Shown here one piece after another: positions 1 through 20,000 of a stretch of DNA of 20,000 nucleotides. The number at the start of each line of letters is the position of its first letter. Positions within the stretch are counted from its first letter, which is position 1. This stretch comes from an uncultured virus (IMG/VR IMGVR_UViG_2579779168_000001) (taxonomy: Duplodnaviria; Heunggongvirae; Uroviricota; Caudoviricetes): the IMG/VR virus record IMGVR_UViG_2579779168_000001. One strand, written 5' to 3'. The notes under the pieces are model-generated. The model was not told the origin of the DNA. It saw only the letters and a list, made by a program, of their open reading frames with translations, and did not search any database. The position numbers and the translations under genes are program-made.

Positions 1-29
1 AACGGGCGCGGGATGCGCCCCGATCTGCC

Positions 30-326
30 CTAGCGGGCGGATTCCATTCGGCGGTGGCGCCCCTGCCCTGATGGTCGGAACACCTTCGCGTTGCGGGTAA
101 GAGGCTGGCGGCCGCGGTCTTCGGCGCGATCCTTCGCTCGAGCCGCAGCGATGATCGCTTCAACCTCGGTCGGGAAAATCCGGGCGATCGGCTTACCGTT
201 CTCGCGGGTCACAACGCCGTCGACCGTCAGGGTGCGGAAACCGACGCCGGGCGCGATGTACCAAGCCGTCCAGCCGACCTTGCCGGGGATCGGATCGGCG
301 CCGAAATCGCGAGGCAGCATGCTCAT
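30..326 (-). CDS. Phage hypothetical protein (98 aa, MSMLPRDFGADP...)
   Basis: ATG at 326 overlaps the stop of the upstream gene (ATGA) and follows a GAGGG SD-like sequence; C-terminal part of track ORF 30..560. Confidence 0.6.
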   Translation of the reverse strand: MSMLPRDFGADPIPGKVGWTAWYIAPGVGFRTLTVDGVVTRENGKPIARIFPTEVEAIIAAARAKDRAEDRGRQPLTRNAKVFRPSGQGRHRRMESAR

Positions 327-814
327 GCCGCCCTCGCCTGCTTGCGCTGCCGGGTCGCCTCTTCGAAGTCTTTGAGCAAATGCGGCGGGCAGAGGTGCGG
401 GAAGCTCAGGCTTTCCGGATCCTGTGCCCAGTGCGGGTTCCATTCCTGGCCAGTGCGCCATGCCTCCAGCCGTTGGCGCCACTGGCGCTCCTTGGCCTCC
501 GGGCTCTTCGCGGCAATGGTCCGGATGGTGTGGGCGACGACCGCCGTCGACGGGAGCCACGTCCTATCGACACCTTCGACTTCGCCGCTGATGAGCTGCC
601 GGATACCTTCCTGAATCGACCAAGCGCTGAACTCTCCGAGGACCATCACGTACACGGCGGCGAGCTGAGCCGGGTCATCACGCTGCTGGCTGGCGAAGGC
701 CCGAAACAGCAAGGAGAGGCTCGCCCCGAGCTCGGCTTTGGTCGGCTTTCGAACCAATTCGGCGCCTACTGGGACCGGCTGCTTTCCTGCTGGGATTGCG
801 GGACTATTGTTCAT
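323..814 (-). CDS. Phage protein downstream of the initiator; possible helicase loader/inhibitor (lambda P / SPP1 G39P-like position)
   Basis: 163 aa helical ORF with a W-L-P-S-T motif resembling the F/W-x-P-S/T motif of loader-like phage proteins; directly follows the initiator gene. Function is inferred. Confidence 0.55.
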   Translation of the reverse strand: MNNSPAIPAGKQPVPVGAELVRKPTKAELGASLSLLFRAFASQQRDDPAQLAAVYVMVLGEFSAWSIQEGIRQLISGEVEGVDRTWLPSTAVVAHTIRTIAAKSPEAKERQWRQRLEAWRTGQEWNPHWAQDPESLSFPHLCPPHLLKDFEEATRQRKQARAA

Positions 815-1679
815 CGGGGAAGAGCTCCATCACTGTTCTGAGACCTGCGACCAATCGATCATCTGAGGACGGCCGCCGTGGCGCATCGCGTGCTCCGGTT
901 GGCCCAGGCCTCGCGTCGGCGTGCGTGATCGCTCCAACGAAGCCGGGACGGCTCATGTCGGCATCGGGTGGCGGCGCGTTGTTGCGAATCCAGTTTCGGT
1001 ATGCCGCTGCCCAATCGAGCTTCACGGCATTCGGTGACGAGGCGGCCCAGTCCTTGAACCGTTCTGTTTCTTCCTGGCAGGCGCGATTGCTAGGCAGTCG
1101 TTCGCGGGCATAGGCCTTGAGCTCGTCATCCGGCCACCAATCCGATGGGAGCCGAGTCCCGCGCTTCCGGCCTTTCGCCTTGCGAGGATCGGCATCGGCA
1201 TTCGGCTGCTCGTGCGCATCCCGAAGAGACGAAGTCTCTGAGGATATGTCTTCTCTCCTCTCCTCTTCTCTTCTCTGGTTCGTTTTGCTTGAAGCAAGTG
1301 CTTCATCTGCGTCGTTGATTTTCAACGCGTTGCGACGAATTTCCCCGCTGCGTATGCCACCTGTCCTCCCGGCGTCTGCCCTGTGTGTCGACTGTGTCTT
1401 CCGGGTGTCTAGCTCCTGTGTCACCCGGGTGTTGGTCAGATGCCCGTCACCAGTGGGCACGATCTTGCCCGCGGCGATCAGGTCATCGCGGAGCTTCGAT
1501 GCCTTGTTCGGATGGCACTTCCAGAGGCGCCCGAGCACCATCTTGTCATCGACGACCGCGCTCTTGCGCCGGTACATCTGGTGGCAAAAGCGGAGGTATG
1601 CGCCCTCCTGCTCAAGGGAGAGGGTGTCGGTCCCCTCGTCCCAAGCCTCGTATTCCATCTTGTAGAATTCGCCCCTCAC
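804..1679 (-). CDS. Phage replication initiator, DUF1376/YdaU-like N-terminal domain (lambda O analogue)
   Basis: GTG start overlapping the dnaB stop (GTGA). N-terminus FYKMEYEAWDEGTDTLSLEQEGAYLRFCHQMY, then a low-complexity linker, then C-terminal RGTRLPSDW...F.DW...KLDWAAAYRNW, typical of phage initiators. Confidence 0.8.
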   Translation of the reverse strand: MRGEFYKMEYEAWDEGTDTLSLEQEGAYLRFCHQMYRRKSAVVDDKMVLGRLWKCHPNKASKLRDDLIAAGKIVPTGDGHLTNTRVTQELDTRKTQSTHRADAGRTGGIRSGEIRRNALKINDADEALASSKTNQRREEERREDISSETSSLRDAHEQPNADADPRKAKGRKRGTRLPSDWWPDDELKAYARERLPSNRACQEETERFKDWAASSPNAVKLDWAAAYRNWIRNNAPPPDADMSRPGFVGAITHADARPGPTGARDAPRRPSSDDRLVAGLRTVMELFPDEQ

Positions 1680-3100
1680 CGGCCATCTCCATGGATGCCG
1701 CAGACGATGGAGCGGCCCGGATCGCACCAGAGGTTGACGCGGCCGGTCTGGCCCTGCCGGCTCTTCTCGATGCCGATCTCGATGTTGTTGCGGACGGCAT
1801 CGGCTTCGTCATGCGCGGCTTGGTCGCCGCGGCGGAAGGCTTCGGTGCGCGTGGCGTAATAGTGCTCGCGGTAGAGCATCAGGACGGCGTCGGCGGCCTC
1901 TTCGATCTCACCGGAGGCGCGTAGATCCGAAAGCTGCGGCCGCTTGTCCTCGCGCTTCTCGACGTCCCGGCCGAGCTGGCAGCACAGCATGACGGTGCAT
2001 TCCAGGCTCTTCGCCATGACCTTGGCGGCGTTGGCAATCTCACCGAGTTCGTTGACCTTGTTGCCCTGGTATCGGCTCGATGGCTTCACCAGCATGGCGT
2101 GGTCGATCAGAGCGAGACGAAGCCGTTTTCCCTGCTTGTCGAGACGGTCAGCGTATTTGCGGGATTCGACGAGAATGTCCGCCATGCTGAGCGCTGGCGT
2201 GTCGTCGATGCGGAGCGGTTCCTTCTTCGCCTGACCTGCGGCCCACATATAGGCCTCAAGCTCGTTCTCGGTGGTGTGCCCCGACAGGACTTCACCGTAG
2301 GTCGGGCCCTTTGACCCCAGACGCTCGCAGATGACCCGTGCAGCGATCTCTTTCGATGGCACCTCGAGCGAATAGTACTGCGTGCCGCCGCCCTGGCTGC
2401 TCATCTTCGAAGCGAGAGCGGAACCCATGAGGGTCTTGCCGGCCCCAGTTCTCCCGGCGAGGACATAAAGCGCGCCCGGTGCCAGCCCCCGCATCGGCAG
2501 ATGCTTGTCGAGATCTGGGATGCCGCAGGATGGCGGCCGCTCCAGTTCGCCGCGCATCATGGCCTCAGCCTCGCGGCCGGCCTGTTCAGCGATGTCGCCC
2601 AAGCTTCCGCGGCTGGACCGACGCTGATCGGTCGCCGCATCGCGGAGGGCATCGACGGATTCGATAAGCCCCCGCGCCAGATCCGAGACATCCGAGGTCG
2701 CAATCTGGCTCCGGGCGCCGTCTGCGGCGTCGAAGATGCGACGGACGACCCATGCGCTGCGGATGATCTTGGCGTATTCGGCCAGAGACCCGGCCGGCGC
2801 AGCAATCGCTGCCATGCGGGCGACCAGCTTATCGATCGAACCGCCCTCGCCCATCAGGACAGAGGCGCCACCCTGAACGACGGTGCGGAAATCGACCGTA
2901 CCGCCGCGGGCGACGATGTCGATGATGCGGCGATATAGAGCACCGGCGGAGAGATCGCCGAAGTGCTCTTCCTGCAGGCCAGTCAGCATGACGCTGCTGA
3001 TCGCCGGCGGTGCCATCAGCATGCCGCCGATCAGCGCCATCTCCGTTTCAGAGATCTCGCGGAACCAGTCACTGAATTGGTCGGGGGCCATCGCGTTCAC
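1676..3100 (-). CDS. dnaB: Replicative DNA helicase, DnaB family (phage-encoded)
   Basis: Walker A AGRTGAGKT, YSLEV, LIDH (Walker B), QLGRDVEKREDKRPQLSDLRASGEIEEAADAVLMLYRE, KSRQGQTG; N-terminal E.ALIG..L domain. Confidence 0.93.
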   Translation of the reverse strand: MNAMAPDQFSDWFREISETEMALIGGMLMAPPAISSVMLTGLQEEHFGDLSAGALYRRIIDIVARGGTVDFRTVVQGGASVLMGEGGSIDKLVARMAAIAAPAGSLAEYAKIIRSAWVVRRIFDAADGARSQIATSDVSDLARGLIESVDALRDAATDQRRSSRGSLGDIAEQAGREAEAMMRGELERPPSCGIPDLDKHLPMRGLAPGALYVLAGRTGAGKTLMGSALASKMSSQGGGTQYYSLEVPSKEIAARVICERLGSKGPTYGEVLSGHTTENELEAYMWAAGQAKKEPLRIDDTPALSMADILVESRKYADRLDKQGKRLRLALIDHAMLVKPSSRYQGNKVNELGEIANAAKVMAKSLECTVMLCCQLGRDVEKREDKRPQLSDLRASGEIEEAADAVLMLYREHYYATRTEAFRRGDQAAHDEADAVRNNIEIGIEKSRQGQTGRVNLWCDPGRSIVCGIHGDGR

Positions 3101-3897
3101 AGCAGCCTCCCGAAGGTTGCTTGCTGCGGGGCTGGCAGCTCCGGCGGCTTCCAGTCATCCCAGAGAGCATCAATCTCGGCAAAGTTGCGAGGATGCTGCC
3201 GACAGAAGTCGGGCCACTGCGGGCCGCGCCGGTATGCGCCGTCGACCGTGACGATCCAGCGGTTGGCAACGAAGAGCCTGTGGTTCAGATCCAGATGCTT
3301 GAAGTCCGCCCGGCAGACCCAGCCGCGGCGCTCGAGGATGCAGGCCAGTTTAAGAGCCTTGATCTTCCACGGTGTCAGTGTGAGCGGCGACGGCGTTCCG
3401 GCTTGGGTATCCGGCACGAATTCGGGCAGCGGGCAGCGCTTGGCCGGCAGCATCTGCGGCCATGCATCGTTCCACGAGCTACCCCACTCGACATCCTCGC
3501 GCGGGATCTCCGGATAGATGTAGCCGCGCTCGTCGATTGTCACGACCTGGACACCCATGCGATGGCAGATCGACCGGTGGAGCTCGCTTCCTGTGCCGTG
3601 CGGAACAAGCACGGCGCGGCAGTCGGGCCCGGGCGCGCACGGGTCTCGTGGCTCCAGCGCCTGCATGATGACGTGGTCGTTGAGACGGAGCTTCGCCTCG
3701 AACCCGATCTGCAGGCCACCGCGCTCGCGCACCAACAGGATGTCCCAGCCCGCAGTCTCCGGGTAAGAAATCCATCCCGTCGGCTTCGGCGGCCGAGAGC
3801 TTTCCCAGCCTGGGCGGTGGGCGGTCCCGGTCGCAATCGCGATGAAGCGGGAGCACATCTCAGCCTCGGTCGCGAATTGAGCAACCCTCTTCTTCAT
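3097..3897 (-). CDS. Phage protein with a PD-(D/E)xK nuclease-like motif
   Basis: YPETAGWDILLV...QIGFEAKL matches the E...D-x(n)-E-x-K pattern; ATGA/GTGA coupling at both ends. Confidence 0.65.
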   Translation of the reverse strand: MKKRVAQFATEAEMCSRFIAIATGTAHRPGWESSRPPKPTGWISYPETAGWDILLVRERGGLQIGFEAKLRLNDHVIMQALEPRDPCAPGPDCRAVLVPHGTGSELHRSICHRMGVQVVTIDERGYIYPEIPREDVEWGSSWNDAWPQMLPAKRCPLPEFVPDTQAGTPSPLTLTPWKIKALKLACILERRGWVCRADFKHLDLNHRLFVANRWIVTVDGAYRRGPQWPDFCRQHPRNFAEIDALWDDWKPPELPAPQQATFGRLL

Positions 3898-4160
3898 CTC
3901 GCCCTCCGCTGGAAGTGACCAACAAGGACGCCAACGAGCGCAGGGACATCGAGAGGCGAGACGGCGCCATTCCGTTCCACGCGAGCGAGGACGATTTCCA
4001 GCGCCGCGGCTGGGCTGGTGAGGCCGGCGTGGAACCCAGCCTCATGCTGGCCGATCGCTTCCCATGCGATCTTCGCTTCGCCACTGCTGTTGGAACGGGT
4101 GGTGAGGACGAGCGTCCAGTCAGCGGCACCGATGTCGACGATGTCTGCCGAGATGGTCAT
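3894..4160 (-). CDS. Phage hypothetical protein (88 aa)
   Basis: Overlaps both neighbours by ATGA and fills the operon gap exactly. Confidence 0.65.
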   Translation of the reverse strand: MTISADIVDIGAADWTLVLTTRSNSSGEAKIAWEAIGQHEAGFHAGLTSPAAALEIVLARVERNGAVSPLDVPALVGVLVGHFQRRAR

Positions 4161-5179
4161 GCGGCCACGACCCCAGCCATCATTGGTGCCGCTTCCTTGG
4201 CCGCCAGGATCTGCGCCGCTTGCCGGAAATAGTCCTTGTTCAGCTCGGTCCCGATGAACTTGCGGCCGGTATCGAGCGCCTTGAACCCCTCGCTGCCGAT
4301 GCCGGCATACGGCGACAGAACCAAATCGCCGGGGTTCGACCAGAGACGAATACAGCGCTCGATCAGGTCGAGCGGCATCGGGCAGAGATGCCGGACCGCC
4401 TCAGGGTCGCGCGAGAAGACGGTGTTCAGTACGTCCGTCTCGTCAGTGTCGTCCCATACCGGTGACGCCCAGCGCTGCCAGATGTCGAGCGCTTCGAAAT
4501 ATCGCGGATCGGCCTTTTGGTCCTTGTCGCTGAGGGACGTATAGTCCGGCAGAGCGTCATGACTGAGCACGCGGCGCGTGACGAACTGAGCGCCCTCACC
4601 TGCCCACAACGGCCAGTCTCCGGGCAAGTGCACTACAGGATGATCATCCATGCCGTCCGCCCATTTGCGGAAGGTCACGATGTATTCTGGCAAGCCCTGA
4701 CGGACGCGGCCGGCATCAGTTCGGAAGTTCTTGTAGAGCAGGCCGTCCGGCTTGGACTTGGTCATCTCGCGGACGGGGCAGCGCCGCACCGTCGTCTTGG
4801 AGTGGAGCGTCCAACCCGCGCGCCGGTGTGTGCGAATGCAGTCTCCGGTGAAGTCCGTCAGGCCCCGATCGCCGCGCTCGCTGGCGTTCGAGTAATAGAC
4901 CATGTCCTTGACGTGGATCGAAACGTGCCGCCCGGGTTTGATGACCCGGAACAGCTCGCGAGCGACGTAGGAATAGGCCTCTTGGAACTCCTCATCGCTC
5001 GCGACATTGCCCATGTCGCGCTCGCAATCCGAATAGATGTAGAGGTTGGAGAACGGCGGGCTGTAGACGGAAAAATCGACGCTGTTGTCAGGCAATCGCG
5101 ACAGCACTTCGACGCAATCGGCGTTCCAGAGTGTGAAGTTTTCGCCCTCGGCGATACCGTCGTGCGGAATCTCGATCAT
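4157..5179 (-). CDS. DNA methyltransferase, N4-C/N6-A family, beta-type motif order
   Basis: DCVEVL..LPDNSVDFSVYSPPF (motif IV) near the N-terminus; HLCPMPLDLIERCIRLWSNPGDLVLSPYAGIGSEG...GRKFIGTEL (motifs X/I) near the C-terminus. Confidence 0.93.
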   Translation of the reverse strand: MIEIPHDGIAEGENFTLWNADCVEVLSRLPDNSVDFSVYSPPFSNLYIYSDCERDMGNVASDEEFQEAYSYVARELFRVIKPGRHVSIHVKDMVYYSNASERGDRGLTDFTGDCIRTHRRAGWTLHSKTTVRRCPVREMTKSKPDGLLYKNFRTDAGRVRQGLPEYIVTFRKWADGMDDHPVVHLPGDWPLWAGEGAQFVTRRVLSHDALPDYTSLSDKDQKADPRYFEALDIWQRWASPVWDDTDETDVLNTVFSRDPEAVRHLCPMPLDLIERCIRLWSNPGDLVLSPYAGIGSEGFKALDTGRKFIGTELNKDYFRQAAQILAAKEAAPMMAGVVAA

Positions 5180-6579
5180 GCCACCCTCATGAATTTTGGA
5201 AGCGGAGACGCCTGAGACGGCGCGTAATCGTTGAGGACCGAGGAGGAGAGGGCCGCACGGCCCATGGCCGCCGTCATCTCTCGCTTCATGAGATCGTGGT
5301 CCCCGGCCTTGCGGGCGATTGCCTGTCCGATCGCCGCCTCGGTGTCGGCACAGACGACATGGACATGAACGGGCCGCGTTTGGCCAAAACGCCAGCAGCG
5401 CCGAACTGCCTGGTAATAGCTCTCGTAGGAGAAGCTGAGCCCGACGAAGGCCATGCGGGCACAGTGCTGCCAGTTCAGGCCATATCCTGCGACCGATGGC
5501 TTGCTGATCAGGTGCTTGATCTCGCCGCGGGAGAAGGCGTCGAGGCGCTTTTCTTTGATCTCCGCGATCTGGCTGCCACGGACCTCCGTCGCATCGGGCA
5601 TCGCCTCGCGAAGTGCATCGGCCTCATAGTCGGTGTCGCACCAGATAATCCATGGCTCGCCCGCATCCGCCGCGACGATCTCTGCAACCTTCTCCGCGCG
5701 AGCTCGCACGGTCATACGCTTCTCTCGATGGATGGAGGTGGCGGACATCTCTGGCAGACGGAACATGCGAGCCTGCCCGTCGCGCTCCTCGCCGGCATCG
5801 CCGCTCACATCGGCTCGAATGAGGTGGCGATGCTGGACGAGCTCGGGCAGCACATAACCATCGTCCGGGAAACCGATATCAGACGGCATGCCGATGCATC
5901 GCGACCACGAAGCCATCCATTCCCAGAACGACTTGGCGGCGGCACGCTTCAGCCGATAGCGCGCCATCTGCGCCTGGTCCGAGATGAACCAGCGTGAAAG
6001 CATTTCGTTCGCGGCCATGACACCGAGAAAGGCCGATTGCTGGCCCAGTTCCATGTGATCGTTCGGCGCCGGCGTCGCCGTCGCGGAAAGGCGATATGGC
6101 GTCGACTTGAAGATCTCGATCAGCTTGCGTGTCGTGACGCCCGTAAAGCTCTTGAGGATCGACGACTCGTCGAGAATGACCGCGCCGAACTGCGAGACAT
6201 CGAAGCGATCCAGTCGCTCATAGTTGGTGATGACGATGCGGGCGCGATCGGAGGGGACTGGCTCGCGCCGGAAGACGGCATCAATGCCCCAGCGCTGCGC
6301 CTCGCGCTCATGCTGGGCCCCAACGGCGAGCGGTGCCAGCATCAGCGCCGGCCGGTTGGTATGTTCAACGACGACGCGGCCGTATTCGAGCGCGGCGAAG
6401 CTCTTGCCCAGGCCAGTATCGAGGAAATGCGCTGCGCGGCCGGTGCGTAGGGCGAACTCGACGCAATGTTCCTGATGCGGCTTTAGCGCTGAATTCAGGG
6501 CTGGGATCCGCGCAAGCCCCGATGGCACGGCAGCGATGCGCTTAGATGCAACCAGGGCGTGATAGGCCTCAATGCTCAT
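5176..6579 (-). CDS. SNF2-related (SF2) helicase/ATPase
   Basis: LKPHQ, DTGLGKS (motif I), ILDESS (II), SATATPAPND (III), GLNWQ (V), QAVRRCWRFGQ (VI); ATG at 6579 overlaps the upstream stop. Confidence 0.92.
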   Translation of the reverse strand: MSIEAYHALVASKRIAAVPSGLARIPALNSALKPHQEHCVEFALRTGRAAHFLDTGLGKSFAALEYGRVVVEHTNRPALMLAPLAVGAQHEREAQRWGIDAVFRREPVPSDRARIVITNYERLDRFDVSQFGAVILDESSILKSFTGVTTRKLIEIFKSTPYRLSATATPAPNDHMELGQQSAFLGVMAANEMLSRWFISDQAQMARYRLKRAAAKSFWEWMASWSRCIGMPSDIGFPDDGYVLPELVQHRHLIRADVSGDAGEERDGQARMFRLPEMSATSIHREKRMTVRARAEKVAEIVAADAGEPWIIWCDTDYEADALREAMPDATEVRGSQIAEIKEKRLDAFSRGEIKHLISKPSVAGYGLNWQHCARMAFVGLSFSYESYYQAVRRCWRFGQTRPVHVHVVCADTEAAIGQAIARKAGDHDLMKREMTAAMGRAALSSSVLNDYAPSQASPLPKFMRVA

Positions 6580-6911
6580 GCCACGCCTCCCCGCAGGAGG
6601 CATTCGGCGGCGCGCTGATCGAAGGTGGCGCGAGCAATGCCGATGTTGCGGCAGTAGGCCGCGATCCGCTGTTCCAGATCACGAGGGAGGCTGGTCTGGT
6701 CGATCACCTCAATGGAGCGCGCGCGGTTCGGCAGGCGGCGGATAGCGCCGCGCTCCTCAAGATTGGCCATCAGTCGGAACACGCCTGACTTGGAGCGTAG
6801 ACCAACTCCGGCTGCCATCTGCTCATAGGAAGGCGGCTGCCCTTCGCGAGCGGCAAACTCGTTCACGAAATCCAACAGCGCGCGCTGCCGCTTTGTCAGG
6901 CCCGTGCTCAT
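6576..6911 (-). CDS. LexA-type winged-helix DNA-binding protein lacking the peptidase domain; short RHH-like C-terminus
   Basis: LTKRQRALLDFV...PPSYEQM...LRSKSGVFRLMANLEERGAIRRLPNRARSIEVI closely resembles the alphaproteobacterial LexA N-terminus. Only 111 aa, with no Ser/Lys dyad domain. Confidence 0.88.
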   Translation of the reverse strand: MSTGLTKRQRALLDFVNEFAAREGQPPSYEQMAAGVGLRSKSGVFRLMANLEERGAIRRLPNRARSIEVIDQTSLPRDLEQRIAAYCRNIGIARATFDQRAAECLLRGGVA

Positions 6912-7474
6912 CAGGCGGCTCCTGCGATGAAAGGGTCGCGCATCCGCATCCGGGCGACGGCATCGCGGGCGGCGAAATCGGGGTCGGCTTTGAAGGCGAC
7001 GGCGAACCAGAGGCAGAGAGCGTCACTGTGGTTGTCGTCGACGAATTCGAGACCGCGGGTCAGGCATTCCTGCTTGACGGCCGCTTTGGCTTCTTCGCGT
7101 TTCAGGCGGCCTTTGCCCTTGCCAAGGAAGGCGATGCGGGCCTGCGCAGGCTGGACCTCGTCACAGCGAACGCGCAGCAGATGGGAGATGCCGAGAATTC
7201 CCCAGCGCATCCCAGCCTGCATCATGATGGTGTCGATGTTGGTGAAGCCCTGGCCCTGCTTCCCGGCAATCGTCTGTGTCGAGAATTCGAAGGCGACGCG
7301 GTCTGGCTGATGCAGCCCGATCATGTCGCCAACGAACTGAAGCTGCTCACCCGCGATCTTGCCGTGATCTGACCCTGACGGCGCGAGACGGCGCGTTCCG
7401 CCGATCAGCTTTCCGCCGATGGGGGCAAACGCCCATCCCGTCTTCACGCCGATGTCGAAGGTGAGCAGTTTCAT
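6911..7474 (-). CDS. RuvC-like Holliday junction resolvase (phage type)
   Basis: LLTFDIGVKTGWA (first catalytic D), VAFE, DDNHSDAL (C-terminal acidic pair). Confidence 0.8.
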   Translation of the reverse strand: MKLLTFDIGVKTGWAFAPIGGKLIGGTRRLAPSGSDHGKIAGEQLQFVGDMIGLHQPDRVAFEFSTQTIAGKQGQGFTNIDTIMMQAGMRWGILGISHLLRVRCDEVQPAQARIAFLGKGKGRLKREEAKAAVKQECLTRGLEFVDDNHSDALCLWFAVAFKADPDFAARDAVARMRMRDPFIAGAA

Positions 7475-7476
7475 GG

Positions 7477-8133
7477 TCAGTGGACCGAGCCGGCTTCGCG
7501 CTCTTCCTCGCGAGCGCGCAGGAAGGCGGGACGGATGTCCTCGTCGAAGTCCTCGGACGGCGCCGGCGGAACTTCGTCATCGACGGGTGCAGCGGCGACT
7601 TCGGGAGCGGCTTCGGCCTGAGCTTCGACAGCCTTCTTGCGACCGCCCCTGCCCTTCGGCTTCGCCGGCTCGGTCGGTGCTTCGGTCTTCAGGTTCTCGA
7701 GATCGAGCGCTTCGCCAGCGGCGGCACGGTTCTGCTCGGTGAAGATGCGGTTCGCGGCTTCGGCGGCGGTTTCTTGCTGCGCGCCCTCGTCTTCGTCGCC
7801 ATCCTGCTTGGCGGCGGCCTTCGACATCCGGTCAAGATCGCCAACATGCCCGGCGTTCTCGAATTCCTCGTCGAGGAGGTCGAGCAGGAAGCGGAGATGG
7901 GCGACGTGCTCGCGGGCCTTGAGCTCGTTGTTCTTGGCCTTCCGGAAGATCGAAGCGGCATGCCGGAACGACGGACCATGCAGATTGCCGATCTCGATCT
8001 GCGTCTTCACGCGATCGCCGTAGGTGCCGTTGATGCTGGACGTCTCTTCCTTCGCCTTGTTGTTGGCGACGAAGAGCGCCTTCACCACGGATGGTGCTGG
8101 GAATTTGATCGGGGCTTCGGATTCCGGCTTCAT
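7477..8133 (-). CDS. Phage protein with a helical, possibly GapR/DUF2312-like N-terminus and an acidic disordered tail
   Basis: AGGAG SD upstream; clear coding bias; N-terminal helix-Gly-helix pattern loosely resembles GapR. The family call is weak. Confidence 0.6.
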   Translation of the reverse strand: MKPESEAPIKFPAPSVVKALFVANNKAKEETSSINGTYGDRVKTQIEIGNLHGPSFRHAASIFRKAKNNELKAREHVAHLRFLLDLLDEEFENAGHVGDLDRMSKAAAKQDGDEDEGAQQETAAEAANRIFTEQNRAAAGEALDLENLKTEAPTEPAKPKGRGGRKKAVEAQAEAAPEVAAAPVDDEVPPAPSEDFDEDIRPAFLRAREEEREAGSVH

Positions 8134-8158
8134 GTGTGCGCGCTCCTGGGGCTGGTGG

Positions 8159-8608
8159 TCAGTGGTGAAGCTGTTCGGGGAGGCCGGGCTCGGGGATGCG
8201 TCCTTCGCGGATCATCCGCTGATGGATCTGGCGGATGCGCTCGGCGCCGGCTGACGGTGTCTTGAACCGGGTGCGCGGCGCGAAGCGCAGGACGCTCATC
8301 GGCTCGCGTGCATCGAGATCCGGGATGCTGATGTGAGGCAGCGTCGGCTTCGGGCTGGTCTCAATCACCGGCTCTGATGGCGCCTCAGTCGGCGCTGGCT
8401 GACGACGGACCGGCTCGCGGACAATGCGTTCTGCCGGAGCCCGCCGCTGCAGGCGGACGCGCTCGCGATGCTTCAACTTGGTGTCGCCGACATCCAGCGC
8501 CCAAGCGACGGAACTGCGCGGGCGCCGAAGGCGGCGTGCGATCTCGCCAATCAGCATTCCTTCTGCACGAAGGCGCTTGGCGCTTGCATGCCAGTCTGGG
8601 GGGTTCAT
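8159..8608 (-). CDS. HTH-containing phage protein (149 aa)
   Basis: AKRLRAEGMLIGEIARRLRRPRSSVAWAL is an HTH pattern; ATG at 8608 has a GGAG SD and an ATGA overlap. Confidence 0.7.
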   Translation of the reverse strand: MNPPDWHASAKRLRAEGMLIGEIARRLRRPRSSVAWALDVGDTKLKHRERVRLQRRAPAERIVREPVRRQPAPTEAPSEPVIETSPKPTLPHISIPDLDAREPMSVLRFAPRTRFKTPSAGAERIRQIHQRMIREGRIPEPGLPEQLHH

Positions 8609-8754
8609 GGGCGTGGCTCCGAGAGGTTTTTGGCCTGCCGGTCGCACCACTCCGCGCCATCGGCGAAGGCCGCTGCTGGAAACATCGTCAGCCGGGAAAG
8701 CTTGGCGAGGAACCAAGACAGACCGGCCAGGAAAAACGCGAGAAGGCCCCGCAT
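8605..8754 (-). CDS. Small protein with a hydrophobic N-terminus (49 aa, MRGLLAFFLAGLSWFLAKLSRLTMFPAAAFADGAEWCDRQAKNLSEPRP); not in the ORF track
   Basis: Translated by hand; AGGAGG SD just upstream of the ATG; stop overlaps the next ATG (ATGA). Confidence 0.65.
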   Translation of the reverse strand: MRGLLAFFLAGLSWFLAKLSRLTMFPAAAFADGAEWCDRQAKNLSEPRP

Positions 8755-8772
8755 GGCCCCTCCTTTCAGGGT

Positions 8773-9117
8773 TCACGCGCCAAGGGCGTCGAGTTGTTCT
8801 TGAATGCGGCGCTGCTCGGCTCGCAGCGCGTCTTGCCGTTCACGGCGATGGGCTTCGTCGAGCCACGCCGGCGCCTTCGGGTACACGGCCATCAGGAACG
8901 CGGGGCCGTAGGCCAGGATCAGTAGAGAAAGCCCCGTCCACGAGGGCTTCGCCACACCCTCCAGCCAGCGCTTCACCGTATGAATTGGGAGCCCGATGTC
9001 GGCGGAGACGTGTTCTGCAGTCTTCACTGGATATCGCGCGCGGACGAACGCGACCGCGCGATCGGGACAAGCTTGGGACGTGATCGCCTCAATCTTGGTC
9101 TGTTCTGACCAATTCAT
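8773..9117 (-). CDS. CII-like/XRE-like HTH regulator downstream of cro (alternative start at 9282)
   Basis: KTAEHVSADIGLPIHTVKRWLEGVAKPS HTH plus a C-terminal coiled coil; occupies the cII position. Confidence 0.7.
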   Translation of the reverse strand: MNWSEQTKIEAITSQACPDRAVAFVRARYPVKTAEHVSADIGLPIHTVKRWLEGVAKPSWTGLSLLILAYGPAFLMAVYPKAPAWLDEAHRRERQDALRAEQRRIQEQLDALGA

Positions 9118-9284
9118 TTCCGGCCTCTTCTGCGAAGTTGGCTTCACAGACGAGGACGGCACTGCAGATCGCTTGGACGCGGACGCGGGATCGACCTTCC
9201 GGGGATGGCGGGCTGCAACCCGCGCCCCACCGGAATTCGAAGGAGATGATGGCAGTGGATGGAGAAGCGCGTGGCCCACCATGA

Positions 9285-9401
9285 CTAGCGCCCCGACAAA
9301 ACGAGGCCGATCAGCAGGATCGGCGCGAACGCGATGAGACCGGCGGCCGCAAGGGCGCCAACGAAGAGAACGCCGACGATGAGATCGAGGGCGCGGGACA
9401 T
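9285..9401 (-). CDS. Small membrane peptide (38 aa, MSRALDLIVGVLFVGALAAAGLIAFAPILLIGLVLSGR); not in the ORF track
   Basis: Translated by hand; ATG overlaps the cro stop (TGATG) with a GAGAGG SD upstream; almost wholly hydrophobic. Confidence 0.6.
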   Translation of the reverse strand: MSRALDLIVGVLFVGALAAAGLIAFAPILLIGLVLSGR

Positions 9402-9631
9402 CAGGCGACCTCTCTCGCAGGAGCGAACTTCTGGGATCGCAATTGGCGGAAGAGCGGGTAATCGACCCCGCTGATGCCGTGCTCGGGCGCCGCCTCAATG
9501 AGCAGTCCCCAGTACTCCGCAGGGATCGAGCCTCGCGTCTTCATGACGCGGACATGGCTCTCCTTCACGCCGAGAAGCTCGGCGACCACCTTCACGCCAA
9601 AGGCGTCGATCACGGATGCGAAGCTGTGCAT
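9401..9631 (-). CDS. cro: Cro-like transcriptional regulator
   Basis: 76 aa, SVIDAFGVKVVAELLGVKESHVRVMKTRGSIPAEYW HTH; divergent from the CI-like gene across the operators. Confidence 0.82.
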   Translation of the reverse strand: MHSFASVIDAFGVKVVAELLGVKESHVRVMKTRGSIPAEYWGLLIEAAPEHGISGVDYPLFRQLRSQKFAPAREVA

Positions 9632-9635
9632 ATCC

Positions 9636-9705
9636 GTATCGCTACACTAAGTAGCGATACTGGTCAATGCGGCACGTAGCGATATGGGCGCTACATTCTG
9701 TAGCA
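9636..9705. promoter_or_regulatory. OR-like operator region with divergent promoters
   Basis: Perfect palindrome GTATCGCTAC-actaa-GTAGCGATAC (9636-9660), half-degenerate site caatgc-N5-GTAGCG (9665-9681), and CGCTAC-attct-GTAGCa (9689-9705). The minus strand has TTGACC-N17-TAGCGA towards cro. Confidence 0.85.
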
Positions 9706-10460
9706 TGACCGACGACCGCATTCGAAAAGTTCAGGGGCAGCGGCTCGCTGAAGCTCGCCTCAAAGCGGGGTGGCGCTCGTCACGAGCAGCGGCGATTGAA
9801 AATGGTTGGGCAGAGTCCAGCTATCGCGCCCACGAAAACGGCAGCCGGACGATCGGCCAGAACGACGCCGAGACTTATGCGCGACGCTTTCGCGCTGCCG
9901 GAGTAAGCATCACCGCTCAAGAAATCCTGTTTGGTCCTAGTGCGGACGCTTCCCAGGATGACGCCTCTAAGCCCGACGAGCTCATCGTAGCCGGCGCGCG
10001 CATCCCTCTCTCTGATCGAGCCCTGCGCGGCGGCGCTCGTGACCTGCCAGTACCCGGAATCGCCCTTGGAGGTTCGGAGGAGGAAGGCGATTTTCAGCTC
10101 AATGGCGAGGTCCAGTACTTCTTGGACCGGCCTGCCGGGCTCGTTGGACGGAAGCGAGCATTTGCCGTCGTCATTCGGAACGACAGCATGATCCATTCCT
10201 ATAGGCCGAGCTGGCCGATCTTCGTGGATCCTGATGGGCGCCAGCCTGTCGCAGGCGTCGATGATGTCTTGATCGAACTCTATTCCGAGGAAGAGGGTCG
10301 GGCCGGACCGGCGTTTGTGAAGAAGCTCGTCTCGCGACGTGGCAGCGAGGTTGTTCTGTGGCAACAGAACCCCGAGAAGGAGATCCGCTTTCCTATTGAT
10401 CGGGTGAAGCAAATTCTCCGTGTTATCCCCTACCCCGAGGCTATGGGGTTGTCTGTGTGA
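9705..10460 (+). CDS. cI: CI-like repressor: XRE HTH plus S24 autopeptidase (alternative start at 9684)
   Basis: RLAEARLKAGW.S...AA..NGW..SSYRAHENGSR HTH; IALGG cleavage-site region; RNDSM (Ser) and FVKKL (Lys) catalytic motifs. Confidence 0.92.
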   Translation: MTDDRIRKVQGQRLAEARLKAGWRSSRAAAIENGWAESSYRAHENGSRTIGQNDAETYARRFRAAGVSITAQEILFGPSADASQDDASKPDELIVAGARIPLSDRALRGGARDLPVPGIALGGSEEEGDFQLNGEVQYFLDRPAGLVGRKRAFAVVIRNDSMIHSYRPSWPIFVDPDGRQPVAGVDDVLIELYSEEEGRAGPAFVKKLVSRRGSEVVLWQQNPEKEIRFPIDRVKQILRVIPYPEAMGLSV

Positions 10461-10510
10461 CTGACAGCCTCCACCGCCTCTAACTCGCGCTCGATCTTGG
10501 GGAGCGCTGG

Positions 10511-10816
10511 CTATGACAGCCCGGTCCTCCCGCAATCGAACTCGCGCAGAGCGGCTTCGATCTCGCGAAGTTTGATATCTGACGGCGGCGCCAGAATTTG
10601 GCTGTTCGCTCCGCCAACAGTCCCGCACATCGGCATGACGCTAGCATCCTCGTCTAGGCCGTACTCTTCAAATTCAAACTGCATCTCGGGGAATTCGCGG
10701 CGCAGGTACGCTTCGATCCGCTCGCGCGCCCCATTGAACGCGCGCTCCTTGCCGAGTGGCGGGAACACGACGATCTGCTTCGTCTCGGGCAATCCTTCAT
10801 GCCACGGTTTCATCAC
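10511..10816 (-). CDS. Hypothetical protein (about 101 aa), second gene of the SOS-boxed operon
   Basis: GTGA overlap with the upstream Zn-ribbon gene and a GAGG SD; convergent on cI. Confidence 0.65.
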   Translation of the reverse strand: MMKPWHEGLPETKQIVVFPPLGKERAFNGARERIEAYLRREFPEMQFEFEEYGLDEDASVMPMCGTVGGANSQILAPPSDIKLREIEAALREFDCGRTGLS

Positions 10817-11055
10817 TCACCTCGCTTGATTGGATAGACGCTGACGTTTTTGCCGAGGCCGCCACGGTCGCGGCAGACGGCGCAATGCAGTTTGTCGTGC
10901 AGCCCAATCAGGCTGAAGACGCCGTTTGCTATGTGCCGTCGGATCTCACCAGGCGGCATTCGCTTGGTGCGGCCACAGTCCTCACACCTGATGTCGATCG
11001 CTCGAAATAGCGATAATTCCGGCCGCAACGGCCCCTCTTCCGCCCATAGGCTCAT
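10813..11055 (-). CDS. Small Zn-ribbon protein (CxxC...CxxC, 80 aa)
   Basis: IRCEDCGR...LHCAVCRDRG; preceded by a LexA box. Confidence 0.75.
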   Translation of the reverse strand: MSLWAEEGPLRPELSLFRAIDIRCEDCGRTKRMPPGEIRRHIANGVFSLIGLHDKLHCAVCRDRGGLGKNVSVYPIKRGE

Positions 11056-11074
11056 CTCGACGCCACCCAGTTTT

Positions 11075-11089
11075 GTTCTCGTTGCGTTC
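11075..11089 (-). promoter_or_regulatory. Alphaproteobacterial LexA (SOS) box
   Basis: GTTC-tcgttgc-GTTC (GAAC-N7-GAAC on the minus strand), intergenic, about 20 bp upstream of the ATG at 11055. Confidence 0.8.
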
Positions 11090-11171
11090 CCATTGAAGCC
11101 AGACGCGCCGCCATGAGTCGAGTCGAGTTTTCGCGCTACTGACGCGCGCTGTCAGGAAACGCCTAATCAGG

Positions 11172-11217
11172 ATCGCTACATGGCGTGTTGACATAGATCG
11201 CTACTTCATGTAGCGAT
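11172..11217 (+). promoter_or_regulatory. PL/OL-like promoter-operator of the rightward early operon
   Basis: TTGACA (11188-11193)-N17-TAGCGA overlapped by the perfect palindrome ATCGCTAC-ttcat-GTAGCGAT (11197-11217); extra half-site ATCGCTAC at 11172-11179; same motif as OR. Confidence 0.85.
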
Positions 11218-11253
11218 ACTTCCATCAGCCAACCGGCGATGGGGATCGACGCA

Positions 11254-11592
11254 ATGGCCTACAGCCACACAATCTACGTCAACATCGGCAGCGCGGAGAT
11301 CGCGCTCGATGTCAGCTACACGGTGACGCCGGGCTTTGCCGGCGACCGTGTTGACCCGCCCTACCCGGCTGAGGCGAGCGTCTCCAAAGTCGAGGCGATC
11401 ATCGAGACTTGGCGCTTCGGCAAGAAGACGACCGAGCGCAAGCCGGTCGAGGGCTGGCTGTTCAATCTCATCGCCAGCGACGCCGAGATCAACGCTGACC
11501 TGCTCAGCGAGGCCGGCGAGGAAGATGATTACCGCGCGGACGAAGCGGCTGAGATGCGCCGTGAAGACCTTCGCATGCAGGCGGCGGAATGA
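11254..11592 (+). CDS. Phage hypothetical protein, first gene of the PL operon
   Basis: GGGGA SD upstream, acidic C-terminus, ATGA coupling to the next gene. Confidence 0.75.
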   Translation: MAYSHTIYVNIGSAEIALDVSYTVTPGFAGDRVDPPYPAEASVSKVEAIIETWRFGKKTTERKPVEGWLFNLIASDAEINADLLSEAGEEDDYRADEAAEMRREDLRMQAAE

Positions 11593-11828
11593 CGGCCGTG
11601 AAGCACGCCACCCGCGAGCGCAAAGAGCGCTTTCTCCGCAGCTTCGACGCTTACAAGGGCCCGTTGCGCACGGCAATCACCGCGATCAGCGAGCGCATTT
11701 ATCGCGACGGCCTTGACTGGCTGTCCGACGAGCAACTGACCGAGATCACGTCGGATGTCGCCGAGAACGCGATGTCCGCCAACCGCCGCATGGTTCGAAA
11801 CCGCGCAATCCTCCGGAGGGCTTCCTAA
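11589..11828 (+). CDS. Phage hypothetical protein (79 aa)
   Basis: Coupled overlaps at both ends. Confidence 0.7.
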   Translation: MTAVKHATRERKERFLRSFDAYKGPLRTAITAISERIYRDGLDWLSDEQLTEITSDVAENAMSANRRMVRNRAILRRAS

Positions 11829-12082
11829 TGCCCCGTTTTCCGACGCCGACCGAGCCCGGCCACTACTGGGCGAAACTCGTCCATCCAACCCGCATGCCGG
11901 AAGGCGAGGATTGGGCCTCCGTCGATTGGGAAGTGGTCCAGGTTTTCGAAAACTGCCTGGACCGCGACGGCCCCGAATATCTCGGCGTGCACGTCCCTGG
12001 CGTGAAATTCGTCCAGTGGGTTCCCGATTTTGTCTGGGGTCCGGCTGTTCCGGTTCCTTCCGATCTTCGGAGGGCTTCGTGA
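11828..12082 (+). CDS. Phage hypothetical protein (84 aa, P.EPG.YW motif)
   Basis: TAATG/TGATG overlaps with GGAGG SD; Trp-rich small phage-like domain. Confidence 0.75.
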   Translation: MPRFPTPTEPGHYWAKLVHPTRMPEGEDWASVDWEVVQVFENCLDRDGPEYLGVHVPGVKFVQWVPDFVWGPAVPVPSDLRRAS

Positions 12083-12324
12083 TGTCCAACGCCGCCCGCG
12101 AATACGAATACTGGCTCCGCGCCGCTCACCTGGACACGAAACGCTGGGAAGCCGAGCGCTCGCCTGCGGCTCAGTCCCTCTACCTGAACCTCGTCGTGTC
12201 TTCGCTGACGCGGGCTCTGGTCAGCGCCAACAAGCTGAACGACCGCGACCGCCGCGCCTACTGCATGCGCAATCTCGGCCGCGCTCGCGCCCTCCTCAAC
12301 CGCATTGAACGGAGCGCAGCATGA
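12082..12324 (+). CDS. Phage hypothetical protein (80 aa, MSNAAREYEYWL...)
   Basis: GGAGG SD and TGATG overlap; C-terminal part of track ORF 11755..12324. Confidence 0.7.
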   Translation: MSNAAREYEYWLRAAHLDTKRWEAERSPAAQSLYLNLVVSSLTRALVSANKLNDRDRRAYCMRNLGRARALLNRIERSAA

Positions 12325-12635
12325 GCACGCGGGTTCTCCACATCCCGGCAAAAAGCCTGAGCGAGGCGCGCATGGTTGCGCATGCTGTCGAGGCCGGTCG
12401 CGTGCCCTGCCTCAAGCAGTATCTCGACGAAGCCCGCGCGAAGGCATCGGCCGCTTCCCTGACCGAGCTTCACCGCGTCCCGTACACCGTGATCCCGATC
12501 ATCATGGTTGATGGGTTGACCGACGACGGCCGGATCAAGATCGCACGTGTCGCCAATACGGCCGGGCAGGCAGTGGCCGCCCTTCTCCTCGTCATCGGCG
12601 GCTCCTTCCTCGTCGGATGGGGAAGCCTGCTGTGA
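12321..12635 (+). CDS. Phage protein with a C-terminal transmembrane helix (104 aa)
   Basis: ATGA overlap; ends AVAALLLVIGGSFLVGWGSLL. Confidence 0.7.
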   Translation: MSTRVLHIPAKSLSEARMVAHAVEAGRVPCLKQYLDEARAKASAASLTELHRVPYTVIPIIMVDGLTDDGRIKIARVANTAGQAVAALLLVIGGSFLVGWGSLL

Positions 12636-12758
12636 CGCGCATTTCACGCCTTGCTGGGGAGGCGGCGCAGGCCGCCGTTCCCCCTTCGCCCGGCCCGCTC
12701 TCGATGGTCGAGAACCGGGATGGTGTCCGCCTCTCCAGCAAACCCAGGGGAGATCGCG

Positions 12759-12947
12759 ATGCAGCCTGAACCGCTGTTCCAGGCGTTCGATGCCGGTTGG
12801 CTGATCATCGGCGGCGCTGTGCTGCTGATCGGCGCCCTCTGGTGGGACATCAACCGCAGCGATGAGCCCGTTCACGACGATGAGGACTGGGATGTCGAGC
12901 CCCGCCGGCACGACCCGGAAGCCGACGCCCGGAACTGGCCATTCTGA
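12759..12947 (+). CDS. Small single-pass membrane protein (62 aa)
   Basis: GGGGAG SD at 12747-12752; WLIIGGAVLLIGALWW TM segment followed by an acidic tail. Confidence 0.65.
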   Translation: MQPEPLFQAFDAGWLIIGGAVLLIGALWWDINRSDEPVHDDEDWDVEPRRHDPEADARNWPF

Positions 12948-12979
12948 ACCAAAACCCAACTCAAGCAGGAACAAGATCC

Positions 12980-13795
12980 ATGGCACAGGAATGGCTTGAA
13001 GACGCCAACGGCAACCGCTGTTCGGTCGAGTATTTCGGCTCCCGCGAGGAAGCGCAGAAGGCTCTCGATAGCCTCGAAAACTGCGAGAATTGCGCCAACT
13101 GCTCGCGCTGCTCGGGCTGCTCGGACTGCTCGGACTGCTCGNNNNNNNNNNNNNNNNNNNNNNNNNNNNNNNNNNNNNNNNNNNNNNNNNNNNNNNNNNN
13201 NNNNNNNNNNNNNNNNNNNNNNNNNNNNNNNNNNNNNNNNNNNNNNNNNNNNNNNNNNNNNNNNNNNNNNNNNNNNNNNNNNNNNNNNNNNNNNNNNNNN
13301 NGCTCGCGCTGCTCGCGCTGCTCGGGCTGCTCGCGCTGCTCGGGCTGCTCGGACTGCTCGGGCTGCTCGGACTGCTCGCGCTGCTCGGGCTGCTCGCATG
13401 TCGCCTTCCTCTGGAACAAGAAGGACGAGAAGGGCGACCCGAGCGCCGACATCCCGGCCGGACCGCCGCAGGTTCCTGTCATCGAGAATATCCACCAGAA
13501 GGTGTTCGAGGCCGCTTCGGCGCCCGGCGCGCTGCGCATGAGCTCGTGGCACACCTGCGGCACGACGCACTGCCGAGCCGGCTGGGTCGTTCATCTTGCA
13601 GGCGACGCTGGTTATGCGCTGGAGCGGTTTTTCAACACCGAGCTCGCGGCGATGAAGATTTACGACGCGAGCAGCGATCTTCCCAAGGTCTCGCCCGTCC
13701 ACTTCTACGACGGCAACGAAGCCGCCCTCGCCGACATGAAGCGCATGGCGGATCTGGAAGCGGCCGCCAACGCGCCAGAGCCGCAGGCGGCCTGA
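12980..13795 (+). CDS. Cys-rich tripeptide-repeat (CSx)n protein with a C-terminal WHTCGTTHCRAGW domain; spans an assembly gap
   Basis: AGGA SD upstream; unique N- and C-terminal domains flank in-frame CSR/CSG/CSD repeats; true length is uncertain because of the N run. Confidence 0.75.
   Translation: MAQEWLEDANGNRCSVEYFGSREEAQKALDSLENCENCANCSRCSGCSDCSDCSXXXXXXXXXXXXXXXXXXXXXXXXXXXXXXXXXXXXXXXXXXXXXXXXXXXXXXSRCSRCSGCSRCSGCSDCSGCSDCSRCSGCSHVAFLWNKKDEKGDPSADIPAGPPQVPVIENIHQKVFEAASAPGALRMSSWHTCGTTHCRAGWVVHLAGDAGYALERFFNTELAAMKIYDASSDLPKVSPVHFYDGNEAALADMKRMADLEAAANAPEPQAA
13081..13396 (+). repeat. 9-bp tandem repeat TGCTCG(CGC/GGC/GAC), interrupted by a 160-N gap at 13142-13301
   Basis: Repeat units are directly visible on both sides of the gap. 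Confidence 0.9.
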
Positions 13796-13956
13796 TGCCA
13801 ACCCGGCGCGCCTCCGATGGTTCGTTGAGGCGCGCCACCCTCGCAGTCCACATGCGGCTCCAAGCCGAAACGGAAGCCCGCAAGGCCGGGCTGCAAATCA
13901 CAGCCTGGCGCGACGGCAAGCCGGTCGTCCGCCTCCCGATGAGGAAGCCGAAATGA
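13795..13956 (+). CDS. Small basic phage protein (53 aa, MPTRRASDGSL...)
   Basis: TGATG and ATGA overlaps with both neighbours. Confidence 0.6.
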   Translation: MPTRRASDGSLRRATLAVHMRLQAETEARKAGLQITAWRDGKPVVRLPMRKPK

Positions 13957-14897
13957 CCGAAGCCGCGCTGAAAGAGGATTTCTCATACTGGAAGGCGCAG
14001 TTGGCCGGCCAGAACCCCGAACTGACCGACAAGCTGCCGCGTTGCGGCTGCTATCGGTACCGCGGCGATCCGGTCCTGATCCGCGTCGTCGACGGGACCA
14101 TGTTCGCCTGGATTGGCCGCAAAGGTCAGCAGACGCGCCGGCTGGCTGACGCCTCGTTCGCGGAGACGACCTTCTCGTTCTTCTGCCGCGACGCCATCAG
14201 CTCAGACCTCTACGACGCCGTCGCCAACAAGAACCAGCCGTGGCCGGAGGACATCGAGAGCCTCGACGACGCCCGCTCCAACTTTCCGACCGATCCGTTC
14301 GAAGCGCTGATCGCAGAGCTCGATCTGATCGAGTTGAAGATCGCCGAGTTTTTCAAGACGCCGGTCCTTGCCGGAGACGATGTCCGCGCCCTTCAGGCCG
14401 ACAAGTGGAAGGAACGAGCGCGCGAACTCTCCGGCAAGATCGAGGACATGCGGGTCGCGGCGAAAAAGCCGATCGATCAGCAGGCCAAGGAGATCCAGAA
14501 GAAGTTCGTTCCGCCGCGCGACCGCGCCGATGCCTTGGTCTCCAAGGTCAATACCGGAATGTCGGTCTATTCCCTGGCGAAGAAGCGGGCTGTCGAGGCG
14601 CAGGAAGCCGCTGATCGCGCGGCGCGGGTAAAAGCTGCCGCTGCCATGGGCGAAGCCGCCCCGGTTGAGCAGGCGCCCGTGCGCGGCCGCAGCAAGGTCG
14701 CCACCAACAGCACGACCGTCCGGACGCGCAAGGTGGCCGTCATCAATGATCTGCCCGCCGCGGCAGCTTTCTATGCGGCCCTCCCCGAGCCCCCGGTCCA
14801 GTTCGTGACGGTCATCAAGCAGATGGCCGAGCAGAACCTAAAAACCGGCGTCGCCGTGCCGGGCTGCGAACTGAAAACCCTCGAATACGTCGCCTGA
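13953..14897 (+). CDS. Coiled-coil phage protein of the recombination module (314 aa)
   Basis: AAKKPIDQQAKEIQKKF coiled coil and C-terminal VPGC motif, reminiscent of Gp157/DUF1351/Gam-like proteins that precede annealing proteins; exact family not assigned. Confidence 0.75.
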   Translation: MTEAALKEDFSYWKAQLAGQNPELTDKLPRCGCYRYRGDPVLIRVVDGTMFAWIGRKGQQTRRLADASFAETTFSFFCRDAISSDLYDAVANKNQPWPEDIESLDDARSNFPTDPFEALIAELDLIELKIAEFFKTPVLAGDDVRALQADKWKERARELSGKIEDMRVAAKKPIDQQAKEIQKKFVPPRDRADALVSKVNTGMSVYSLAKKRAVEAQEAADRAARVKAAAAMGEAAPVEQAPVRGRSKVATNSTTVRTRKVAVINDLPAAAAFYAALPEPPVQFVTVIKQMAEQNLKTGVAVPGCELKTLEYVA

Positions 14898-14906
14898 GAG
14901 GCCATC

Positions 14907-16127
14907 ATGAACGCCATTGCCAAAATCGAGCCGCGCAAGTCCGTCATCGCCACCCTTGCCGATTCCTACGGGATGGAGGCGCAGGCCTTCGAGGCGACCT
15001 TGAGGGGTACGGTGTTCCCGGCATCGGGGACGCGCGAGGAATTCGCCGCCTTTGTGCTCGTCGCGAAGGAATACCGGCTGAACCCGCTTCTGCGCGAGAT
15101 CTATGCCTTCCCGAAGAAGGGCGGCGGCATCGTTCCGATCGTCGGCATCGACGGCTGGCTGAACCTTATCAATGGCCACCAGCAGTTCGACGGCATGGAA
15201 TTCGACCAGCACGACGACGAGAAGGGCGCTCTGATCGCGGTCACCTGCCGCATCTTCCGCAAGGATCGGTCCCATCCGACGGTGGTGACCGAGTATCTCG
15301 AGGAGTGCATTCGGGGCACCGAGCCCTGGAAGATGAAGCGCCGGATGCTACGCCACAAGGCGGCCATGCAGTGCGCCCGCTATGCCTTCGGCTTCAGCGG
15401 CATCTACGACGAGGACGAAGCCGCCGATATCGCCCAGGTGCGCGAAGTTGGCGGGGGCTCGCTTCCAACCGCGCCGCCGCCCCCTCCTTCTGACGATGAA
15501 CTCAATTCGGCTTTGAACGTTGAGGATGCAGTCGTCGTTTCCGATTCCGCTGATATCGCTCCCAAGGATGCAGCGGACGCCGCCGGCGCATCGACAACGG
15601 CCCCCCAGTCCGACGATGCGCCGGTGGCACCCTCCGATGATGCGATCGATCCCGAGGCCGAACTGTCGAACCTCGACGAGAAGCTAGGCTTCGCGACCAA
15701 CTCCGATGATGTCGAAGCCTGGTACGTCGAGACGGATGTCGAGGCGGTGCTGGCTGACTTCTCCGGCTTCGTGGAGCGCGCCCGTGAGATCCGCGACCGT
15801 CACGTTCAGCGGACCTCGCGCCAGACCGATGCATCTCCCGCTGCGCCGTCCGCCGATGAGGCCAGCGACGATGTTCCACCACCTCCGGCCGGCGATGATG
15901 ATGCTGGCCAGCCGGAGGATATGAGCACGCCGGAAGCCTATGAGGCTCTGGTGAAGGCGAAGCTGACCGCCGCCAGCGACTTCAAGGGCTACGAGGAGGT
16001 CCGCTCCTGGTGGAGCGCAACGCGACCTGTCCGGCACGCCCTCGGCATCAAAGAGCACGCTGATATCGAGCGGCTGCAGAACCACTTCGCTGCCCGCAAG
16101 GGCGAGCTCGAAAAGGCGAAGGGCTGA
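14907..16127 (+). CDS. bet: Single-strand annealing protein, lambda Bet/RecT family, with a long acidic C-terminal extension
   Basis: YRLNPLLREIYAFPKKGGGIVPIVGIDGWL...CRIFRKDRSHP...EY..EC...PW...RMLRHKA.MQCARYAFGFSGIYDEDEA is the hallmark Red-beta core. Confidence 0.93.
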   Translation: MNAIAKIEPRKSVIATLADSYGMEAQAFEATLRGTVFPASGTREEFAAFVLVAKEYRLNPLLREIYAFPKKGGGIVPIVGIDGWLNLINGHQQFDGMEFDQHDDEKGALIAVTCRIFRKDRSHPTVVTEYLEECIRGTEPWKMKRRMLRHKAAMQCARYAFGFSGIYDEDEAADIAQVREVGGGSLPTAPPPPPSDDELNSALNVEDAVVVSDSADIAPKDAADAAGASTTAPQSDDAPVAPSDDAIDPEAELSNLDEKLGFATNSDDVEAWYVETDVEAVLADFSGFVERAREIRDRHVQRTSRQTDASPAAPSADEASDDVPPPPAGDDDAGQPEDMSTPEAYEALVKAKLTAASDFKGYEEVRSWWSATRPVRHALGIKEHADIERLQNHFAARKGELEKAKG

Positions 16128-16130
16128 GCC

Positions 16131-16565
16131 ATGCAGCGCGGCGACGAAATTCTCGCGCGCTGGGACGGCAAGGCGCTGCGCGCCGTCGGCGGTCGAGATC
16201 GCGACGCCATCGCGGAGTTCCCCGCCGACACCGTGTTCTCGCTGCGGAAGTGGGAACCCGGCACCCAAGGCGCGCGGGCTTTCATCTCCGTTTTCCTGAA
16301 GGTCTTCGCGGAAGCGCACCCCGACGCAACCATGACGGATCAGAAGCTCAAGGCGAGCCTCAAGGCTACGCATCATTGGATTGACGGCGTCGTGTTCGAC
16401 GAGGCCGGCGGCGAAGCGAAGTTCAAATCCATCGGCAAGATGAGCCGGGACGATCTCGCGCTGTTCACGGAGCAGGCCAAGGACTTCGCCGCTGATCTCG
16501 GGCTCGATGTCGCTGCTCTTGAGGCTGAGACGGCAGAGCGCCTGAAGCCGCGGAGGGAGCGGTGA
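16131..16565 (+). CDS. NinB/DUF1367-like recombination accessory protein
   Basis: LKASLKA...KSIGKMSRDDLALFTEQAKDFAADLGL resembles the NinB C-terminal S..KM...F motif; follows bet. Confidence 0.6.
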   Translation: MQRGDEILARWDGKALRAVGGRDRDAIAEFPADTVFSLRKWEPGTQGARAFISVFLKVFAEAHPDATMTDQKLKASLKATHHWIDGVVFDEAGGEAKFKSIGKMSRDDLALFTEQAKDFAADLGLDVAALEAETAERLKPRRER

Positions 16566-16912
16566 TGGCATCTCCCAATTCTTGGGCTTTCCCCGGCGCG
16601 AAATGCGTCTGCATCGAGGACGATTTTTGCTCCGTCCACCAGGGCAAGTTCTCGATCCCCACTCGCATCCCGATGATCGGTGAAGTCCCGACGATCCGCG
16701 ACTTCGTCGTGGGAGAGGCCAGCTTCGGAACGGGGATGGAGGACGAGGTATATGTGTCCTTCTACGAGATCGAGCTGATGCAGTCCGATGGTCCGCTGAG
16801 CGGTGCAGTCCGGTTCCAGCTTTCGTGCTTTCGTCCTCTTCTCGACCGTCCGACCGACATTTCGATCTTCGAGCGCCTGCTGAAGCCGTCCAAGCAGACG
16901 GAGGATGCGTGA
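16565..16912 (+). CDS. Phage hypothetical protein (G.KCVCI...FRPL...TDISIF)
   Basis: GGAG SD and TGATG overlaps. Confidence 0.7.
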   Translation: MASPNSWAFPGAKCVCIEDDFCSVHQGKFSIPTRIPMIGEVPTIRDFVVGEASFGTGMEDEVYVSFYEIELMQSDGPLSGAVRFQLSCFRPLLDRPTDISIFERLLKPSKQTEDA

Positions 16913-17073
16913 TGATCTGCGCTCGCTGCCACACCGACACGGTTACATGGCGCGGACCTCTCTCGGCGCTGACGCACACCGAATGCTCTTCGTGCGGCAG
17001 CATCAACTGCCTGCACGTCGAGCAGCCGGCTGATGCGGAAGGCGATCAGGAGGAGGCTCCTGATGCGTCGTGA
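16912..17073 (+). CDS. Small Zn-ribbon protein (53 aa)
   Basis: MICARC...ECSSCGSINC; GGAGG SD; overlaps both neighbours. Confidence 0.65.
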   Translation: MICARCHTDTVTWRGPLSALTHTECSSCGSINCLHVEQPADAEGDQEEAPDAS

Positions 17074-17419
17074 ATTCTCCCGCAAAACCCGATCCCAGGC
17101 ATTTGCCCGCTCCCGAGGAAACTGCGAAGCCTGCGGCGCGCGGCTGATGCCCGGAAAGTTCCGCTACGACCACATCCTGCCCGACGCCCTCGGCGGCGAG
17201 CCGACGCTTGAGAATTGCAAGGTCCAGTGCGTGACCTGCGATGCGCCGAAGACCGCAGCAGACGTCACCCGCATCCGCAAAGCCGACCGCCAGCGGGACA
17301 AGCACACCGGCGCCTATGAGCGGAAGAAGTGGCCGAAGCAGATCCGCCGTCCGGCTCCGCCGCAGCGCCGCGCCACGGCTCCGCTGTCCAAGCCCCTTCC
17401 TCCCCGGCGGTTCACATGA
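17063..17419 (+). CDS. HNH endonuclease-like protein
   Basis: CEACG...YDHILPDALGGEPTLENCKVQCVTCDAPKT; GGAGG SD. Confidence 0.85.
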   Translation: MRREFSRKTRSQAFARSRGNCEACGARLMPGKFRYDHILPDALGGEPTLENCKVQCVTCDAPKTAADVTRIRKADRQRDKHTGAYERKKWPKQIRRPAPPQRRATAPLSKPLPPRRFT

Positions 17420-17456
17420 GCCCCCGCCCTTTCCCCAATCGCAAGAGGAGCAAGCC

Positions 17457-17705
17457 GTGAGCGATATCGACGGAACGATGGCATTCGACAACGTCATGGA
17501 TCGACTGCTCGATGAGCGCGAGTTTCGCATCACCGTAGTGCGCGAGCGTGATGAGACGCGCCGAGAGGTGGCGGTGGGGCAGCAGCGGATCCGCGAACTG
17601 GAGCGCGATCTCAGCAAAGCCAATGCCGATCTCGTTCGCTGGAAGGCTCTGGTGCCCCAGGACGTGCGCGAGAAAGCCGAGAAATCCGACGAGATCCCGT
17701 TCTGA
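17457..17705 (+). CDS. Coiled-coil protein ending in SDEIPF (82 aa)
   Basis: GAGGAG SD and GTG start; heptad pattern; SSB-like acidic IPF tail. Confidence 0.75.
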   Translation: MSDIDGTMAFDNVMDRLLDEREFRITVVRERDETRREVAVGQQRIRELERDLSKANADLVRWKALVPQDVREKAEKSDEIPF

Positions 17706-17713
17706 GGCGCCCT

Positions 17714-17968
17714 ATGAAGCCGATCACCATCACCTTCGGCACGTCGTCTGCCGGCGCTCGCTATTTCGATGTCGAGCAGGGCGGCAAGGTCTGCGACGGG
17801 CTGGCCTGGGACGAGATGCTTGGCCAGGTCGTCACGCTGACGCTGCAAGCGCAGCCCGGCGGCCGGGCCTATCCGATGAAGACACCGGCGGAGTGGCAGG
17901 CAGAGCGCGAACGTCGCGCCGTCGCTGCTGCCCGCCGCGAGCACGAAGCAGAGTGGGACGCGGCATGA
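17714..17968 (+). CDS. Phage hypothetical protein (84 aa)
   Basis: GAGG SD; ATGA coupling to the next gene. Confidence 0.7.
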   Translation: MKPITITFGTSSAGARYFDVEQGGKVCDGLAWDEMLGQVVTLTLQAQPGGRAYPMKTPAEWQAERERRAVAAARREHEAEWDAA

Positions 17969-18159
17969 GCAGGTTCAAGCCCCGCACCCCGAAATGGCCT
18001 TGGCGCAATTTCCTGACGGCCGATGAGGCTCGAATTCTCGCTCGAGCCGATGCAGCCAAGTCCGAATGGAAGCGGCTGAACGTCGAACGGGCCGCCATCA
18101 CGAACAGAGCGATCCAGCGGGCGAAGGCCAACGCAGGGCGGGAGGTGGAGAATGGCTGA
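17965..18159 (+). CDS. Phage hypothetical protein (64 aa, MSRFKPRTPKWPW...)
   Basis: ATGA overlap; C-terminal part of track ORF 17548..18159. Confidence 0.6.
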   Translation: MSRFKPRTPKWPWRNFLTADEARILARADAAKSEWKRLNVERAAITNRAIQRAKANAGREVENG

Positions 18160-18448
18160 CAGCCCCATCAATATGGATGACGCCCGGCCCGAGGCGGCCG
18201 CCCATCCTGATCTCGCCATCCGGCTTTTCCCGTTGGCCGATGCGCAGGCTGCCGACGCTCTCAAGCCCATCCCCCGCCAGGGCGTCGGCAGCCAATCCGC
18301 TCAGGTCTATCGATATCGTTGGGACCGCTGCGGCCGTAAGGGCCAGTGCTGCCGCGTCTTCGCGCGCGGCACGATGAACAGCGCCGGCCTTCAGTTCGAG
18401 GACGGCTTTCGCATGGTCTCCTCCGGCAACGCGCTGAGGAGGGCGTGA
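18152..18448 (+). CDS. Phage hypothetical protein (98 aa; C-terminal RKGQ.C.V.ARG.MNS...FEDG small beta domain)
   Basis: GGAG SD; fills the operon before the xis-like gene. Confidence 0.65.
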   Translation: MADSPINMDDARPEAAAHPDLAIRLFPLADAQAADALKPIPRQGVGSQSAQVYRYRWDRCGRKGQCCRVFARGTMNSAGLQFEDGFRMVSSGNALRRA

Positions 18449-18450
18449 CA

Positions 18451-18744
18451 ATGCAACTGGCGCCGCAACCCTCCCAGGTCCGCTACACGGTCGATCCTCG
18501 CGACGTGCCGCCGGTCAAGGCTGCGCGTCGCCTTCATCTGACCCTGTCGGAGTTCGAGCGCATCCTTCCACGCCTGCTTCAGCGCGGTTTCCCACGACCG
18601 GATCCGGACACGGGCAACTACGATCTGAAGGCTGTCGATCAATGGATGGATAACCGCTCGACCTTGACCCCCGCGAATCAGCCGCGCGATGCTCGAGAGG
18701 TTACCGCTGAGCGCCTTGCCGAATTGGCTAAGAGGCGCCGATGA
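18451..18744 (+). CDS. Excisionase-like (winged HTH, AlpA/Xis-type) protein
   Basis: KAARRLHLTLSEF...RGFPRPDPDTGNYDLKAVDQWMD (FP.P...Y...AV..W pattern); ATGA overlap with the integrase. Confidence 0.75.
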   Translation: MQLAPQPSQVRYTVDPRDVPPVKAARRLHLTLSEFERILPRLLQRGFPRPDPDTGNYDLKAVDQWMDNRSTLTPANQPRDAREVTAERLAELAKRRR

Positions 18745-20000
18745 ACCGCATCGAGCACCTCATGGGCAAAGACACGATCCGGCACCTGATCTTCATGAGG
18801 AACAGGTGGCGCTACAAGCCCTCGCATCTGATGAAGCCGCACGGATTCAAGTTCCTGACGTTCGGCCCTGGTATGATGGTCGGGAACCACAACGTTCCCT
18901 CCCCTGAGGATCAGCAGCGGGCGATCGAGCTCAACGCAGAGTGGGATCGCATACGTCTCGGGCTGCAGCAGGATGCCGCGCCGCGCTACGCGCCGGGTAC
19001 CGTCGGCGCTGCCTATCTCCGCGTCATTAAGATGCGCAGCGCTGAGTTGGCGAAACAAGGGCTCAAGCAGAGCAAGGACCAACAGACGAGGGACGACTGG
19101 CCCCGCGCCTGGACCTGGATCGGTCCACTCTGGGGCGACACCGATCCGAAGACGATCCAGCCGGAGGCATTCCTGTCGATCGATGAGAGGACCGGCGAAG
19201 CGACCGGCCTGGTCGCCCTCATTGAGAAGCAGGTCTCGATTTCCGAGCGCCACCGCGTGGTCAAGGTCTGGCGCGCGCTGTGGAAGAAGATGGCAGCGAT
19301 GGGATACTGTGCGCTCGATGCTGACCCGTCGCTCGCATTCGCGAACCGAGCCCCAGATGCCCGGCAGGCGATCTGGTCCGAGGGCGAGGTTGTGCGGCTG
19401 TGCAAGCGCGCATGGCGCATGGGGTACAAGGGGCTCGCGGCCTGCATGGCCACGGCTTGGGACAGCCAGCTTTCTCCTATCGACCTGCGATCTCTGACGA
19501 CAGGACAGCGGGCCGACGACATACAGGGCGCGATCTTCTCTCTTGCGCGCACCAAGACCGGGCGCGCCGCCGCGGCGTCCCTCGGCAAGCGCGCAACGTG
19601 GGCGCTAGACGCCTATATCGCCAGCCTCTCGTTTGAGCTTCTGCCGAACGTGCCGATCTTCCGGACGCGTGGAAGCGGCACGACGAAGAAGGGTGGCAAG
19701 CCGCAACCGCCCTCCCCGTACACGAAAAACAAGCTCGCGGAGGACTTCCGGACGATTCGCACGGCGGAGTTAGGCGAGGCCGAGGATCGAAAGCTATCCG
19801 ATATGCGTCGGTCTGGCACGGTTGAGGCCACTGCAGGCGGCGCAGATGCGCAGGCCGTTTCCACCAAGATGGCCAATACGCTCGCTGCCTCAGCCCGGCT
19901 TCAGAAGACCTATAACCCGGTCAACTTGGTTACGGTGCGGGAAGTGGATGCGATCAGGAGAGAGGGCCGGGCCAAGCTTCGCGAGAACAAAACGCGCTGA
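18741..20000 (+). CDS. int: Integrase-like tyrosine recombinase with non-canonical active-site motifs
   Basis: 419 aa after the xis-like gene at the end of the early operon. W...E...L; QLSPIDLRSL (box I); RTKTG (Lys); LSDMRRSG (box II); MANT...KTY (Tyr). Confidence 0.8.
   Translation: MNRIEHLMGKDTIRHLIFMRNRWRYKPSHLMKPHGFKFLTFGPGMMVGNHNVPSPEDQQRAIELNAEWDRIRLGLQQDAAPRYAPGTVGAAYLRVIKMRSAELAKQGLKQSKDQQTRDDWPRAWTWIGPLWGDTDPKTIQPEAFLSIDERTGEATGLVALIEKQVSISERHRVVKVWRALWKKMAAMGYCALDADPSLAFANRAPDARQAIWSEGEVVRLCKRAWRMGYKGLAACMATAWDSQLSPIDLRSLTTGQRADDIQGAIFSLARTKTGRAAAASLGKRATWALDAYIASLSFELLPNVPIFRTRGSGTTKKGGKPQPPSPYTKNKLAEDFRTIRTAELGEAEDRKLSDMRRSGTVEATAGGADAQAVSTKMANTLAASARLQKTYNPVNLVTVREVDAIRREGRAKLRENKTR

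Follow-up and report, generated by a model that had tools for sequence, protein, structure and literature searches.

We describe mini-LexA, a 111-residue protein encoded by an early gene of a Bosea-type prophage, in which a LexA-derived DNA-binding head of the alphaproteobacterial type is followed by a conserved tail of about 40 residues and not by the S24 domain of LexA. The prophage is contained in the window, by which we mean the whole 20,000-nt stretch of DNA that was analysed (IMG/VR record IMGVR_UViG_2579779168_000001). Tentatively, and at somewhat under even confidence, we read mini-LexA as a LexA-family DNA-binding regulator of the early prophage programme that is proof against RecA, with a tail similar to ribbon-helix-helix (RHH) proteins replacing S24 for putative dimerisation.

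A LexA-type head without the S24 domain

The mini-LexA gene (6576..6911, minus strand; ATG start, 111 codons plus stop) was recognised from the ORF list and from matches to PF01726 and to PHROG families 3502 and 362. Residues 1–70 (6702..6911, minus strand) form a winged helix-turn-helix of LexA type, with the recognition helix at approximately residues 39–53 and the wing at 57–69. PF01726 (LexA_DNA_bind) covers residues 3–65 (E = 3.7e-15, 55.9 bits against a cut-off of 23.7), the PHROG matches have E-values of 1.2e-15 (phrog_3502) and 2.3e-7 (phrog_362), and a PDB profile search recovers LexA at E-values of 8.6e-8 to 7e-6. The top Foldseek matches of the head are the LexA structures 3jsp, 3jso, 1lea and 3k2z (RMSD 1.3–2.3 Å over 67–70 columns). 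BLASTP aligns the head to the LexA of Bosea sp. ASV33 (L006) with 37 of 66 residues identical (56%, E = 5e-23), this LexA being a stand-in from the Bosea genomes that we reached through two related prophages (L001 and L002), and possibly not that of the host itself. Counted on the same alignment, identity runs at 12 of 33 for residues 5–37 and at 25 of 33 for residues 38–70. The recognition helix reads RSKSGVFRL in mini-LexA versus RSKSGIHRL in ASV33 LexA, and the wing, IRRLPNRAR, is identical in both. The Pfam match, the identity and these two motifs bear out the original prediction that residues from about 5 to 70 resemble alphaproteobacterial LexA in recognition helix and wing; the head is LexA-derived and alpha-type.

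Base contacts of Escherichia coli LexA are made by S39, N41, A42 and E45, according to the accessible text of PMC11442139. Mini-LexA aligns to the E. coli head without gaps at an offset of one, placing S40, S42, G43 and R46 at the equivalent positions, all four of which match Bosea LexA. Across 14 close family members S40 and R46 never vary, and S42 and G43 hardly do.

The absence of S24, also anticipated from the sequence, is confirmed by the length of the protein, by Pfam (no PF00717 at E up to 1, with winged helix-turn-helix families alone matched) and by the gene that follows, an SNF2-type helicase, which shows that we are not looking at a split lexA gene. Consistently, mini-LexA scores 56 bits against the LexA equivalog model TIGR00498, whose cut-off is 110.95. 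Mini-LexA has neither the S24 domain with its Ser/Lys dyad nor the cleavage region and, being a LexA head with a small tail, probably cannot be switched off by DNA damage.

A translationally coupled gene of the early operon

The gene is translationally coupled within an early minus-strand operon whose first member is a cro-like HTH gene (9401..9631, minus strand; weak matches to YdaS, HTH_17 and Phage_CI_repr). Its upstream neighbour encodes a RuvC-like resolvase (6911..7474, minus strand; phrog_159, E = 1.1e-9), the stop codon of which shares one base with the mini-LexA start in a TGATG overlap (6909..6913, minus strand); AGGAG lies 7 nt 5′ of that start. At the other end, the mini-LexA stop forms an ATGA overlap (6576..6579, minus strand) with an in-frame ATG of the SNF2-type helicase ORF (5176..6603, minus strand, likely start 6579; Helicase_C and SNF2-rel_dom; phrog_62, E = 3.3e-63), and GGGAGG stands upstream of this ATG. 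Genes for a methylase, DnaB and a DUF1376 primosomal protein are found further downstream. Divergent from the cro-like gene is that of a cI-like repressor (9684..10460, plus strand) with an S24-like C-terminal domain (Peptidase_S24 at E = 1.4e-4, under the Pfam cut-off; phrog_4, transcriptional repressor, E = 1.5e-12). Between the two lies an operator-like perfect inverted repeat, GTATCGCTAC-N5-GTAGCGATAC (9636..9660), and a second copy, ATCGCTAC-N5-GTAGCGAT (11197..11217), overlaps a TTGACA (11188–11193) before the plus-strand RecT operon. The ORF layout and the annotations of the neighbours thus agree with the earlier placement of mini-LexA in the early lytic operon.

The window and the two related prophages differ in their immunity regions and have mini-LexA and a LexA box in common; L002 keeps mini-LexA and is missing the adjoining helicase. 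Synonymous codon differences in mini-LexA outnumber non-synonymous ones by 25 to 8 against L001 and by 37 to 12 against L002, and the gene is under purifying selection in both comparisons.

The C-terminal tail is a conserved module with an RHH-like predicted fold

The tail (residues 71–111; 6579..6701, minus strand) is modelled by AlphaFold2 as a coil (70–76) and two helices (77–90 and 94–108) joined by a G-I-A turn. The helices reach a pLDDT of about 90, and a model of the tail alone (pLDDT 80) again gives a coil followed by two helices. Foldseek lists RHH proteins in most of its 27 rows for the tail (E = 1.8–9), the best, at E = 1.8, being below significance. Wide VIA-align searches place the PutA RHH domain (Z = 4.5), DinJ (4.3), RelB (4.2) and NikR (4.2) among the neighbours, with omega, PrpA-RHH and Arc also listed and MatP (3vea) at 3.6; the best Z is 4.8 and no chain reaches 5, which is again below significance. 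Three of the structure titles name the RHH fold, and the remaining structural neighbours we take to be RHH proteins. The strand of the strand-helix-helix fold is not predicted in the monomer models.

Searches by sequence return no RHH family: the tail matches no Pfam family at E up to 10, and the three matches of a PDB profile search (a leucine-rich-repeat chain, a baseplate protein and a SUMO-like chain), none of them RHH, were attributed to chance or to repeats. By features, the ESM Atlas yielded nothing usable for the tail, and its structure rows all have TM < 0.5. A reading of the tail as a second HTH, prompted by helix-turn-helix-like repeats in one profile match (P0062), was dropped because both structure aligners favour RHH. 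Of the predicted RHH-like tail, then, the coil with two helices and the first rank of RHH proteins in two structure aligners, at scores below significance, stand, and the tests by sequence went against it. We conclude that purifying selection keeps the tail as a conserved module and that its predicted fold ranks closest, below significance, to that of RHH proteins, which are obligate dimers.

Relatives and distribution

Thirteen close relatives of about 110 residues share both the length and the tail of mini-LexA, which establishes the predicted stretch of about 40 residues as real. A tail-only profile run against 1.84 billion representatives gave 16 matches at E up to 1e-3, of which seven are proteins of about 110 residues built in the same way; the remaining nine match in several stretches, include the repeat proteins P0062, P0063 and P0072, and were all taken as spurious. 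No stand-alone tail and no other tail fusion appeared in this search. The tail is a new conserved module rather than a piece of LexA linker. Among the best 120 longer homologues listed, 119 are canonical LexA with PF00717 and none has the tail. Two variants of the tail were found on heads that are 94% identical. P0060 and P0061, which are distantly related and carry the same tail, differ from mini-LexA at three or all four of the contact positions.

Across 401 genomes of the order, the family profile meets canonical LexA heads in 380 (about 92–98 bits), and a full-length tailed member was found among them only in G001. Scans of IMG/VR for mini-LexA gave no locus and then one, head only, and a JGI metagenome scan gave 15 loci, all head-only, without the tailed family. 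A tblastn search of a phage collection yielded 16 records, each matching the head alone at less than 60% identity, among them Bacillus phages annotated as ‘LexA DNA-binding domain protein’.

A credible LexA box upstream of a two-gene operon

GTTC-N7-GTTC is the motif of the alphaproteobacterial LexA box in the accessible text of PMC12700426, and the window has one exact occurrence, GTTCTCGTTGCGTTC (11075..11089, plus strand), 20 bp upstream of the minus-strand ORF 10813–11055. This ORF (10813..11055, minus strand) encodes 80 residues with two CxxC pairs and is followed by a second gene of 101 residues (10511..10816, minus strand); no family was found for either. L001 carries GTTCTGCTTACGTTC and L002 GTTCTGCTTGCGTTC at the same relative place, and the Bosea lexA promoter carries GTTCTGCTTGTGTTC, which resembles the box of the window. 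The pattern GTTCTNNTTNNGTTC has eight matches per Bosea genome and none for the reversed control. Allowing up to one mismatch, GTTC-N7-GTTC has 16 sites in the window versus 14 ± 4 expected, so the case for a LexA box rests on the single exact one. From its likeness to the Bosea lexA operator and its conserved place in two related prophages, the site at 11075–11089 looks a bona fide and credible LexA box, as had been proposed.

Searching the window, L001 and L002 for inverted GTTC/GAAC repeats at spacings of 0–25 revealed none conserved across the three outside coding homology, nor did any further GTTC-type or inverted repeat prove to be conserved in them. Clusters of GTTC/GAAC half-sites, such as iterons, are absent from the window (maximum five per 150 bp). 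A search confined to 14.1 kb of the downstream part of the ASV33 prophage (L026) found no LexA-like box. A second box of that prophage, at L027:4384, was taken as chance because it lies inside integrase coding sequence.

Possible roles of mini-LexA

The original prediction went on to propose that mini-LexA, as a RecA-insensitive dimer, could re-silence the host SOS regulon and the boxed operon of the phage. In such a scheme, removal of the cI-like repressor would let mini-LexA accumulate and dimerise via its tail; it would then occupy GTTC-type boxes, both its own at 11075–11089, ahead of the two-gene operon, and the SOS boxes of the host. Repression would be restored while RecA* keeps host LexA cleaved, the SOS-triggered phage module would be shut off once no longer needed, and host SOS functions would be damped together with rival elements under LexA control. 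We regard it as possible, without counting it probable, that mini-LexA is such a surrogate LexA, made early in lytic growth and re-occupying GTTC-N7-GTTC boxes during destruction of host LexA, so that the SOS-triggered two-gene module of the phage, the SOS regulon of the host, and rival prophages or bacteriocins gated by LexA would all be silenced. A free LexA head is removed by ClpXP ‘to prevent residual repression’, in the accessible text of bioRxiv 10.1101/2023.03.24.534141, from which it follows that such a head can still repress. The geometry of the site is less accommodating: the alpha box is a direct repeat, so a two-fold symmetric dimer with a linker of at most 7 residues may not reach it, and we infer that the box suits a short-linker symmetric mini-LexA dimer less obviously than it does host LexA with its long linker. 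Within the wider class of short alpha-type LexA-head genes, the presence of an exact box at the locus shows no relation to how host-like the helix is. Loci with a host-like helix have no exact box (L011) or one (L025), and L022 and L023, host-like at three of the four positions, have none; among loci with a diverged head, L016 has none, L013 and L018 one each and L019 three.

The head may instead have been turned to an operator of the phage's own, perhaps one belonging to a middle or late promoter that lies beyond the window, so that mini-LexA would activate or repress phage genes and ignore LexA boxes altogether; this we hold to be doubtful, if a serious contender. Just such a protein is gp6 of GIL01, the only truncated phage LexA homologue to have been characterised (accessible text of PMC6182141), and by analogy it points to a role other than SOS re-silencing. 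The label of PHROG 362, transcriptional repressor, fits a regulator of this kind, as does the variation of recognition residues in the wider class and in P0060 and P0061, which would be expected of regulators that co-evolve with their own sites. In L018 a head that has diverged goes together with a near-identical LexA box, GTTCTCGTGGCGTTC, presumably for host LexA, with the target of its mini-LexA elsewhere. Against this, the four contact positions stay LexA-like in the 14 close members although the remaining head has diverged to 56%, and the window, L001 and L002 offer no other conserved GTTC-type or inverted repeat as an own site; the 14.1 kb of L026 to which the search for a LexA-like box was confined leave no candidate either.

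The position of the gene, between the RuvC-like resolvase and the SNF2 helicase and ahead of methylase, DnaB and DUF1376 genes, would also suit a DNA-binding accessory of the replication or recombination module that targets an origin or the helicase and is no transcription factor. Short alpha-type LexA-head genes elsewhere keep similar company: L011 has DUF1376 and a methylase, L013 VRR-NUC, L017 RecT, L022 a PDDEXK protein, L025 DUF1376, and L018 an SNF2-like helicase homologue, the last recognised by likeness of its translation, with no Pfam match at E up to 0.001. The two tail variants on near-identical heads could likewise have the look of a partner-specific module. We nevertheless consider an accessory role improbable, given the retention of mini-LexA in L002 without its neighbouring helicase and the lack of half-site clusters in the window; early regulators of temperate phages are, moreover, commonly located within replication modules. 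It is scarcely credible that the gene is what remains, inert or decaying, of a captured lexA: two thirds of LexA are missing and the TIGR00498 cut-off is not reached, but the reading frame is unbroken and its start and stop codons are coupled, synonymous differences prevail over non-synonymous ones, 13 close relatives keep the same length and tail, and this tail is no leftover of the LexA linker.

If mini-LexA is a surrogate LexA, it would be a device for anti-SOS action and for competition between elements that works at the level of the operator. Binding to host boxes would open to direct experiment the question of how a temperate phage terminates or overrides the very SOS response that induced it, and would bear on competition among co-resident SOS-inducible elements. 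Should host boxes not be bound, mini-LexA would be one more early phage regulator made from a captured host domain.

Comparison with known systems

In the literature covered, outside which most subscription journals fall, we found neither a LexA-head/RHH fusion nor a mini-LexA from an alphaproteobacterial phage. Relative to alphaproteobacterial LexA, mini-LexA has the head in common (PF01726, RSKSG.xRL and IRRLPNRAR); it differs in lacking the long linker, the Ala-Gly site and the S24 dimerisation and autocleavage domain, in scoring under the TIGR00498 cut-off and in being encoded in a prophage early operon. RHH proteins (CopG, Arc, the PutA N-domain, NikR, antitoxins of the DinJ/RelB/ParD type and MatP) rank first for the predicted fold of the tail, which resembles them in having two helices, each some 14 residues long, with a G-x-[A/T] turn in between, and departs from them in having no Pfam RHH match, no strand in monomer models and scores below significance. 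In MatP, an RHH serves to dimerise another DNA-binding domain, which sets a precedent.

Gp6 of the Bacillus thuringiensis tectivirus GIL01 is, like mini-LexA, phage-encoded from an early operon, with a LexA winged-helix head and no S24 domain, which makes RecA-mediated cleavage impossible; its binding site is a palindrome of its own, and it activates P3, a late promoter (accessible text of PMC6182141). The two differ in that the gp6 head is 44% identical to the LexA head of its host, versus 56% to Bosea LexA with contact residues kept for mini-LexA, and in that mini-LexA has an RHH-like tail, whereas gp6, compared here by its description in that text, has no described dimerising tail. The N-terminal cleavage fragment of LexA is likewise a LexA head without S24, can still repress and has to be cleared by ClpXP (accessible text of bioRxiv 10.1101/2023.03.24.534141); it has lost its dimer domain and is short-lived, whereas mini-LexA is encoded by a gene and carries a substitute tail.

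Three ways are known in which mobile elements turn LexA to their advantage: some carry LexA boxes, GIL01 gp7 stabilises the repressor, and gp6 puts the LexA head to use at a new site. An uncleavable phage look-alike acting as surrogate repressor would be a fourth route, in which the repressor itself is replaced. Its outcome would be that of known anti-SOS factors, in which a mobile element damps the host SOS response. The plasmid protein PsiB acts on RecA. Gp7 binds LexA (accessible text of PMC4551915), and where these factors act on RecA or LexA, mini-LexA would act at the operator.

LexA-like head of mini-LexA

The gene at 6576–6911 (minus strand) encodes a 111-residue protein, mini-LexA, whose residues 3–65 match the LexA DNA-binding domain PF01726 (Pfam, E = 3.7e-15; 55.9 bits, cut-off 23.7). 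Pfam returned no S24 family at E up to 1, as the original prediction had stated, and the protein misses the cut-off of the NCBIfam LexA equivalog TIGR00498 (56 bits against 110.95), aligning to model positions 2–71 only. Its PHROGs matches are phrog_3502 (unknown function, E = 1.2e-15) and phrog_362 ('transcriptional repressor', E = 2.3e-7). An AlphaFold2 model from 19 aligned sequences (mean pLDDT 83.4) gives the head helices 7–23, 29–36 and 41–53 and strands 57–59 and 67–69, with coil 70–76 and helices 77–90 and 94–108 forming the C-terminal part. Its top PDB matches in Foldseek are all LexA (3jsp, 3jso, 1lea and 3k2z; E = 1e-4 to 9e-4, RMSD 1.3–2.3 Å across 65–71 columns), which together with the Pfam match bears out the proposed LexA head.

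The nearest relatives lie in Bosea prophages, L001 of Bosea sp. ASV33 (93% identity; 25 codons with synonymous and 8 with non-synonymous differences) and L002 of a Bosea MAG (91%; 37 and 12 codons). Compared with the canonical Bosea sp. ASV33 LexA, used in place of host LexA, residues 5–70 are identical at 37 of 66 positions (56%, E = 5e-23). Counted on the alignment, this identity is uneven, with 12/33 in residues 5–37 and 25/33 in residues 38–70, the stretch that contains the recognition helix and wing. E. coli LexA aligns to the family profile without gaps at an offset of one residue, and its main DNA contacts as given in a review, S39, N41, A42 and E45 (PMC11442139, available text), are equivalent to S40, S42, G43 and R46 of mini-LexA. 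All four match Bosea LexA. Across the 14 close family members, S40 and R46 never vary and S42 and G43 hardly do. The best 120 longer homologues listed are, with one exception, canonical LexA proteins with an S24 domain; their head identity reaches at most 61% and none carries the mini-LexA tail.

A conserved tail with an RHH-like predicted fold

The tail (residues 71–111) is common to 13 close relatives of ~110 residues (55–93% identity), and E80, C87, R88, R94 and A101 are invariant in the family. Two tail variants exist: the homologues P0005, P0007 and P0008 pair a near-identical head (4/70 residues differ in P0005) with a tail of only 31–36% identity, so that head and tail behave as separate modules. 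The tailed family is rare in the collections searched: G001 itself is the only one of 401 genomes from the order that has it, a species-representative genome collection yielded two loci, and none was found in IMG/VR or JGI metagenome scans. A tail-only profile (window, L001 and L002), run against 1.84 billion representatives, retrieved 16 proteins (E ≤ 1e-3), and seven of them are ~110-residue proteins of mini-LexA architecture. The other nine gave multi-stretch matches; the three inspected are repeat proteins, and all nine were taken as spurious. P0062 (382 residues) has ~45-residue repeats, the helix-turn-helix unit of each resembling the YCR..GI.R.TF stretch of the tail, and was judged a summed repeat match.

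The original prediction had assigned this tail to the ribbon-helix-helix (RHH) type. Neither Pfam (E up to 10) nor a PDB profile search returned an RHH match, and the ESM Atlas gave nothing usable. Folded alone, the tail is predicted as a coil followed by two helices (pLDDT 80). No Foldseek match reached E = 1e-3, and most of the 27 rows at E = 1.8–9.4 are RHH proteins, including HicB (36% identity, 39 columns), CopG, the N-domains of MazE6 and MazE9, VapB, Arc, ParG, DinJ and AmrZ. VIA-align against 48,161 representative chains gave 477 at Z ≥ 2 and none at Z ≥ 5, where by the tool's own warning Z < 8 may mean just a common arrangement. RHH proteins again come top (PutA RHH domain 4.5, DinJ 4.3, RelB 4.2, NikR 4.2, MazE6 4.1), followed by TacA, ParD, omega, the PrpA RHH domain, Arc and MatP. 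The fold is named in three of the matching structure titles; the other proteins named here we take to be RHH. An RHH-like fold, in known proteins by definition dimeric, is therefore the best-supported model for the tail but not established: RHH proteins lead both structural comparisons, whereas the scores are weak and sequence families are silent.

The C-termini of 17/20 tailed family members end in alanine (-VA, -AA, -WA, -GA or -RA; window 6579–6590), an ending like that of ssrA-type ClpX tags and of the N-terminal LexA fragment, and may act as a degradation signal.

Early operon and candidate SOS box

The gene content of the window is that of a temperate-phage early region. A cI-like gene (9684–10460, plus strand; phrog_4, E = 1.5e-12) has a weak Peptidase_S24 match (Pfam score 21.9, under the cut-off of 23.3); its VAGA in the linker and its NDSM and VKKL motifs would fit a self-cleaving S24 repressor. 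It is faced by a cro-like gene (9401–9631, minus strand), and between them lies an operator-like perfect 10-bp inverted repeat with a 5-bp spacer (GTATCGCTAC-N5-GTAGCGATAC, 9636–9660). A second copy overlaps TTGACA (11188–11193) ahead of the plus-strand RecT operon, where the GTATCGCTAC/GTAGCGATAC core occurs up to three times (11169–11220). On the minus strand the operon begins with cro, followed by three unnamed ORFs, a RuvC-like gene (6911–7474, minus strand) and, immediately downstream, mini-LexA; beyond it come genes for an SNF2 helicase, a DNA methylase, DnaB and a DUF1376 primosomal protein. The RuvC stop and mini-LexA start have one base in common (TGATG), and the mini-LexA stop overlaps the in-frame helicase ATG (ATGA). 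This gene order supports the claim that mini-LexA is made from the lytic operon. A pattern scan lists terminator-like sites within the upstream ORFs, but its total of 8 against 4.5 ± 2.5 expected gives no evidence of function. Elsewhere, ORF 12980–13795 contains an N run (13142–13301) flanked on both sides by a 9-nt tandem repeat (GCTCGSGCT-like, 14 copies listed, 13074–13418).

Exactly one GTTC-N7-GTTC, the published Caulobacter LexA motif (PMC12700426, available text), occurs in the window, at 11075–11089; sites with up to one mismatch (16 against 14 ± 4 expected) are not above chance. The window, L001 and L002 prophages are mosaic, with flanks of 70–85% DNA identity and no detectable DNA similarity of the window to either over the cI/cro immunity region (9285–11222), which in L001 holds an extra 267-residue gene. 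Despite this, L001 and L002 have GTTCTGCTTACGTTC and GTTCTGCTTGCGTTC at the equivalent relative position, which makes 11075–11089 credible as a LexA box. The Bosea lexA promoter carries GTTCTGCTTGTGTTC, and the pattern GTTCTNNTTNNGTTC occurs eight times in each Bosea genome against zero for the backwards pattern. An 80-residue ORF with two CxxC pairs (10813–11055) begins 20 bp downstream of the box and is followed by a 101-residue ORF, neither with family matches; this two-gene module (10511–11089) could be an SOS-triggered antirepressor-type module. Behind its own box L001 has a 79-residue ORF with two CxxC pairs, unrelated to the 80-residue ORF by BLASTP.

Proposed mechanism and alternatives

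In the mechanism judged most likely, cleavage of host LexA and removal of the cI-like repressor would be followed by production from the early operon of mini-LexA, a LexA head beyond RecA* inactivation. The small tail would keep the heads paired and, given its LexA-like contact residues, the protein would sit on GTTC-type boxes, the phage's own being the single conserved candidate target across the three related prophages. That a free LexA head can repress is the stated reason for its removal by ClpXP (bioRxiv 10.1101/2023.03.24.534141, available text). We regard a RecA*-resistant, tail-paired head occupying such boxes after induction as a real possibility, short of probable.

Geometry may count against paired binding, the alpha box being a direct repeat; Bosea LexA has a linker of ~50 residues, and mini-LexA apparently at most seven from wing to tail. 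The distant same-tail relatives P0060 and P0061, in which three or all four contact positions differ, also argue against the LexA-box reading. Across the wider class of short alpha-type LexA heads, an exact box in the locus sequence does not go with a host-like helix: there is none at L011, L022 and L023 and one at L025, and loci with diverged heads have one (L013 and L018), none (L016) or three (L019). The L018 box is 14/15 identical to that of the window and presumably serves host LexA. Short LexA-head genes are always found among replication/recombination genes, and may instead have a non-transcriptional role. Those at L011, L013, L017, L018 (3780–5566), L019, L022 and L025 carry other tails, and their neighbours include DUF1376, methylase, VRR-NUC, PDDEXK and RecT genes. 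Downstream of the L018 head lies an SNF2-like helicase homologue, a likeness read from its translation, with no Pfam match at E up to 0.001. The L019 mini-LexA has an N-terminal CxxC extension, and a GcrA-like gene lies two genes upstream of it.

Phage LexA homologues that consist of the head alone are common and already catalogued; in the literature searched, thin on subscription journals, we found no LexA-head/RHH fusion and no alphaproteobacterial phage mini-LexA. Among truncated phage LexA homologues only gp6 of the Bacillus thuringiensis tectivirus GIL01 has been tested; it binds a palindrome of its own and switches on a late promoter (PMC6182141, available text), a precedent that speaks against mini-LexA acting on LexA boxes.

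Follow-up and report, generated by a model that had tools for sequence, protein, structure and literature searches.

Introduction

How many of its catalytic residues can a tyrosine recombinase replace and still integrate DNA? The question is raised by int, the last gene of a 20,000-nucleotide stretch (hereafter the window) from an uncultured virus of the Caudoviricetes (IMG/VR record IMGVR_UViG_2579779168_000001). The initial annotation read its product as an integrase in which several members of the R-K-H-R-H/W-Y set are replaced, including the first arginine (Arg I), which is regarded as essential in the tyrosine recombinases that have been studied. Our best explanation as a whole, to which we assign a probability of about 0.78, is that int would encode the tRNA-targeting integrase of a lambdoid prophage, belonging to a branch of the superfamily that is invisible to Pfam, with an xis-like partner and with catalysis by Y391 assisted by a relocated arginine.

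Results and discussion

The int gene and the predicted fold of its product

The reading frame was confirmed to be intact: it encodes 419 residues, and its TGA stop codon forms the final three bases of the window. In the translation, all motifs quoted from the initial reading lie at the residues claimed for them, i.e. DSQLSPIDL with S245, ARTKTGR with K272, LSDMRRS with S353 and R356, KMANT with N379, and KTYNP with Y391. The gene and the domains of its product are as follows.

18741..20000, plus strand: int, 419-aa integrase with a predicted tyrosine-recombinase fold and non-canonical catalytic residues (from the ORF and its translation)
18774..18956, plus strand: N-terminal arm-binding-type domain, around residues 12-72, four short strands and a helix (from the secondary structure of the model)
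18996..19355, plus strand: core-binding (SAM-like) domain, around residues 86-205 (from VIA matches to isolated core-binding domains)
19356..19997, plus strand: catalytic domain, around residues 206-419 (from the VIA match to 1ae9_B and from hhalign against PF00589-positive proteins)

Sequence searches of the int protein against Pfam, PHROGs, NCBIfam and PDB chains returned no matches: Pfam gave nothing even at E<=10, phmmer found nothing among PDB chains, and a profile of the int family hit PDB sequences only in two chance Nup98 rows with E>1. Likewise, a PF00589 search of 29 ORFs scanned in the window gave no match.

Among 48,161 chains compared by VIA, the best match of the AF2 model (pLDDT 88.1) is full-length lambda Int (1z1b_A, Z 17.4), where model residues 5-419 align with residues 8-354 of the chain (311 residues, with an rmsd of 12.5 over three mobile domains). 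Other matches are lambda Int 1p7d_A (Z 15.8, rmsd 3.8, 259 aligned) and 6emy_A (Z 15.7, rmsd 3.1, 261 aligned). Taken by domain, the catalytic part of the model (residues 209-401) matches the lambda Int catalytic core 1ae9_B (Z 14.1, rmsd 2.9, 155 aligned), and the core-binding part matches 2oxo_A (Z 11.0, rmsd 2.1, 92 aligned) and 2kkp (Z 11.1). Foldseek returned 60 matches at E<=1e-3, headed by lambda Int, XerA, Cre, IntI and Tn1549 Int, and nearly all of the matches listed are tyrosine recombinases. As modelled, the protein thus has the same three-domain fold as lambda Int (arm-binding, core-binding and catalytic), which combines the catalytic-domain fold of the tyrosine recombinase superfamily with the architecture of heterobivalent integrases; in the arm-binding part, residues 16-72 are made up of strands and a helix. 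A relaxase role like that of MpsA was set aside: MpsA-like relaxases are described in PMC9299015 as being without a core-binding domain, whereas int has one and lies at the end of a prophage.

A tyrosine-recombinase fold may also be borne by a protein that does not catalyze recombination, and two such regulators, MrpR (8a0a, Z 11.1) and SroF (9rd5, Z 12.1), are among the structural matches. The int protein might therefore be catalytically dead, either a DNA-binding or architectural protein or a regulator similar to MrpR and SroF of SPbeta/phi3T, with integration being performed by a host enzyme or by an undetected enzyme of the element. Against this, integrases outscore the regulators in the fold search (Z 14-17 versus 11-12); further evidence on both sides comes from the active site, the gene context and the insertion sites, and is given below.

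Active-site residues and intermediate relatives

The motif alignment behind the initial annotation was tested in two independent ways, by hhalign profile-profile comparison and by a MAFFT alignment including phage lambda Int. With hhalign, a 46-sequence profile of the int family was compared with 24 PF00589-positive recombinases from related genomes and aligned over 334 columns (Prob 98.8%, E 9.6e-17); the 24-enzyme canonical profile was needed, as a close-family alignment compared with lambda Int alone failed (prob 0.4). Both alignments give the same equivalences with lambda Int, namely S245=R212, D248=D215, K272=K235, position 353=H308, R356=R311, N379=H333 and Y391=Y342, and in hhalign Y391 also aligns with the tyrosine of the 24 canonical enzymes. 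The codons concerned are the following.

19473..19475, plus strand: S245, Arg I position, lambda R212 (hhalign, MAFFT)
19548..19556, plus strand: R270-T271-K272, where K272 is the beta-hairpin Lys (lambda K235) and R270 the proposed stand-in for Arg I (family conservation, alignment)
19797..19811, plus strand: S353-D354-M355-R356-R357, where 353 is the His II position, R356 is Arg II and R357 a second invariant arginine (conservation, hhalign, MAFFT)
19875..19877, plus strand: N379, equivalent to lambda H333 at the His/Trp III position (falls on the GH motif when canonical enzymes are aligned)
19911..19913, plus strand: Y391, predicted nucleophile, lambda Y342 (alignments, invariance)

Since S245, S353 and N379 align on R212, H308 and H333 of lambda Int, Arg I, His II and His III are replaced, as had been proposed from the motifs; the proposal that K272 and R356 are kept holds as well, each being present in 46 of 46 diverse family members. 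The unusual spacing between N379 and Y391 was also recovered, 12 residues against 9 in lambda Int, and hhalign displays it as a three-residue insertion between position III and the tyrosine. Near the lysine, lambda Int reads xxSKTG and the int protein RTKTG. Judged by these alignments, the hallmarks of the superfamily that are present are the tyrosine at the nucleophile position, the beta-hairpin lysine and Arg II, and those that are absent are Arg I, His II and His/Trp III. The replacement of all three is what a dead enzyme could also display.

PF00589 gave no match at the family gene in five genomes, nor in the int protein itself. Homology to PF00589 proteins is nonetheless shown by the hhalign probability of 98.8% and by PF00589-positive intermediates. 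These intermediates (L117-L125) are matched by the family profile with E-values from 1.8e-50 to 2.7e-14 and by PF00589 with E-values from 1.1e-18 to 4e-4, and have in common with the int family a DLRR(T/S) box II and a similar overall length. Relatives at intermediate distance read TGQRxGD and EQSKT, as does lambda Int. L122, L123 and L125 keep Arg I, the GH of His III and the tyrosine, with R, K or A at the His II position; in L117, L119 and L121, Arg I gives way to proline and the His II position holds Q or H, with GH still kept. L117-L125 document a graded loss of the canonical residues, of which the int family is the extreme.

Conservation and selection in the int family

In 50 close relatives, S245, R270, K272, R356, R357, N379 and Y391 are all invariant. 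It had been considered initially that close homologues might carry a canonical R/H/H set, which would make the present copy simply degenerate; the invariance of S245 and N379 in all 50 argues otherwise. Among 46 diverse relatives (29-52% identity), no variation occurs at K272, D354, R356, R357, E362, N379, Y391 or R406, and 45 have R270. Position 245 is S in 37 of them, Q in four, A in two, and G, M and R in one each, whereas position 353 varies (R in 13, A in 11, L in eight, M in seven, S and K in two each, and other residues in the rest). Of the motifs SPxD, DxRRS and MAN, whose conservation was to be tested according to the initial annotation, D354, R356, R357 and N379 stand (46/46 each), as does S245 in part (37/46). 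Over all 270 collected sequences, 222 have S245 and R270 together.

The family is found mainly in Hyphomicrobiales, and all loci but one, on a MAG contig, belong to Pseudomonadota; the named source records listed for the family all carry the label 'hypothetical'. A search of the literature on absence of the catalytic arginine, on non-canonical pentads and on alphaproteobacterial tRNA-Asp prophage integrases found no account of it. On sequence grounds, we regard it as a large, database-invisible branch of the tyrosine recombinases.

Comparison with the nearest orthologue (84% identical) gives a dN/dS of 0.118 over 419 ungapped codons, and the gene is under purifying selection. Because the replacements are common to a large family and dN/dS is this low, they do not result from decay. 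That the window holds a decaying pseudogene of a canonical integrase, a reading for which the unusual residues alone would speak, has a practically negligible probability given the intact ORF and the family-wide occurrence of the same residues. The initial view of an atypical subfamily is thus sustained by residues, selection and fold, and also by the tRNA-Asp footprints found in relatives (see below). The conservation pattern bears on a dead enzyme too: Y391, K272 and R356 are invariant in 46 members down to 29% identity, and a pure DNA-binding protein would need none of them.

Gene context and the xis-like gene

On one strand of the window lie a CI-like S24 repressor (9684-10457), an exonuclease, RecT, an HNH endonuclease, an xis-like gene and int, with the replication genes on the opposite strand. 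As in lambda, int closes the early-left operon, where it follows exo/RecT and xis and overlaps the latter.

18451..18744, plus strand: xis-like gene, 97 aa (from sequence, conserved position and a weak excisionase fold match)

The coupling of the two genes claimed at the outset is directly visible: the ATG of int overlaps the stop codon of the xis-like gene (ATGA, 18741-18744), with AAGAGG 5 nt upstream of it, and GAGGAGG precedes the ATG of the xis-like gene. In 30 of 48 related loci, the gene immediately preceding int is a homologue of the xis-like gene and overlaps the int start; other upstream genes are not conserved. Concerning its function, neither a Pfam search of the protein (nothing significant) nor a Foldseek search with its AF2 model (pLDDT 74.5; no match at E<=1e-3) gave an assignment. 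The best VIA matches of the model among 48,161 chains are excisionases at low Z (4.4-5.8), i.e. GIsul2 8c3t_A (Z 5.8, rmsd 2.4, 54 aligned), RdfS 8dgl_A (Z 5.0) and Pukovnik Xis 4j2n_A (Z 4.4), and as these values are low the match is no more than suggestive. This small upstream winged-helix protein is probably an excisionase.

This context does not favor a catalytically dead int protein, as the gene occupies the position of an integrase rather than that of a repressor, overlapping an excisionase-like gene, and a separate CI-like repressor is present.

Probable insertion into tRNA genes

The window ends at the int stop codon and contains neither a tRNA gene nor the T-arm word of tRNA-Asp; evidence for att-like repeats comes from the genomes of relatives. 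In 34 of 39 related loci, int is followed after 70-450 nt by a tRNA-Asp(GTC) gene whose 3' end points toward int, and the remaining five have no tRNA-Asp nearby. In all three genomes that have two copies of the T-arm word, only one copy belongs to a tRNA; the other is an exact repeat of the 3' part of the tRNA (49, 61 and 50 bp) located 57, 22 and 58 kb away, respectively, on the far side of the element. The elements bounded by these repeats thus measure 22-58 kb (3/3 genomes), and a search for an alternative recombinase inside them gave no PF00589 and no PF00239 match.

Between the int stop codon and the tRNA, we also found paired direct repeats of 9-20 nt with a spacing of exactly 23 bp in five of five prophage loci, which may possibly represent arm sites. 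A further case is provided by phage vB_MweS-yong2, a deposited phage genome with a family member annotated as 'integrase' (38% identity to the int protein over 381 columns by BLASTP; 34.5% over 96% of the query by tblastn), whose residues are Q245, R270, K272, R356, R357, N379 and Y391. About 70 nt downstream of its gene lies a sequence resembling a tRNA 3' half, flanked by repeated AAGTCGGATG words, and the tRNA-like core is surrounded by four copies of a 10-mer.

Judging from these genomic footprints, the family would insert at the 3' part of a tRNA gene, which in most members is tRNA-Asp(GTC), a target unlike the lambda-type attB. Recombination would take place in this 3' part, with the identity block reaching the anticodon loop. 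Exact tRNA-3' repeats are the footprint of a tyrosine integrase and here bound elements that have no PF00589 or PF00239 match, which weighs further against a catalytically dead protein. We found no biochemical or genetic experiment on any family member, a point in favor of that reading; all things considered, it seems unlikely.

Candidate replacements for the first arginine

We infer that the int protein itself cuts and rejoins DNA, and that either R270 or R357 replaces Arg I. In the mechanism that we propose, Y391 would be the nucleophile and K272 and R356 would do what they do in canonical enzymes; the hydrogen bond of His/Trp III to the scissile phosphate would be made by N379, and the His II position would be unused. 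The charge of Arg I would most likely be supplied by R270, which would face the same side of the beta-strand as K272, or else by R357.

Compensation by basic residues had been suggested initially, with R250, R357 and an RTRG...KKGGK insert as candidates. Only R357 survives, being conserved in 46 of 46 diverse members. R250 is W or C in six of these 46 and the insert is absent from many family members, so that both are poor candidates for lack of conservation. R270 and R357, the invariant arginines of the family, appear as better ones, a choice which the sequence data partly support. R270 lies two residues before K272, at a position where lambda Int has Q233. An arginine two residues before the lysine is not a unique feature of the family, and R270 is not a clean swap for Arg I, because six of 24 canonical recombinases that keep Arg I also have an arginine at the equivalent position.

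Positions 245 and 270 co-vary in a 14-sequence alignment, although on few independent events: all five sequences with Arg at 245 have no Arg at 270 (Q, Q, Q, K, Q), and all nine without Arg at 245 have R (six) or K (three) at 270. The sole family member with R245 (P0220, with Q270) is a singleton whose nearest relatives have A245 and R270. A clade around it that could serve for an Arg-swap test was sought, and the search gave none: all 13 relatives that it returned combine A, S or Q at 245 with R270 where the region is present.

The missing arginine and histidine functions could alternatively be supplied in trans to an active recombinase, by a neighboring protomer (for instance through R406), by the xis-like protein or by another partner, as in the shared active site of Flp. 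R406 is invariant in 46 of 46 members and lies on the long C-terminal helix of the model (residues 396-416), the stretch bearing Y391 includes a low-confidence loop (residues 383-388), and C-terminal segments of tyrosine recombinases do contact neighboring protomers. However, R406 is not specific to the family, because R348 of lambda Int aligns there, and the invariant arginines called family-specific are R270 and R357. We consider supply in trans quite improbable, more so than a dead enzyme, and retain a replacement in cis.

Comparison with known atypical recombinases

The integrase of CTnDOT (IntDOT) reportedly has a serine at the Arg I position and a substitute arginine two residues before the lysine, an arrangement that would be the exact equivalent of S245/R270/K272. 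The placement of R270 would accordingly parallel the relocated arginine reported for IntDOT. According to PMC8138268, which refers here to Kim et al. 2010, another arginine located downstream takes over the function of the missing first one, and the other four pentad residues are kept; PMC2034462 makes no mention of the missing arginine. In the literature searched, the IntDOT subgroup is the only natural precedent found for a first pentad arginine that is absent and functionally replaced. The likeness, for which IntDOT was compared by description, would reside in the absence of Arg I together with conserved R270 (45/46) and R357 (46/46). The differences are that, as described in PMC8138268, IntDOT is devoid of Arg I only, whereas the int family is also without His II and His III, and that IntDOT belongs to a conjugative transposon (ICE) of Bacteroidetes, whereas the int family belongs to prophages in a different phylum.

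Partial departures from the pentad are also described by Smyshlyaev et al. 2021: IntDes has a shifted first arginine and a tyrosine in place of the first histidine, and IntBPP-1 a weakly conserved first histidine. Both were collected via the Pfam catalytic-domain model, whereas the int family has no PF00589 match at all and is without all three of Arg I, His II and His III. At the positions of lambda R212, H308 and H333, the int protein has S, a family-variable S, and N.

In its most novel form, our reading is that of an active integrase family that would have only Lys, Arg II and Tyr of R-K-H-R-H/W-Y. Asn would substitute for His/Trp III, the His II position would hold no conserved residue, and R270 of the beta-hairpin would make up for Arg I, in an independent and more extreme solution of the IntDOT type. 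We advance it tentatively, giving it slightly less than even odds.

Implications

Pfam, PHROGs and NCBIfam are blind to the int family, and therefore a prophage or island that relies on it is recorded as having no integrase. If our reading is true, PF00589-based surveys of integrases would systematically miss a class of tRNA-targeting enzymes. The tyrosine recombinase census of PMC8138268 was reportedly built on PF00589 and would miss this family. Its members, which have defined tRNA targets and arm sites that look simple, are also candidates for the genetic engineering of Hyphomicrobiales, including Bradyrhizobium, Xanthobacter and Bosea.

The catalytic residues define the tyrosine recombinase family and explain its chemistry, and the int family may be regarded as a natural experiment on which of them are needed. 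If the reading holds, the graded relatives preserve the order in which residues were lost, from His II to Arg I to His III, and the 'invariant' pentad would be open to evolutionary change and not imposed by the chemistry.

Genomic setting of int and its visibility in databases

The window is a lambdoid prophage, and its genes follow the order found in lambda: repressor, recombination genes, xis, int, att, the att site of this copy lying past base 20000. The main features are:

9684-10457, + strand: CI-like repressor with an S24 peptidase domain
13953-14894, + strand: exonuclease-like gene
14907-16127 (gene 14907-16124 in one listing), + strand: RecT/Bet-like annealing protein, 406 aa, with the RecT domain at residues 32-178 only
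17033-17416, + strand: HNH endonuclease, followed on the same strand by small ORFs, the xis-like gene and int
18451-18744, + strand: xis-like gene, 97 aa, whose TGA overlaps the int ATG as ATGA
18741-20000, + strand: int, an intact ORF of 419 aa whose stop is the final codon of the window
Minus strand: DnaB-like helicase, primosomal/replication initiator, DNA methylase, SNF2-type helicase, LexA-like HTH protein and RuvC-like resolvase

Beyond its RecT domain, the RecT/Bet-like protein carries a long acidic Pro/Ala/Asp-rich tail and then a conserved C-terminal segment; its match in L002, a related locus in another genome, is restricted to C-terminal residues 220-397 (56%). At 12501-14000 the G+C content falls to 0.55, compared with about 0.64 elsewhere. 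The dip coincides with an ORF (12980-13795, +) that separates the repressor region from exo/RecT; its sole match is PHROG 31265 (function unknown), and it could be a moron picked up recently. Besides the CI-like gene, the window has a second repressor-like gene (6579-6911, -), whose 111-aa product has a LexA-type DNA-binding domain only and which adjoins the RuvC-like resolvase inside the replication operon.

The int ATG is preceded at 5 nt by AAGAGG, and all motifs quoted in the initial annotation are present in the translation at the residues it had assigned. Searches of Pfam (relaxed to E<=10), PHROGs, NCBIfam and solved-structure sequences gave no match to the protein, a profile of 50 close relatives matched no recombinase among PDB sequences, and PF00589 matches none of the 29 window ORFs scanned. 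A word-indexed search that scored 8,000 candidates gave 457 relatives at E<=1e-3; each is unnamed or 'hypothetical', and a precomputed Pfam domain is lacking in all of them. An exhaustive profile search of 1.84 billion representatives gave 1,522 matches at E<=1e-3, of which 923 reach E<=1e-10 and 327 reach E<=1e-30; the weaker matches are perhaps canonical integrases matching the N-terminal two domains only. Two neighbour clusters in the ESM Atlas are auto-named 'tyrosine-type recombinase/integrase', whose 114 members share no Pfam domain, and 'putative Tyr recombinase domain-containing protein', in which 12% of members have PF00589; together with one GenBank phage record labelled 'integrase', these names indicate that annotators had already guessed its nature. 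We found no description of the family or its active site in Creative-Commons PMC papers and bioRxiv.

A lambda-type fold with replaced catalytic residues

An AlphaFold2 model of int built from 50 relatives has a mean pLDDT of 88.1. Foldseek matched it to 60 PDB chains at E<=1e-3; almost all of the matches listed are tyrosine recombinases, including lambda Int, XerA, Cre, IntI and Tn1549 Int. Of 48,161 chains searched exhaustively with VIA-align, full-length lambda Int ranked first (1z1b_A, Z 17.4), its residues 8-354 aligning with residues 5-419 of the model. Strong domain-level scores also came from 1p7d_A (Z 15.8, rmsd 3.8) and 6emy_A (Z 15.7, rmsd 3.1), from 1ae9_B for the catalytic core (Z 14.1, rmsd 2.9) and from 2oxo_A for the core-binding domain (Z 11.0, rmsd 2.1). 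These whole-chain and domain matches indicate arm-binding, core-binding and catalytic domains as in lambda Int, and both superfamily membership and lambda-type architecture are certain.

For the catalytic residues, we compared an alignment of 46 diverse family members with 24 PF00589-positive recombinases encoded by five genomes in which the family is also present (hhalign probability 98.8%, E 9.6e-17, 334 columns). A MAFFT alignment including lambda Int gave an identical residue map, and the two bear out in full the motif alignment of the initial annotation, which had placed Ser, Ser and Asn at the positions of Arg I, His II and His/Trp III.

Residues of int and their lambda Int equivalents, the established catalytic residues of lambda Int
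S245: R212, Arg I
D248: D215, acidic residue of box I
K272: K235, beta-hairpin Lys
S353: H308, His II
R356: R311, Arg II
N379: H333, His/Trp III
Y391: Y342, nucleophile

Three of the six defining residues (Arg I, His II and His III) are thus replaced in int. The spacing between N379 and Y391 is 12 residues versus 9 in lambda, which hhalign treats as a three-residue insertion, and residues 383-388 form the sole low-confidence loop of the modelled catalytic domain.

Conservation and selection

S245, P246, D248, R270, K272, D354, R356, R357, N379 and Y391 are invariant in the 50 close relatives. Across the 46 diverse members (full-length representatives, 29-52% identity), K272, D354, R356, R357, E362, N379, Y391 and R406 are invariant, R270 is present in 45, and position 245 is occupied by S (37), Q (4), A (2), G, M or R (1 each); position 353 is variable. 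A bulk tally found S245 together with R270 in 222 of 270 collected sequences, the remainder appearing to be mostly fragments. Over 419 ungapped codons, int and its 84%-identical orthologue in L002 have a dN/dS of 0.118. Since the replaced residues are a family trait and dN/dS is this low, we reject the possibility that int is a decayed gene.

Integration footprints in relatives

Scanning one genome per species yielded 48 related loci, all from Hyphomicrobiales or unclassified Alphaproteobacteria/Pseudomonadota, bar one short MAG contig labelled Chthoniobacterales. tRNA genes were searched in 39 of these, the nine omitted being short loci or loci with just a partial match. A tRNA-Asp(GTC) gene was present in 34 of the 39, at 70-450 nt past the int stop, on the opposite strand and with its 3' end facing int; none was found nearby in the other five (L014, L015, L036, L042, L046).

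A search of five whole genomes for the T-arm word of this tRNA found two exact copies on the same contig in three of them, 57, 22 and 58 kb apart. The far copy is in no case a tRNA and is instead an exact repeat (49, 61 or 50 bp) of the 3' part of tRNA-Asp; all three repeats end at the same base of the anticodon stem-loop and are bordered on either side by unrelated sequence. The fourth genome has a single copy, adjoining a truncated int, and the fifth has none near int and a stop within the xis-like frame. Neither PF00589 (82 matches across five genomes) nor PF00239 (14 across three) occurs inside the three bounded elements. Among 29 IMG/VR contigs with a relative, the int stop lies <=400 nt from the contig end in 13 (locus length minus match end).

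All five prophage loci compared have, between the int stop and tRNA-Asp, a pair of direct repeats of 9-20 nt each, spaced exactly 23 bp start to start (L002:11260-11293; L013:11201-11232; L007:11192-11234; L012:11200-11238; L033:11246-11280). Their sequence varies by lineage (GAATTTGTAAC, AGTGTCACG, AAAGTGTAATGA and others), and they are candidate arm-type integrase sites that would co-vary with the N-terminal domain.

Decayed copies occur at three loci. At L043:7698-11022, two full tRNA-Asp genes flank a shortened int; at L004:10001-10909, an int without residues 1-114 adjoins tRNA-Asp and the genome contains no second repeat; at L042:9749-11297, the xis-like frame has a stop. Two canonical integrases close to L004 (about -10 kb and +14 kb) point to a hot spot of integration.

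A homologue of the 97-aa xis-like gene lies directly upstream of int in 30 of the 48 loci, whereas each window gene further upstream occurs in at most two, so that int and the small gene constitute a conserved module terminating cargo that varies. The small protein has no significant Pfam match, and its AF2 model (pLDDT 74.5) is a helix-turn-helix with a short wing. Foldseek found no match to it at E<=1e-3. In an exhaustive VIA search its top chains are excisionases, led by that of GIsul2 (8c3t_A, Z 5.8, rmsd 2.4, 54/57 aligned), with RdfS (8dgl_A, Z 5.0) and Pukovnik Xis (4j2n_A, Z 4.4); lambda Xis reaches Z 2.9. Scores of this size are low on an absolute scale, and we therefore call the gene excisionase-like rather than an excisionase.

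The sole deposited phage genome with a relative is Microcystis phage vB_MweS-yong2 (OM681334.1), whose copy, annotated 'integrase', shares 34.5% identity over 96% of the query (tblastn) or 38% over 381 columns (BLASTP) and has Q245, R270, K272, R356, R357, N379 and Y391. Downstream of this integrase (L086:5131-5330), some 70 nt after the stop codon, the reverse complement of a tRNA 3' half is flanked by four copies of AAGTCGGATG. We read this half as the anticodon stem-loop, T-arm and acceptor end of a tRNA-Arg(UCU)-like sequence; ARAGORN called no tRNA there. The region has the appearance of an attP and is the likely attP of the phage. This phage, deposited under Microcystis, carries an otherwise alphaproteobacterial integrase type.

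A possible substitute for Arg I

We consider int to be an active integrase, with a probability of roughly 80%. Y391, K272 and R356 occupy their canonical places, and Asn at position III could still serve as a hydrogen-bond donor to the phosphate; the role of His II would have been dropped or moved, because position 353 is unconstrained.

R270 and R357 are the two invariant family-specific arginines, and lambda has Q233 at the first position and a gap at the second. R357 adjoins Arg II, and R270 should lie on the same strand face as K272, being two residues before it. According to PMC8138268, the CTnDOT, ERL and Tn5520 integrases lack Arg I, and in the first of these (IntDOT) its function is taken over by an Arg further downstream, for which that paper cites Kim et al. 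2010; on this account IntDOT is a published precedent for the missing Arg I of the family. In a 14-sequence alignment, the five sequences with Arg245 have Q, Q, Q, K and Q at 270, and of the nine others six have R and three have K there. The substitute Arg of IntDOT reportedly stands two residues before its Lys.

One family member, P0220, is the only one with R245 and the only one with Q270; as it is a singleton, independent co-variation events are few. Moreover, six of the 24 canonical enzymes have Arg at the 270 position alongside Arg I. Weighing the co-variation against these two points, we arrive at the above probability for activity and put the replacement of Arg I by R270, a tentative assignment, at a little under even odds.

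Graded loss of the canonical residues

A family match at E<=1e-5 is present in 29 of 401 sampled genomes of the phylum. These matches form a graded series. L126 and L127 encode canonical Arm-DNA-bind_3/PF00589 integrases that match the N-terminal two domains only. Arg I, GH and Tyr are retained in L122, L123 and L125, but His II is replaced there by R, K or A. In L117, L119 and L121, Pro stands at Arg I and Q or H at His II, but GH is kept and PF00589 still matches (E 1e-18 to 5e-14). Together with L118, these three form a separate PF00589-positive clade with a KK(K/E)R hairpin at the usual Lys site and with GH and Tyr kept; this clade could represent another, independent instance in which Arg I is missing. 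The family of the window has lost all three residues and any PF00589 match. These graded relatives suggest that the residues were lost in the order His II, Arg I and then His III.
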